DNA from: a bacterium
Lineage (GTDB): Bacteria; UBA10199; 2-02-FULL-50-16; JAJFLM01
Direction of reading: 5' to 3'
NCBI GenBank assembly: GCA_965216315.1
Contig: CBDCFN010000016.1
Span: 1,312,001-1,376,000 of the forward strand
Length of the DNA: 64,000 bases
Under the pieces are notes generated by a model that saw nothing but the letters and a program-made list of their open reading frames with translations, was not told the DNA's origin and ran no database searches. Positions 1 through 64,000 of the stretch are shown here, in pieces. Both the position numbers and the translations under genes were made by a program. Numbering within the stretch: position 1 is the stretch's first letter; every line of letters begins with the position of its first letter.

Positions 1-1
1 C

Positions 2-3000
2 ACACTTCAGGCCAGCAGCGATCCGCTTATCACGAGTCTCTTACTCGAAGCCGTTATAGAAGAAGCCCTCGCACCTTATCAAGAGGGAACGCATCACCGT
101 GAGAGCCGTGAAGGCCTTTTTCAACAGGCCTATGCCGCACTCCTAGCGGACGTCCAATCGAATCCTTCGATGAATATGGCTCCCTATGCAGAGCGTTTCG
201 CCCAGTTGCAGTTGATGGAACAATCGTGGTCCGCTTTCGAAGCCCTGCGCGAAAGTAAACCGGAACTATTCTATATGACCAAACGTAATGGGGAATTGCT
301 TCCTGGCAATCATCCGTGGGTTGCTGAAAAATCTGAAGGACTTCAGCTGGATCGCTGTGCCGAGCTCTTTAAGATCGCACTCACTAGCGGCAACCCGACT
401 GACGTTAAAGTCGCGCTGGAAACGGCACAGGATCTCCACGGCCGTTTAAAACTGATGCTGCAACTCGATGGAGCCCGCGAATTACTCAAAGCCCTCTCCG
501 ACACGACGGTTCAAACCGGCGAGGTTCCGTTATTACCATTATATATAGCTCCTAAAGGCAAGGATCTGGCACAACTTCACATGGATGAGATCAGTCAGAA
601 TATTTTCGAACTGGCCTCTGAATTGTACATTGATGACGCTTGCGAAACGATCTCGAAATTGGCGGGCCAACAGGCCTGCAATACGCGTATCTCTTCGGAT
701 CATGACTTTGGCACGGTTCAATATGCGCGTGCCTATAGCGGAGGACTCGCTACACTCAATATTACTCTGCTTAACTCCACTCCGGCGCAACAGGCATTCA
801 TCGATTTGCTCAATAGCAATCGTGCCGAAGCGATGCGCGTCAAAGAGGCCTTTGAATATCTGCGTCATCACGGGGAATCGAAGCTCGTGACGCCGAGCGC
901 CTCAAAGTCGGAGCTGGGCATTGCTAAGCGCCACATGGCGACATTACAGCGTTTCATTTCACGCATCAAAAAGTCTCAAGCTCCCTATGGCGTGAGTCAA
1001 ACCGTACGAACGAAACTTGTTGAACCGGCACTCGCCGACATGAAGCGCTATGATCAAATCGGTTTTGTGCTTAATTCGGTGGAAGGTTCACGGCAATTTG
1101 CAGATAATCCTGTGCAGCTCGCGATAACCCTTCTTGACGATCTAAAAGACGCAGAGGCACACATGGAAGCCTTGGCTGATTATCAAGAGAATGATCAGTT
1201 TATTTATTTGGTTACACGAGGGTGGTACGGCGATCCTAATAAATATCCGAATGATCCGAAGCGCTTTATTTATGAGTTTTTTCTCCAGAACGTAACCACG
1301 GTCGAAATCAAGCCTGAGAAATTAGCACCTGCTCATGCGACGGCATATCATAACTGGAGTGATGACTTGGATCTTCGTAATAGTGATGAAGGTCGAAGTC
1401 CACCAGTCGCAACGGCTTCGGATTGCGGCTATGCGTATGCCCGTCGGCAATTGAACCAAGTCATCAATGGTGAGATTACCGGCGACAAAGCGGTCTCAAT
1501 CTTGACTTCCTGTCTGAGCTACATGAGAGAAATGAGGCAAAAAGCCCTAGTCATGGACATGGCTGTCCATAAAATTGAAGGCGAACGTAATCAGAATATT
1601 GAAGTCGGTCCGACGGATATCGACATCGCTCCTGGTCACGCGGCCGCTATTGCCTGGATTAATGCAACGGGCAACATCACGAGCAATATTGGCAAAATCG
1701 CGGCGGGTGCTCCTCTCAAACTAGCGAGCGCCACCAACTACAAAATTGAACTAGAGCAACAAGTTGAAAATTTCAGAGATCAACTCAAAAAAATACGCGC
1801 GGAACTAAAAGACGGCGGCAAAGGTTGGAACTGGGGCCAAGGCGATTACTACATCAGTACCGCCTCGGTAGATGATTTGATCAAACGGCTCGACAATCTA
1901 GCCAATAGAATCACCTCCGTTGACAGCGATGATGAAGCGGAAATGAATAAGATTCACGGGGAGTGGAAACACTTATCCAGCGCGCCCGTTGTTCAGTTCA
2001 TCTACACTGAAGTGGAAAATATGCATCGCATGAACGGCTGGCGTGATCTCGCCTATGAGGGAATTATTACCGCACCTTTGGCGCTCACGGGAGCCTTTCT
2101 CGTCCGAGGCTTAGCGTCCGTCGCATTAGCCCGCACCGGACTGATGGGAACACGCTTCGGTCGTTTCTTGCTGCTGGGTAGCGAGGCCTTCGGCCTCACC
2201 TTGGCGGGTGATGCCACTCACTCCTTGATCGGACACCATGGCGCTCCCTTGACGGCTGCCGAGAAAGAGGGACTTTCTTTTATCGAAAGGCTCGGCATGA
2301 GCATGGGGATGCTCAAGTTCTTTCATTCGGCCTTGCGTTTTTCCGCCCCTTTATCCGCACGCGCAAGCCAGCGCGTTGCCCTGCGGTCGCTGATGAAGCA
2401 AGGGTATGACCGCGCCTATCTCTTTGGAACCAATGAAGGGCGTGCACTCCTGATGCGCACGATGACCCGTAATATCGTCTCGCAAGGGGCAGGTACTGCA
2501 ATCCGTTTCGGCAGCAGTTATGTCGGCTTTACCGCCTGGGATTTTATCGCGAATACGTATCAAATGACGCGCATGACCGGTGAGTTCAATCCGGGAGCGG
2601 CACTCAAGCAAACAGTCAGTCTCGAAAGTCTGAGAAGTCGCGCGATTATGGTACCGATGTTTGCCGCCTATGGACAATTGCTGCGGCCGCTCGCGACTCG
2701 CAGCGCCAGAAAACAAATGGCCCGTCTCTTCGCTGAAAAGCCGGAACTTGAAACCCAATGGAAGACCCATGAATCGAATGTCGTTGAGGCCCGGGAACAA
2801 TTTGAAAAGCTGATGAGCGAGACCGAAGGCGGGCTTCGTGCTTCTAAAGAACAGCTTGAGGCGGTCAGGAATAAACTCCGCGCGGCGCTCGAAGCCCGCC
2901 AGAAATTTGAATCCGAGCTACCGGACGGCATTGTGAGCCCGCAGGAGAAGGCGCTGGCCGACAAAACATTGGAGATGACGGCACAATTTGAGGGCAGCTT

Positions 3001-5149
3001 GCAGCAGATCAATGGCATTCTCGGCAAGGGAAATGCGCTCGGCATCGTCCAGTTTCGCGAAGGGAAGTTTACCTTTCCGGCCGAACGCAGCGCTGAAGTT
3101 GTGAAGGCGTTACGGGAGAGTGGGGCGGACGTCCACGTGCATCGTAATGGCGTGCTTACCATCAATAAGGGACTGATTCGACTCGTGCCTACAGTACAAG
3201 GCAAGTCAGAAGTTACGCTGCCTCCGAGTATCCGAGTTGGTTCGCATAATTTTGTTATCGCGACTGAACCCATCAAATCTAAGCAAATTCATGTAACCGA
3301 AGCTGAGGCACGGATTGATGGCGAGCAAATTATAATCAAGCTACGTAATGGAGTTGAAAAAATAGTTGATTCGCGCCTTGTCACTCGATCTTTTCGTAGG
3401 GCAATACAAAAAGCTAAGACCGTCTTCCTCATTCCGTATGTTGCCGGTGGAAGTGGCGTTGATTCTATGTCGGCACGCGGAGCTGTCGAAGTGCGCCAAG
3501 GGAAAGATATCGTACGAGAAGCACAGCGCATCTTAGAGCATGAATATGGTGTAAGTGTCCCGACAAAAAAATTGCAGCGTTCTTATCATCGTGAAGTGGC
3601 CCCGCAATACAAAGGCGGGAATGGTCGGAGAAATACTGGTCGCCTGGATAATTATGGTGAACAGGTTTCTACTCTGGTTTCGCTTTATGTCGATGGTACC
3701 GGTCAAAGAGGCGCTAAATCAATTGCTGATGTCGTTACGACCCTTGTAAAGCGATCGCAAGATACACTTGATCTTGCAGTCCCTGACACAGCTAATCAAA
3801 TCTTCGCTTCACATGAAAAAGTTCTGCTCACCAAGAAGCTTACGAAACTTCTAAGAGATCACGGTGTAACAGATTATGATTTACTCCCTAATCATGTTCG
3901 ACTCAAGTTCGAAAGGCGTGCAATCGACCGTGCGAACAATTTCATTAGCGAATACTGGGCTGATGCGTCCGGCGTACTCGAATTAAATTGGACAGCCGAG
4001 TACGATGCAATGGTTTCATATCATGCTGGAGTTCAATTCGTTAAACATAATGGGCAGACTTTCGTTCGTGCCCAAAAAATAACAATCAATGGTAGGGAAC
4101 TTACTCACGGTCGCCTGATTAAACTTCAAGATGGGGATACCGTCAAGATAGGAATAACTTACTATGCTAAGTTGAATGAGTCATTCCAACGTATTACCAA
4201 AGCTGAAAATGACGCCAAAATCATCACAAAAACTGATACGGGACTGATCGTAGATAACGGTGATGGAAATGTTACTAAGGTAAGCACGGGAATGACAATT
4301 AGTGATGCTAAAGGAATGCGTCACTTGGACCTTCTCGGCACTGAGCAACAGGCGCTTGCGCTTGCATTAGATCTGGTTCGCGATGGCAAGCTTCCGGAAG
4401 GATTTGTACCACGTCTCGGTGGCCGTGTGGCCCATGACGAACTCATTATTCAGAAAATGGGCGGCAAGACACTTGATAAGATGGCTCCAGCGGAACGTCA
4501 ATTGATTCCCGAGTCAGCCTGGAAAACCTTTGAAGCAAATCTTCATATATTACACGAAGCAGGTCTTGTGCATGGAGACATTCACAGTGGTAATATCGGC
4601 TGGAATCCCAAAAACGGTAACTTGTGGCTCATCGACTTCGGCTTGGCAAAGTTCAAAGCTAATCCTAAGCGGGATGTTGATTCCTATCACAAAATGCGCC
4701 GCAAGATGGAGAAGGTAGACTCGTCAACGGCTGTTACAAAGGCGGGATTGGAGCCAACACAGATTGAACACTGGGCTAAGCAATTTGAACAACGATTTGG
4801 AGAGCCTCCTAAAGAGATATGGATTGTCGGAAGCCATGCGGACGGTTCGGCTACACCTAAGAGCGATATCGATATTATCTTCATTCACTCACGTTTCTCT
4901 GCGGGAGGAACATGGCAAGGGGCGGACAAAGGTATGGGCGACGGATTGGCGCTGACAATGGCATTAAATCCCCAGATTCCATGGGCAGCACTGCATAACC
5001 CGGCCAAGCAAGCCGTTGCATTTCCAGGCTACGGGAACATAGGTAGCGATATACCCAAAGCGGGATTTGTGGACCCATTTTTTGCTGGAGCCCGCAACTT
5101 TATCTGCACTTGGTCAGGTGAGGCTCTTCCCGCAGTAAAACTTTATTGA
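2..5149 (+). CDS. Giant multidomain protein, 5'-partial: helical N-region, hydrophobic segment, coiled coil, FHA-like, Bud32/RIO-like kinase and minimal nucleotidyltransferase domains
   Basis: Frame of ORF 170..5149 has no stop back to position 2, so the true start is probably outside the window. Kinase motifs HGDIHSGN and LIDFG (~4571-4645); MNT motif IVGSHADGSATPKSDIDI (~4823-4880); FHA-like tail ITINGREL..LQDGDTVKIG (~4080-4155). Confidence 0.8.
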   Translation, partial: TLQASSDPLITSLLLEAVIEEALAPYQEGTHHRESREGLFQQAYAALLADVQSNPSMNMAPYAERFAQLQLMEQSWSAFEALRESKPELFYMTKRNGELLPGNHPWVAEKSEGLQLDRCAELFKIALTSGNPTDVKVALETAQDLHGRLKLMLQLDGARELLKALSDTTVQTGEVPLLPLYIAPKGKDLAQLHMDEISQNIFELASELYIDDACETISKLAGQQACNTRISSDHDFGTVQYARAYSGGLATLNITLLNSTPAQQAFIDLLNSNRAEAMRVKEAFEYLRHHGESKLVTPSASKSELGIAKRHMATLQRFISRIKKSQAPYGVSQTVRTKLVEPALADMKRYDQIGFVLNSVEGSRQFADNPVQLAITLLDDLKDAEAHMEALADYQENDQFIYLVTRGWYGDPNKYPNDPKRFIYEFFLQNVTTVEIKPEKLAPAHATAYHNWSDDLDLRNSDEGRSPPVATASDCGYAYARRQLNQVINGEITGDKAVSILTSCLSYMREMRQKALVMDMAVHKIEGERNQNIEVGPTDIDIAPGHAAAIAWINATGNITSNIGKIAAGAPLKLASATNYKIELEQQVENFRDQLKKIRAELKDGGKGWNWGQGDYYISTASVDDLIKRLDNLANRITSVDSDDEAEMNKIHGEWKHLSSAPVVQFIYTEVENMHRMNGWRDLAYEGIITAPLALTGAFLVRGLASVALARTGLMGTRFGRFLLLGSEAFGLTLAGDATHSLIGHHGAPLTAAEKEGLSFIERLGMSMGMLKFFHSALRFSAPLSARASQRVALRSLMKQGYDRAYLFGTNEGRALLMRTMTRNIVSQGAGTAIRFGSSYVGFTAWDFIANTYQMTRMTGEFNPGAALKQTVSLESLRSRAIMVPMFAAYGQLLRPLATRSARKQMARLFAEKPELETQWKTHESNVVEAREQFEKLMSETEGGLRASKEQLEAVRNKLRAALEARQKFESELPDGIVSPQEKALADKTLEMTAQFEGSLQQINGILGKGNALGIVQFREGKFTFPAERSAEVVKALRESGADVHVHRNGVLTINKGLIRLVPTVQGKSEVTLPPSIRVGSHNFVIATEPIKSKQIHVTEAEARIDGEQIIIKLRNGVEKIVDSRLVTRSFRRAIQKAKTVFLIPYVAGGSGVDSMSARGAVEVRQGKDIVREAQRILEHEYGVSVPTKKLQRSYHREVAPQYKGGNGRRNTGRLDNYGEQVSTLVSLYVDGTGQRGAKSIADVVTTLVKRSQDTLDLAVPDTANQIFASHEKVLLTKKLTKLLRDHGVTDYDLLPNHVRLKFERRAIDRANNFISEYWADASGVLELNWTAEYDAMVSYHAGVQFVKHNGQTFVRAQKITINGRELTHGRLIKLQDGDTVKIGITYYAKLNESFQRITKAENDAKIITKTDTGLIVDNGDGNVTKVSTGMTISDAKGMRHLDLLGTEQQALALALDLVRDGKLPEGFVPRLGGRVAHDELIIQKMGGKTLDKMAPAERQLIPESAWKTFEANLHILHEAGLVHGDIHSGNIGWNPKNGNLWLIDFGLAKFKANPKRDVDSYHKMRRKMEKVDSSTAVTKAGLEPTQIEHWAKQFEQRFGEPPKEIWIVGSHADGSATPKSDIDIIFIHSRFSAGGTWQGADKGMGDGLALTMALNPQIPWAALHNPAKQAVAFPGYGNIGSDIPKAGFVDPFFAGARNFICTWSGEALPAVKLY

Positions 5150-5988
5150 TGTTCAAATGAATGCAAAACAATTTCGTTTTCATCTAGATTGTCAAGTACG
5201 TAGGCTTCAATAGGCGGCAAGGGATCCCGGGTGATCGTCTTCCTTACCCCAAAATGCGTATGCCCACTGACGACATGAGTGACTTTTGGAAAATTGACAA
5301 TCATCGCACCTAGGCTCGGGACAAAATAGTAGGCATTTGACAGTTCATAGCGGCTCCGTTGATTCCCCTTTGTTATGTCGGAACGCAATTCCAGGAAAGG
5401 GGGGATATGGCTGGCGACTAGAACTTGATCGACTTGAGGATTCGAAGCGAGGTTTTTGAGTGCAGATTCCAATCTTTCCCGGCATGCCTTGGCAAATTCT
5501 ATATCGCTCCAAGACCAGTCAATGAGTTCCGCGTCTTGTACATATTTTCCTTTTTTACAGCTGATGGTTTTGGCGTCACGTCCAGTCTGATCCGCCGAGT
5601 AGTCATACCAACCAATCGTACCCGCGATACCGAGTCCAATCTCAGGGATCACAACAGATGTGCCTTCCAGCCACAGTGCTCCGACTTCTGCAGTCAGGCG
5701 CGGAAGAACTGATTCCCATAGATCCTGACTGCCATGACGTGCTGGCGAGGTATCGAGATGATTTTTTGGGGCACTCCAGACATCGTGGTTGCCCGCAAGG
5801 ACGAGCGTCTTCCAGCGACCACTCAACAGTTTTAAAGCCGGCTTAAAATACGACGTGCAATTGGCGATATCCCCAACGATTAACAACATGTCGGGATTCG
5901 CCTCATGAACTCGCGCCGCCACACTCTCGACATCAACCGCATTATAGGGGCTATGATGTAAATCCGAAACGACGGCGAGATTTAACAT
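5143..5988 (-). CDS. Calcineurin-like metallophosphoesterase
   Basis: Motifs SDLH, GD, GNHD, H, GHTH in canonical order; start at ATG 5988 preferred over 6090 because motif I follows immediately; 3' end overlaps the giant gene by 7 nt. Confidence 0.88.
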   Translation of the reverse strand: MLNLAVVSDLHHSPYNAVDVESVAARVHEANPDMLLIVGDIANCTSYFKPALKLLSGRWKTLVLAGNHDVWSAPKNHLDTSPARHGSQDLWESVLPRLTAEVGALWLEGTSVVIPEIGLGIAGTIGWYDYSADQTGRDAKTISCKKGKYVQDAELIDWSWSDIEFAKACRERLESALKNLASNPQVDQVLVASHIPPFLELRSDITKGNQRSRYELSNAYYFVPSLGAMIVNFPKVTHVVSGHTHFGVRKTITRDPLPPIEAYVLDNLDENEIVLHSFEHQ

Positions 5989-6215
5989 CACACCTTTGCA
6001 ACCAAGTTGACTGAGTAAAAAGGAATGAGTCATCGGGCCCGTATCGACGTATTCAGCGAATTGTTGTGATGAGACGTCTGGAGAATACACTTCATTGAAA
6101 AATTATGTATTCATTCGAATAGGGAAGGGAAATTCTTCCGACGACCCTTCGAGACATCCCGATTCAAGCCCTAACGTGCCTAAATCTTAGGCACTATTTC
6201 TCGCAAAGAAGCTAG

Positions 6216-6240
6216 CAACTTTGCAGCGGCAAGGCCGAAG
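6216..6240 (+). promoter_or_regulatory. Candidate alternative-sigma (FliA/sigma-28-like) promoter CAACT-N13-GCCGAAG
   Basis: Same boxes and spacing as 27634-27658; GCCGA resembles the sigma-28 -10 element GCCGATAA. Confidence 0.4.
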
Positions 6241-6282
6241 ACTAGGACGGGTCATCACATATCATGAGCAAAGGGGTTGGGC

Positions 6283-7518
6283 ATGATTTCCGCATTTTAT
6301 ACGACACAAGCACTTAATTTAACTGCAACGTCTTTATTAGCGAGCTCGGGAATGACACGACGCTACTTTATTGGCGTTGCAGCAGCCGGTCTTGGCTCCG
6401 CGCTCATTCCGAGTTGCGGCAGTGATCCTTCCACGGGCGGAACAGACGGCGGTACAACCGATGCCGGCACCGATAGTGGCACGGACGGGGGCACGACAAC
6501 ACTCCCCAATAATTTTACCGTTGAAGACCTCGCGACCTTTAATTGTCAGTTTGCTCCGGACATCGATTTAGGCGGCAGCGGCATTTTAGGGCTCTGTACT
6601 AGCGAGGCCAATGAACTCTTTCAATTTGACCCGAGTCAAACCCCGAGTCCTGTTGCTGCTGAAGCATTGCTGGACTTCGGAGCTATTGGCAACCGAACCC
6701 TCAACCAACTAGCGGCCACGCGAGAAGGCAAGGGAGTTGTCACTACAGATGAATTCGGCGCTCAATCGGGTATTTACGAACTGAATCTCGACGGGAGCGG
6801 GGTGCCGCGCCTCATCTTGTTTCCTGCCGGCAATAATTACGCCGGCGGCCCAAGCTTTGCACAAGGCAAACTGTTCATACCGACCGCTAATGCCGATGAT
6901 TCGGTGTTTCCTTTGACTTATGGCGTGGGAAGCTTGCAGGTTTTTGATGTCAGTCCGGCAGGCCTGATCAACGATTCCAGCCGCCGTGAGCTTCAGACTT
7001 CAGCGCTCAATCCGACGAGTACGGCCGTCATCGGTGATAATACCTTATTAGTACTCAACAGCGGTGATTTCACGGCTAGTTCCCAGGCTGTGCTCGATAT
7101 TTTTGATATAACCAACGAAATCCTTACGACGAGCATCCCGCTCGGCAATCTCACCGCTCAAGTCGGTGGAGAGATCAGCGTTTCAGCTGATGGGCGTTAT
7201 GCCTTGATCGGCTCGGCGGCCTTTGCGGATACCGATCCCTGGGCCGGACGCGTCCTACGCGTTGACCTCGTTGAGGGAACAGTGGAGCAACTTACGGCGA
7301 GTGGAACGACCTTTCATTCCAGTGCCAAGATGGGGGATGGCATTGCCTATGTCAGTGACTTCAATTCCGGACGCATTACGGTCCTTGATTTAGCGGCTTT
7401 TTCTATCCATCGTACGGTAGAAATAGCCGGTGGATTACTGGGACCCGCTGAAATCTCCGCTGGATCCCTCGTCCAGGTCATCGCCGGCGGGGCGGTGCTC
7501 GTCACGCCTGAAGACTAA
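6283..7518 (+). CDS. Putative Tat-exported lipoprotein with YncE/YVTN-like beta-propeller
   Basis: TRRYFI twin-arginine motif, hydrophobic stretch, lipobox-like LIPSC, TDGG/TDAG linker, repeated beta-strand blades; start may instead be ATG 6352. Confidence 0.65.
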   Translation: MISAFYTTQALNLTATSLLASSGMTRRYFIGVAAAGLGSALIPSCGSDPSTGGTDGGTTDAGTDSGTDGGTTTLPNNFTVEDLATFNCQFAPDIDLGGSGILGLCTSEANELFQFDPSQTPSPVAAEALLDFGAIGNRTLNQLAATREGKGVVTTDEFGAQSGIYELNLDGSGVPRLILFPAGNNYAGGPSFAQGKLFIPTANADDSVFPLTYGVGSLQVFDVSPAGLINDSSRRELQTSALNPTSTAVIGDNTLLVLNSGDFTASSQAVLDIFDITNEILTTSIPLGNLTAQVGGEISVSADGRYALIGSAAFADTDPWAGRVLRVDLVEGTVEQLTASGTTFHSSAKMGDGIAYVSDFNSGRITVLDLAAFSIHRTVEIAGGLLGPAEISAGSLVQVIAGGAVLVTPED

Positions 7519-7661
7519 AAACCCAGCCAAATCGGTGCCTGCGCTCCCCAGCCTATGGGAGTCGATTCCCCATAAATGTATACAAATAAATATAGTATTC
7601 ATATGAATGCAAATTTATATAAATAATTACATATAGTTACAATATTAAAAATTAACATTAA

Positions 7662-7678
7662 TTGGCACAACCATTGCA
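7662..7678 (+). promoter_or_regulatory. Sigma-54 -24/-12 promoter
   Basis: TTGGCACAACCATTGCA matches TGGCAC-N5-TTGCW; preceded by a very AT-rich tract (7570-7660). Confidence 0.75.
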
Positions 7679-7743
7679 ATAACAGTCTCTCGTGTGTGGG
7701 CGTTGGGCCCGGAAATTTGAATTAAACTCCCATGGAGGCTGTC

Positions 7744-10080
7744 ATGAAGTTACGTTATTTTTTACCATTCCTTTTGTTAGTTGCTGCCTGTGATGGTAGC
7801 GCCATCCTCGATAACCCGGAAGTTGGTCCGATCGATATCATCGACCCGGTCTCGGTTATTGATCAAGAGGAAAAAACCCAAGCTGAAAATATCGATATCA
7901 AAGAAGAAATAATCCCGGTCAGTAATGAAGGCGTCGCAGGGTCACCAGAAGTCGGTGACAGCTGCGGAAATCCTGACCAAAATTGCACGATTAACAGTTT
8001 TGGCACCTGTATCTGCCCAGTAGATGAAAATTCGGACAATGACGCCTGTGTCGATGATAGTGAATGCGAGTCGGGTGAGACGTGTTTCTATGGAAATTGC
8101 GCTCCGATACCGGACCATATTTCAGATTGCGAGGAAAATGAGATTCATAAAGGCAGTTACATTGTCGAGACACAAGAAGATTGGAATAAACTGCAGTCCT
8201 ATTGCTCAATTCAGGGTGACCTTAAAGTTAAAAACACAATGCTGACGACAATGTTCAACAACACGCTTCGTCATATTAACGGTACATTGCGGGTTGAGAA
8301 CAATGAACAGCTCGGCAATATTTGGTTTGTTAATCTAAAAACGGTTGGTTTTACTATTGTCAATAATAATAAAGGGCTTTACGCACTTATCATGCAGAGC
8401 TTGAAGAAAGTGAATGGGCCGTTGATGATTAAGAATAATGTAAACTTGAAACTCGAAGACAAGAGTATTCCAACAACCGTTGCCGATAACGAACGAGTGG
8501 AGCAACTCCAAGCGCATCTCAAAGGTCTTGAATATATCGTTTTCTTTGGAGAAGTCGATTATCTCTGGGGCGGTGTTATCATTACAGGAAATGAGCCGAC
8601 AACCTGTGAATATCAAATGCACTGTGCAGATAATGAAGCCTGCGTGGATGGGATTTGCCAAGTCGGCAAATGTGTTTCTAACTTGCAGTGTGGGTCCGGA
8701 GAAATCTGCCTTGATAACGTATGTCAGGCGGGTGGCCAAATCGATGATTCATGTGAAAGTCACTCTGACTGCACCACTGGTTCAATATGTGACCAGGGGA
8801 ACTGTATTGAACAAATCTTCTGCATGAATAATTCGGATTGTGATGTTGGCATGCTTTGCGACGAAAATGGTGATTTCTGTCGGACTCCTCAAGCTGGAGA
8901 AACACCTAAGGATGCAAAATGGGATACCTCCACAGCTATCAAAAGCAACAGTGACAAGCGTATGTTTCTCTTTGCCCGTGATAACAATAAGCAATTAGTG
9001 CAGATGGTTCGTGGCTTGGATGCTCAATGGAGCGGTGAAAATATCTATCCCTTGCCCCTGACGGATCTGCAGCAAGACCCCGTTGCGCTCTATAACCCGA
9101 CGACGGGTAAAATAGAGCTCTTTGTTATCGAAGGCGAGCAGTTGCTTCACTTTGTCGGTAAAGACGGCGTGTGGGAGAATGCCTATGCCCCGACCTTTAT
9201 TACCCAGGTGTTCAACGTCAAGAATGCGCCCGTCGCCGTGTTTCATCCCGGTGGTGATATTTCCTTGTTTGTGTTGGCTTATGGGGAAATTACCCAGTAT
9301 CGCTGGGCGTATGATCACGCCACTCAAAAGACCGGCATCACCAGTACGCCCATAAGCAAGAGCTTTGGCAATGAAGAACTGGATAATGATTCCAAGCTGG
9401 CCGCTGTCGTTGATCCCGACGGTCGTATTGTCGTCTTTGCGCGAACGATCGAAGGACACTTGATGAGTTACACTTCGCCGGACGGTAAGTCGTGGGGAAC
9501 GAAGCCTGCGGGTTTTGGCCTCGCGGCGAACGTCGACGGGAACCCTAAGCGGATCGGAACAGCTCATATTACGGGCTCGCCCGTAGCCGCCGTCAGTCAG
9601 TCGAAAGTGTATGTCTATGCACGTGGCGATGACGACAACACGGCAGAGTATCATCCTAACTCAATGATGGGCCTCTACGCCTGGACCTGGGATCAGTCAG
9701 CGCATTGGGGAACAGATGGACAGCAACATCTTATCTCTACGCATGACTTCCCACACAATGAGTCATTAAGTGCAGTATACGATGTGGCTACGGACAAGGT
9801 TTTGGTCTTTGGCGCCAATGCGATCGCGAGCTCCAATGACGTCAGACAATACGAGGACGATAACGTCTATTTTTCCAGCACTGTCGCCGTGGGAACAGTA
9901 ACCAACGATCGACTCTGTGCCATTTTCAATCCGATGACACAAGAGACCGAAGTCTTTGGGACGAGTGCCCTCGACAAGACGATCGTCCAGTTCTTTAGTG
10001 CGCAAGGAACGGCAAGTACTCTCGGAGATACAGCGATTGGTGGGAACCCAGTCGTCATCTACAATGACTGGATTGACTAA
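7744..10080 (+). CDS. Surface lipoprotein: Cys-rich repeats, receptor-L-domain-like region, C-terminal lectin-like beta-propeller
   Basis: GGAGG RBS then MKLRYFLPFLLLVAAC lipobox; several C-x4-C-x4-C-x3-C units; CSIQGDLKV..LRHINGTLRVENN L-domain-like; repeated VFAR/PVAV blades. Confidence 0.7.
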   Translation: MKLRYFLPFLLLVAACDGSAILDNPEVGPIDIIDPVSVIDQEEKTQAENIDIKEEIIPVSNEGVAGSPEVGDSCGNPDQNCTINSFGTCICPVDENSDNDACVDDSECESGETCFYGNCAPIPDHISDCEENEIHKGSYIVETQEDWNKLQSYCSIQGDLKVKNTMLTTMFNNTLRHINGTLRVENNEQLGNIWFVNLKTVGFTIVNNNKGLYALIMQSLKKVNGPLMIKNNVNLKLEDKSIPTTVADNERVEQLQAHLKGLEYIVFFGEVDYLWGGVIITGNEPTTCEYQMHCADNEACVDGICQVGKCVSNLQCGSGEICLDNVCQAGGQIDDSCESHSDCTTGSICDQGNCIEQIFCMNNSDCDVGMLCDENGDFCRTPQAGETPKDAKWDTSTAIKSNSDKRMFLFARDNNKQLVQMVRGLDAQWSGENIYPLPLTDLQQDPVALYNPTTGKIELFVIEGEQLLHFVGKDGVWENAYAPTFITQVFNVKNAPVAVFHPGGDISLFVLAYGEITQYRWAYDHATQKTGITSTPISKSFGNEELDNDSKLAAVVDPDGRIVVFARTIEGHLMSYTSPDGKSWGTKPAGFGLAANVDGNPKRIGTAHITGSPVAAVSQSKVYVYARGDDDNTAEYHPNSMMGLYAWTWDQSAHWGTDGQQHLISTHDFPHNESLSAVYDVATDKVLVFGANAIASSNDVRQYEDDNVYFSSTVAVGTVTNDRLCAIFNPMTQETEVFGTSALDKTIVQFFSAQGTASTLGDTAIGGNPVVIYNDWID

Positions 10081-10087
10081 GCACACA

Positions 10088-10654
10088 CTAAATTGACAGC
10101 CTCAACACCGGGGGCGGGGCATCCAGCGATGGAGGTTCCGCCCCCTTGTTATTCCAAACATCTTGATAATGGGTCTTCATATCCTGCAGTAGTTGTTCGA
10201 CATTCAGGCCCATAAAAAGCCCTTGCTGACACAGTTCTGATTCAGCAACGACTTGCAAACGCCGATAGGCCTCTTGCGATAAGTGGGCCATGCCGGGCCA
10301 CTGTTCGAGATGCCGCTTGAGTTGGGCGGCGGAGTTTTGGATCAGGCCTTGTAAAAACTGGCGTTCTATTTCCAATTCTCCCCGTTTCCACAGTATTTCC
10401 CACGCCTCATGCGCCTCCCAAAAATACGATACGTTATAGAGATCAACCCCATAGAGATAAAGTCGGTTGTCATGCCAGCGTTCCGGTGGCATATAAACGA
10501 CTTCGGGCTCCTCATGGCCATATGAATGCCCTTTGGGATCACGATTGGGGTGTGGGGTTTGGCCCGGCACGAATCGATAAGGAGGAAGGGCTCGATTCGC
10601 GCAATAACGAGGCGCTTCGGGCCAGAGCGGGGCAGGTTCCGTTAAGCTCACCAT
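10088..10654 (-). CDS. DUF309 domain protein
   Basis: GVDLYN..YFWEAHEAWE.LW and FLQGLIQ motifs. Confidence 0.85.
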   Translation of the reverse strand: MVSLTEPAPLWPEAPRYCANRALPPYRFVPGQTPHPNRDPKGHSYGHEEPEVVYMPPERWHDNRLYLYGVDLYNVSYFWEAHEAWEILWKRGELEIERQFLQGLIQNSAAQLKRHLEQWPGMAHLSQEAYRRLQVVAESELCQQGLFMGLNVEQLLQDMKTHYQDVWNNKGAEPPSLDAPPPVLRLSI

Positions 10655-10678
10655 GGAAGGGAACTAACACAGTCACTG

Positions 10679-11692
10679 ATGAAATACCAATCGCTCATCT
10701 TAATCATCATCGTCTTTGGTGCGGCCGTAGTCGCCGCCATCTATTATGCCGCCGGTCCGGCCTTAAAAAACGGAGATTGGGACCCCGCGGGTCTACGTCA
10801 GTATTCGAGCCCTGCGATCTCCGATCTCACGAAGCCTCCCGAAAGACTGAAGGTCATCAGTTATAATATCGGTTATGCCTCGGGAAATAAGAACAATAAA
10901 GCCGCCCCCCTCAGCGAACAGGAAGTGCGCGATAATCTCGATAATATGATTTTGGAGCTGCAACCGCTCAACGCCGATATCATTGCCCTACAAGAAGTCG
11001 ATCTGAGGGCCCAACGGACCTTTGATATTGATCAACTCCAGTATCTCGCCAGAGGCCTGAACCTACCCTATACCGCCTACGTCACGACTTGGAACAAGCG
11101 CTACGTTGCCTGGCCGTTTTGGCCCATCAGGGCTCATTTTGGTCGCATGGTCTCCGGTCAGGCAATCTTGAGCCGTTATCCGATCATTGATCAACAGACT
11201 TTTACCTTCGACAAACCCGAGGAAAATCCGTTTTGGTACAACATGTTTTATTTAGATCGCATTGCCCAGCGAGTGACTGTGCAAGTAGCAGAAAAGGTCG
11301 CCATTATTTGGAATGTTCACCTCGAGGCCTTTCGGCAGGGGTCACGCCTCCAACAAATCGACAAATTAATAGACTACCTTAACGGGGACTCCCATCAGAA
11401 TCTCATTGTGGCCGGGGACTTCAATAGCGTCTCGAATTATCGGAAAGATCTCAGTGCGGAACTACAGGCCGAACTCAAACAAAAACAGGCAGGCATTCAG
11501 ACCTTCTTAAAGGAGACGCACTTACGTGATACGTCGGACGATGCAGAAGAGTTGACCTTTCCCAGTTGGGAGCCAACTAAGAAAATCGACTTTATCCTCT
11601 ATAAGGGGCCACGACTTGAAAAGAGCGGGGCGATCCAAGGACTCACCGCCAGCGACCATCTACCGGTCTGGGCCGATTTCAAATTACCCTAA
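10679..11692 (+). CDS. Endonuclease/exonuclease/phosphatase family protein with N-terminal membrane anchor
   Basis: SYNI, LQEVD, NVHL, GDFN, IDFI, SDHLPV motifs. Confidence 0.9.
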   Translation: MKYQSLILIIIVFGAAVVAAIYYAAGPALKNGDWDPAGLRQYSSPAISDLTKPPERLKVISYNIGYASGNKNNKAAPLSEQEVRDNLDNMILELQPLNADIIALQEVDLRAQRTFDIDQLQYLARGLNLPYTAYVTTWNKRYVAWPFWPIRAHFGRMVSGQAILSRYPIIDQQTFTFDKPEENPFWYNMFYLDRIAQRVTVQVAEKVAIIWNVHLEAFRQGSRLQQIDKLIDYLNGDSHQNLIVAGDFNSVSNYRKDLSAELQAELKQKQAGIQTFLKETHLRDTSDDAEELTFPSWEPTKKIDFILYKGPRLEKSGAIQGLTASDHLPVWADFKLP

Positions 11693-11709
11693 TAGACTAA
11701 AACGGGCAT

Positions 11710-11741
11710 AAAAAAGCCCCTCGTTAGAGAGGGGCTTTTTT
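11710..11741. terminator. Bidirectional rho-independent terminator
   Basis: AAAAAA-GCCCCTC-gttaga-GAGGGGC-TTTTTT between convergent genes. Confidence 0.9.
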
Positions 11742-11761
11742 GAAAATGCTTACTGAATCTT

Positions 11762-12529
11762 CTAGAAGCCTTTAACTTTCTTGGAACGATTATAAAGTTG
11801 GAAGACCAGATGCCACCCCACCACGACGACGACTAGTAAGAAAGCCCAATGTCCTGCAATAAACGTCGTATGCTGGTTGATCATCGCCCAGACCAAGGGA
11901 ACCGACATGTAGGTATTATGCTTGGAACGAAGTCCTGCCAAAGCAGCTTGATCCGGGTCCGGGGCATTGCCTTCTTTAATCGCTGTAATGATCTTTTGTT
12001 GCGCGGGCCAGATGCGAAACCAGACGTTGAATGCCATCATCGTCCCGAACATCGCCCCCAAATGAATCGCATAGCCACGATAGCCGAAGCCGGCCCAGCA
12101 GTGAGCGGCGGCCAGATAACCTGCGATGAGGCCCAAACTGATTAGGACCGACAACTTATATTGTTTCTTTGCCAGCGCACTTTTAAATAAGGCGTCATAG
12201 AGAAAAACCGCCAAGAAGGTCACGACGACCATAACGATCGCCGGCAATTGCCAGCCCTGTCCCGGTTCATCTAAGAAAATGCGACTGTGATAAAAGACGG
12301 ATGCAAGCAGGACAACCCCGGTAAACCAAGTATAGGCTGCACCCCAACGGAACCACCACAAAGTTCTCGGGAGAAGCTCGGGGACGACTTTCTTTTTAGT
12401 CTCCCCATCCATCGTCGGCGCAAACGCCGAGTTGACCCAGTTAAAGAAATACAAAAGACCGATCCAGGTGATTCCGGCGATAATGTGTAACCACCTAAAA
12501 ATGGCCTGCGTAATATCGATGGGATGCAT
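11762..12529 (-). CDS. PuuD-like urate hydroxylase family membrane protein (no C-terminal cytochrome c)
   Basis: RWLHIIAGITWIG, WFRW.AAYTW.TG, MAFNVWFRIWPAQ, RSKHNTY motifs; no CxxCH. Confidence 0.8.
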   Translation of the reverse strand: MHPIDITQAIFRWLHIIAGITWIGLLYFFNWVNSAFAPTMDGETKKKVVPELLPRTLWWFRWGAAYTWFTGVVLLASVFYHSRIFLDEPGQGWQLPAIVMVVVTFLAVFLYDALFKSALAKKQYKLSVLISLGLIAGYLAAAHCWAGFGYRGYAIHLGAMFGTMMAFNVWFRIWPAQQKIITAIKEGNAPDPDQAALAGLRSKHNTYMSVPLVWAMINQHTTFIAGHWAFLLVVVVVGWHLVFQLYNRSKKVKGF

Positions 12530-12602
12530 TAGGACTCCTTATGGATTTGAAATAATTAGTTAAATTTCGCGGGACTATCCAATATCCGACTAATTCTGTC
12601 AA

Positions 12603-12956
12603 TTATTTGATGGCCTTTGCCGCGTCCGAGTGGGGTATGACGGCTTGCCGTGCCAGGTCAACCTTCCAGACGTAGCTCTCGCTGCGGCCCGGAACGCGCG
12701 CCTTAACGAGGACGGTTCCGCGCCACTTCGAATCGATCTGCGTTTTCCAGGCGATGGTGTCGGCGGATACCCCTAGTTTCTGACTCAGCCGGGCTTCGAT
12801 GGTTGAATGGTCAGAGCCGAAAGGACGAGCCTCCCTGACTGCAGCAATGGCCTTGCGCAGATCCGCGTGGTCAAAACGCTGCTGCATGTAACTCATGAAT
12901 GAGTAACCGCCAATGAGGACAATGGCCACGAGGATGTATTTTAAAAGTGTTTTCAT
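12603..12956 (-). CDS. Hypothetical membrane-anchored protein
   Basis: 117-aa ORF with N-terminal hydrophobic helix filling the intergenic space. Confidence 0.65.
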   Translation of the reverse strand: MKTLLKYILVAIVLIGGYSFMSYMQQRFDHADLRKAIAAVREARPFGSDHSTIEARLSQKLGVSADTIAWKTQIDSKWRGTVLVKARVPGRSESYVWKVDLARQAVIPHSDAAKAIK

Positions 12957-12972
12957 ATCACTTAAGTGTTAA

Positions 12973-13053
12973 TTCCCCTCCTTACGAAGGAGGGGTTAGG
13001 GGAGGTCGTGTGGAAAGACCCCTCCCTAGCCCTCCCCTTTGTAAGGGGAGGGA
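12973..13053. repeat. Palindromic repeat family A, intergenic copy
   Basis: Two hairpins, CCCCTCCTT-acg-AAGGAGGGG and CCCTCCCCTT-tgt-AAGGGGAGGG; 3' 40 nt match 36568-36607 at 39/40. Confidence 0.9.
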
Positions 13054-13099
13054 ATAGTCTCTTGCTTACACAATTACAAGCGGCTAAACTTTTAGGCAC

Positions 13100-13432
13100 A
13101 TGAGCAGTCTGGCGCAGAAAGTTTGTGGTCCTTGTCGCGGGGATATTCCTCCGCTCAAAGGTGACGATCTCGTCCAACTAGAGGTTGAACTCGGTGGTGA
13201 TTGGGAGATCGTCGATGAACATCAGCTCGAAAAGACCTACAAGTTTAAGAATTTCGTCGACGCACTGGCCTTTACGAACAAAGTAGGGGAGTTGGCTGAA
13301 GAGGCCCAACATCACCCGGACATTTATCTCACCTGGGGCAAAGTCAAGATCACCTTATGGACGCACAAGATCGATGGCCTGTCGGAAAACGATTTTATCT
13401 TGGCGGCTAAGTGCGATGCATTACTAAAGTGA
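13100..13432 (+). CDS. phhB: Pterin-4-alpha-carbinolamine dehydratase
   Basis: C.PC N-terminus, FKNF, HHPDI, WTH.IDGLSENDFILAAK. Confidence 0.92.
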   Translation: MSSLAQKVCGPCRGDIPPLKGDDLVQLEVELGGDWEIVDEHQLEKTYKFKNFVDALAFTNKVGELAEEAQHHPDIYLTWGKVKITLWTHKIDGLSENDFILAAKCDALLK

Positions 13433-13515
13433 GGCGGGTGGCGCGAGCGATCCTTTGGACCGTCTTTTCCGACGCAGCCAAAGGATTGCTCCTGCGACAG
13501 GACCCGCCCATTGAT

Positions 13516-14259
13516 TCAGCAATTTTCATCTCTCAATCTCTCCATCGCTCGAATCACCTGTTCATGAATCCTCTCAACGGCTTCCTCAGTCGATTCCCCT
13601 TTGCGCTTGCGCGACGAGATCGGCTTACCGACGTATTGAGTAATTTTGACGGGGAAGGGGATTAATCCCAGACCTGTAAAAAGGGGGAGGGAAAACCGCG
13701 TCTGTTCCAAGAGCTTAATCCGCCATTTCAGGAGAAACTTGGTATTAAAATACGCATTATCAATGCCCTTGGCGTAACTCGGAATGATCGGCACCTTAGT
13801 TTCGACAGCCATCTCAACGAAACCGGTACGACGTTCCCACGGAATGCGATTCATATCCGGTCGGGCAATCAGTGCCTCATAAATACCACCGGGAGAGAGC
13901 ATGACACAGTTGCCTTCTTTGAGGAGCTGACGGGCATTCTTGGGATTGGCATTAACGGCACCGCCGCGAAGGAAAAACTCGCGCACACCAGGGATATCAA
14001 AGAGAAAACCGGCTCCCAAGCCACGGGGATAGAGGCCTAATTCCTCGATACAGGACACGGTCAGCATAAAACCGTGATAGGGAATAATGCCGTGATTCAT
14101 GACGACAAGGCTCGCCTTATTCAACGGGATATTGGCGAGACCCTTCACGGAGTAACGGAAATAATAAGAGAGCAATTTGAAGACAGGGAGTACCTTATCC
14201 ACAAAGGTCGGATCGTGATGGTGGAGTTGGTTGCGGGGATGGAGTTGCTGCTGTGGCAT
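13516..14259 (-). CDS. Lysophospholipid/diacylglycerol acyltransferase family (PlsC/DGAT2-like)
   Basis: V.GLANIP, VMNH, SPGG..EAL, W..RTGFVEMA, VGKPI motifs. Confidence 0.8.
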   Translation of the reverse strand: MPQQQLHPRNQLHHHDPTFVDKVLPVFKLLSYYFRYSVKGLANIPLNKASLVVMNHGIIPYHGFMLTVSCIEELGLYPRGLGAGFLFDIPGVREFFLRGGAVNANPKNARQLLKEGNCVMLSPGGIYEALIARPDMNRIPWERRTGFVEMAVETKVPIIPSYAKGIDNAYFNTKFLLKWRIKLLEQTRFSLPLFTGLGLIPFPVKITQYVGKPISSRKRKGESTEEAVERIHEQVIRAMERLRDENC

Positions 14260-14267
14260 AAGATAGT

Positions 14268-14296
14268 GTAGGGGCGGTTCGCAAACCGCCCCTTAC
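14268..14296. repeat. GTAG-type REP palindrome (family C), intergenic
   Basis: GTAGGGGCGGTT-cgca-AACCGCCCCTTAC. Confidence 0.8.
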
Positions 14297-14298
14297 TT

Positions 14299-14322
14299 AA
14301 ATATGAGCCGGCTGGGACTCGA
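14299..14322 (-). repeat. 24-bp duplicate of tRNA-Lys 3' end (att-like direct repeat)
   Basis: AAATATGAGCCGGCTGGGACTCGA identical to 14423-14446. Confidence 0.9.
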
Positions 14323-14427
14323 GGCATTATACTCCGCAAAATAGTTCTATTTTGCTGCGCAGCTAAGCCAAGCTCAGCTTTGCCGACTGGCTTCGAGCCA
14401 ATCATTCAATGCTCTATCAATGAAATA

Positions 14428-14500
14428 TGAGCCGGCTGGGACTCGAACCCAGGACACCCGCCTTAAAAGGGCGATGCTCTACCGACTGAGCTACCGGCTC
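14428..14500 (-). tRNA. tRNA-Lys(UUU), CCA not encoded
   Basis: Reverse complement GAGCCGGTAGCTCAGTCGGTAGAGCATCGCCCTTTTAAGGCGGGTGTCCTGGGTTCGAGTCCCAGCCGGCTCA folds as a cloverleaf with anticodon TTT. Confidence 0.96.
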
Positions 14501-14730
14501 TCATTTCGCAAAACGAAAGCGCAGCTTCCGTTTCGCTGGAATCAAGGGGTGAGATACCGCTCTCCCCCTTGATAATCCCCCATCTGATTGGATGGGGACA
14601 TGTTTCTAAACTAGTGTTTTAGGACTGTCAATCATCCGGCTAAAGGCTATGGGATCCCGGTATCATTGTCATCGACGATGGTGGCGTAGATGAAGAGCCC
14701 TAGACAATTTCGCGAAAGAGTGCGAACGAC

Positions 14731-15186
14731 TTACTCGGCCAGGTTGTACACCTTCGCGTGTTTTTCAACGCCTTTTGAATTCTGCAGGGCCTCCTCAGCG
14801 CTGTCGTATTGCTGACCACTGATATAAAGGCGTACCTTGGCTCCATCTAAATCATACCAATGAATGGCCTCAAAGAGGTTGGCGCTATTGGCAGCCCCAA
14901 GAATGATAGTTCCCGTTTTACTTTGGGCATTCGGACGGATGTTGATGATTTTCTTGCTCATCTTCATTCCTTCGGGTGGCAGGCCCATACCCTTGGCGTG
15001 ACTCACATACTCAGTTGCGCTCAACGTAATGGTTTCATCAAGCGATCCGGGAACAACCGGTCCGCCAAATTTCCAGGACTTGAAGAGACTGACGTCAGAT
15101 CCCGTTCCGGTTCCACGACTGCACTGTACTAAACCAAAACAAGATACGGCTAGAGCCACAACCAATAGATTTTTAAATTTCATCAT
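14731..15186 (-). CDS. Hypothetical lipoprotein
   Basis: AAGGAG RBS; signal peptide ending in lipobox-like LVQC. Confidence 0.7.
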   Translation of the reverse strand: MMKFKNLLVVALAVSCFGLVQCSRGTGTGSDVSLFKSWKFGGPVVPGSLDETITLSATEYVSHAKGMGLPPEGMKMSKKIINIRPNAQSKTGTIILGAANSANLFEAIHWYDLDGAKVRLYISGQQYDSAEEALQNSKGVEKHAKVYNLAE

Positions 15187-15207
15187 TTCTCCTTAAATCA
15201 TTTATAT

Positions 15208-16596
15208 TTACTCGGCGCTTAACATGCCCCGAGGGTTAAGAACTTCCTCAATTTTCTCAGCGGAAAGGTTGCCTTCGGCGACAAGAATTTCACGAACTGT
15301 TTTGTCTTCTTTGTAGGCCTGCTTCGCAATACGAGAGGCATCGTCATAGCCGATCTCCGGCGCAAGTTTGGTGACAAGCGCCAAACTCCCTTCAATCAGT
15401 GCCGCCGCGCGTTTCTCATTCGCTTGAATGCCGTTGATGCATTTAGACACCAAAACTTTACTAATATTAGTGAGCAAATGGATGGATTCCATTAAATTGC
15501 TCGCCATCATCGGCATCATGACGTTGAGTTCAAAGTTGCCATGCTGACCGCCAATCATAATCGCCGTGTCATTACCCATGACCTGGGCGGCCACCTGCAT
15601 CGTCGCTTCAGGAATGACGGGATTGACCTTGCCCGGCATGATCGACGATCCGGGCTGCAGCTCAGGCAAAATGATTTCCCCAATGCCGCAACGCGGACCG
15701 GAACCCAACCAGCGAATGTCGTTCGCAATTTTCATCAGGCTGACCGCAAGTGTTTTTAAGACACCGCTTGTCGACACGACCGCATCCTTGGCGGCCTGAG
15801 CCTCAAAGTGATTGGCCGCCTCACGAAAGGGGATGCCCGTATCTTTCTTGAGATTGGCGCAGACGCGTTCCGCAAATTTGGAATGCGTATTCAGTCCCGT
15901 TCCTACCGCCGTTCCACCAATCGCCAGTTCGGTCAACTCGCTCAAAGCATTTTTAACCCGACCGATTCCGTTTTTAATTTGTTGGGCATAACCGGAAAAT
16001 TCCTGACCTAAAGTAATCGGCGTCGCATCCTGCAAGTGCGTGCGGCCGATCTTGATGACATCCTGAAAGGCCGTCGCTTTTTTGCTCAGAGCAGATTCAA
16101 GTTCATTTAAAGCCGGGATGAGTTGATCTTGGAGCTGACGCGCCGCCGCGATATGAATGGTTGTCGGAATCACATCATTGGACGACTGTCCCATATTGAC
16201 GTGATCGTTGGGATGCACCGGATCCTTGCTGCCGATTTCACCCCCTAATTTGAGGTTGGCCACGTTGGAAATGACTTCATTGGCATTCATATTCGTCGAA
16301 GTCCCGGAGCCGGTCTGGAATATATCCACCGGAAAATGCTGGTCATGCAGGCCTTCTGCCACTTCAGCCGCGGACTCTTGGATGGCGTCGGCTAGCTTGG
16401 CATCGAGTTTTTTCAGCTCGCTGTTGGCCGAGGCCGCAGCTTTTTTAAGGAGTCCGATGGCCTCGATAAACTCGCGCTCAAAAAGTCGGCGGCTGACGGG
16501 AAAGTTTTCCACGGCCCGTTGAGTTGAGGCGCCGTAAATAGAATCTTTAGGGATCGGGACTTCGCCCATGGAATCGCGTTCGATACGAGTAGACAT
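15208..16596 (-). CDS. fumC: Class II fumarate hydratase
   Basis: RIERDSMG, QTGSGTSTNMN, GRTHLQDA, GSSIMPGKVNP. Confidence 0.95.
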   Translation of the reverse strand: MSTRIERDSMGEVPIPKDSIYGASTQRAVENFPVSRRLFEREFIEAIGLLKKAAASANSELKKLDAKLADAIQESAAEVAEGLHDQHFPVDIFQTGSGTSTNMNANEVISNVANLKLGGEIGSKDPVHPNDHVNMGQSSNDVIPTTIHIAAARQLQDQLIPALNELESALSKKATAFQDVIKIGRTHLQDATPITLGQEFSGYAQQIKNGIGRVKNALSELTELAIGGTAVGTGLNTHSKFAERVCANLKKDTGIPFREAANHFEAQAAKDAVVSTSGVLKTLAVSLMKIANDIRWLGSGPRCGIGEIILPELQPGSSIMPGKVNPVIPEATMQVAAQVMGNDTAIMIGGQHGNFELNVMMPMMASNLMESIHLLTNISKVLVSKCINGIQANEKRAAALIEGSLALVTKLAPEIGYDDASRIAKQAYKEDKTVREILVAEGNLSAEKIEEVLNPRGMLSAE

Positions 16597-16760
16597 ATTT
16601 CCTCCTGCTCCGGAGTCATATGTTATTGACGTGAATCCGTAAACCCTTTAAAAAGCCCTGCAGCAAATGTTAATGTGAGCAAGCGTCGGATTGACTCCGC
16701 GCGAGCGAACCAAATAGGGGGTATGGGGGTGTTGGGCGTAGCACACACACCCATTTTCGA

Positions 16761-17321
16761 ATGATTAACGCCACTCAGATAAGACAGGGAATGATCCTTC
16801 AGGTGGACGGTAACCTCTACCGCGTCATGAAGACCCAGCACATCACGCCAGGAAAGGGAAACGCGCTCATGCAGGTCGAAATGCGGGATCTGCGCAGCGG
16901 AACCAAGATAGAAAAACGTTTTCGTCCCAGTGAAGGCGTCGAGCGAGTCTCCATGACGACACGCGAAATGGAGTTTCTCTACGATGATGCCGAAGGGTTT
17001 CATTTTATGGACACCGAGAGCTATGAGCAATTCTTGCTCAGTCGCGAGGCCTTAGGCAATGCGACCTACTATCTCCAGCCTAATACCAAGATCCAGGTTG
17101 ATCTGTATGAAGGGGAAGCGATCGGCATTGAATTACCCAACTCGATGGAATTTACCATTGTCGAAACGGATCCTCCGCTCAAGGGCGCGACGGCGTCGTC
17201 GTCCGCCAAGCCCGCCAAGCTCGACAATGGCTTGACCGTTAAAGTACCGGCCTATCTGAACAGCGGCGACAAAGTCCGCGTCAATCCCCAGACCGACGAG
17301 TTTATCGAGCGGGTTAAGTAA
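16761..17321 (+). CDS. efp: Elongation factor P
   Basis: HITPGKG loop, KGATA, KPAKLDNGL.VKVP, 186 aa. Confidence 0.95.
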   Translation: MINATQIRQGMILQVDGNLYRVMKTQHITPGKGNALMQVEMRDLRSGTKIEKRFRPSEGVERVSMTTREMEFLYDDAEGFHFMDTESYEQFLLSREALGNATYYLQPNTKIQVDLYEGEAIGIELPNSMEFTIVETDPPLKGATASSSAKPAKLDNGLTVKVPAYLNSGDKVRVNPQTDEFIERVK

Positions 17322-17373
17322 TTCATCCCGACCTTGAACAAACGCCTTAGAATCATTACATTATCTGTCGAGT

Positions 17374-18330
17374 ATGAAAGATCACTATAAAACACTCGGC
17401 GTGGCACGGACGGCAAGCTCCGATGAGATCAAAAAAGCCTACCGTGAACTCGCCAAACAATATCATCCCGATCGTCACAAGGGCGACAAAGCCGCCGAAG
17501 AAAAATTCAAAAGCATCTCCGAGGCTTACGATGTCCTCGGCGATGCAAAAAAAAAGCAGCAATATGACCTAGGAGGTCAATGGGGACCGACGGGAGGACC
17601 CGGAGCTCCCGGTGGGGGCTACCAACAATATACCTGGAGTAGTGGAGGCGATGGCCCCGGACTCGGTGATCTTAGCGACATCTTTGAGGACCTCTTCGGG
17701 ATGGGAGGCATTGGTAAACGCCCCGGCGCGAAGCAGGGAAAACGGGCCGGCTTTGAAGGCTGGCCGGGACAGGCGCAGCAGGCCGCCGCCCGCGACCTTT
17801 ATTACACGATGAATATCGATTTTATGGAGGCGGCCAACGGAACCCAAGCCAAGATTTCAGTGACCCGCGATGGCAGGCCGGAAAAAATAAATGTGAAGAT
17901 ACCGGCCGGCGTCCATGACGGGGCCAAGATTCGCCTCGCAGGTAAAGGGGAGGGCGGCATCGTCGGGAATCCCGGTGATCTTTATATTACGTTGAAAATA
18001 AAACCCCACCCTTATTTTCGGCTTGAAGGTGAAGACGTTTATCTGGACCTACCGATTACGGTATCCGAGGCTATTCTTGGTACCGAGCTCAAAGTACCGA
18101 CGATCAAAGGTCCGGTCACTTTAAAAATCCCCCCCGGCACGTCGAGCGGAAGTAAGCTGCGACTCAAAGGTCGTGGCGTACCGCGTCAAAAGAAACGCAA
18201 CCGTGGTGACCAATATGTGGTCCCACGCATTGTTCTTCCGCCGAAAATAGGCGAAAATGATAAGCAACTTGCAAAAGGCCTGGCCGAGAAGTCCTCATAC
18301 GACCCTAGGGCTGGGATGTTTACTGAGTGA
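17374..18330 (+). CDS. DnaJ-class chaperone without zinc finger (CbpA-like)
   Basis: J domain with HPD, G/F-rich region, C-terminal domains, no CxxCxGxG repeats. Confidence 0.9.
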   Translation: MKDHYKTLGVARTASSDEIKKAYRELAKQYHPDRHKGDKAAEEKFKSISEAYDVLGDAKKKQQYDLGGQWGPTGGPGAPGGGYQQYTWSSGGDGPGLGDLSDIFEDLFGMGGIGKRPGAKQGKRAGFEGWPGQAQQAAARDLYYTMNIDFMEAANGTQAKISVTRDGRPEKINVKIPAGVHDGAKIRLAGKGEGGIVGNPGDLYITLKIKPHPYFRLEGEDVYLDLPITVSEAILGTELKVPTIKGPVTLKIPPGTSSGSKLRLKGRGVPRQKKRNRGDQYVVPRIVLPPKIGENDKQLAKGLAEKSSYDPRAGMFTE

Positions 18331-18340
18331 GGGAGAAAAA

Positions 18341-19264
18341 ATGTTGGTTATTGTTCGTAAATTTTCATTATTTATCATAGGAGTACTACTCCTTAGCTCA
18401 TGCAGTATTTCAAAGATGGCCTCGGATATTACCGCCGGCATCATGGTAGGCGGAGCTCCGATCGTGGAACAAGAATCCGATCCAGCCGTCGCGGAAGAGG
18501 CCGGCTTGGCCCTCCTCAAGACACTGGAAGTCTTTTCCTATCACAATCCGAGCAACGAAAAATATAAGACACTGCTCGCCAAGAATTACGCAACCTATGC
18601 CTTCGGTTTTCTCGAAAACAAGCTCTACAAATATGAAGACGTCAATCCGGAGCGTTACCAATCAACACTCGCACGAGCGAAGCTTTTTTATACCCGCGGC
18701 AAGAACTATGGGATGGATGTCCTCAAGAAGAGAGGGTCATTCGCCCGTGCCCTCAGCGAAGATCAAGAAAAGTTTGCCAAGGCCGTGCGCGGCTTTGGCG
18801 GCGGCAAAATGCCGGCCCTGTTCTGGACAGCCTTCGCCTGGGGTGGGCTCATCAACTGGAGCAAGGATGACCCGACAGCGATCGTATCACTCGGCAAGGT
18901 CGAGCTCATGATGGCTCGTGCGGCCGCCCTCAACAATACCTTCTATTATGGAGGCCCCCATCTCTTTTACGGCGTGTATTACGGGAGTCGACCGGAGATG
19001 CTAGGAGGCAACAAAGCCAAGTCACAAGAGCATTTTGAGAAGGCCCTCAAGATCACCCATGGACGTTTCTTCTTCACCAAGGTCCTCTATGCTCAGTTCT
19101 ATGCCGTTCAGGCGCAGGATCGAGGGCTTTTCGACCGTCTCTTACAGGAAGTCATCTCGGGCGACCCCAATGTCCTGCCTGAACAGCGATTAGGCAATAT
19201 TTTGGCCCAGGAACGGGCTCAGACTTTACTTGCGAAGGGAAATAGTTTATTTGCAGGGCAATAA
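18341..19264 (+). CDS. TRAP transporter T-component (TatT) lipoprotein
   Basis: Lipobox LLSSC; YAFGF, LFWTAF.WG, RPEMLGG, YAQFYAV motifs; directly upstream of dctPQM; start at RBS-preceded ATG 18341. Confidence 0.82.
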   Translation: MLVIVRKFSLFIIGVLLLSSCSISKMASDITAGIMVGGAPIVEQESDPAVAEEAGLALLKTLEVFSYHNPSNEKYKTLLAKNYATYAFGFLENKLYKYEDVNPERYQSTLARAKLFYTRGKNYGMDVLKKRGSFARALSEDQEKFAKAVRGFGGGKMPALFWTAFAWGGLINWSKDDPTAIVSLGKVELMMARAAALNNTFYYGGPHLFYGVYYGSRPEMLGGNKAKSQEHFEKALKITHGRFFFTKVLYAQFYAVQAQDRGLFDRLLQEVISGDPNVLPEQRLGNILAQERAQTLLAKGNSLFAGQ

Positions 19265-19341
19265 TTAGGCTTTGGGTTATTTGCGTGCGTCCCGGTGTGG
19301 GGTGCATGAGCTTGATCATATAAGTTTCAGGGAGGGTACTC

Positions 19342-20325
19342 ATGTCTACGCGTCGTCTTATTTCCGCATTCTTATTTCTATTCACCTTTGTTTTTACGAC
19401 CTCCGTCGCGCAAGCGGTTGAGCTCAAATGTGCGTCATTGGCACCACAGGGTTCCACCTATGCCAACATGTTCACGGAGTTTAAAAAAGCCATTGAGTCC
19501 GCTACGGGAGGGAAGGTCAAGATTGCCCTCTATAATGGCGGGGTCATGGGCGATGAACGTGACATGTACAAGAAACTTCAGATCGGCCAATTAGATTGTG
19601 CGGGCTTCACGGGAATGGGCCTGGGCTTTATCGATCCGGCGGTCCGCGTGATGGAGCTTCCTTTCTTATTTACCAACTACGGTCAAGTCGATCGTGCTTT
19701 CGGCGCTGTCGGTCCTCAACTGAAACAGCGACTCGCTGGTAAAGGATTTGAATTAATCGGCTGGGCGCATCCCGGTTTCGTCAAGATGTACTCCAAGGCC
19801 AAAATTTCCAGTCAAAAAGACATGAATGGAAAGAAGGTCTGGATCTGGTCTGGTGATCGCATTGCCGAAGGAATGACGAAAAGCCTGGGGCTTAACGGCG
19901 TTCCGCTGGGCCTGCCGGACGTCCTCACCTCGCTCCAAACCGGCATGATTGATACCGTTTATGCCCCTGAATTGGCGGCCATAGCCCTTCAATGGTATAC
20001 GAAAACCAAGTTCATCACCGACCTCAATCTCTCGCACTCCATGGGCGGCCTCGTAATTACGAAAAAGGGAATGAACAAAATACCCGCGGGCTTGCAGCAA
20101 GTGGTGCGCAGTAAGGGCGCGCAGATCATGCAGCGCCTGACGCAGGCCACACGCAGTGAAAATAGCAAGTCACTGCAAGCGATGCTCTCATCGGGCCTTA
20201 AAAAAGTTCCGGTCAATCCGGCAGATCTGCAAACGTTACAGCAGTCGGGTGACAAAGTGGCAGCTCAGTTGTCAGGGAGCATGTATCCCGCGGCTTTGCT
20301 CGCTAAGGTTAAGGCTGCTCGCTAG
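19342..20325 (+). CDS. dctP: TRAP substrate-binding protein DctP (TatP type)
   Basis: Signal peptide; SLAPQGS, GGVMGDE, ELPFLF, DVLTSLQTGMID. Confidence 0.9.
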   Translation: MSTRRLISAFLFLFTFVFTTSVAQAVELKCASLAPQGSTYANMFTEFKKAIESATGGKVKIALYNGGVMGDERDMYKKLQIGQLDCAGFTGMGLGFIDPAVRVMELPFLFTNYGQVDRAFGAVGPQLKQRLAGKGFELIGWAHPGFVKMYSKAKISSQKDMNGKKVWIWSGDRIAEGMTKSLGLNGVPLGLPDVLTSLQTGMIDTVYAPELAAIALQWYTKTKFITDLNLSHSMGGLVITKKGMNKIPAGLQQVVRSKGAQIMQRLTQATRSENSKSLQAMLSSGLKKVPVNPADLQTLQQSGDKVAAQLSGSMYPAALLAKVKAAR

Positions 20326-20337
20326 TTACCGAAACTC

Positions 20338-20859
20338 GTGCGATTTCTTACGGCCCTCAGTAACGGCTTAGCCCGCATTGAGGCGGTTGCCCTGGCAATC
20401 TGTCTCATCGTGATGCTGGGCGTTGCCTTCTTTCAGGTAGTCATGCGTAACGTCTATGGCCTCGGCTATGTTTGGGCCGACATCCTCGTGCGCATTCTTG
20501 TCCTTTGGGTCGGGCTTCTCGGGGCCACCGTTGCCACGCATGAAGGTCGCCATCTCACGATTGAAGTCGTCACGAAGTTTCTTCCTCCTCAAGCCACTCG
20601 TTATCTGCGGGTTTTTGTCAACTGTTTCGCCTTAACGGTCTGTCTATTTCTAACTCAAGCTGCGCTTAAGTATTTAGACTTGCAACAAATGACCGCCACG
20701 GGTCCCGGTCTGCTCGGCATGCCTGAATGGTCGACTGAAGTGATCGTTCCTGTTGCCTTTACCTTGATCTCGTTCCATTTCTTTGTCCTGATTATCTTGG
20801 GCATTGCCGATATCATCAAGCGGACGGATATGGCCGCACCACACCAGGAAGGCCTATGA
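20338..20859 (+). CDS. dctQ: TRAP small permease
   Basis: Four TM helices, QVVMRN, LWVGLLGA, RHL.IE. Confidence 0.88.
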   Translation: MRFLTALSNGLARIEAVALAICLIVMLGVAFFQVVMRNVYGLGYVWADILVRILVLWVGLLGATVATHEGRHLTIEVVTKFLPPQATRYLRVFVNCFALTVCLFLTQAALKYLDLQQMTATGPGLLGMPEWSTEVIVPVAFTLISFHFFVLIILGIADIIKRTDMAAPHQEGL

Positions 20860-22130
20860 CTGCATTGATTCTGCTTGCAGTCCTGGCCATGGCGTTTATC
20901 GGCGCTCCTTTGTTCACCATCTTTGGTGGCTCGGCGCTGATCCTGTTTGGGAAAGAGGGTGTCGACTCAATGGCGATCATCATCGAGATGACGCGATTGG
21001 TATCCGCACCGGCACTGGTCGCTATTCCCCTCTTTACCTTCGCCGGGTATATGATGGCGGAAAGTAAGGCCCCTGAACGCATGGTTCATCTGAATCAAGC
21101 GCTGTTTGGCTGGTTACCCGGAGGACTGGCGATCGTCGCGCTTATCGCCTGTTCCTTTTTTACAGCGTTTACCGGAGCGTCGGGAGTGACGATTATTGCC
21201 CTGGGCGGCTTGCTCTATCCTATCCTGAAGAAGCGCGGCTTTCCCGAAAAATTTTCCTTAGGCCTGGTCACAACAGGCGGTAGCTTAGGGCTCCTCTTTC
21301 CGCCGAGTTTGCCGCTGATTCTCTACGGCCTCATTGCCAAGGTTGAAATCGATAAACTTTTTGTCGCCGGACTGATCCCCGGATTGGTGCTGCTGGTCCT
21401 GCTTAGTATCTACAGTATCTGGACGGGAAAACATAGCGTCAAGCGGGACACGTTCAGTCTACGTAAGGTATTTAGCGCCTTAAAAGAAGCGGCTTGGGAA
21501 ATACCGCTACCATTCATCATTCTTATCGGAATTTATGGGGGCTACTTTACGGCGAGTGAAGCGGCGGCGGTGACCGCAGTCTATGTCCTCATCGTAGAAG
21601 TCTTCATCTATCGCGACCTAAAACTTTTTGGCGACATTCCGCGCATCATCAAGGAAAGCATGGTCTTGGTCGGTGGAATCGTCATCATCCTGGCCGTGGC
21701 GCTCGGTTTTACCAGTTATCTGATCGAAGCGCGCGTCCCGGACCTGATCTTTGGCTGGATCCAGCAGTATATCAAAAGCCAGTGGATGTTCCTCATCGCG
21801 CTGAATATCTTCCTCTTGATAGTCGGGTGCTTGATGGACATCTTTTCGGCCATTGTCGTCGTCGTCCCCATTATCGTCCCGATTGCGATGAAATTTGGGG
21901 TTAATCCGATCCATTTAGGCATCATATTCCTCACCAATTTAGAGATTGGCTATATGACCCCACCCGTGGGGCTCAATCTCTTCATCTCCAGCTACCGCTT
22001 CAACAAGCCCATTTTCCAGATTTACCGCGTTGCGGTTCCTTTCTTGATTATCTTGCTTATTGGGCTATTGTTGATTACGTATCTGCCTCAGCTAAGCCTC
22101 TACTTGCTAGAGTTTGCTAATTTTAAATAA
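20856..22130 (+). CDS. dctM: TRAP large permease
   Basis: AIPLF, PPSLPLILYG, TASEAAA, TPPVGLNLF. Confidence 0.92.
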   Translation: MTALILLAVLAMAFIGAPLFTIFGGSALILFGKEGVDSMAIIIEMTRLVSAPALVAIPLFTFAGYMMAESKAPERMVHLNQALFGWLPGGLAIVALIACSFFTAFTGASGVTIIALGGLLYPILKKRGFPEKFSLGLVTTGGSLGLLFPPSLPLILYGLIAKVEIDKLFVAGLIPGLVLLVLLSIYSIWTGKHSVKRDTFSLRKVFSALKEAAWEIPLPFIILIGIYGGYFTASEAAAVTAVYVLIVEVFIYRDLKLFGDIPRIIKESMVLVGGIVIILAVALGFTSYLIEARVPDLIFGWIQQYIKSQWMFLIALNIFLLIVGCLMDIFSAIVVVVPIIVPIAMKFGVNPIHLGIIFLTNLEIGYMTPPVGLNLFISSYRFNKPIFQIYRVAVPFLIILLIGLLLITYLPQLSLYLLEFANFK

Positions 22131-22154
22131 AACCGCTTTGTAGGAGTCATTATT

Positions 22155-23330
22155 ATGGAAACCGTTATCGTCAGCGCCGTCCGGACGCCGGTCGGCTCTT
22201 TTCAAGGGTCACTTGCCAGCCTCACGGCACCGCAGCTAGGGGCCATCGTCATCAAAGAAGCCATTAAGCGCGCCGGTCTCGACAAAGATCAGATCGATGA
22301 AGTCGTGATGGGCAACGTCCTCACGGCCGGTGTCGGTCAAAACCCTGCGCGTCAAGCCACCATCCTAGCCGGGCTGGCGGAAAAAACCGGCGCCATGACG
22401 ATTAATAAAGTTTGCGGCTCCGGACTCAAGGCAGTCATGCTGGCGGATCAACTCATCAGGACAGGAGACGCGGAGATCGTTGTCGCCGGCGGCCAAGAAA
22501 GCATGAGCCAGGCTCCCTATATCCTCCAAAAAGCACGAACCGGTTACCGGATGGGTGACGGGAAAATCGTCGATGCCATGATCTATGACGGCCTCCTCAA
22601 TGCCTATGACGGACGACACATGGGAAATCTCACCGAACTTTGCGCCAAAGAATATAACCTGACCCGTGAGATGCAGGACGAGTTTGCCGCCGAAAGTTAT
22701 CGGCGAGCGCAGGCCGCGGTCAAGGATGGCAAGTTTAAAGACGAAATTGTTCCGGTTGAAGTCCCGCAGCGCAAAGGAGATCCTATCGTGGTCGATACGG
22801 ATGAGGAACCGGGGCGCGGCAAAATCGAAAAACTTCCCAGCCTGAGAACGGCTTTTGAAAAAGAGGGAACGGTCACAGCAGGCAATGCCTCGTCGTTAAA
22901 TGACGGGGCCGCGGCAGTGGTCGTCATGAGTGCGGATAAAGCCAAAGAGTTGGGGTTAAAGCCGATTGCAACGATCAAGGGTCATGCCGGTGCTTCGGTG
23001 CAACCCGAATGGTTTACGATTGCGCCATCCGAGGCCGTCAAAAAGGTTTGGCAGCGTCTTGGCATCACTAAAGACGATATTGACCTGATCGAGCTCAACG
23101 AGGCCTTTGCCGCCGTGAGCCTCGCCAATAATCAGATCTTGGGCTTGAGCACCGACAACGTCAATGTCCGCGGCGGAGCCGTCGCCATTGGGCATCCGAT
23201 TGGGGCAAGTGGGGCCCGTATTCTGGTCACGCTCTTGTATGCACTCCAACAGGAAGATAAAAAGACCGGGCTCGCCAGCCTCTGCATTGGTGGCGGTGAA
23301 GGTGTCGCTATGGTCGTCGAACGAAGTTAA
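22155..23330 (+). CDS. atoB: Acetyl-CoA C-acetyltransferase (thiolase)
   Basis: [25 protein letters not shown]. Confidence 0.93.
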
Positions 23331-23333
23331 TTA

Positions 23334-23371
23334 AATCCCCCCTAACCCCCCTTTACAAAAGGGGGGAGGGA
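23334..23371. repeat. Family A half-element, intergenic
   Basis: AATCCCCCCTAACCCCCCTTT-ac-AAAAGGGGGGAGGGA resembles the 3' arm of 12973-13053 and 36527-36607. Confidence 0.65.
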
Positions 23372-23389
23372 CATTTTTACGGAGGAAAT

Positions 23390-24169
23390 ATGGGTGAGTT
23401 TGTACAGATTGAAGCAAGTGATGGAACCGCGGTTGTCACCATAACCCGCGAGAAGGCACTCAACGCACTGAATGCCGGCGTACTCCAAGAACTGAAAAGC
23501 GCTTTTCAGGAACTGGATCGCGATACCAAGATCCGCTCCGTGATCATTACGGGCGCGGGCGATAAGGCCTTTGTCGCCGGTGCCGATATCGCGGCCATGC
23601 GCGAGATGAGTCCCGAAGAAGCCGGTCAGTTTGCCGCCAACGGCCACAGTACGATGGACACGATTGCGGCCTGCAGCAAGCCCGTCATTGCCGCCGTTAA
23701 CGGTTTTGCCCTCGGCGGGGGCCTCGAATTAGCTTTAAGTTGTGACTTTATCTACGCCTCGGAGAAAGCCAAATTAGGCCTTCCCGAGGTCGGCCTGGGC
23801 CTCTATCCGGGCTTCGGCGGCACACAACGTCTCGCCCGTGCCATCGGACCGGCCAAGGCCAAAGAATTGATCTTTTCCGCGCGCATGATTTCCGCGCAGC
23901 AAGGGGCAGATTGGGGCATTGTTAATAAAATCTGTTCCCCGGAGACGCTACTGGACGAGGCCAAGAAATGTGCGGCGGAGATCAACTCAAAAGGTCCGGT
24001 CGCCGTCTCCCTCTCCAAAAAGGTCATCAACGAGGGCAAAGACGAACCGATTAAGGCCGGTCTCGGTATTGAGTTAAAGCACTTCGGCGACTGCTTTAAA
24101 ACGGAAGACCTTAAAGAGGGTCTGGCTGCCTTTCTGGAAAAGAGAAAGGCTGAGTTTCAAGGAAAATAA
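23390..24169 (+). CDS. crt: Enoyl-CoA hydratase (crotonase)
   Basis: AFVAGADI, GFALGGGLELAL.CD, GLPE..LG..PG.GGTQRL. Confidence 0.88.
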   Translation: MGEFVQIEASDGTAVVTITREKALNALNAGVLQELKSAFQELDRDTKIRSVIITGAGDKAFVAGADIAAMREMSPEEAGQFAANGHSTMDTIAACSKPVIAAVNGFALGGGLELALSCDFIYASEKAKLGLPEVGLGLYPGFGGTQRLARAIGPAKAKELIFSARMISAQQGADWGIVNKICSPETLLDEAKKCAAEINSKGPVAVSLSKKVINEGKDEPIKAGLGIELKHFGDCFKTEDLKEGLAAFLEKRKAEFQGK

Positions 24170-24171
24170 TC

Positions 24172-25335
24172 ATGGAATTTAAGCTTACAGATGAACAGAA
24201 GATGATTCAGGAAATGGCCCGCGACTTCGCACAAAAAGAAGTCGCGCCCAAGGCCCATGAACTGGATATGAACAGCGAATTTCCCGCCGAACATATCAAG
24301 AAAATGGCCGAGCTCGGACTCATGGGGATGATGGTTCCAACCGACTATGACGGTTCGGGCCTGGATACCGTCACTTATACCTTGGCGCTCGAAGAAATCA
24401 GCGCCGCCTGTGCCTCCACCGGTGTCACGATGTCGGTTAACAATTCCCTCTACTGCGGACCCATCACCAAATTTGGAAATGAGGAACAAAAGAAAAAATA
24501 CTTAAGTCCCTATGCACGCGGCGAACAACTCGGCGCCTATGCTTTATCCGAACCCGGAACCGGCTCGGATGCCGCGAATCAGCAGACGACGGCGGTCTTA
24601 AAGGACGATAAATATATTCTTAATGGTCGTAAAAACTTCATTACTAATGGACCTCATGCGGATGCACTGCTTATTTATGCCATGACCGACAAGAATAAGC
24701 GTCACAAAGGTATCTCGTGCTTTATCGTCGAAAAAGAGGCTCCGGGTTTTTCCATCGGCAAGATTGAAAAGAAACTGGGGATCTGTGCCTCCTCGACCTC
24801 GGAAATCGTCCTTGAAGACTGCGAAGTGCCTAAGGAAAATATCCTCGGAGAAGAAGGCTTAGGATTTACGATCGCGATGTCGACTTTAGATAGTGGGCGT
24901 ATCGGCATCGGCACCCAGGCCGTAGGCATTGCACGCGCCGCCTTTGAGGCCGCTCGCAAGTATTCTACCGAGCGCGAGGCCTTTGGTAAGCCGATATGTA
25001 ACTTTCAATCGCTCCAGCATTTTTTGGCGGACATGGCGACACGTATTGATGCCGCCCGCTTACTCGTCCACCGCGCCTCTTGGTTACGGGATAATAATCA
25101 CAACTTTGGGAAACAGGCCGCCATGGCCAAGCTTTTTGCCTCGGAAACGGCCAATTGGGTCACCGACAAGGCCGTGCAAATGCATGGAGGTTATGGTTAC
25201 ATCAAGGAATACGACGTGGAACGTTATTATCGCGACGCGAAGATTACCGAGATCTACGAGGGCACCTCGGAGATTCAACGACTCGTTATTTCGCGGGCGG
25301 TATTGAAGGAAATCGGATTCACTAAATTTTCGTAG
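24172..25335 (+). CDS. Short/branched-chain acyl-CoA dehydrogenase
   Basis: [32 protein letters not shown]. Confidence 0.93.
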
Positions 25336-25339
25336 GCCA

Positions 25340-25747
25340 ATGGAACAGAAATTACGCATACTTGTCGCTAAACCCGGACTCGACGGCCATGATCGCGGGG
25401 CCAAGATCATCGCCCGCGTCTTGCGCGATGCGGGCCATGAGATCATTTACACCGGCCTCCATCAGACCCCGGAAATGATCGCGACCGCGGCGCTTCAAGA
25501 AGACGTCGATGTCGTCTGCATCTCGATCCTTTCCGGGGCGCACAACTTCCTCTTTCCTGAGGTCATTAAACTGCTTAAGGAAAAGGGCTTAGACGATGTG
25601 ACCGTTATCGGCGGCGGCGTCATCCCGGACGAGGATGTTGTCAGTCTCAAAGAGCAGGGCGTCGCTGAGATCTTTACCCCCGGTACGGATACCCGTGACG
25701 TCGTCTCCTGGATCGCTGAGCACGTCAAACCACGAAAAATTGCCTAA
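25340..25747 (+). CDS. Cobalamin-binding small subunit of an acyl-CoA mutase (McmB/IcmB-like)
   Basis: [10 protein letters not shown] (DxHxxG), SILSGAH, GGGVIP, FTPGT. Confidence 0.92.
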
Positions 25748-26533
25748 TTATTTCCCCTTAAACTGCGGCTCGCGCTTTTCTTTGATCGCATTAACACCTT
25801 CGCCGAGGTCCTCGGTTTGAAAGCAAACCGCTTGGCCCTTTGATTCATTGACCAAGGCGTCAGGCAAGGGAAGGGTGAGGTTAGCCTGCAGGGCCTTTTT
25901 GGTCTCGCGAACCGCAACGGGTGAATTCAGCGCTATCGTTTCCGCTAGTTGTTGAACGGCCGCAGCGGCCTGGTCGACGGAATGCACTTCGTTAACGAGC
26001 CCGAGGCGCTGGGCCTCGGCTGCGCTGATCGTTCGTGCCGTAAAGAGGAGATTGGCGGCGACCGTATAATGACTCAGCCGTCCCAGCAGCCAGGTCGCAC
26101 CCATGCCCGGCGAGAGGCCGAGACGGGTGAAATTGACGCCCATCTTGGCCTTTTCATGGGTAATGCGCAGATCACAGGCCAGAGCAACACAAAAGCCGGC
26201 ACCGATCGCATGACCATTAATATACGCGATGGTCGGAATCTCAAGATCGCGGATGCAGAGAAAAGAATTATAGAATTGCTGCATCTCCGCTTCGTTGGCC
26301 TCGGGTGTCTTCTTCATCTTGTCAAAAATCATGTCGAGATTGCCACCCGCCGAAAAGGCCCGTCCGGCACCCGTCAGGATTACGCAGCGCAGCTCGGGAT
26401 CATTTTTGACCTCTTCGATAACTTTGGGGAATTCCTCCGCCAACTCGAGCGTCATCGCATTCAGACGATCCGGATCGTTAAAAATGATCCTGCCGATGTA
26501 CCCGTCTTTTTCCAGTAGAACTGTCTTTGCCAT
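25748..26533 (-). CDS. Enoyl-CoA hydratase/isomerase family protein
   Basis: AFSAGGNL, GHAIGAG, F.RLGLSPGMG; RBS before ATG 26533. Confidence 0.88.
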   Translation of the reverse strand: MAKTVLLEKDGYIGRIIFNDPDRLNAMTLELAEEFPKVIEEVKNDPELRCVILTGAGRAFSAGGNLDMIFDKMKKTPEANEAEMQQFYNSFLCIRDLEIPTIAYINGHAIGAGFCVALACDLRITHEKAKMGVNFTRLGLSPGMGATWLLGRLSHYTVAANLLFTARTISAAEAQRLGLVNEVHSVDQAAAAVQQLAETIALNSPVAVRETKKALQANLTLPLPDALVNESKGQAVCFQTEDLGEGVNAIKEKREPQFKGK

Positions 26534-26617
26534 CTGCCTTCCTTTCGAAATGAGAGCGCACATTAACGTCGGAACAAAGGTGCGGCAAGCGGAATTTTTA
26601 TATCTCCTGCTTAGAGC

Positions 26618-27625
26618 TTAGGGAGTATTCAAATTCGTCAGCGGCAATTCCGCTTCCGGACTCCGCCGCACAACTCGGGCATAGAGACGGGCGCCAATAT
26701 CCTGCAAGTCATAGCTGAGCTCACCCCGTAACTCTTGCTGAACTTCGGGACGTTCCTTGATCCAGAGTCCGGCGACGGCCGTGAGACTGAACAGGGTATC
26801 GACATCTCGAATCAATCCTTTATCCAGATAGGTAACGATTGCGTCCTGATTGACAGAAAAGTAACGACTCCAAAAATCATAGTAATGAAAACGTGCGCGC
26901 GGATCGGAACTCCGAATCACGCGACGGGCATAATCGCGAACCGCAGAAGGGTAGCCTTTGTTACTCTCATTGCGACTTAATATGGACCAACCACGTTGCT
27001 CGGCTAATTCCTGCATCTTACGTTTGGGTTGAATGACATGCACCTGTTGCCACTGAATTTTTTCTAACATGTGTCGGTCGGCATAGGAATCCGTGTAGAC
27101 AGTGTGGGGACTCAGGTCTTCGGACTCGAAAAGTTCATTGAGAATGCCCGGTTTCTTGTATGCCGTTACTGGTACCGGATAGATCGTATCATTGATGAAG
27201 AGGTGGTCAGGATGAAGTGTTCCTAAGAACGGTTTGGCCGCTACCTCAAAAGCTCCAGTAATCAGCACCATGCGCTGTAAGTTGGCTCGGTGCCAGGCCC
27301 AGGCCTCCGCTGTTCGCGTAAATATCCGCTCGTGCCACGTCAACTGCGCGAACGCGGCAAAAATATCATTGTAACGGGGATGGGTCGTATCGTCGCGTAA
27401 GCGCTCAAGATAGGGACGGTCCAGCTTAATACCCCCTTGAGCAATACGAGCCAAATTAAAGGGCCCACGTACCAACTCCCGAGGATGGTTCGGATAAAGC
27501 CACTGCAGAAAGCCCCAACCCGTATTGGGCACCAGGGTGTCATCGAAATCAAAGGCCGCCACACTCCGGTTTAAAATGGGAAACTGGGCCGCCAATGTGG
27601 ATAGAGGAGAAACCAGCGTGACCAT
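26618..27625 (-). CDS. HAD-superfamily (IB-like) hydrolase with C-terminal extension
   Basis: AFDFDDTL motif I, LITGA motif II, K, YTDSYAD motif IV. Confidence 0.75.
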   Translation of the reverse strand: MVTLVSPLSTLAAQFPILNRSVAAFDFDDTLVPNTGWGFLQWLYPNHPRELVRGPFNLARIAQGGIKLDRPYLERLRDDTTHPRYNDIFAAFAQLTWHERIFTRTAEAWAWHRANLQRMVLITGAFEVAAKPFLGTLHPDHLFINDTIYPVPVTAYKKPGILNELFESEDLSPHTVYTDSYADRHMLEKIQWQQVHVIQPKRKMQELAEQRGWSILSRNESNKGYPSAVRDYARRVIRSSDPRARFHYYDFWSRYFSVNQDAIVTYLDKGLIRDVDTLFSLTAVAGLWIKERPEVQQELRGELSYDLQDIGARLYARVVRRSPEAELPLTNLNTP

Positions 27626-27633
27626 AGACCGTG

Positions 27634-27658
27634 CATCGGCCCATCACGCTAAAAGTTG
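27634..27658 (-). promoter_or_regulatory. Candidate alternative-sigma promoter CAACT-N13-GCCGATG, probably leaderless
   Basis: Matches 6216-6240; ATG of the HAD gene is 8 nt downstream and has no SD. Confidence 0.45.
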
Positions 27659-27663
27659 TTTCC

Positions 27664-27692
27664 TTGCGCTTTCCACCCTAAGTCGCTATAAA
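27664..27692 (+). promoter_or_regulatory. Candidate sigma-70 promoter of the liu operon
   Basis: TTGCGC-N17-TATAAA upstream of ATG 27712. Confidence 0.45.
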
Positions 27693-27711
27693 TACCGGAC
27701 TTTTCGCACTT

Positions 27712-29319
27712 ATGGAAATTATTCGCTCAAAAATCAGTACCGACGCGGCGGAGTTCAAAGAAAACGCGGCCAACTACGAAAAGCTCGTCCAAGAACTCAG
27801 CTCACGCATTGAAACCGTCAAGGCGGGAGGCGGCGAGGAAGCGGTTAAGCGGCATCGTTCACGTAACAAACTGCTCGCCCGTGAACGCATCGAGCGCCTC
27901 CTTGATCCCGGCTCTCCGTTTTTAGAACTCTCGAGTCTCGCCGCGTGGGACATGTACAAGACCCAGGCTCCGTCGGCTGGGATTGTCACCGGCATCGGGA
28001 CCGTCCATGGCCGCGAAGTCATGGTCGTCGCCAATGATGCGACAGTAAAAGGGGGGACCTACTATCCCCTCACGGTTAAAAAACACCTGCGCGCCCAAGA
28101 GATTGCCGAACAAAATAAGTTACCCTGCGTTTATCTCGTTGATTCCGGCGGGGCATTTTTGCCTAAGCAAGATGAGGTTTTTCCGGACCGCGAGCACTTC
28201 GGCCGCATTTTCTATAATCAAGCGCGCATGTCCGGGCAGGGCATTCCGCAAATTGCCGTGGTCATGGGCTCTTGTACGGCAGGCGGCGCCTACGTCCCCG
28301 CGATGAGTGATGAGTCGATTATCGTCAAGGGCAACGGCACAATTTTTCTGGGCGGACCACCGCTTGTTAAGGCGGCGACCGGAGAAGAGGTCACGGCGGA
28401 AGAATTGGGTGGCGCCTCCGTCCACTGCAGTAAATCAGGGGTCACGGATCACTTCGCCAACAATGATGAAGAGGCCCTTGATACGGCCCGTAACATCATT
28501 ACTCATCTCAATCGCGGGCCCAAGACACAGCTCGATACGCTGCCACCGGAAGAACCCTTGTACGATCCCGCGGAATTATCGGGCGTCGTTCCCACCGACC
28601 TGCGTAAACCCTACGACGTCCGTGAGGTCATTGCCCGTCTCGTCGATGGCAGTCGCCTCCACGAGTTTAAGGCGCAGTACGGCTCAACCTTGGTCTGTGG
28701 TTTTGCGCACATCTGGGGCTATCCTGTGGCGATACTCGCCAACAACGGCATCTTATTCGCTGAGAGCGCCCAAAAAGGGGCCCACTTTATTGAGATGGCC
28801 TGTCAGCGCAAGATCCCCTTGCTCTTTTTGCAAAACATCACGGGATTTATGGTCGGTAAGGATTATGAAAATCGCGGTATCGCCAAGGACGGTGCCAAAC
28901 TGGTGACGGCGGTCGCATCCGCAAACGTTCCTAAATTTACGGTGATCATCGGCGGCTCCTTCGGTGCCGGTAACTACGGCATGTGTGGTCGCGCTTACAG
29001 CCCGCGTTTTCTGTGGATGTGGCCCCATGGCCGCATTTCCGTCATGGGTGGCGAGCAGGCCGCCAACGTCCTCGCAACAGTTAAACAGGATCAGTTGAAG
29101 AAAAAAGACCAGGCCATGAGCGACGCGAAGTTAAATGAATTCAAACAACCCATTCTAGACAAATATGAAAGCGAAGGGAGTGCCTATTACAGCACCGCGC
29201 GTCTCTGGGATGACGGGATTATCAATCCCGTCGACACACGGCAGACCCTCGCCTTAGCTATTTCCGCCAGTTTGAATGCCCCGGTGCCGGACACGAATTT
29301 CGGTGTCTTCAGAATGTAA
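27712..29319 (+). CDS. liuB: 3-methylcrotonyl-CoA carboxylase beta (carboxyltransferase) subunit
   Basis: [50 protein letters not shown]. Confidence 0.92.
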
Positions 29320-30104
29320 TGGAAACGCTGGAAATCCAAAAAGAGGGACCCATTGCAACGATCTGGCTGAACCGCCCGGATGTGCGCAATGCCTTTAATG
29401 AACGCGTTATCGCCGAACTCATCGATATCTTCTCCGAACTCCCTCACGACCCCGAAACGCGGGTCATTATTCTCGGCGGCAAAGGCAAAGTATTTAGTGC
29501 AGGCGCCGATCTCAATTGGATGCGGTCGATGGCCAATGCCAATGAGCAACAAAATTATGACGATAGTCGTAAGCTTGCCGAGCTGCTCCATCTGATTAAT
29601 ACCTGTCCTCAAGTCACCATTGCGCGAGTACATGGGGCCGCCCTCGGTGGGGGAATGGGGCTCGCCTCGGTCTGTGATATTGTCGTGGCGACAGAAGAGG
29701 TTAAATTTGGCTTCACTGAAGTGAAGCTGGGTTTAATTCCTGCGGTTATATCGAGCTTTGTCATCTCCAAGATCGGGAATTCCTGGGCCCGCCGTTACTT
29801 TGTTACCGGAGAAATTTTTAACGGCAAACGCGCCTACGAAATGGGGCTCGTTCATGAATTAGTGTCCGCTGAGGAACTCGATGCAACGGTGACAGCCATA
29901 GCAGAATCGGTACTGCTGGCAGCGCCTAAGGCCGTGGCCGAATCTAAGTCGCTCATCGCACGTGTCACGGCGACGGCGTCCGGTGATCTGCTCAAAGAGA
30001 CGTCCGAATGGATCGCCCGTATTCGGGTGGCGGAGGAAGGCCAAGAGGGGACGGGAGCGTTCCTAGAAAAAAGGCAACCGAAGTGGGCATCAAAAAAGTC
30101 TTAA
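29319..30104 (+). CDS. liuC: Methylglutaconyl-CoA hydratase
   Basis: LNRPDVRNAF, FSAGADLNWM, EVKLGLIPAVIS; located between liuB and liuD. Confidence 0.85.
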   Translation: METLEIQKEGPIATIWLNRPDVRNAFNERVIAELIDIFSELPHDPETRVIILGGKGKVFSAGADLNWMRSMANANEQQNYDDSRKLAELLHLINTCPQVTIARVHGAALGGGMGLASVCDIVVATEEVKFGFTEVKLGLIPAVISSFVISKIGNSWARRYFVTGEIFNGKRAYEMGLVHELVSAEELDATVTAIAESVLLAAPKAVAESKSLIARVTATASGDLLKETSEWIARIRVAEEGQEGTGAFLEKRQPKWASKKS

Positions 30105-31774
30105 TCGCGAATCGAGGAGAAATCGCGCGGCGCGTAATCCGAAGCTGCCGCAATCTCGGCATCCAAACCGTCGCTATTTATTCTGATGTCGATCATGAGG
30201 CCTTGCATGTCAAAGACGCCGACGAAGCCTATGGCCTCGGCGACCCGACACCACAACAAAGTTATCTCAACATTGAAAAGATTATCCAAATTGCCCGCGA
30301 TTCCGGTGCAGATGCCGTCCACCCAGGTTATGGATTCCTTTCGGAGAATGCGTCCTTTGCCAAGGCCTGTATAAACGCGGGACTGACCTTCATAGGGCCC
30401 GACGCGCAAACGATTGAAACCATGGGTGACAAAATCTCCGCCAAGGAAACCGTCGTTAGAAATAAAGTTCCGACAGTTCCGGCTAGTCAAGGGGCAGTCA
30501 GTGCGGAAGATGTGTCTGCATTAGCACAACAAATCGGTTACCCTGTCTTACTTAAGGCGGCTGCCGGCGGCGGCGGCAAAGGCATGCGGGTGGTCCATGA
30601 AGAAAGCGAGCTCATCAATGCCCTGGAAGCAGCCCAGCGCGAGGCCAAAGCGGCCTTTGGTGACGAGCGCGTCTTTATGGAGAAATTCATCGAGCGCCCC
30701 CGTCATATTGAAGTCCAAGTGCTCGCCGATAAACACAACAATGTTCATCATATCTTTGAACGCGATTGCTCCGTCCAGCGACGTCATCAAAAAGTCATTG
30801 AGGAAAGCCCGTCACCCTTGATCAGTCCGGAGAAAAGACGAGAACTCGGCGAGGCCGCCATTCAAGCGGCTAAAGCAGCCAATTACGTCAACGCCGGAAC
30901 GATTGAATTCTTATTCGACCAAGAACAGAACTTCTACTTTCTGGAAATGAATACGCGGCTCCAAGTGGAACACCCGGTCACCGAATGGGTCTCCGGAACG
31001 GACTTGGTCCGGTGGCAGTTATGGATCGCGGCGGGACGTCCTCTTTGGCCGGAAATTCGGCCCCAACATCCGCGTGGCCACGCGATTGAACTGCGTATCT
31101 ACGCGGAAGATCCGGCTAATAATTTTCTGCCTGCCATCGGGCGTGTCGAAGCGATGCAAGAACCCAGCGGTCCCGGCATCCGCATCGATTCCTGTCTGTA
31201 TGTCGGTTGGGATATTCCGGTGCAGTATGACCCTTTGCTGGCTAAGTTAGTCGTTTGGGACGAAACCCGCCCCCTCGCGATTCGCAAGGCCCTGACCGCA
31301 CTCGATAATTACCGCATCGACGGGATTACGACGAATATTGAATTCTTGAAGGAAGTCCTAACGCATCCGGATTTTGTTCACGCCACGATTGATACGGGAT
31401 GGGTCGAACGTGAGTTTGGTGACTGGGCACCGGCTGAATTGAAACTGAGCCATGAGGATCTCTTTAGTCCGTGGATTCCGCGAGAGCAGGGTGCGGCGCG
31501 CAAGCGGCGTGAGGCATTCAAGAAAGAACATGGCCGCCAAAACCAAGAGGACCTAAGTGGACCCATTCAGATCGAGGCACCGATGCCTGGAAAACTCATT
31601 CAGGTCAACGTCAAAGCCGGTGACACCGTCGAGCAGGGCACGACCTTATTGGTGCTGGAAGCAATGAAGATGGAACATTCGTTAAAGGCCCCTCGGGATG
31701 CAAAAGTCAGTGAAGTCCATTACAATGTCGACGATCAGGTCGCGATGAATGCGGTATTAGTCGAACTGGAATAA
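30083..31774 (+). CDS. liuD: Methylcrotonyl-CoA carboxylase alpha (biotin carboxylase-BCCP) subunit
   Basis: KKVLIANRGEIA, GGGGKGMR, EMNTRLQVEH, EAMKM biotin site; GTG start 30083. Confidence 0.9.
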   Translation: MGIKKVLIANRGEIARRVIRSCRNLGIQTVAIYSDVDHEALHVKDADEAYGLGDPTPQQSYLNIEKIIQIARDSGADAVHPGYGFLSENASFAKACINAGLTFIGPDAQTIETMGDKISAKETVVRNKVPTVPASQGAVSAEDVSALAQQIGYPVLLKAAAGGGGKGMRVVHEESELINALEAAQREAKAAFGDERVFMEKFIERPRHIEVQVLADKHNNVHHIFERDCSVQRRHQKVIEESPSPLISPEKRRELGEAAIQAAKAANYVNAGTIEFLFDQEQNFYFLEMNTRLQVEHPVTEWVSGTDLVRWQLWIAAGRPLWPEIRPQHPRGHAIELRIYAEDPANNFLPAIGRVEAMQEPSGPGIRIDSCLYVGWDIPVQYDPLLAKLVVWDETRPLAIRKALTALDNYRIDGITTNIEFLKEVLTHPDFVHATIDTGWVEREFGDWAPAELKLSHEDLFSPWIPREQGAARKRREAFKKEHGRQNQEDLSGPIQIEAPMPGKLIQVNVKAGDTVEQGTTLLVLEAMKMEHSLKAPRDAKVSEVHYNVDDQVAMNAVLVELE

Positions 31775-31778
31775 ACAA

Positions 31779-32687
31779 ATGAATTTACCAAAGCAAGTCA
31801 CCATCGTCGAAGTCGGCCCCCGCGACGGCCTCCAGAACGAACCGGAGACGATACCGACCGCAACCAAAGTCGCGTTCATCGAGAAACTCGCCGAAGCCGG
31901 TCTATCCATCATCGAAGTCTCGAGCTTTGTCCATCCCAAGTGGGTTCCTCAACTAGCCGATGCATCGGATGTATTAAATGCTCTTAAAAAGAAGACCGGC
32001 GTGCGTTATCCAGTCTTGGTCCCGAACATGAAGGGAATGGAAAGGGCGATCGAAGCGGGGGTTAAAGAAATCGCCGTCTTCACCGCAGCATCGGAGACCT
32101 TCAACAAAAAAAATATCAACATGTCGATCGACGAATCGCTTCAGGCCATCGCCGATGTGATTAAACGCGCTCACGAAAATGACATTCAAGTCCGTGGTTA
32201 TGTCTCCACGGGCTTTGGTTGCCCATATGAAGGCCGTATTCAGCCGGAAAAGGTGTTGGCCGTCATTCAGAAGCTCTTATCCTTACGAGTCTATGAGGTT
32301 TCTCTAGGGGACACGATTGGGGTCGCTAATCCCAAGCAGGTCGAGGAAGTACTCGGCCTTATTCTGAAGTCCGTCAGTACCGATCAATTGGCGATGCACT
32401 TTCATGATACCCGAGGGACGGCGTTAGCCAATATTCTGCAATCACTTCAAATGGGCATTACGACGATCGATTCGTCAGCAGGAGGGCTCGGTGGTTGTCC
32501 TTATGCACCCGGTGCCGCGGGCAATGTCGCGACGGAAGACGTCGTCTACATGTTGCAGGGGATGGGGGTTCAAACCGGAGTGGACCTGGAAAAACTCGTC
32601 GTAGCGAGCCAATTGATTCAACAGGAACTACAACGAGAGCTTCCAGGAAAATATTTACAGGCGGCCTTAGCCGCCTGCAAAAAGTAA
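31779..32687 (+). CDS. liuE: Hydroxymethylglutaryl-CoA lyase
   Basis: EVGPRDGLQNE, HFHDT, GLGGCPYAPGA.GN. Confidence 0.94.
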   Translation: MNLPKQVTIVEVGPRDGLQNEPETIPTATKVAFIEKLAEAGLSIIEVSSFVHPKWVPQLADASDVLNALKKKTGVRYPVLVPNMKGMERAIEAGVKEIAVFTAASETFNKKNINMSIDESLQAIADVIKRAHENDIQVRGYVSTGFGCPYEGRIQPEKVLAVIQKLLSLRVYEVSLGDTIGVANPKQVEEVLGLILKSVSTDQLAMHFHDTRGTALANILQSLQMGITTIDSSAGGLGGCPYAPGAAGNVATEDVVYMLQGMGVQTGVDLEKLVVASQLIQQELQRELPGKYLQAALAACKK

Positions 32688-32726
32688 CGCTCAATGCGCG
32701 CAAGGCGCACAAATCAGCTCCTGTAC

Positions 32727-32921
32727 TTAGCCCATCATTAAGCTGCGAAAATTATCCAGGGCTGTTTCAGCAGACGTATAATGCGTATACCGCGGAGCCT
32801 CGCCTCCAAGCTGCTCAACTGCACGGGCGCGTTCGGCTTGAAGTTTTTCCTGGCTCTGCACGAAGTCTCTCATCATTCTTATCGCCTGCTCATCGGTCAG
32901 GGCTTGATTGTTCAATTCCAT
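32727..32921 (-). CDS. Small hypothetical protein (64 aa)
   Basis: Strong GAGGAGG RBS before ATG 32921; fills the intergenic gap. Confidence 0.6.
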   Translation of the reverse strand: MELNNQALTDEQAIRMMRDFVQSQEKLQAERARAVEQLGGEAPRYTHYTSAETALDNFRSLMMG

Positions 32922-33068
32922 TAGATTCCTCCTCAATTATTACTGAGTTTAGTATCGCCGCACGAGCGGCTTCGAGTTTCCTGCCGATGAAGAAAAAAAT
33001 CTCTATATTTTATCAATATTTGCGAATCTTTCTCAGTATTCGCATGAGTCCGCAAAAAGCTGAAAGCT

Positions 33069-35030
33069 TTAGGGCTGAGTCGGGATATCCGCGATGGAAT
33101 TCGGGTTCTCGATCGAAGCCGTATCGCCTAAATCTTGGCCGAGATACTTCTTTTGAATGACGCCGCGGACGATCTTTGCCGAGCGTGTTTTGGGGAGAGA
33201 CGCAACGATATGGATGGCGCGAGGGGTCAGGGCCTTGCCCATGGCCTTAATAACCTGTTGTTTCAATTCTTCCTGTAGGGGCGCTGCTTGCTGCGCCCTT
33301 TGTTCGGGCGGACCAAGGGCCGCCCCTACGGCAGGGTCTAAAACAACGAAACAGACCAGTTCGGCCCCCTTGACCTCATGGGGAACGCCAATGGCCGCCG
33401 CCTCGATCACCGCGTCATGTTCAATCAAGGCTGCCTCAATCTCGGCCGGCCCGGTGCGGCGACCGGCAATCTTGATCGTGTCGTCGGCACGACCGCGGAG
33501 AAACCAATGCCCGTCGGCATCAACATAGGCCCAGTCGCCGTGGTTCCAGGTATCAGGCCATTTATCGAAGTAAGTACTGAGATAACGTTCCTTATCGTTC
33601 AAAAAGGCCTTCGTCATCGATGGAGCCGGCTGCTTACAGACTAGATAACCAACTTCTTCGCGAACAGACTGTTTGTCTTCATTAAAGACGTCGACATCCA
33701 TACCGAGACCAGGCCCGCGCAGACTACACGGCTTTAATTCCGTAATAGGCAAGGGTGCTAAGAGACAGCCAACTAATTCAGTTCCACCGGAAATGTTGAT
33801 GATCGGACAACGTGATCCGCCGATCTTTTCAAAAAACCACTCATATGATTCGGGGTCCCAAGGTTCGCCCGTTGAACCAAGCACTTCTAATGAAGAGAGA
33901 TCATGTTTGGTCACCCAATCCTCGTCGTAACTCTTTAACAGGCGAACGGCAGTGGGAGAAATGCCGAGATGAGTTAGCCGATGCTTTTCGACAATATCCC
34001 AAATTCGATCCGGCTGCGGATAATCGGGCGCGCCTTCAAAGATCGTTACCGTACCGCCAAAGGTATGCACGCCAATCAATTCCCACGGACCCATCATCCA
34101 ACCAATATCGGTCACCCAAAAAAACCGCGTCTCGGGTTTCACGTCAAAGTAATAGCCGAGCTCTTTGGCCATCTGCGCCTGGCAGCCGCCATGCGTGTGC
34201 ACACAGCCTTTCGGCTTTCCGGTCGTTCCCGACGTATAAAGAATCATTGCCGTCGCCTCGGCATCAAGAATGGCCGTCTCCGCCGTTTGATCTGCTTTGA
34301 CAAAGTCTTCCCACCAAATGTCTCGTGATTCATGCCAGGGGACCTCATCACCGGTTCGCTTCACCACGATGACGTGTTCGACTCCAGGAGCGTCTTTGAG
34401 CCCTTCATCGGCTGCTTCCTTAATGCGAACTTTCTTGCCCCGCCGGTACGCCCCGTCTGCCGTAAAAAGTAATTTACATTCAGCATCGACCAGGCGCGTT
34501 GCCAGAGCGGCCGAACCAAAACCGGAGAAAACGGGAATAAGCGGACAACCCAACTTGAGGCAGGCATAAAAGGCGATGACCATTTCAGGAATCATTGGCA
34601 TGTAAAGGCCCACCGTATCGCCGGCCTTAAGACCGAGTGCCTGCATCGCTCCGGCAACGCGTTCAATCTCAGCACCTAATTCGGAGTAACTCAGCGTCTT
34701 CGCGTCTCCTTCATCGGGTTCCCAAATCAAGGCAGGGTGATGGCCTCGCGTTGCAATATGGCGATCGATCGTATTGTGAACAATATTCAGTTGGCCACCG
34801 ATAAACCAGCGGGTCCACGCCAGCCCGTCGGACTCATCCATCACGTTGGAATAGGGCGTTTGCCACGCAATACCCAAGTCCTTAAGACAGACATCCCAAA
34901 AATGTCCCACATCCGCGACACTCCACTGCAACAAGCTTTCATAATCAGTGAGACCTTGAGCCTTCATGAGGCGGGTGATGTTGGCCGCATTGATACGTTC
35001 AGGACCGGGTTTCCAGATAACATCCGACAT
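33069..35030 (-). CDS. AMP-forming short-chain acyl-CoA synthetase (Acs/acetoacetyl-CoA synthetase-like)
   Basis: YTSGTTGKPKG, DIGWMMGP, GSTGEP, GRADD, LPKTRSAKI.R. Confidence 0.92.
   Translation of the reverse strand: MSDVIWKPGPERINAANITRLMKAQGLTDYESLLQWSVADVGHFWDVCLKDLGIAWQTPYSNVMDESDGLAWTRWFIGGQLNIVHNTIDRHIATRGHHPALIWEPDEGDAKTLSYSELGAEIERVAGAMQALGLKAGDTVGLYMPMIPEMVIAFYACLKLGCPLIPVFSGFGSAALATRLVDAECKLLFTADGAYRRGKKVRIKEAADEGLKDAPGVEHVIVVKRTGDEVPWHESRDIWWEDFVKADQTAETAILDAEATAMILYTSGTTGKPKGCVHTHGGCQAQMAKELGYYFDVKPETRFFWVTDIGWMMGPWELIGVHTFGGTVTIFEGAPDYPQPDRIWDIVEKHRLTHLGISPTAVRLLKSYDEDWVTKHDLSSLEVLGSTGEPWDPESYEWFFEKIGGSRCPIINISGGTELVGCLLAPLPITELKPCSLRGPGLGMDVDVFNEDKQSVREEVGYLVCKQPAPSMTKAFLNDKERYLSTYFDKWPDTWNHGDWAYVDADGHWFLRGRADDTIKIAGRRTGPAEIEAALIEHDAVIEAAAIGVPHEVKGAELVCFVVLDPAVGAALGPPEQRAQQAAPLQEELKQQVIKAMGKALTPRAIHIVASLPKTRSAKIVRGVIQKKYLGQDLGDTASIENPNSIADIPTQP
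33275..33329. repeat. GTAG REP doublet (REPIN-like, family C) in-frame inside the acyl-CoA synthetase gene
   Basis: GTAGGGGCG..CGCCC-tttgttc-GGGCGG..CCGCCCCTAC; encodes VGAALGPPEQRAQQAAPL. Confidence 0.8.
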
Positions 35031-35101
35031 GCTGTGCGATCTCCTAGCCAGTTTCTTGACTTTTTTCAAGCACTTAACTAGCTTTTCTCGAACATTTTAC
35101 T

Positions 35102-36208
35102 ATGTCAGCATTATCAAAAAATCGCGTCGTGGTCGCCATGAGTGGGGGCGTCGATAGCTCGGTCGCCGCCTGGCTCCTTAAAGAGCAGGGATACGAGGTC
35201 ATTGGCATCAGCATGAAGACCCATGAAGAGGTGGAACCTTGTCCGGAAGAATTACCAACTTTCCGCCATGCCGCTAAGAATTGCTGTTCGGTTGAAGACA
35301 TCATCGATGCCCGCGCCGTGTGTCAGCTTCTCGATATTCCATTCTACGCGATGAACTTTAAGAAAGAATTTAAAGAAAAGGTGATGGACTACTTTGCCGA
35401 TGAATACGCCGCCGGCCGAACACCCAATCCCTGCGTCAAATGTAATGATGAATTAAAGTTTGATGCCCTCTTGAGGCAAGCACGTGCACTGGGTGCCTAT
35501 TATCTGGCGACAGGTCATTATGTTCAAAAACAGCAAGATGAGTCGGGGCAATGGCATCTCTATTGCGCCAATGACACGAACAAAGATCAAAGTTACTTTT
35601 TATTTGGATTAAGGCAGTCTGAATTAGAACACATCCTCTTTCCTGTTGGCGCTATGAATAAAGAAGAGGTCAGGGAAATCGCGCGGAAGGCGGGAATTGC
35701 GACATCTGAAAAAACCGAGAGTCAGGAGATTTGTTTTGTTCCGAATAATGACTACGCCAGGGTTATTGAGCAACTGTATCCCGATAAAGTGCCCGGCCGA
35801 GGAACCTTTCGTAATGAGCGCGGCGAGCCGCTTGGAACGCACCGGGGAACCCATGCCTTCACGATAGGGCAGCGTCGCGGGCTGGGAGTCGCCGCCGGCG
35901 AGCGGCTCTACGTGACGCGAATTGACAGCCAAAATAATGAAGTCGTGCTGGGTACCGACAACGAGCTATACCGAAACGAGTTGGAGGCTTCCGAAATCAA
36001 TTGGGTGGGTGAGCTCCCATCGCAACAAGAATTACACGTCGAGGCCAAGATTCGTTATCGGCAAACGCCCGCGCCGGCGATCGTCCGTCTCCAGGGTGAA
36101 GATAAGGCAACGATCCAGTTTGTAGCGCCGCAACGAGCCATTACACCGGGGCAGGTCATTGTCTTTTATCATGACAATGAACTCTTGGGAGGCGGCTGGA
36201 TCCAATGA
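35102..36208 (+). CDS. mnmA: tRNA 2-thiouridine(34) synthase
   Basis: AMSGGVDSS, TPNPCVKCN, ATGHY, KDQSYFL, SQEICF, TIGQRRGLG. Confidence 0.96.
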   Translation: MSALSKNRVVVAMSGGVDSSVAAWLLKEQGYEVIGISMKTHEEVEPCPEELPTFRHAAKNCCSVEDIIDARAVCQLLDIPFYAMNFKKEFKEKVMDYFADEYAAGRTPNPCVKCNDELKFDALLRQARALGAYYLATGHYVQKQQDESGQWHLYCANDTNKDQSYFLFGLRQSELEHILFPVGAMNKEEVREIARKAGIATSEKTESQEICFVPNNDYARVIEQLYPDKVPGRGTFRNERGEPLGTHRGTHAFTIGQRRGLGVAAGERLYVTRIDSQNNEVVLGTDNELYRNELEASEINWVGELPSQQELHVEAKIRYRQTPAPAIVRLQGEDKATIQFVAPQRAITPGQVIVFYHDNELLGGGWIQ

Positions 36209-37536
36209 GAGTTGCACTCCATACCTTAGGCTGTAAAGCCAACCAGGCCGATGCCACGTATTTGACCGCCGTCTTGAGACAGAAAGGCTACCAAGTTGTC
36301 GGGCTCAATGACGTCGCCGAATATTACATCTTCAACACCTGTACGGTAACCGACGAGGCGGATCGCGAGGCCCGTCAACTGACCCGAAGGGCAAAGCGGA
36401 AAAATCCCGACGCCAAAGTCATCGTCACCGGCTGTTACGCCCAAACTCAGGCCGAGGCCGTCGCGGCCTTGCCGAGTGTTGATGAGGTAGTAGGGAATCA
36501 AGAGAAGGGGAATATTCCCGAATTACTTCCCCTCCTTGCCAAGGAGGGGATTGAGGGGAGGCCCACAAAAGACCCCTCCCTAACCCTCCCCTTTGTAAGG
36601 GGAGGGAGCATACGACGGCAAACAAATGTACCCAGTTTCGGTTTCTCGCACTATTCCAAGAACACGCGCGCCCAGGTCAAGATTCAGGATGGCTGTGACA
36701 AATTTTGCACCTTTTGCATCATTCCTTTTGCACGTGGCAAAAACCGTAGCGTTCCACCGGAGCAAATCATCTCTGAACTGCACGAACTACGTCGACATGG
36801 CTATGAAGAGGCTGTTCTGACCGGAATACACATCGGCACGTATGGCCTCGATATTCATAGCAGTCTCGAAAACCTATTAGAGCAGATTGAAGCGGCCAAA
36901 CCATTGCCACGCATTCGCCTGTCGTCACTGGATCCGGAAGAGATCAGCGACCGTCTCATCCAAATGATTGCCAACAGCGAAATTATCTGCCCGCATATCC
37001 ATGTCGCCGTACAGAGTGGGGACGACACGATCCTGGCGCGCATGAAGCGCCGTTATGGGGTTGGGCAGTTTCGCGACATTATCAATCAAATAGTGAAGGT
37101 CATGCCAAAGATCGCGATTGGAACCGACCTTATTGTGGGTTTTCCGGGCGAAACCGAGGCTCAGTTTGAGCACAGCTACCAGATGATCGCTGAACTGCCT
37201 ATCAGCTATGCCCATGTTTTTCCCTATTCCACGCGCAAGGGCACTCCCGCTGCGAGCTATCCCGGCCAAGTCAGCCCTGACGAGAAGAAAAAGCGCACCA
37301 AGCGGCTGAGACAACTGAGCCAGTCCAAACGAATGCGTTATTTTGAACAATTTTTAGGCAAACCTCTGGAGATCGTCGTTGAATCACGGCGTGAGCCTAA
37401 AGAAGGCTTGTTAAGAGGCGTCACTCCAAACTATATTCCTGTTCACTTTAAAGGGACGGATCATTTGTTACGCACGCGTCAGATCATCCGCTTAGATCAA
37501 ATTCATAATTCAAGGGTGTATGGACATGTGGCGTAA
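36205..37536 (+). CDS. mtaB: tRNA t6A37 methylthiotransferase
   Basis: TLGCKAN, NTCTVT, VTGCYAQ, KIQDGCDKFCTFC, HVFPYS.R.GT. Confidence 0.92.
   Translation: MRVALHTLGCKANQADATYLTAVLRQKGYQVVGLNDVAEYYIFNTCTVTDEADREARQLTRRAKRKNPDAKVIVTGCYAQTQAEAVAALPSVDEVVGNQEKGNIPELLPLLAKEGIEGRPTKDPSLTLPFVRGGSIRRQTNVPSFGFSHYSKNTRAQVKIQDGCDKFCTFCIIPFARGKNRSVPPEQIISELHELRRHGYEEAVLTGIHIGTYGLDIHSSLENLLEQIEAAKPLPRIRLSSLDPEEISDRLIQMIANSEIICPHIHVAVQSGDDTILARMKRRYGVGQFRDIINQIVKVMPKIAIGTDLIVGFPGETEAQFEHSYQMIAELPISYAHVFPYSTRKGTPAASYPGQVSPDEKKKRTKRLRQLSQSKRMRYFEQFLGKPLEIVVESRREPKEGLLRGVTPNYIPVHFKGTDHLLRTRQIIRLDQIHNSRVYGHVA
36527..36607. repeat. Palindromic repeat family A, in-frame inside mtaB
   Basis: Near-identical to intergenic 12973-13053; encodes LPLLAKEGIEGRPTKDPSLTLPFVRGG. 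Confidence 0.9.
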
Positions 37537-38281
37537 ACGCGTTATTGGCGAAGAAAAGAAGCAGCTCAAGCAACTGGCTAAAAAACTGGGGTTTTCTTTT
37601 AAACGACTCAGGCTGCTGCGCCGAGCCCTCACGCATCGTTCCTATGCCAATGAGCAAGGCTTTCCCGCCGAGGCTCACAATGAACGACTCGAGTTTCTGG
37701 GAGATGCCGTCCTTGAATTAGCAATCAGTGAACTTCTCATGACGCGCTACCCGGAATTCACCGAAGGAGAACTGTCTAAATTGAGAGCCGCCATCGTCAA
37801 TGAGAAACAACTCGCCGAAATTGCGCGCGTCTATCACATTGGGGACCATTTATTGTTGGGACGCGGAGAAGAACAAACAAACGGCCGAGAAAAACCCTCA
37901 CTTTTGTCTGATGCTTATGAAGCGGTTTTGGGAGCTGCCTATTTAGACCGGGGCTATAAAAGGTCACGTGCCCTGATCGAAAAACATTATAGCCGACTTT
38001 TTGAAAATCGTACGCCCGAATCTTTTTACCTTGATTTTAAGACCGAGTTGCAAGAACGCGTCCAAAGCATCTTTCGCACGATTCCTCAATACCGGCTTAG
38101 AGGGGAACGTGGACCCGACCATCGCAAGACTTTTGAAGTTCAACTCATGATTCGAGATCAAGCGTACGGAACGGGCGTTGGGCATAGTAAAAAAGAAGCC
38201 GAACAAAAGGCGGCCGAACAGGCCCTCAAAAAACTTGAAGAAGAACAAGCGAGCTCGGACAAATCAACGGCGGCACGCTAA
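37520..38281 (+). CDS. rnc: Ribonuclease III
   Basis: ALTHRS, NERLEFLGDAVL, dsRBD (KTELQE..GPDH..G.G.SKKEAEQ). Confidence 0.96.
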   Translation: MDMWRKRVIGEEKKQLKQLAKKLGFSFKRLRLLRRALTHRSYANEQGFPAEAHNERLEFLGDAVLELAISELLMTRYPEFTEGELSKLRAAIVNEKQLAEIARVYHIGDHLLLGRGEEQTNGREKPSLLSDAYEAVLGAAYLDRGYKRSRALIEKHYSRLFENRTPESFYLDFKTELQERVQSIFRTIPQYRLRGERGPDHRKTFEVQLMIRDQAYGTGVGHSKKEAEQKAAEQALKKLEEEQASSDKSTAAR

Positions 38282-39171
38282 TGGCCTTTAAAACAGGTAT
38301 TATCGCAATACTCGGTAGACCTAATGCCGGCAAATCAACCCTATTGAATGCCTTGATCGGTCAAAAAATTGCTGCCGTTACCGACAAACCACAAACAACC
38401 CGCTTTAACGTAAAAGGCATACGGCATGCGTCTTCGTCACAAATGATCTTTTTAGATACTCCCGGATTCCATAGTGGCGAAAAAACATTTAATCAGTGGA
38501 TGCTCGATCAAACGCGGCACGCCATTCTCGAAGCCGATGTCGCCATTTTGCTGATTGCCGCAGATCGCAAATGGCATGAGTTGGATAAGCAGCTCCTGCA
38601 ATTGATTAATGATTCGAAATGCAAACCCATCCTTGTCCTCAATAAAATTGATCTCGTATCAAAAGGACGGCTCTTGCCATTGATGAGGAAAATCTCGAAT
38701 GACGCTCCGGACACGCTCATCATTCCTATCAGTTCTCTCAGCACTGATGGGATTGATATTCTCCTTAATGCCATGGAGGAGGCCCTTCCTGAAGCGCCGC
38801 CTTTGTATCCCGATGACATCCCAACCGATCAAACGATGCGCCAACTGGCCGCCGAACTGATTCGTGAAAAGCTCTTTCAACTTAGTCGTGAAGAATTGCC
38901 GTATTCCATTGCTGTTTTTATCGAAAGTTATGAAGAACCGCCGCAGGAGGGTGGATTAACCCGCATTGGAGCCGTTGTTCTTGTCGAGAGAAAGAGTCAA
39001 AAAAGCATTGTTATCGGCAAAGGGGGTGAGTTCTTGAAAAAAGTCGGGACAGCCGCTCGCAAGGAACTCGAGTCCATGCTCGGAGGCAAGGTTTTCTTAT
39101 CGTTACATGTCAAGATCTCGAAGGATTGGAGCCAAAACCCCATCAAACTAAAAGAACTGGGCTATGCATAA
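38281..39171 (+). CDS. era: GTPase Era
   Basis: GRPNAGKST, KPQTTR, DTPG, NKID, EELPYS, KH domain. Confidence 0.96.
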   Translation: MAFKTGIIAILGRPNAGKSTLLNALIGQKIAAVTDKPQTTRFNVKGIRHASSSQMIFLDTPGFHSGEKTFNQWMLDQTRHAILEADVAILLIAADRKWHELDKQLLQLINDSKCKPILVLNKIDLVSKGRLLPLMRKISNDAPDTLIIPISSLSTDGIDILLNAMEEALPEAPPLYPDDIPTDQTMRQLAAELIREKLFQLSREELPYSIAVFIESYEEPPQEGGLTRIGAVVLVERKSQKSIVIGKGGEFLKKVGTAARKELESMLGGKVFLSLHVKISKDWSQNPIKLKELGYA

Positions 39172-40069
39172 GCTAATCATCATTATAGGGGTTCGCGTCA
39201 CCCCCTCCACCGGCAAAACCGGACGGAGCCTCCCCCTCTCACTCGCGTTGCTCGCAATTTTAGCATGTTTGGGAACCGTGCACCCCGTTTATGCAGAAGG
39301 GGACATCATTGGGGATATTATTTCCGCCGAAGCCAAGAAAAAGCCTACGTCATCGGCAAAGAAACCTTCCACAAAGAAGGCTAGAAAGAAGGTTATCGTC
39401 ATTGATCCGGGACACGGAGGGAAAGACACGGGTGCCATCGGAGTCCGAAAAGTTCGCGAAAAAGATCTCGTACTGCAACTATCGCGACGGCTGGCTAAGG
39501 AGCTCAAAAAAATAATTGATGCTGAAATTATCTTAACGCGTTCCAATGACAAATTTATCACGCTTGATCAACGCGATGAAATTGCGATTGCTAAAAAAGC
39601 CGACGCCTTTTTATCTATCCATGCGAATTCGGCTAAACGAAAAGAAGCGAATGGTATCGAAATCTATTACCTTAATGACGGCTCGGATGAAGCCGCCAAC
39701 CGCTTAGCCGCACGTGAAAACAAAGGCAGCAAAAAAAGCCTCTCAGACCTCAAAAAAATACTTTCAACTCTGATCCAGACAGACAGTACGGAATTATCGC
39801 AATTACTTGCAAAGGAAGTGAAAAAGTCGATTCACAAACAGATAGCCTCTCGCTACTCTTTAGAACGATTGGACATCAAAACGGCTTTATTCTACGTCCT
39901 GGTGGGCTCACAAGCTCCCAGTATACTCTTGGAAGTTGGTTTCGTGACCAATCCAAAGGAAGCCAAGCGGCTCGGACAAAAGGAATATCAGGAACGTCTC
40001 TCCAAAGCCGTCGCCGCCGGTGTTGCCCGTTATTTTAAAGTGATAGAATCGCAGAAAGTGAACTTATAA
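39164..40069 (+). CDS. N-acetylmuramoyl-L-alanine amidase (Amidase_3, AmiC-like)
   Basis: IDPGHGGKD.GA, EK, SIHAN, LLEVGF. Confidence 0.92.
   Translation: MHKLIIIIGVRVTPSTGKTGRSLPLSLALLAILACLGTVHPVYAEGDIIGDIISAEAKKKPTSSAKKPSTKKARKKVIVIDPGHGGKDTGAIGVRKVREKDLVLQLSRRLAKELKKIIDAEIILTRSNDKFITLDQRDEIAIAKKADAFLSIHANSAKRKEANGIEIYYLNDGSDEAANRLAARENKGSKKSLSDLKKILSTLIQTDSTELSQLLAKEVKKSIHKQIASRYSLERLDIKTALFYVLVGSQAPSILLEVGFVTNPKEAKRLGQKEYQERLSKAVAAGVARYFKVIESQKVNL
39181..39255 (-). repeat. Palindromic repeat family B, inside the amidase N-terminal coding region
   Basis: Reverse complement matches 44680-44753: exact GAGAGGGGGAGGCTCC plus a 26/29 3' block. Confidence 0.88.
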
Positions 40070-42756
40070 TGATGGATTATCCATTCCCTACATTAGATTG
40101 GAGTTTACCGGAAAAAGGCGAGGTCCTAAAGCGGTATGTTCAAGAGAAAAAGAGCACGCTTGATAAGATTATTGAAAACAAGGAGCCTGCACGCTTTGCG
40201 ATCGAATGGCGGACAAATGCCATTGATAAGCTTTTGATCGGTCTTTTTGAACAAACGAGCCGCACTTTGGAAGCCGATCAGAATCATTATGCCATGATAG
40301 CCCAAGGCGGTTATGGCCGGCGGGAACTCAGCTACCATTCCGATATAGACTTATTGTTCTTACATAACAGTCAACATCCTAAGAAGCTTAAAGCGCAACT
40401 CAATCAAATCCTTTATCCGTTATGGGATAGTGGACTCGATCTCGGCTTTGCCGTACGGACGGAAAAAGAGTGTCTCAAACTAATGAAGGATGATCTTACG
40501 ATCCTGACTTCGTTGATCGACGCGCGCTATATCGTCGGTAATGAAACTATTTTTAATAGTTTTGAAAAGAAATTTCGGAAGCATTTGGATAATTCACGTT
40601 TTCGCATCAGCTTCATGCAAAAGAAAGAAAAGGAACAAACAGATCGTTTGCATCGTTTTGGAGGGTCGGTTTTCTTACAAGAGCCTAACACTAAAGAGGG
40701 GAAAGGGGGATTAAGAGAATATCACCATATCCACTGGGTCACCAAAACTGTTTTCAATACAAATGACCTTTCCGCCCTTGTCCGTGCCGGTTGGATCAAG
40801 TCCAAGGAGCTCAGAAACTTGCAGGAGGCCATTACATTCATCTTGGCGGTACGAAACATGCTCCACAAACTCTCCGGACGCAAAACAGATCAAATCCTAT
40901 ATGAGCATAAAGCCGCAATAGCAGAATGGTTGGGCTTTAAGGATACTGAAACCATACTCGCCGTCGAAGATTTTATGAGAGCCTATTATCGGCATGCCAG
41001 TGAATGTTTTCGCATCAGTGAACAAGTTAATCGCAAACTTCTTCAATCTAAAGGTGGGTTTAGACTTAAGCGACTCAAACGGATGAAAAAGCAAAAATTT
41101 GATGAATATTTTAATATTGAAAATAAGTTCCTTACTTTAGGTGATCCTGACGCCTTCAAACTAAAACCATCAAACCTCATTTATATCTTTCGGATCATGC
41201 AACAAACGGGAATCACCCCCGGTCGAAGCGTTAAAGAAGCCGTCCGTGACAGCCTGAAACTAATCAATGATGATTTTCGCGCTAATCCCACCCACGCGAA
41301 AATATTCCGCGAGATGCTGGCCGAACCGGAAACCATCGCCCCGCCCATGCTTGCCATGCATGAGCTCGGCGTACTCGACCGTTTTCTGCCGGAGTTCAAG
41401 AACCTCATGTATCGTGCGCAACATGATGTCTATCACGTTTATACCGTCGATATTCATTCTATTCTGGCCGTAGGTGTCTTTGGGCGCCTGGTCGCTGGCA
41501 TCTATCAGGATAAATATCCAACGGCGACAGAAGTAGCCAAGGCCATCGTCAAAAAGGACCTCCTGTCTTTTGCTATCCTTTATCATGACATTGGGAAGGG
41601 GGAAGGGTCCGGACATGTAGAGAAGGGGGCACCACTTGTCCGCCGAGCGGCCGAACGACTGGGATTCACTCCTGATGAGATTGATACGAGTGAGTTTCTG
41701 GAATTGTCTCATTTAATGATGACACACTTGGCGTTTCGACGTGATTTAGATGACCCCAATCTCATTCTCCAGTTTGCTAAATCGATGGCGACAGAAAGCA
41801 ATCTTAATAAACTCTATGTGCTTACCTTTAGTGATGTAAAAGCAGTCAGCCAAGAGGCCCTTACTAAATGGAAGGAAAGCCTGCTCGAATATTTATATCT
41901 AAAGGCACGTTCCGTTCTCAAAAAAGGGGATTTTTCCAAAGAGAAAATTGAAGAAATTAAGAGCTCACTGCTGGAAAATACAAAAATTTTAGCTAATTCC
42001 GAGTTCAGTGATGACGAAATCAACCACTTTTTCAGTATTATGCCGCCGCGTTATTTCCTAACGGCGACAGCCGTTTCAATACTTGACCATCTAGACATGT
42101 TACGCCGTTTCAATGGGCTTCCCGTCGTCTTTAACCGTCGCATACTTGAGAAAGAGGGATCAAGTGAATGGACCTTATTGACACTCGATACTCCTGGCCT
42201 TTTTTCCAAAATCTGTGGTGTTGTCGCCGCCAATAGTCTCAATATTACTGAAGCCTATTTAAATACGACTAATGACGGTAAAGACCTTTTTATTTTCAAG
42301 CTTCAAACCGCACAAGGACAATCGATTGCGGAAGAAAGCAAGTGGAATAAATTGGAGGCGGACGTCCTTAATGTGGTTCAGGGTGAAATTCCCCTACAGG
42401 AACTGCTCGGCAACCGCTTGCGCCCATCGCTCATCAAGCCAAAGACAGCGCGACAACTCCCAACCAAGGTTGTTATCGATAATGATTTATCGCCGTTTTA
42501 CACAATCATTGATGTCTATGCGCACGATCGCGTCGGGCTCCTTTATCATATAACTTCGGCACTTGCAGAGCTGGGGCTTTATGTTGATATGTCAAAAATC
42601 GCTACTAAGGTCGATCAAGTCACGGATACATTTTATGTACGCGACATTTTTGGCCAGAAATTGCGCGCCGAAGACCGGATTAAAAGAGTTCGCAAAACGC
42701 TATTAAGCGTCATCGATGGAGTTCAAGAAGAAAGTCAGGAGGTCGCTCGAGCATGA
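40069..42756 (+). CDS. glnD: PII uridylyltransferase/uridylyl-removing enzyme
   Basis: GGYGRRELSYHSDIDLL, EPNTKEGKGGLR, YHVYTVD.H, HDIGKG, two ACT domains. Confidence 0.95.
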   Translation: MMDYPFPTLDWSLPEKGEVLKRYVQEKKSTLDKIIENKEPARFAIEWRTNAIDKLLIGLFEQTSRTLEADQNHYAMIAQGGYGRRELSYHSDIDLLFLHNSQHPKKLKAQLNQILYPLWDSGLDLGFAVRTEKECLKLMKDDLTILTSLIDARYIVGNETIFNSFEKKFRKHLDNSRFRISFMQKKEKEQTDRLHRFGGSVFLQEPNTKEGKGGLREYHHIHWVTKTVFNTNDLSALVRAGWIKSKELRNLQEAITFILAVRNMLHKLSGRKTDQILYEHKAAIAEWLGFKDTETILAVEDFMRAYYRHASECFRISEQVNRKLLQSKGGFRLKRLKRMKKQKFDEYFNIENKFLTLGDPDAFKLKPSNLIYIFRIMQQTGITPGRSVKEAVRDSLKLINDDFRANPTHAKIFREMLAEPETIAPPMLAMHELGVLDRFLPEFKNLMYRAQHDVYHVYTVDIHSILAVGVFGRLVAGIYQDKYPTATEVAKAIVKKDLLSFAILYHDIGKGEGSGHVEKGAPLVRRAAERLGFTPDEIDTSEFLELSHLMMTHLAFRRDLDDPNLILQFAKSMATESNLNKLYVLTFSDVKAVSQEALTKWKESLLEYLYLKARSVLKKGDFSKEKIEEIKSSLLENTKILANSEFSDDEINHFFSIMPPRYFLTATAVSILDHLDMLRRFNGLPVVFNRRILEKEGSSEWTLLTLDTPGLFSKICGVVAANSLNITEAYLNTTNDGKDLFIFKLQTAQGQSIAEESKWNKLEADVLNVVQGEIPLQELLGNRLRPSLIKPKTARQLPTKVVIDNDLSPFYTIIDVYAHDRVGLLYHITSALAELGLYVDMSKIATKVDQVTDTFYVRDIFGQKLRAEDRIKRVRKTLLSVIDGVQEESQEVARA

Positions 42757-43025
42757 CCGGCATGATCATATTAATCATTCTGCTCATGGCCGTCCTGATC
42801 GGTCTCGTTATCAAACTGCGTCAACAAAGCCGAAAATATGAGGAAAAAAGTGTCAAAGAGACGATGTCTCCGATCATGCACTCGATTATTCGGCGGGAGC
42901 GAACCGTCAATTTACAGCGAAAGCAGCGTTTTGAGAAGTCCTTGGCCGCAGCCACCGACCCGCAAGGTGAAGCTCGGGAAAGGCCGGATAAGACCTCTCC
43001 AGGGGAAAATTCCCACTCTTCTTGA
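42753..43025 (+). CDS. Small membrane protein, hypothetical
   Basis: ATGA overlap with the glnD stop; N-terminal TM helix. Confidence 0.55.
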   Translation: MTGMIILIILLMAVLIGLVIKLRQQSRKYEEKSVKETMSPIMHSIIRRERTVNLQRKQRFEKSLAAATDPQGEARERPDKTSPGENSHSS

Positions 43026-43165
43026 GTGAACCTGCCCTCAACCCATTACGATGCCATGCGTCAAAAGTGTTGATTTCATTAAGTATTCTTGAATACCCCT
43101 CGCGCCAATGTTAGGATGCGGCTGTCGAGACTGGAGAAGGGCTGGAGCGATCCGCGGAGCGAAAC

Positions 43166-43486
43166 ATGGCACGAAAAATAAAGATCTGCAGCGCTGAGGG
43201 CTGTAATAACGCCCAAACCACTAAAGAATATTGCCGCTTGCATTACTTGCAGAATTGGAAAACGATTAAAGCGGAAGAAAAACGTAAAGCAAGCAAGCGA
43301 CTCAATCGCTACGTTGAAGGCATCATGAAGCGCAACCCCGACTCAGCAAGGTCACGTGCTGAAGGCGGTGACGTAGAATACAGTTTAAGTGCCTCCGACG
43401 AAGTAGAGGGCCTGGTTGAGGACCTTGGTTATTCGGATCCAGACAGTCTCGATGAAATCATTTCCAACCTCAAAGAAGATAAGTAA
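43166..43486 (+). CDS. Hypothetical protein with C-x4-C..C-x2-H N-terminal motif
   Basis: ICSAEGCNNAQTTKEYCRLHYLQNW; GGAG RBS. Confidence 0.7.
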   Translation: MARKIKICSAEGCNNAQTTKEYCRLHYLQNWKTIKAEEKRKASKRLNRYVEGIMKRNPDSARSRAEGGDVEYSLSASDEVEGLVEDLGYSDPDSLDEIISNLKEDK

Positions 43487-44879
43487 AAAAAAGGTCTATT
43501 TTAAGACATTCGGCTGTCAAATGAATGAGGCCGACTCCGACCGCATGCTCGGCCTCTTGGCAAATGATGATTACATTGCCACCCAGGATCCGGATGACGC
43601 CGACCTCATTATCGTCAATACCTGTAGTGTCCGCGATAAGGCCTACCACAAAGCCATCAGCGCGATTGGCAAACATAATAAAAATGGCCAAAAGATTAAA
43701 ATCGGCGTAACCGGCTGTGTCGCATCCCAAGAGGGAAAAGTACTTGCCGAGCGCTTTGATAGCGTCGATTTCGTGCTGGGAACCGACCATATTGATAAAA
43801 TTCGGGAGGCAGTTCAATATACGCGGCTTCAGGATGGTGCCTATATCGCGACTAAATTCCATGAAATTGAGGACTACCATTTTCCTGAGATCGCTATTGC
43901 CCCTTCAACGAGAATGGTGAAGGCCTATGTCACTATTATGAAGGGCTGCGATAATGTCTGTGCCTTTTGCATCGTTCCTTCGACACGTGGCCCTGAAATA
44001 TCCAGAAGGGCTGAAGACATCTTACAAGAGATACAAGCACTCGAACGACGAGGAGCCCGTGAAATCACGCTATTGGGGCAAAACGTCAATTCTTACGGAA
44101 AACAAAATTCTACCGATGCGGACTTCGCGTCCCTGCTCAGAAAAGTAGAAGAGAACACCCGCATTGAAAGGCTCCGTTTTACCTCACCTCATCCCAAGGA
44201 CCTTTCGCCGCGACTGATTGAAGAATATCGCCGCAGTAAAATTTTGTGTCGACATATCCACCTGCCGGCCCAGTCAGGATCTTCGCGTGTCTTAAAACGG
44301 ATGCGTCGGGCACATACTCGTGACACTTACTTGAAACGCATACACGACCTGCGCAACGCCTGTCCTGACGTGGCCATCACGACCGATTTAATCGTCGGGT
44401 TTCCAGGAGAAAGTGACGCCGACTTTCAGGATACTCTCTCGCTCATGCGGGAAGTCGAATATGATGCGTCTTATTCATTTGCCTATTCCGAACGACCGGG
44501 CACGGAAGCGGCTGGATTTGAGGATGATGTCCCCGCTAAAGTAAAATCGGAGCGCCTCCAAGCCCTCCAGGCCCTGCAACACGACCTCAGTGCACAAAAA
44601 AACAGCTATTTCATTGGGAAAATAGTCCCTATCTTGGTGGAAGGGATTGATAAAAAGCATCACAAAAACTATGTACATAGCGAACGCAGTAAGCGAGAGG
44701 GGGAGGCTCCAGGAGCTGTGCTTCTGGAGGGGGCGACGCGAGCCCCTATGATGGGACGTACAAGTTGCAATCGCGTCGTCAATTTTGATGGCAGTGACGA
44801 TGATATCGGTGATATCATTAATATAAGGATAGCGAGCGCAACAGCGTATTCACTGCATGGAGACAAGGTAGATGGGTAG
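43452..44879 (+). CDS. miaB: tRNA-2-methylthio-N6-dimethylallyladenosine synthase
   Basis: TFGCQMNEADS, NTCSVR, GCDNVCAFC.VP.TRG, SPHP, C-terminal TRAM domain. Confidence 0.95.
   Translation: MKSFPTSKKISKKKVYFKTFGCQMNEADSDRMLGLLANDDYIATQDPDDADLIIVNTCSVRDKAYHKAISAIGKHNKNGQKIKIGVTGCVASQEGKVLAERFDSVDFVLGTDHIDKIREAVQYTRLQDGAYIATKFHEIEDYHFPEIAIAPSTRMVKAYVTIMKGCDNVCAFCIVPSTRGPEISRRAEDILQEIQALERRGAREITLLGQNVNSYGKQNSTDADFASLLRKVEENTRIERLRFTSPHPKDLSPRLIEEYRRSKILCRHIHLPAQSGSSRVLKRMRRAHTRDTYLKRIHDLRNACPDVAITTDLIVGFPGESDADFQDTLSLMREVEYDASYSFAYSERPGTEAAGFEDDVPAKVKSERLQALQALQHDLSAQKNSYFIGKIVPILVEGIDKKHHKNYVHSERSKREGEAPGAVLLEGATRAPMMGRTSCNRVVNFDGSDDDIGDIINIRIASATAYSLHGDKVDG
44680..44753 (+). repeat. Palindromic repeat family B, in-frame inside the miaB TRAM domain
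   Basis: Matches the reverse complement of 39181-39255; encodes ERSKREGEAPGAVLLEGATRAPMM. Confidence 0.88.
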
Positions 44880-45402
44880 TTCTAAAAGTCGTGATGCTGA
44901 CTTTATCAAGGTGACCGTGACCGGTCTTACCATTGACCCATTTACTAATATGCCGATTATCATTCTAAAAGATGAAGACGAAAAAAATGCTCTCCCCATC
45001 TGGATCGGGCTCATAGAAGCTTCGGCCATCGCCACTGAACTTGAAAAGGTTGAACTGTCACGACCCATGACCCATGACCTCCTTAAAAATATTTTAGGTG
45101 AACTTGCCATTTCGGTAGAACGCGTTGAAGTCGTCGATCTACAAGACAATACTTTCTTTGCAAATATTCACTTAAAAAAAGCCGGCGAGGACATGATTGT
45201 CGATGCCCGTCCCAGTGACGCCGTTGCGTTGGCCTTGCGTACCAACGCTCCCATTTATGTCTCGCGTTCCGTAATGGAAAAATCACGAAAAATTGATCTC
45301 TCAGCTGAAGGGATTGATGCAGAAGAATCCGTTAAAAAAGAAAAATGGACGGAAATTCTTGAAGGCCTCTCGCCCGACGACTTCGGCAAATACAAGATGT
45401 AA
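44872..45402 (+). CDS. Bifunctional nuclease family (DUF151)
   Basis: LPIWIG..EA, RPMTHDL, DARPSDAVALA. Confidence 0.92.
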   Translation: MGSSKSRDADFIKVTVTGLTIDPFTNMPIIILKDEDEKNALPIWIGLIEASAIATELEKVELSRPMTHDLLKNILGELAISVERVEVVDLQDNTFFANIHLKKAGEDMIVDARPSDAVALALRTNAPIYVSRSVMEKSRKIDLSAEGIDAEESVKKEKWTEILEGLSPDDFGKYKM

Positions 45403-45405
45403 GCC

Positions 45406-45816
45406 GTGTTAAAATCGACCTTCCGTCTCTTTATCCGCTATTGGATTCCATTGCTTGTCTATGCAATTCTCATCCTCTTTATCTCTTCGCGACCTTCACT
45501 AGGTCTTCCGCGCATCGACATTCCCGATAAGCTCATTCATTTTTGTGAGTATCTTCTCCTCGGCATGCTGGTATTCCGGCTGCTGACTCGCGATTATCAT
45601 TTAAGCGGTGCCAGGCTATGGGTGACCCATGTCGGCGGCATCATGTTGTTTGCGCTGGGCGATGAGTTCCTGCAGAGCTTCATTCCTGGTCGCGATTCCG
45701 ATGTATGGGACTGGGTCGCCGATGTGGGCGGCGGTAGTTTAGGGGCATTCTGCTATTGTATCATTCGATTGGCTTGGGATAGGATCAAAGGAAGGGCCAA
45801 CCATGACGATGTTTAA
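45406..45816 (+). CDS. VanZ family membrane protein
   Basis: DKLIHFCEY, DEFLQSFIPGR..D..D..AD. Confidence 0.88.
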   Translation: MLKSTFRLFIRYWIPLLVYAILILFISSRPSLGLPRIDIPDKLIHFCEYLLLGMLVFRLLTRDYHLSGARLWVTHVGGIMLFALGDEFLQSFIPGRDSDVWDWVADVGGGSLGAFCYCIIRLAWDRIKGRANHDDV

Positions 45817-46330
45817 ATTTGCACAAAAGACGCCTCAGGTCGATCCTACCGCGTTTATCGCGGCAGGAGCCTGCGTCATCGGAGATGTTATTATCGGAGC
45901 TGAAAGTTCTCTCTGGTATAACTCGATCTTGAGAGGGGATGTATTTCCCGTGCGTGTGGGCAAGAGAACCAACATCCAAGATCTTTCCGTGGGGCATGTC
46001 ACCAGTGGGACACATGCGCTTCACATTGGCGATGAAGTCACGATTGGTCATCGTGTCATCATCCACGGATGTACGCTTAACGATCGCTGTCTCATCGGCA
46101 TGGGAGCCGTCATCATGGATGGTGCTGAAGTAGGGGAGGAATCAATTATCGGCGCGGGAGCCGTCGTGACCCCGAACACAAAAATTCCACCGCGCAGTAT
46201 GGCGCTCGGCACTCCCGCACGGGTGACACGTGAACTCACCCCCGAAGAAATTGCCTTTTTATCTATCTCGGCGGAAAATTATGTCCAACTGGCCTTACGT
46301 CATCAAACAAATCTCTCAGTTTTCAGCTGA
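45803..46330 (+). CDS. Gamma carbonic anhydrase family protein
   Basis: LRGD, TNIQD..V.H, IGH..IHGC, hexapeptide repeats. Confidence 0.92.
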   Translation: MTMFKFAQKTPQVDPTAFIAAGACVIGDVIIGAESSLWYNSILRGDVFPVRVGKRTNIQDLSVGHVTSGTHALHIGDEVTIGHRVIIHGCTLNDRCLIGMGAVIMDGAEVGEESIIGAGAVVTPNTKIPPRSMALGTPARVTRELTPEEIAFLSISAENYVQLALRHQTNLSVFS

Positions 46331-47294
46331 GCATCGCCTCTTATCGGCTGGCGATCGTATCCTCATCGGCATCTCGGGCGGCCCCGACTCCGTCTTGCTC
46401 AGCCATATTTTATTGGAACTCGCTAAACCCTTAGAATTTGAATGTCACCTCGCTCACGTCAACTACGGCCAACGGGGTGCCGAGTCCGACGGTGATCAGA
46501 ACTTTGTTGTCCGCTTGGCTGAATCCAAAGCATGCCCTTTATCTACATTAGAACTCAATGAAGGCGTCCAAGGGAATTTCCAAGATTGGGCGCGGCAAAA
46601 ACGCTACCAATATTTTGCGACTCTCTGCCAAGAATATAAATGCAATAAAGTCGCCGTCGCTCATCACCTCAGTGATCAGGTGGAAACGTTCCTCTTACGC
46701 TTATTGCGAGGAAGCGGGGCCACCGGACTTGCAGCGATGCGCCCTAAAAGCGCAAACCAAGGCCTGACGATTATTCGGCCACTCCTCTGTCTGACCCGAG
46801 GAGAGATCGTGGAGCTCCTCGACACCGAAGAGATCGGCTATCGCCATGACCGCAGCAATGATAATGATACCTATCAACGGAATCGGCTGCGCCAGCGAAT
46901 TCTACCGCTCTTGGCATCTATGCAGCCCAGCTATGAGCGAAATTTGGGGCAAAGTCTCTTACTCATGCAAGGAGAAGATCAATTACTCAATGAATTAGCC
47001 GCAGCCCAACTTCAGGAACTGAGGAGTCAAAACGGATCAAACGACTCCTTCACGCTGGCTATGGCCCGCAAGGGCTTACAATCACTACCTAAAAGTCTCC
47101 GGCTTCGGGTATGGCGGGTCGCTATTGGGGAATTGACAGGGGGCCCTCAAAGCATTACCTTTCATCATGTAAGCAAAATGGAGCAATTGCTATGCTCCGG
47201 CCCTGTGGAAGCCACTTACGATCTCCCCGGAGACATCCGCTACGAACAGGGTCCTATTATTGTTACAATAAGAAAGAAACAGACCAAGAGCTAA
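46281..47294 (+). CDS. tilS: tRNA(Ile)-lysidine synthetase
   Basis: SGGPDS, AHH..DQVET, RPLL, D.SN....YQRNRLR; upstream of ftsH. Confidence 0.93.
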
Positions 47295-47299
47295 TTTCT

Positions 47300-49222
47300 A
47301 TGAAGCAATCACAAAAAACACTCGCCCTCTGGGCGCTGATCATACTTCTGTCCGTCTCAATCCTGCATTTTCTTAATAACCGCCCCAGCCCGGAAAAAGA
47401 AATCAGTTTCAGCGATTTCATGAGCGCCGTCAGAGAGCAACAGATTGAATCGGTAACCATTAAAGAATCCGAATATTTCGGTCGCTTTAAAGAGGCCTCG
47501 GGAAGTGAGTATTTCAAGACGATCGGCCCGATTAATAGTGAAAAAGCCTTGGAGCTACTGGCGAGTACCGATGCCATTGTCCGTTACGAAAAACCCGAAG
47601 AAACCGCGTTGTGGCAACAAATCCTTATCTCTTGGCTACCGATGCTCCTGTTGTTTGGTTTCTTTTTCTTCAGCATGCGTCAGATCCAAGTCGGCGGGGG
47701 CCGAGCCATGAGCTTTGGCCGCAGCCGCGCCAAGCTCCTCTCAGCGGATCAGAAAAAGGTCACCTTTAGAGATGTCGCGGGAGTTGACGAAGCTAAATAC
47801 GAACTTGAAGAGATCATTGCGTTCCTTAAAGAGCCCAAAAAATTTACCAAGCTCGGCGGCAAACTCCCTAAAGGTGTTCTCCTCATCGGACCTCCGGGAA
47901 CGGGTAAGACTTTATTAGCCAAGGCGGTTGCCGGTGAGGCGGACGTCCCGTTTTTTAGCATCAGTGGCTCCGATTTTGTGGAAATGTTCGTCGGTGTCGG
48001 CGCTTCGCGCGTCCGCGACCTCTTTGAACAAGGTAAAAAGAACGCCCCCTGCATTATCTTTATCGATGAAATTGATGCCGTCGGCCGCCACCGTGGTGCC
48101 GGATTAGGCGGGGGTCACGACGAAAGAGAACAGACCCTCAATCAATTATTGGTTGAAATGGATGGCTTTGAATCCAACGAGGGCGTTATCATCATGGCCG
48201 CAACCAACCGTCCGGACGTTCTCGATCCGGCCCTGCTGCGTCCGGGTCGTTTTGACCGCCGTGTCACAGTCAACCGGCCGGCACTCAAAGGTCGGGAAGA
48301 GATCCTCAGGGTCCATACGCGTAATGTCATTTTGGCCGACAATGTCGATCTTTCGGTTATCGCCCGCGGAACACCTGGCTTCTCCGGTGCTGATTTAGCC
48401 AATCTCGTCAACGAGTCCGCCTTGCAGGCTGCTCGCGCCGACAAGAAAGAAATCGAGTCAGATGACTTCGAATTAGCTAAAGATAAAGTGCTGATGGGCT
48501 CTGAACGGAAGGGAATGATCCTCCACGATGAAGAAAAACGGACGATTGCGTTCCACGAAGCCGGCCATACCTTAGTCGCTAAATTATTGCCCGGCACGGA
48601 TCCCGTGCACAAAGTGTCGGTTATTCCGAGGGGCATGGCGCTTGGCGTCACGCAGCAATTACCTATCGACGAGCGCCATATTCATTCTAAAGATTACGCA
48701 GAAAATAATATTGCCGTCCTGATGGGAGGGCGTTGTGCTGAAGAATTGATCTTTCAGCAAAAAACAACGGGCGCGGGTGATGATATCGATAAGGCGACAA
48801 AAATGGCTCACAAAATGGTTTGCGAGTGGGGCATGAGTGATCTCGGACCGCTACGCTTTGGGGGTAATGACGAAGAAATATTCCTAGGCCGCGATTTTGC
48901 GCAAAAGAGCGAATACAGTGAGGCAACGGCGATTGCAATCGATACGGCCATAAAAGAATTGGTCACGTCTAACTACGAACGAGCCAAGAAATTACTCTCA
49001 GACAATAAGGAGACCTTGGTGCGCATTGCCGAGGCCCTCCTCGAACATGAAACCTTAGACGGTTCACAGATAGACCAACTCGTAAAGGGTGAAGATATAG
49101 ATCCACCGAGTTCTTCTTTTAAGAAGGGTCCTAAATCGGCACCGGCATCTGAAAGCAAACCGAGTCGTGAAAAACGTCAGAAGTTAACCGGCACGCCGTT
49201 CCCGGAGCCGGGTAAAGCCTGA
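47300..49222 (+). CDS. ftsH: ATP-dependent zinc metalloprotease FtsH
   Basis: Two TM helices, [27 protein letters not shown]; start at ATG 47300. Confidence 0.97.
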
Positions 49223-49244
49223 TTCATAACACGGTTTCGATCCA

Positions 49245-50042
49245 ATGACGCATCCATTGATCATGGGCATCCTCAATGTGACGCCGGACTCTTTCTCCGA
49301 CGGCGGTCTCTACGTCGATATAAAGTCGGCTCAACAGCGCGCGCTCCAAATGGTCGACGAGGGTGCGGATATCATCGATGTCGGGGGAGAAAGCTCACGT
49401 CCCGGGGCAGCGGCTATTTCCGAAGCGGAAGAAAAGCAACGGGTCCTGCCTATCATTAAGCTTATTCGCGATCAGAGTACTATTCCCATCTCCGTTGATA
49501 CCCAAAAAGCGGCGGTCGCCTATGAGGCCATGAAGGAGGGCGCCAACTGGATCAATGATATCTCCGCGGCGAGCGCGGATCCCGAAATGCCGGCCGTCAT
49601 GGCTGAGACGCAGGCCAAGGTCATCCTCATGCATATGCGGGGAAATCCACGTACCATGCAGCAACAGACCCATTATACGGATATTGTGAGCGAGGTCCGT
49701 GACCGCCTCAATGAGCGGGCAGAGGCCTTGGAGGCGCGTGGCATCGGCACCATCATGCTCGATCCGGGGCTCGGATTTGCCAAGACAGCGACCCAGAATT
49801 GGGCCCTTTTAAGGAACCTAAGGGCATTTACGAGCGGCTCCCGGCCCATTATGATAGGGGCATCCAGAAAGTCATTTATTCAAGGGATATTAGCAGACAA
49901 GGCCTCGAATGTACTTGAAGGATCTCTCGCGATTGCCGCCTACAGCCTGCTTAACGGCATTTCCGCCCTGAGGGTCCACGATGTCCGGGAGACGGTCCGC
50001 GTCAGAACGACCCTGGAAGCGATCCAAGCGGCTCAGCTTTAA
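49245..50042 (+). CDS. folP: Dihydropteroate synthase
   Basis: MGILNVTPDSFSDGG, GGESSRPG, DPGLGFAK, SRK, RVHDV. Confidence 0.96.
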   Translation: MTHPLIMGILNVTPDSFSDGGLYVDIKSAQQRALQMVDEGADIIDVGGESSRPGAAAISEAEEKQRVLPIIKLIRDQSTIPISVDTQKAAVAYEAMKEGANWINDISAASADPEMPAVMAETQAKVILMHMRGNPRTMQQQTHYTDIVSEVRDRLNERAEALEARGIGTIMLDPGLGFAKTATQNWALLRNLRAFTSGSRPIMIGASRKSFIQGILADKASNVLEGSLAIAAYSLLNGISALRVHDVRETVRVRTTLEAIQAAQL

Positions 50043-50085
50043 CCTTGAAAATAAACGAAAAGTCCCGTAGATCCCGTGGCTCCGT

Positions 50086-51435
50086 ATGAAACGATTATTT
50101 GGCACAGATGGAGTCCGGGGGACGGCCAACATCTACCCGATGACGGCCGAGGTCGCCCTTTCGTTGGGACGTGCCATTGCCCACCTCTATCGTAACCAGC
50201 AGGGACGGCACCGCATCCTGGTGGGAAAAGATACGCGCCTTTCCGGCTATATGATCGAGTACGCCTTGACGGCGGGCGTGTGCTCAATGGGCACAGACGT
50301 GCTGCTCGTGGGGCCCATGCCGACACCGGCCATTGCTTTTATCACGAAGTCGATGCGCTGTGACGCCGGTGTCGTAATCTCGGCCTCACACAATCCCTTT
50401 CAAGACAATGGCATCAAATTTTTCGATTCACATGGTTACAAACTCCATGACGAAATAGAGTTGGAACTTGAAAACCTCGTATTTAGAAATGGGATTGATA
50501 CGCTCCGTCCCACTGCAGAAAAAGTCGGCAAAGCCACGCGTATCGATGATGCCAGCGGACGCTACATAGAATTCTTAAAACAAACCTTCCCCGATGAATT
50601 AAGCTTAGCCGGCATTAAGATTGTACTCGATTGCGCCAATGGCGCGGATTACGCCATTGCCCCCATCGTATTTGAAGAACTCGGCGCTCAAGTCATCCCT
50701 TTCAACGTCGAACCCGATGGGATGAATATCAATAAAGACAGCGGTTGTCTCAATCCGGAATTATTAGCCGACAAGGTTCGAGAACATGATGCCGACATCG
50801 GCATTGCCCTGGATGGAGACGGTGATCGTGCTATCTTTGCGGATGAAAAGGGTCAAGTTGTTCCAGGGGATGCCGCACTCGCTGTCCTAGCCGTCAAGCT
50901 GCACCAAGAAGAAAGCCTTAAGCAAAATGTTATCGTAGCCACGGAACAAAGCAGCATTGGCCTTGAACACTGCCTTGCCAAGCGAGACATCAAAGTTGTT
51001 CGCTGCCAAGTCGGTGATCGCTATGTCGTTGAAGCCATGAAAAAGCATCAGACAAATTTTGGCGGAGAGCAATCGGGGCATATTATCTGCGCCGACCATA
51101 GTACTACGGGTGACGGTATGGTCGCGGCCCTGCAAGTTCTTTCGACAATGTGCAAGCAACACCGCCCTCTGTCTGATTTGGTACGCGTCTTTGAGGTTTA
51201 TCCCCAAGCTTTCCGCAATATCCAAGTCAAAACAAAGAGCAACTTTGATGAGGTACGTGAAGTATCCGATACCATAGTCAAAGTAGAGCGCGAGCTAGGG
51301 GATAACGGGCGCATTCTCGTTCGCTACTCGGGAACGGAACCGTTGGCTCGCGTGATGGTAGAGGGGCCTGATCAAAATAAGATTGAAGGCTACGCCGAAG
51401 ATATCGCTACTGCAATCGCCCGTAATCTGGGATAA
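50086..51435 (+). CDS. glmM: Phosphoglucosamine mutase
   Basis: FGTDGVRG, ISASHNP, DGDGDR, GGEQSGH, RYSGTEP. Confidence 0.95.
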   Translation: MKRLFGTDGVRGTANIYPMTAEVALSLGRAIAHLYRNQQGRHRILVGKDTRLSGYMIEYALTAGVCSMGTDVLLVGPMPTPAIAFITKSMRCDAGVVISASHNPFQDNGIKFFDSHGYKLHDEIELELENLVFRNGIDTLRPTAEKVGKATRIDDASGRYIEFLKQTFPDELSLAGIKIVLDCANGADYAIAPIVFEELGAQVIPFNVEPDGMNINKDSGCLNPELLADKVREHDADIGIALDGDGDRAIFADEKGQVVPGDAALAVLAVKLHQEESLKQNVIVATEQSSIGLEHCLAKRDIKVVRCQVGDRYVVEAMKKHQTNFGGEQSGHIICADHSTTGDGMVAALQVLSTMCKQHRPLSDLVRVFEVYPQAFRNIQVKTKSNFDEVREVSDTIVKVERELGDNGRILVRYSGTEPLARVMVEGPDQNKIEGYAEDIATAIARNLG

Positions 51436-51450
51436 ACTAAACCCAGCCCA

Positions 51451-52173
51451 ATGCCTATGACTGCAAAGCTCGGTATCAACATTGACCATGTCGCAACCAT
51501 TCGCCAAGCGCGTGGCACACCTTATCCTGACATTCTTGAAGCGGCAAAGACATCGATTCGCGGCGGCGCGGATCAGATTACCATCCATCTCCGTGAAGAT
51601 CGTAGACACATCCAGGATGATGATGTGGAACAAATCCGCCGTACCATCTCGGTTCCCCTCAATCTTGAAATGGCCGCGACCGACGAAATGGTAGCCAAAG
51701 CTCTCGCATACAAGCCTCACCGCGTAACGCTCGTTCCGGAAAAGCGCCGTGAGTTGACAACGGAAGGGGGCTTGGACGTCGTTAAAAAAAATCGTCGCAT
51801 CAAGAAGGTCGTCTCAACCCTTGAAAATGCCGATATTCAGACCAGCCTTTTTATCGATCCCGAAGAGGATCAGATCAATGCAACACTTGAGACCGGTTGT
51901 CAGGCCATCGAACTTCACACCGGGTGTTATGCTGATGCGCCCACCGAACCGGAACAGGCTGCTGAAATCGAACGCATTATTATTGCGGCACGCTACGCAA
52001 CCAGCCAAAATATGTTTGTTGCCGCGGGCCATGGACTCCACATCCACAACATTACCGCCATGGCGGCCATCAGGGAAATCAAAGAGTTCAACATCGGACA
52101 CAGTATAATAGCGAGAGCCATTTTCATTGGACTTGAAGCAGCCGTTAAGGAAATGAAACAATTATTAACCTAA
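51451..52173 (+). CDS. pdxJ: Pyridoxine 5'-phosphate synthase
   Basis: LGINIDHVAT.RQAR, HLREDRRHI, ELTTEGGLD, AGHGL, NIGHSI. Confidence 0.96.
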   Translation: MPMTAKLGINIDHVATIRQARGTPYPDILEAAKTSIRGGADQITIHLREDRRHIQDDDVEQIRRTISVPLNLEMAATDEMVAKALAYKPHRVTLVPEKRRELTTEGGLDVVKKNRRIKKVVSTLENADIQTSLFIDPEEDQINATLETGCQAIELHTGCYADAPTEPEQAAEIERIIIAARYATSQNMFVAAGHGLHIHNITAMAAIREIKEFNIGHSIIARAIFIGLEAAVKEMKQLLT

Positions 52174-52189
52174 ATGCGAGCCTCTATTA

Positions 52190-53773
52190 ATGATACCTGT
52201 TCTTACTGGCAAGCAAGTTCGCAAAATTGATCAACACGCGATTGAGCAACATAAAGTTCCTTCACTTGATCTGATGGAAGCCGCTGGACGCGGGGCTTAT
52301 GAGTTTTTGGAAAGTGTTCAACCCGATCTTAAAAAAAATCGGGTCTTAGTCTTGTGTGGCAAAGGAAATAATGGAGGTGACGGCTTTGTTATTGCCCGCG
52401 CCTTGATCAAAGACTGGGTTAAGTGCACTGTCGCAACGACGACAGCACTCAGTGAACTCTCTCCCGATGCCCTCAATATGGCGAAAAAATTCAAGCAGAC
52501 GGGGGGCAAAATCATCCATCAGCCTAAGCTAAGCAAACTCGATCAGCTCATCGAGGAGGCGGATCTGATTGTTGATGCGCTCCTGGGAACCGGCATTCAA
52601 AAAAATGTACGCAGCCCTTATTCCGATTGGATTGAACGGGTCAATGCCTCCCGCAAGGCCGTGCTTGCTTTAGATATTCCGTCCGGCTTGCACGTCGATA
52701 CCGGGCGCGTCCTTGGAAAGGCCATTGAAGCCGACTGGACAGCGACCTTTGCCTTCATGAAACTTGGACTCACACAAGCACCGGGGTGCGAACATGCAGG
52801 CGAAATAGCCGTCATCGATATTGGGATTCCCACCGCGTTGAAAAAGAAAGTTCGTACGCCGTATCGTCTCGTCGAAGCGAACAGCATCCGCTCCGCCTTT
52901 CAGATACGTTCTTCCGACACACACAAAGGCAATTACGGCCACGTCCTTATCATTGCCGGTTCACCGACAAAACTAGGCGCCGCTTTGATGACGGCGAAAA
53001 GTTGTCTGCGCAGCGGTGCCGGCCTGGCAACCTTGGCCCTGCCCGAGAAGGCCTTTACCCGAATTCCCCAACAATTTTTGGAGCTCATGTATGAACCGGT
53101 CAATTCAACCAGCCGGGGAGAACTTGCAGCGACGGCCTTCAGGCAGATCAAATCTATCTGGAATGATAAAAAGGTAATTGCCCTCGGACCCGGCATCGGA
53201 GTGAACCCAAGTACAAAGCGTTTAGTCAGAAGCATAGTAGAAAACACGCCCGTCCCGCTTGTAATCGATGCCGACGGCATTAATTGTCTACAGGGACATT
53301 TAGCGAGCCTTAGCAAGGCCCCACGCCCGGTCGTGCTCACACCACATCCCGGAGAAATGGCGCGCTTGTTGGGTATCACGACGCGCGCATTACAAAAAGA
53401 TCGCATCAAGTATGCCCGGCGTTTCGCACAAGAGCATCAGGTTACTATCGTTCTTAAGGGATATAGAACCCTCAGTGTTTTTCCCGACGGCAAAGTCTAC
53501 ATCAATCCAACCGGCAACCCCGCAATGGCCACAGCCGGCATGGGAGATGTCTTAACCGGAATCATCAGTGCTTTTCTATCTCAGGGACTCCGTTGGGTGG
53601 AGGCGATTACGGCAGCTGTTTATCTCCACGGTCTTGCCGGAGACCGTCTGGCCGATCGAATGGGGGACAGGGGCTTACTCGCCGGAGACGTTATCGACTC
53701 GCTGCCTTTTGTTATGAAGGATTTTGTTCCCTCGAAACGAAAACTGCATTCATTCGAACTATCAACCCACTGA
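52190..53773 (+). CDS. nnr: Bifunctional NAD(P)H-hydrate epimerase/dehydratase
   Basis: GKGNNGGDG, DALLGTG, DIPSG, HKGNYG, TPHPGE, AGMGDVLTG. Confidence 0.94.
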   Translation: MIPVLTGKQVRKIDQHAIEQHKVPSLDLMEAAGRGAYEFLESVQPDLKKNRVLVLCGKGNNGGDGFVIARALIKDWVKCTVATTTALSELSPDALNMAKKFKQTGGKIIHQPKLSKLDQLIEEADLIVDALLGTGIQKNVRSPYSDWIERVNASRKAVLALDIPSGLHVDTGRVLGKAIEADWTATFAFMKLGLTQAPGCEHAGEIAVIDIGIPTALKKKVRTPYRLVEANSIRSAFQIRSSDTHKGNYGHVLIIAGSPTKLGAALMTAKSCLRSGAGLATLALPEKAFTRIPQQFLELMYEPVNSTSRGELAATAFRQIKSIWNDKKVIALGPGIGVNPSTKRLVRSIVENTPVPLVIDADGINCLQGHLASLSKAPRPVVLTPHPGEMARLLGITTRALQKDRIKYARRFAQEHQVTIVLKGYRTLSVFPDGKVYINPTGNPAMATAGMGDVLTGIISAFLSQGLRWVEAITAAVYLHGLAGDRLADRMGDRGLLAGDVIDSLPFVMKDFVPSKRKLHSFELSTH

Positions 53774-54177
53774 TGGAAACACTCACTCAGACTCCGGAAC
53801 AAACCCGCGACTTAGCCGCCAATTTTGCCCGCCAACTGCCCCCGCACGCTATCGTAGGGCTCAGCGGCACACTGGGTGCCGGCAAGACCGTTTTTGTCCA
53901 AGGAATGGCCGTTGGCCTCGGGATTGATCCGGAGGGCTACGTAACCTCACCAACGTTTGCGTTGATCCATGAATACGGCAAACTGATCCATTTTGATCTC
54001 TATCGCCTCAATTCCTTCGCGGAATTACTCGATATCGGCCTGGAGGACTATGCCGCCCAGGAGGGGATACTCGTCTTGGAGTGGGCCAATCGCTTTCCGG
54101 AGCTCGTTAAACAACTGACTCATCGGATTGAAATTGAGATTGTAAAGGAAGAAACCCGTCGCATCACCATTTCTTGA
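53773..54177 (+). CDS. tsaE: tRNA t6A biosynthesis ATPase
   Basis: [21 protein letters not shown]; start overlaps the nnr stop (TGATG). Confidence 0.94.
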
Positions 54178-54212
54178 CATATGGCCTGCATGTCCTCGAT
54201 ATTAGGCGACTT

Positions 54213-55460
54213 ATGGCCTTAATCGTCCAAAAATTCGGCGGGACCTCCGTGGCGGATCCGGAGCGCATCAAAAAAGTGGCAGCGCGGGTGCGGCGCTCAC
54301 ATGAGGCCGATAATCAGGTGGTCGTCGTTGTCTCCGCGATGGCCGGAGAGACTAACCACTTGGAGCGACTCGCTCATCAAGTTCACCCGGAACCAAACGG
54401 CATTCGTGAGTACGACATGCTGCTCTCCACCGGTGAACAAGTGACGATCGCACTCCTCGCGTTGGCACTCCAGGCAGAGGGGATGAAGGCCTGCTCCTTT
54501 CTCGGCCACCAAGTGCACATCAAGACCGACAGTTCCTTTTCGAAGGCGCGGATTAAATCGATTGATGATACGGTCATCCGTAAGGCCTTAGGCGAAGGGC
54601 ACATCGTCGTCGTCGCTGGATTTCAGGGGATTGACGAAGATGGTAATATAACCACACTAGGTCGAGGGGGCTCGGACACCTCGGCAGTGGCCCTAGCCGC
54701 GGCACTGCGTGCCAATGCCTGTGAGATTTATACAGATGTGGATGGGGTCTACACGGCCGATCCGCGTGTTTGCGAGGATGCGTGCCGGCTCGAAAAGATC
54801 TCGTATGAAGAAATGCTGGAATTTGCTTCGGCAGGGGCTAAGGTCCTGCAGAATCGCTCGGTTGAACTGGCAGCGAAACATCATGTTCCGCTCCTGGTGA
54901 AGTCATCGTTTACAGAAGGAAAGGGAACTATCGTGACCCATGAAGATTCAGACATGGAGCAACTCCTGGTTTCGGGTGTGGCCCATAATAAAAATGAAGC
55001 GAAAATTGCCGTCCGTCACTTGGCGGATGAACCGGGTATTGCGGCCCGCTTATTCATGCCGATTGCGGAAGCCAATGTGAACGTCGACATGATCGTTCAG
55101 AACGTCAGCGCCGATGGATTTACCGATCTGACTTTCACGGTTCCGCAAAATGAACTGAGCCGGGCGGTTCGCGTCGCCGAAGAATTTACCAAGGACATGA
55201 AAGGTTCCAGCATTGAAACCGATGAGGATATCGCCAAGGTGTCCGTGATCGGTGTCGGCATGCGCTCGCACGCAGGCGTCGCCGCAACGATGTTCAATCG
55301 CTTGGCCAATGCAGGGATTAATATCGAAATGATTTCGACCTCGGAAATAAAGATCAGCGTGGTTATCCGTGCAAGCCAAATGGAAAAGGCCGTTAATGAA
55401 TTGCATCAAGCATTTGATTTAGGCGAACTGAAGACAATCGCATCGAACAATAATACGTAG
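54213..55460 (+). CDS. lysC: Aspartate kinase
   Basis: [30 protein letters not shown], two ACT domains. Confidence 0.95.
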
Positions 55461-55466
55461 GACCCT

Positions 55467-57056
55467 ATGAAGAATAAAGTCTATCTCTATGACACGACCC
55501 TCCGTGATGGGACCCAGGGTGAGGATATTGCCTTTACCGTGGAAGACAAACTTCGTTTGTCTCAACGCCTTGACGAAGTCGGAATGGCCTATATCGAAGG
55601 AGGTTGGCCCGGCTCGAATCCGCGTGATCTGACGTTCTTTGAGGAAGCTAAGCGGCTGAAACTCAAAAACGCCAAGCTGGCGGCCTTTGGCTCTACCTGT
55701 CATCCCAAGAAGAAACCATCCGCTTATTTCAAGCCTCTCGTGCAGGCGGAGACACCCGTCGTGACGCTCTTTGGAAAGTCGTGGCGCCTCCATGTCGAGA
55801 AGGCACTCGGGGTTTCCTTGCAGGAAAACCTCGACCTCATTGCCAATTCGATGCGTTATCTACAGAAGAAGGCCGACGAACTCATCTTTGATGCCGAACA
55901 CTTCTTTGACGGTTATAAAGACGATCCGGAATACGCGCTGAAAAGCCTCGAAGCCGCCGTGCAAGGCGGCGCCGACTGGGTCGTTTTATGCGATACCAAT
56001 GGCGGAACAATGCCACATGAATTAGCCCCGATCCTAACCGCGGTGCAAGCGCGTATTAAGGTCCCGCTTGGTATTCACGTCCATAACGATGCGGAGTTGG
56101 GGGTCGCCAATTCAATCGAGGCCGTGCGCCTCGGCGCGCGCCAGGTACACGGAACCATTAACGGAATCGGGGAGCGCTGCGGTAATGCGAATCTCGTCTC
56201 GATCCTGCCGAATTTGCAATTGAAGATGGGATATAAATGCGTCACCGCGGCTCAACTCAAGAAATTGCGCTCGATGAGCCGTCTCGTCGATGAACTCGCC
56301 AATCAGATGCCACGCAACAACCAGGCCTACGTCGGCAACTCCGCGTTCGCTCACAAGGGCGGCGTGCATGTCAGTGCGGTCCGCAAGGACAGCCAGACTT
56401 ATGAGCACTTAGAGCCGGAGCTCGTCGGGAATCGGCGCCGCATCCTCGTCAGCGATCTCTCCGGTCAATCCAATATCCTTTACAAAGCGGAGGAGTTCGG
56501 TATTGAACTCAAGGCCAAGGATGCGGTGACACGCCAGATCGTCAATGATCTCAAGAAACTGGAACATAAGGGCTATCAGTTTGAGGGGGCGGAGGCCTCT
56601 TTTGAATTACTGATGCATAAGGCCCTCAAAAAACATAAACCTTTCTTTAAGCTGGTCGGCTTCCGCGTCATCGATGAAAAACACCCGAGTGGCGATCAAC
56701 CTTATTCCGAGGCCACGATCCAGATTGAAGTCGATGGGCGCCAGGAGCACACGGCAGCGGAAGGGCACGGTCCGGTGAATTCACTCGACAAGGCCCTGCG
56801 CAAGGCCTTGAATCGCTTCTATCCGGAGCTTGAGGAGGTGCGACTCGTCGACTATAAGGTAAGAGTCTTGCCAGCGTCGCAGAAAAACGGCGAAAGCGGC
56901 ACGGCGAGTCTCGTGCGCGTCCTCGTGGAATCAGCGGACGCGCATGAACGCTGGGGAACCGTCGGCGTCTCCGAAAACATTATTCAGGCTTCTTGGATTG
57001 CCCTCGTCGATGCCTTGGAATATAAGTTGATGAAGGCCCGCAAAAAAAGGGCATAA
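55467..57056 (+). CDS. cimA: Citramalate synthase
   Basis: [41 protein letters not shown]. Confidence 0.9.
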
Positions 57057-57140
57057 ACAGCGCCAATCCGCACGGCTGGCTGATCGGCGCAAAATAGGGT
57101 AGAATCCAGGTAATAGATGGGAGAGATGACCGGCTACTTT

Positions 57141-57172
57141 TTATCATTTTGATAAATTTATCATTTTGATAA
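57141..57172. promoter_or_regulatory. Tandem palindromic operator/enhancer (2 x TTATCATTTTGATAA)
   Basis: Identical 15-mers at 57141-57155 and 57158-57172, 75-105 nt upstream of a sigma-54 promoter. Confidence 0.7.
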
Positions 57173-57246
57173 TAAAGTAGGAGTGAGTGAGGCCAGGAAA
57201 AGTGTGTGATTTCAGGTGCGTAGTAGATAAACCCTCTAATTGATTC

Positions 57247-57263
57247 TTGGCATAATCTTTGCA
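57247..57263 (+). promoter_or_regulatory. Sigma-54 -24/-12 promoter
   Basis: TTGGCATAATCTTTGCA. Confidence 0.75.
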
Positions 57264-57379
57264 GTTATTAAGTGATTGATGACTGTTCACCCAAGGTCGG
57301 TCTCTCGAGCAACTCGAGGCGAAGGCCGCTGCGATAACGAGGTGAAGGTGCTAATAAATTCCTTAGGGAGGATTTAAGT

Positions 57380-60300
57380 ATGAAATCAGGCGCATATAAA
57401 TTTTGGACTCGTTGCTTAACATTTGCGGGTCTCGCCGGGATCTTATTAATCGGGGCGTCCGCTGATTCTCTCTTCGCGCAGGCCGCGAAACCGGCGGAGC
57501 CGGCTTTTTTTCAACCCCATCCTCTCTATGAAAATGCCCGCCCCAATGGTTGGCCGGCGGCGATTCCAAATGTGGATACCAATAGCTATCCCTGCACGAC
57601 GGGAACGGTTAAGTCGGCGCCATACAACTACGACTCACACTGTAACGACTATTTCCTGGCCTACGATCAAGGGCCGATGCTCTCCGGGATCCAAAATACC
57701 AATCCACACCAGATCATCATGCGCCCGATGATGTACTGGCCGCTCTGTCCGCTCGATGTCTACATCGACGCGGGAGAGGGGATGGCCGGCGACAAGTTTG
57801 GCTTAGGCTGGCTCTTTGACGGTAAGTATTCTTATTCCGGTTGCTGGGGCCTTTATGATGCGATCACCGCGCCTTACGTCGACCGCACGAATAATCCCGA
57901 GAACTATCTGCTGAGCAATACCGTTGCCGACGCCTACGGTGACGGCACGGATAGCGTCTCTCCGTTCTTCGATGCAGACAACGCCCACAACCCCGTCAGC
58001 CTTGCTTTTGAAAACGACAAGATCATTCCCGAAGGGGAGGGGCTGTTGCCGATCAGCACAACGACGGGCTACTTCGTCCGCAAAAACATCATGGACATGG
58101 CGGCCGGCGATGTCTCGATCAAGCTGGGTTCCATGTTTGATGTCGCGACCCTCCTGCGCGGGGCCGATGGGAACAGCGAAGGCTACGTCAGCTTTCTTCA
58201 TCATACGGGCCTCAAAGAATCCTATACCTGTCACCAGACCGCCTTCGATCCCTGTGGCTCGCCGTGTAAAGACGACCCTTACGAAAATGCAGCCGCCTGC
58301 CAAGCCTGCATCTCGGGCGATGCGACCAAGGCCCAACAGGTTTCGGACAACTTGGAGGCCTGCACCAAGACTTATGAGTACGGCTCCGATGCCGCCTATA
58401 AGGACATCATGCTCGAGGGGACCAAGAACCCCGTCTTCATTCTCGGGCTGCCCTTATCGAGCGGTGTCCGGCGCGACGCAAACGGAGAACTGGCCCCGGT
58501 TGGCCATATCAAGGTGCCGCCCTTTGATGGTAGATTGGCCATCGGTGTGAAGGTGGGCGAGGCAGCGCCGGCGCCGGCAGAAGAAGTGGGCCCCCCGGCT
58601 GAAGAGGCGGGCGACGAAGCCCCCGCGGAAGCAGCCGATGAGGTCGCCGCACCCGCTGCGGGTAACGTCGGTAACATTAAAGACTTTGTCGCCCGCAAAC
58701 TGAACATTCCTCCCCGTTTCTTCGTCGCCGACCGCTTTGGCATGGACTGCTTCGGCCGCGACAGTAGCGGCGGCACTGAGACCCGTTTTATCCGCTACCG
58801 CAATCCGACGATCAATGCGGTGGGTGACATTATCGATACGGCCAACGATGCCGATGCCATTCCCGACTTGGAGGACACGCAGGGTATCGTCGCATACAAG
58901 ACCGATGGTGCCCCCGCTATCAACTTAAATACGACCCTGCCGGCGCCGCCGGAAACCAAGCGTTGCGGATCGCTGATCTTCTACACGACGGGAAAGGATG
59001 GAGCCGGCAACCCCACCGTCAATCCGGTCAAGAAGGATAATAAGATCTATCGCATCCCCGTAGGTTACAACCCAGTGATGTGTGAATACGGCCATGACCT
59101 GACCGGCGATACCGGTCCCGATATCATCTGCACCAATGCCGGCTCACCGACCGAGAATATCGCCGGCTCGATCACGGTCGTCAGCTGTCCGATGAACGCC
59201 AAGCAACATCCGGATCCAACCGGTGATGACCCTTATTACTCTTTAGATGATGCCGGCAACATCAAACACGATCCACTCTGTCAGAAGGGCTGGGTCGTTC
59301 ACGACTTCCCGATCAAGGCCGATGCCCCCGTCTACCATCCTTGGTGGCTGACGACGGCCGTCATGAAAGGCAAGAAATCCCTGAACCCGTCACCGGACAA
59401 GGGTGATCAGTTGAAAAAGGCCTTCGAGAATGCCGCCCGCAATCCGGAGGACTTTGCGGTCACTTACCTGGACGCCTATCAATCCGGGAGTTTCTCCGTT
59501 CACCTGAGCCAGTCGGACGGCGTCGCTCCGGCCAAGAAATTCGCGAATGACCCGAGTTTTGACGTGAATTATATCGATACCGAACCCTTGAGTACGATCG
59601 GGGCACCGCCGCTCGTCGAGCCCATTGTCACGGGCAAAGCCAATTTCCCGCTCGGCATCACGAGCGGCCACTTCGGCAACGTCTCTTACGAAGGTAAGGG
59701 GGCCCTGGGAGCCAACGCGATCATGAATGATTTCTACGCCCATGAGTTCATCTATGGCGGCTACCAAGTGACAATCGATCCCGATGATAACGAAGTCACG
59801 CCTTGTGTTGATCTCGTCATTGGTTTCAACAACGGACGCAAGTCCTGCGTGTTCCGCAACCTGACCGAAGAGACGGGCACTCATAACGTTAAGAAATGTA
59901 CCGGTAAATTCGCAATGCCGGACAAACGCATCGACTGTTCCGATACCTCGACGACCGTCTACAACCAGACGACGGATGACAACGGTAACGGCAACTGGGG
60001 CGATAAATATATCGCTCCGACGCGGCTCGATCTGCTCCAGTTTCAAATCCCCGATAAATCGAATGAAAAAATCTGGAGCTATATGTTCCGCTTGCCGATC
60101 TCGATCAACACGGCAACAGAACGCTCCTACAAGACCGATCTGCTCGGTAATAATTTCATGCCGCGTTTCTATCACGGCGGCCCGGAGATCGATGGCCGTG
60201 TCTTTGACATCCAGATAGACGTCAGTCCGGATCAGGCAGCGCTGAATGGGCCGATTAACTATCTGCCCGACCAACGCGTCTTCGGACCGAACGGCGTGAC

Positions 60301-62131
60301 CGAACTCCAAACCTCGCACCCGCACGTCGATGCCTGTGTGACGCCGAGCTATGAGATGGCGGCGATGATCACGGACACCAAGAATTTCGGTAAAGCCGAT
60401 CTGGAAGGCGGCCTGGTAGAAAACGGCACTTGGTGGACCGGCGACGATACCCCCGCCAAGCACCGTTGTTATCAGCGCCATATGATGCAGGGCGTGGATA
60501 TCACCGCCGATACCTATTACGGCACCGTACCGGCAGCCTGCTGCTTGATGCTGGAAGAACCGGCCAGCCCGGACTACGTCGGCTGGGACAAGATTCTAGC
60601 GACCAAAGAGGCTCAATGCCCCGGTGCAGACCCGATGACATGCTGCGTGAAGCAGAATCTCTTTCCGTTTAATCCGACTCCGGTGACGATCGACTGGAAC
60701 ACGCTGGACGTCAACGGCGCGACCTATGTCGGCGAAGATGCCGCGGCCTGTGATTGTGAGGGCGACCTGCTCGTGAAATACAACGCGGTGCTCGCGCAAC
60801 TCGCGGCGGCTGACTGTGTTGCCAATCCGGTCCTTTGTCAGACCCTGACGAACGATCTTTTATCACTGCAACAAGATCTCTGTGAGTGTAACCCGGTCTT
60901 CCCGTGGTGTGACGACGACGATCCGGATTGTTCGGCCATCGCGGACCCACAAGTCCAGGATTGTTGTGAGGACTGGGTCGCGGCCCATCCGGGCGAAGAT
61001 ATCTGGCCTGGTTTCGTCATCGCGCTGGCGGCGGGTGAAACGGCCTGCACGCCACCGGATGGTGATGGCGATCCCTGTGAAGATCCCTGGGGCAACCCGA
61101 TTCCGAACGTCCCGCTGCCATTCTACGACTGCTGCATGAGTGGCAATTGGGATGCCTGTGATCCGGGCGATGATGACGGGCCCTGTGAAGGTCTGCCGCA
61201 ACCGTGGAAGGATTGCTGTCTGGCCAATGACTGGAGCGCCTGTGAAGGCGACGGCGGTGGCGACCCCGGTGGTGGTGACGAATTCTGCGCGGAATGGATG
61301 CAGCAAAACATCACTGGTGATGACAATGACTGCAACATACAATGCTGCATCCAGATCATCAATAACGGCGGCACCCTTGATCTGAGTGGCGCGGACATCT
61401 GTACCTGCAATGATCCTGGCGGCCTCTGCGAGCAGTTCCCGAATGCACCGGAGTGTCAACCACCGACACCGGACGACTCACCGGCACCGCTCTCCGATCT
61501 CTGTGAAGGGGTCCTGGAGCTGGTTCCGGATAAGCCGGAAAAACCGCGCAAGATCGACGGTAAGGAGGTCGTCACTTTCTACCGGGCCTCGAATGCGGAC
61601 TTCAAGATCAATCTGGGCGCCAATAACGGCCAATTGCTGAAGACGCTCAAGATCGTCGGTCCCGAGGAGAATGCCATGTCCGCGCTGGCTTCTTTTGAGC
61701 CCAACGTCACCATTGAACAAGTCATGGGGACGATGCCTGAGATCACGGTCAAACAAGGACCGGACACGGTGGGCATCTCCTCCGTCAAGGATACGCCGAT
61801 CACGTCGCCGAGCACGATCCTGACCGGTAAATTCCAGGCGGCGGAACCTAATGTCCTCAGGATGACTTGGTCGCTCGCCTGCGAAAAAGACGATCCGAAA
61901 GAGTACTGTAAACACGATGAACCTCACGAGTGGAAGGCGCTCATTACGGCGAACGGACAGACTGCCGAATGTAAGCTACAAGCAATGCGGGCCGGCGGGC
62001 TCCACGGCGGCGCCTGCAGTCTGAACCGCGCCAGCAGTGTCACGGAGACATCACCTTGGGCGGCCGCCATGCTGTTCTTGGTCGGGCTTCCATTGATGCT
62101 GCTACGGAGGAGGTTCGTCCGTAACCGTTAA
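57380..62131 (+). CDS. Large Cys/Asp/Pro-rich surface protein with C-terminal GGxCSL-TM-Arg sorting signal
   Basis: GGGAGG RBS; signal peptide; FG-GAP-like segments; DCC-containing repeats; ends GGACSL..WAAAMLFLVGLPLMLLRRRFVRNR. Confidence 0.8.
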   Translation: MKSGAYKFWTRCLTFAGLAGILLIGASADSLFAQAAKPAEPAFFQPHPLYENARPNGWPAAIPNVDTNSYPCTTGTVKSAPYNYDSHCNDYFLAYDQGPMLSGIQNTNPHQIIMRPMMYWPLCPLDVYIDAGEGMAGDKFGLGWLFDGKYSYSGCWGLYDAITAPYVDRTNNPENYLLSNTVADAYGDGTDSVSPFFDADNAHNPVSLAFENDKIIPEGEGLLPISTTTGYFVRKNIMDMAAGDVSIKLGSMFDVATLLRGADGNSEGYVSFLHHTGLKESYTCHQTAFDPCGSPCKDDPYENAAACQACISGDATKAQQVSDNLEACTKTYEYGSDAAYKDIMLEGTKNPVFILGLPLSSGVRRDANGELAPVGHIKVPPFDGRLAIGVKVGEAAPAPAEEVGPPAEEAGDEAPAEAADEVAAPAAGNVGNIKDFVARKLNIPPRFFVADRFGMDCFGRDSSGGTETRFIRYRNPTINAVGDIIDTANDADAIPDLEDTQGIVAYKTDGAPAINLNTTLPAPPETKRCGSLIFYTTGKDGAGNPTVNPVKKDNKIYRIPVGYNPVMCEYGHDLTGDTGPDIICTNAGSPTENIAGSITVVSCPMNAKQHPDPTGDDPYYSLDDAGNIKHDPLCQKGWVVHDFPIKADAPVYHPWWLTTAVMKGKKSLNPSPDKGDQLKKAFENAARNPEDFAVTYLDAYQSGSFSVHLSQSDGVAPAKKFANDPSFDVNYIDTEPLSTIGAPPLVEPIVTGKANFPLGITSGHFGNVSYEGKGALGANAIMNDFYAHEFIYGGYQVTIDPDDNEVTPCVDLVIGFNNGRKSCVFRNLTEETGTHNVKKCTGKFAMPDKRIDCSDTSTTVYNQTTDDNGNGNWGDKYIAPTRLDLLQFQIPDKSNEKIWSYMFRLPISINTATERSYKTDLLGNNFMPRFYHGGPEIDGRVFDIQIDVSPDQAALNGPINYLPDQRVFGPNGVTELQTSHPHVDACVTPSYEMAAMITDTKNFGKADLEGGLVENGTWWTGDDTPAKHRCYQRHMMQGVDITADTYYGTVPAACCLMLEEPASPDYVGWDKILATKEAQCPGADPMTCCVKQNLFPFNPTPVTIDWNTLDVNGATYVGEDAAACDCEGDLLVKYNAVLAQLAAADCVANPVLCQTLTNDLLSLQQDLCECNPVFPWCDDDDPDCSAIADPQVQDCCEDWVAAHPGEDIWPGFVIALAAGETACTPPDGDGDPCEDPWGNPIPNVPLPFYDCCMSGNWDACDPGDDDGPCEGLPQPWKDCCLANDWSACEGDGGGDPGGGDEFCAEWMQQNITGDDNDCNIQCCIQIINNGGTLDLSGADICTCNDPGGLCEQFPNAPECQPPTPDDSPAPLSDLCEGVLELVPDKPEKPRKIDGKEVVTFYRASNADFKINLGANNGQLLKTLKIVGPEENAMSALASFEPNVTIEQVMGTMPEITVKQGPDTVGISSVKDTPITSPSTILTGKFQAAEPNVLRMTWSLACEKDDPKEYCKHDEPHEWKALITANGQTAECKLQAMRAGGLHGGACSLNRASSVTETSPWAAAMLFLVGLPLMLLRRRFVRNR

Positions 62132-62202
62132 ATTTGATCCCAAAATCTCCCGTAAGGCAGCTCATCCTTCCTTACCGGGAGTAACCCTAAATCCCTAAGG
62201 GT

Positions 62203-62236
62203 AAACGGCCTGCCGATTGGCAGGCCGTTTGTTTTT
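62203..62236 (+). terminator. Rho-independent terminator
   Basis: AAACGGCCTGCC-gatt-GGCAGGCCGTTT-GTTTTT. Confidence 0.85.
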
Positions 62237-62241
62237 GAGGA

Positions 62242-62493
62242 TTATTTATTAACAAGTAGTCCAGAAATAGAAATGTCTTCATCAAGATCTTCCCAGCGGA
62301 TTCCAACACCATTGCCGATAAGCCGCCAGTTATTGCGCTGAAGAGATGTTGCCGCAGATAACTTTGGGAACCACGCTAGAGGCACACTGATCTCCCTGCC
62401 ATCGGAGAGTTCCACATGCAGCATTGTTTCGTCGCACCGGATGTTTGTAGCCGCCACAGGCCCCAAGGTATTACCTCCGATTGAAGTACTCAT
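62242..62493 (-). CDS. DUF2442 protein
   Basis: LHVELSDGREISVPLAWFPKL..W..IG.G.GIRWEDLDEDISI. Confidence 0.9.
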   Translation of the reverse strand: MSTSIGGNTLGPVAATNIRCDETMLHVELSDGREISVPLAWFPKLSAATSLQRNNWRLIGNGVGIRWEDLDEDISISGLLVNK

Positions 62494-62710
62494 ACCAAGC
62501 TTTCTTAAATATTGCCTTATGCTCAATAACTATCTTTTGCAAACGGTTTAACTCCTTGTGATTATATCCAACGGAATTTGCCAATACAACGGGATCAAAC
62601 CAGAATTTTGCGTATTTACCGGCGCTCTCAACATGAATATGCGCAGGCTCTTGGCCCTCATTACTGAAAAAGAAAAAGCGATACGCATCTCGACGTAAGA
62701 CGGTTGGCAT
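62471..62710 (-). CDS. DUF4160 protein
   Basis: MPTVLR..YRFFFFSNE..EPAHIHV..AKFW..W.EYF. Confidence 0.9.
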   Translation of the reverse strand: MPTVLRRDAYRFFFFSNEGQEPAHIHVESAGKYAKFWFDPVVLANSVGYNHKELNRLQKIVIEHKAIFKKAWYEYFNRR

Positions 62711-62712
62711 AA

Positions 62713-63837
62713 CTAATTTTGTCTCAACGTCTCTTTGAGTCCATTCCAGCTGTCGTTGACCCAACCCCAGGACTGCTGACCAAGTTCTTTAATCGTGTTG
62801 TAGGCAGTATTACCAAGCGCATACCCCCTAATGGCGGCTGCCGAAACTTGCGAGAGCAAGGGGCCCAACCCTGGAATGGCATTCAGAGCCAAAGGTGCCA
62901 TCCAACGCCAGTTATCTTGGAGAAAGTTTCCTACTTTGCGAATGCCACGCTGAATCGTCCGCCAAGGGTTGCGAAAGAAATCCCGCGTCCATTCAACCGT
63001 TTTTTTAATGAGCCGGAGTGGACGCGAGGCAAGCTCAATGACCTTATTGACGGCCTCAAGAAGAGGGGAGACCAAGGCACGAATGCCGGGGACGCGACCT
63101 AACAGACCAATAGGGGACCAGGCCACCACCGTCTTTAAAAAAGAACCCAGCTTTTTAAATGCACTTCCAATCGCCCCAAACGTTCGCTTGATACAACTCT
63201 TGCCGCCATAAAGACCGCCTAAGAGGGAACGGTGGGCCTCTAATTGCTCGACATAGGGCTTAAATGTATTTTCTATCTCCTGGATCTCGGCTTGCAATTC
63301 TAATGCCGCTGGACTCCCTTTGCCCTGTGTCTGTTCAACGACTTTAAGCTCATCTTGAAGGTTTGCCAGCAAAGACTTCCGATAGCTTTCGATCTCTTGT
63401 TTAGATGCCTTGTAGATCTTCTCTAAACGACCGGTGAAGAGTTCACGCATTTCCTTTCGACTCAGACCTGACTCCTTACGCAGGACTTCGATCCTGTCTT
63501 TTTTTTCCGTTTTAGAAAGCGACGTATCCTTGAGTATCTCCAATAGGTCCTGCGTGATTTTTTTGAAGTCTAACGGGGGGAGTCCCTTTTGTTGGCGTTT
63601 TTCATTGACCTTATTGAGGCGCTCTTGCGTCTTCGGCCCAATTTCAAAGACCTTAGCGAGCAGGCGTTGTCCATGTTGCTTGATGTAGACCAACGCGCTG
63701 CCCGCATCGGCCTTGAAGGTCGGGAGCATGACAGCCTCTTGATGAAACTTTGTTTGCAGCAGGGGAGGGAGCTCGTGGAACTGCCCCGTCAACAGAGATT
63801 CGTACTGGAGTGACGGGCCTGGAGTTCCAATGTCCAT
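62713..63837 (-). CDS. Hypothetical protein: coiled-coil N-half, amphipathic/hydrophobic C-half
   Basis: 374-aa ORF directly behind a sigma-54 promoter; stop codon 2 nt before the DUF4160 start. Confidence 0.7.
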   Translation of the reverse strand: MDIGTPGPSLQYESLLTGQFHELPPLLQTKFHQEAVMLPTFKADAGSALVYIKQHGQRLLAKVFEIGPKTQERLNKVNEKRQQKGLPPLDFKKITQDLLEILKDTSLSKTEKKDRIEVLRKESGLSRKEMRELFTGRLEKIYKASKQEIESYRKSLLANLQDELKVVEQTQGKGSPAALELQAEIQEIENTFKPYVEQLEAHRSLLGGLYGGKSCIKRTFGAIGSAFKKLGSFLKTVVAWSPIGLLGRVPGIRALVSPLLEAVNKVIELASRPLRLIKKTVEWTRDFFRNPWRTIQRGIRKVGNFLQDNWRWMAPLALNAIPGLGPLLSQVSAAAIRGYALGNTAYNTIKELGQQSWGWVNDSWNGLKETLRQN

Positions 63838-63849
63838 GGTGACCTGAAC

Positions 63850-63866
63850 TGCAAGCAGGGTGCCAA
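63850..63866 (-). promoter_or_regulatory. Sigma-54 -24/-12 promoter
   Basis: Reverse complement TTGGCACCCTGCTTGCA, 12 nt before ATG 63837. Confidence 0.78.
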
Positions 63867-63881
63867 CGCAGGGGGGAGTCG

Positions 63882-63894
63882 TAATCCGTTGATA
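63882..63894 (-). promoter_or_regulatory. IHF consensus site
   Basis: Reverse complement TATCAACGGATTA fits WATCAANNNNTTR, just upstream of the sigma-54 promoter. Confidence 0.6.
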
Positions 63895-63918
63895 TTTAGC
63901 GGTTTACGGCTACCACCC

Positions 63919-63944
63919 GTAGGGGAGACCTGCCGGTCGCCCCT
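63919..63944. repeat. GTAG-type REP palindrome (family C), degenerate
   Basis: GTAGGGGAGACC-tgcc-GGTCGCCCCT. Confidence 0.6.
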
Positions 63945-64000
63945 CCATAACATTGCAAATTGAGACAGCCGCATCCCATTTTGAAACCACTTGCAATTTC

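Follow-up and report, generated by a model that had tools for sequence, protein, structure and literature searches.

Three families of palindromic repeats lie in frame in conserved genes of a bacterial genome

Four in-frame repeats in one window

The stretch of DNA that we analysed (the window) is 64,000 nucleotides long. Re-reading four sites within its genes bore out the original prediction that repeats of three families lie in frame in four conserved genes:

33069..35069, minus strand: AcsA-like acyl-CoA synthetase open reading frame, host of family C, 666 amino acids from the first TTG
33275..33329, strand not given: family C, 55 nt, acyl-CoA synthetase codons 581–599
36205..37536, plus strand: mtaB, tRNA t6A37 methylthiotransferase (TIGR01579, 444.5 bits, above cut-off)
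36527..36607, strand not given: family A, 81 nt, mtaB codons 108–135
39164..40069, plus strand: N-acetylmuramoyl-L-alanine amidase
~39182..39256, minus strand: family B, ~75 nt, antisense in the amidase, ~25 codons (7–31), ends uncertain by 1–3 nt
43416..44879, plus strand: miaB, tRNA i6A37 methylthiotransferase (TIGR01574, 486.5 bits, above cut-off)
~44677..44751, plus strand: family B, ~75 nt, sense-read in miaB, ends uncertain by 1–3 nt

The best profile match of the acyl-CoA synthetase (acs) reading frame was TIGR02188, at 603.6 bits and under the cut-off; its true start possibly lies a few codons inside the first TTG. The repeat in this gene is an inverted dimer of GTAG REPs, ending in GTAG and CTAC. 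In mtaB, a BoxC/triplex-motif hairpin pair facing inward occupies the linker joining the N-terminal and radical-SAM domains. The MiaB insert, of 26 residues, falls in the turn between strands 1 and 2 of the TRAM domain (residues 411/412 of PDB 7MJZ), and the CxxxCxxC motif is intact in both methylthiotransferases. In the predicted folds, pLDDT was below 50 at MtaB residues 116–126 and in the MiaB insert, and above 90 in the block following the latter; these models place both inserts in low-confidence segments and leave the MtaB and MiaB domains intact. The amidase insert lies in the signal region. Hydropathy predicts a lengthened signal peptide there, whose basic stretch and first hydrophobic-core half come from the insert.

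If the host genes were decaying, or if an N-terminal insert were not translated, few new peptides would result. According to a caution in the available text of PMC3733652, REPs at N termini are in many cases artefacts of annotation, and several of the terminal matches in the census given below are probably of that kind. We consider this explanation very unlikely for the window, since three of the four inserts are internal, the catalytic motifs are intact, no second mtaB or miaB appeared among the genome matches listed and the amidase start overlaps the era stop, with overlap or abutment likewise in both of two family relatives.

A contig from a public run, possibly the window's own source, covers 32900–45100 with 0 differences, so the four inserts are on its face not assembly artefacts. 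No contig joint bypassed any of them in four runs (two samples, one study), in which contigs drop rare variants. We found no long duplications beside the four inserts, and Rfam covariance models gave 0 matches at E <= 1 in 33000–45000. Target duplications of 5–6 nt at the miaB and amidase junctions were considered and dropped, because the limits of the elements could not be placed to the nucleotide.

Intergenic copies also lie in the window:

12973..13053, strand not given: family A, full copy
14268..14294, plus strand: single GTAG REP hairpin, subfamily differs from the acs copy
23329..23374, strand not given: half copy of A2, a sister triplex-motif family
63919..63945, plus strand: single GTAG REP hairpin, subfamily differs from the acs copy

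The first had been correctly predicted as family A. The element predicted at 23334 as half of a family A copy is a half copy, of A2 rather than A. Those at 14268 and 63919, predicted as family C, are GTAG REPs as proposed, but are single hairpins of another subfamily, and the acs-type family C profile matched neither.

Comparison with orthologs

As the original prediction implied, the inserted segments were missing from aligned orthologs. MiaB is 26 or 27 residues longer than all 11 of its orthologs and Acs is 11 residues longer than both of its two, so that ~7 host codons were likely replaced by the family C copy. MtaB exceeds its ortholog in genome G002 by 16 residues, most orthologs of the class by ~11 to 16 and that of genome G001, whose linker carries another repeat, by just 3. 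The amidase signal region has 43 residues, compared with ~21 and 26 in relatives. When 12 hosts were aligned to relatives, net gain was clear in MiaB, MtaB, Acs, the amidase, PheS, TsaD, ArgS, NadC and TrmD, little or zero in TrmB and at one TruA site, and mixed in HemW. These net lengths and the counts of replaced codons are approximate, because the nearest genomes belong to other genera and offer no empty allele in a close relative. Identity to G001 was 69% for MiaB, 72.5% for Acs and 63% for MtaB, similar to that of the insert-free MnmA (67%).

In G001, a GTAG REP dimer occupies this MtaB linker as well as two of three HemW sites. Inheritance of the MtaB insert by G001 was rejected. That a relative has repeats of a different family in the corresponding parts of MtaB and HemW points to selection that keeps insertions at permissive sites.

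In-frame repeats are of an already known kind, represented by Rickettsia palindromic elements (RPEs) and intragenic REPs. In the available text of PMC10969869 and PMC2229807, the RPEs of Ogata et al. (2000) are dispersed palindromes, partly intergenic and partly in frame in conserved proteins, with several families per genome. The elements described here resemble RPEs in being multi-copy and palindromic, in lying between genes as well as in frame within conserved ones, and in being absent from aligned orthologs. They differ in length (27–81 nt, against 105–146 nt) and in falling into three mechanistically different classes, two with candidate partner enzymes in the same genome. Families A and B also fold as three small hairpins, in contrast to the long RPE stem-loop with terminal inverted repeats. 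We rejected RPE proper as their identity, as the window inserts are 55–81 nt and lack the RPE architecture.

Repeat families and candidate partner enzymes

Family C has a GTAG foot and a GC-rich stem, and forms an inverted dimer with a double foot. Closest to it are GTAG REPs and TnpA(REP) subclass 2.4, as described in the available text of Di Nocera et al. 2013 (PMC3733652) and Quentin et al. 2018 (10.1101/279083). To take REP-type elements as only extragenic goes too far: these sources describe intragenic in-frame GTAG REPs, with genes for tRNA synthetase and pseudouridine synthase and uvr genes among the hosts (PMC3733652), and in-frame REPs inside tnpA(REP) genes (10.1101/279083). The search for RAYT or IS200-IS605 TnpA genes flanked by the repeats succeeded in part. 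A RAYT-like tnpA(REP) gene at G000:C16:1517830-1518396, found by NF047646 alone (57.5 bits, cut-off 80, with the match split in two by an internal insert), carries a REP upstream and, in frame, a pair inside itself; the genome's sole match to Pfam Y1_Tnp (C16:1213204-1213947) has no REP-like flank. We placed the RAYT-like gene in subclass 2.4 by its in-frame REP between the HUH motif and the Y motif and not by the authors' profiles, and it differs from that subclass in being flanked by an upstream REP only, with no downstream REP. A REP pair inside a TnpA(REP) gene is known behaviour, and 16/17 homologs carry GTAG tags in the same internal loop. The REP loops of this gene differ from those of the acs copy. 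Unlike in GTAG REP systems, the short copies in this genome often take the place of host codons and add little net length (TrmB 0, TrmD +5). Among 30 Y1 loci of the class we found no matches to families B, C, D, E, F or H, and one locus with a family A match. We think it quite probable that family C is moved by the genome's TnpA(REP)/RAYT-type HUH enzyme, often with replacement of host codons.

Family A carries a pyrimidine–purine–purine triplex pattern, found in all 22 A matches and 31 of 35 A2 matches, and in none of 500 random 90-mers or 129 matches of non-A families. Its halves share with BoxC/PIT/TMECO repeats the layout of a C-rich stem, a G-rich stem and another G-rich stem, and both come as palindromic pairs. 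The family A stems depart from the strict TMECO pattern, and the strict consensus has two matches in the whole genome; family A is thus a variant and not TMECO itself. In the available text of Holder et al. 2015 (PMC4666352), no mobility gene is reported near the motifs and their origin is left open; in-frame coding copies, seen here, are not described in that text.

The genome's sole DUF559 match, at C15:464572-464946, has triplex motifs on both sides, the upstream end being degenerate. A motif lay within 200 nt of DUF559 at 25/30 loci of the class and 47/70 metagenome loci (the other 23 metagenome loci had none), against 5/1424 control windows; by requiring a first stem free of purines, the detector misses the E. 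coli motif, so its counts are lower bounds. Read by eye, E. coli ycjD, a DUF559 gene, has a TMECO-pattern motif ~170 nt beyond its stop. DUF559 was present in 21 of 22 genomes with at least 15 such hairpins and in 4 of 21 with none, in a tally whose related genomes are not independent. By its sequence, family A appears as an inward pair of the ends that bracket DUF559, with the gene missing. We give an even chance to family A being an empty derivative of a DUF559 nuclease cassette, whose own Vsr-like enzyme would act in trans on such ends. The link between DUF559 and BoxC that we draw is one of association, and we did not find it in the literature searched, which had subscription papers and supplements outside its reach.

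Within the class, 41/93 genomes carry family B, which is also present in other phyla. This family shows a bias in reading frame: 16 of 22 copies in long open reading frames elsewhere use one frame, where 78/362 open frames were expected (p 4e-7). In this genome, duplications of 37–68 nt adjoin 6/37 B copies, 0/25 A or A2 copies and 0/6 C copies. The B hairpins covary, with G–T favoured over A–C mispairs on one strand (19 versus 2). We found no recurring enzyme neighbour in 150 loci, no B match at the 30 loci with a Y1 transposase or at the 29 with DUF559, neither terminal inverted repeats nor a short fixed target duplication, and no counterpart in the literature searched or in the Rfam scan of 33000–45000. 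Like MITEs, as described in the available text of PMC10969869 and PMC2229807, family B is short, non-coding, dispersed and able to fuse in frame; unlike MITEs, a minority of its copies have long, sometimes diverged duplications, and no adjoining transposase was found. For family B we hold the odds to be balanced that it integrates by a recombination-like route able to copy flanking host DNA, through an enzyme not encoded next to it.

Several of these features could also reflect co-option, in which the peptides alter enzyme behaviour, through tRNA contact by the TRAM loop or a remodelled signal peptide, or in which hairpins in the mRNA regulate the host genes. The TRAM domain, an RNA-binding domain, receives the MiaB insert, the signal region of the amidase gains basic and hydrophobic residues from its insert, and family B combines covarying hairpins and their mispair preference with a strong frame preference. 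However, the inserts are confined to the lineage, orthologs do not conserve them, and relatives have other families at these same sites. Tolerance of residues that are small, polar and flexible would likewise produce a frame bias. The one RPE case tested, in Rickettsia guanylate kinase, is neutral or slightly harmful according to the available text of PMC2229807. We therefore regard co-option as improbable.

Genome-wide distribution and proposed origin

Further copies were found in the 2.96-Mb genome, where profile scans matched 23 A, 39 B and 22 C elements. Using our own codon-score gene calls, the census comprised 201 merged repeat sites: 152 non-coding or across a gene end, 14 near gene termini and 35 internal, the latter in 31 genes. 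Removal of one weak match left 34 internal in-frame copies in 30 genes. Among the 14 terminal matches, several, such as those at obg and a thiolase, are probably annotation artefacts. Per base, repeats are ~47-fold rarer in coding than in non-coding DNA. A permissive scan for GTAG hairpins lacked specificity (97 matches versus 122 in the reversed genome) and was superseded by a stricter one (50 versus 12 and 12), by which some single GTAG entries may be chance.

The original prediction had pointed to tRNA enzymes among the hosts, and these are over-represented in this genome: 8/30 hosts modify or charge tRNA (MtaB, MiaB, TsaD, TruA, TrmD, TrmB, PheS and ArgS), giving p 5e-7 at an assumed 2.5% share of genes and 3e-4 at 6%, with the share an estimate and the class partly picked after looking. 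Together with the four coding copies within 11.5 kb, a mildly unusual cluster (p = 0.02, 43 coding copies placed randomly), this bias would suit one lineage-specific machine that actively directs hairpin elements into coding sequence, and above all into genes for tRNA modification. We consider such a machine unlikely. Coding DNA is depleted of repeats, and each family has its own structure, its own situation as to a partner gene and its own insertion scar. Family B is class-wide and reaches other phyla, the bias was not repeated in an independent set (1/15 Pfam-labelled B hosts in other genomes is a tRNA enzyme), and the available text of PMC3733652 gives the same host classes for other REPs. 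Of the hairpin-insertion process originally proposed, the addition of peptide segments by mobile elements is supported, and a single process peculiar to the lineage is not.

We favour, with fair confidence, the reading that three separate families inserted as non-autonomous mobile elements and that selection keeps the frame-preserving copies at permissive sites. Mobile hairpin elements would occasionally insert into genes, and selection would retain copies that keep the frame in loops, linkers or a signal region. Family C copies would be moved by the HUH enzyme, family A copies by action of the DUF559 enzyme on their triplex-motif ends, and family B copies by a recombination-like route through an enzyme not encoded alongside them. 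The inserts likely become floppy peptide loops that are tolerated; they would be near-neutral passengers, like the RPE in guanylate kinase. The tRNA-enzyme bias likely reflects the age and indispensability of these genes, whose expression is probably modest and which put up with inserts and keep them. More tentatively, and somewhat short of an even bet, DUF559, a Vsr-like enzyme of the PD-(D/E)XK type rather than HUH or DDE, may mobilise BoxC/triplex repeats, spreading its own cassette and empty end-pairs, while these end-pairs, RAYT-driven REPs and the enzyme-less, target-copying B elements together steadily write segments of 10–30 residues into core proteins, striking tRNA-enzyme loops repeatedly and independently.

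One genome holds an intact DUF559 cassette and ~20 putative empty derivatives, some of them inside essential enzymes. This would put forward an enzyme and its substrate as candidates for a repeat of an origin left open by Holder et al. 2015. Family B is a structured element of wide occurrence; its long-duplication scar is unusual, and no mover is known for it. The same loops, struck by different families in related genera, provide a natural map of insertion tolerance in tRNA enzymes and offer a test of neutral versus adaptive peptide gain.

Repeats in four genes and throughout the genome

The original prediction held that palindromic repeats lie in frame in four conserved genes within 12 kb. 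We found that all four host ORFs, which encode an AcsA-like synthetase, MtaB, an amidase and MiaB, contain a repeat and preserve the reading frame, and these in-frame inserts are real. A public-run contig, which may be the window's own source, covers the region with 0 differences. Iterated profiles run over the 2.96-Mb genome (G000; contigs C15 and C16 below) yielded 23 matches to family A, the BoxC/triplex-type paired hairpin in mtaB (14 near full length), 39 to family B, the element in miaB and the amidase gene, and 22 to family C, the GTAG REP dimer in the synthetase gene (acs). Self-comparison of the genome revealed five additional families, A2 (a sister family of A), D, E, F and H, and the window contains copies that had not been listed previously:

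Window 13429-13510, further repeat copy, family E
Window 14506-14584, further repeat copy, family D
Window 16674-16758, further repeat copy, family F

Family E has further in-frame copies in PriA and UvrC, and long duplications flank two D and four F copies. An AT-rich palindrome with five copies (window 57141-57172 and four other sites), which we take to be Fur-box-like, is probably a regulator site and not a mobile repeat.

When the sites were set against genes that we called from codon scores (2473 genes, coding fraction 91.6%), 152 of 201 merged repeat sites were non-coding or overlapped a gene end, 14 were terminal and 35 internal. Excluding one weak GTAG match left 34 internal copies in 30 genes, and repeat density was 1.3 per 100 kb inside genes versus 60 outside. 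An extra family-A copy lies in an Rsm22-like gene, overlooked by the gene caller. Pfam-labelled hosts include TsaD, TruA (two sites), TrmD, TrmB, PheS, ArgS, PrmC, HemW (three sites), ComEC (two), UvrB, UvrC, PriA and NadC. HemW (C16:2209603-2210847) contains three different families (A, A2 and H), and ComEC (C16:117922-120312) contains two. tRNA-handling proteins make up 8/30 hosts versus an assumed share of 2.5-6%, which is our own estimate (p = 5e-7 to 3e-4), but only 1/15 labelled family-B hosts in other genomes.

Protein context of the inserts

Comparison with orthologs bore out extra residues in MiaB, Acs and, relative to one relative (G002), MtaB. MiaB has 26-27 residues more than 11/11 orthologs; its alignment to the solved structure 7MJZ is interrupted between residues 411 and 412, and in the predicted model pLDDT falls below 50 only at 391-417 and in one loop of four residues; the TRAM strands that flank the insert are predicted to be formed. 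The MtaB insert, 27 codons in an inter-domain linker (pLDDT < 50 at 116-126 in the predicted model), gives a net gain of 16 residues over G002, and judged from this alignment it likely took the place of about 11 host codons. In another relative (G001), the MtaB linker is nearly as long, which would seem to argue against insertion, but the DNA there is a GTAG REP dimer, not family A. Acs gains a net 11 residues from 18 insert codons. In each of the three genomes compared, the start of the amidase gene adjoins the era stop or overlaps with it, which places the family-B insert downstream of a likely conserved start; on the basis of hydropathy, it is predicted to lengthen the signal peptide.

We aligned eight additional hosts, each with at most five relatives. 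PheS, TsaD, ArgS, NadC and TrmD showed clear length gains, TrmB showed zero gain, indicating replacement, and TruA and HemW gave mixed outcomes. In G001 HemW, GTAG dimers occupy two of the three insert sites.

Systems associated with families A, B and C

DUF559 proteins are small nucleases with a Vsr-like PD-(D/E)XK fold. The sole DUF559 match of the genome, which retains the acidic and His residues that are invariant among 20 aligned homologs, has A-type hairpins on both flanks. Hairpins on both sides occurred at 22/30 DUF559 loci of the class versus 4/577 control windows in a simple hairpin test, and a stricter triplex test was positive at 25/30 class loci, 47/70 metagenome loci (those with full flanks; 10/80 were dropped for short flanks) and 5/1424 controls. 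Both ends faced inward at 16/30 class and 24/70 metagenome loci. Family A is this same inward pair with a spacer of ~7 nt in the gene's place. Across 93 genomes, in which kin are not independent, the median hairpin count was 11 with DUF559 versus 1 without, or 7 versus 1 after subtracting two hairpins per gene. Three near-identical A copies lie within 3 kb (C15:316858-319697), two bracketing obg in opposite orientation. In E. coli, a TMECO-pattern motif lies downstream of the DUF559 gene, ycjD, and an unrelated hairpin lies upstream of it. The motif class is the BoxC/PIT/TM of Holder et al. 2015 (PMC4666352), in whose study a mobility gene adjoining these motifs was not found.

The acs copy of family C is an inverted GTAG dimer with perfect ends. 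A RAYT-like gene (C16:1517830-1518396) has one REP upstream and an in-frame pair within it, and 16/17 scorable homologs carry GTAG tags in the corresponding loop. The gene shares the internal REP pair that Quentin et al. (10.1101/279083) give as the mark of transposase subclass 2.4. Judging from these sequences, such pairs appear to be routinely translated within their own transposase, and their tolerance in other genes would therefore be easy. At C16:127360, 182814, 471847 and other sites, a single GTAG REP overlaps a gene end, its tag apparently supplying the TAG stop, as reported in PMC3733652. Adjoining a GTAG hairpin is a perfect 24-nt direct repeat (window 14299-14322 and 14423-14446, 124 nt apart) that by eye resembles a tRNA end.

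For family B, no partner gene emerged from a survey of the surrounding loci. The family is present in 41/93 class genomes and, among the matches listed, also in records whose titles name Nitrospirota, Deltaproteobacteria, Syntrophorhabdus and other groups. Its central hairpin covaries (256 Watson-Crick, 19 G-T, 2 A-C and 23 other pairs in 50 copies). In other genomes, 22/108 copies lie within long ORFs, 16 of them in the frame used in MiaB; none of the five ORFs that run antisense to the element has a Pfam label, and all five may be spurious, in which case the frame bias would be stronger. Long duplications occurred at 6/37 copies here (a further two matches correspond to pairs of tRNA genes), at 16/141 copies elsewhere, some being tRNA pairs, and at 2/300 random positions. 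At C16:784941-785128 and 1900334-1900518, B and D copies lie back to back, enclosed by two near-identical tRNA-like sequences. In another genome (L102, G082), a ClpB/ClpA-type gene contains a B copy with an in-frame duplication of 45 nt beside it that differs at a few bases, so the element and 15 host codons were gained together. NadC carries family B in two genomes (L104 in G080, and C15:440854-441777 here) at different sites and in opposite orientations, and arginine decarboxylase carries it close to the N terminus in two genomes (L098 and L106).

Instead of the single inserting process of this lineage that had been suggested, at least three separate systems likely drive the inserts, and selection likely filters them. 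The in-frame repeats of this genome are a rich instance of an already known phenomenon.
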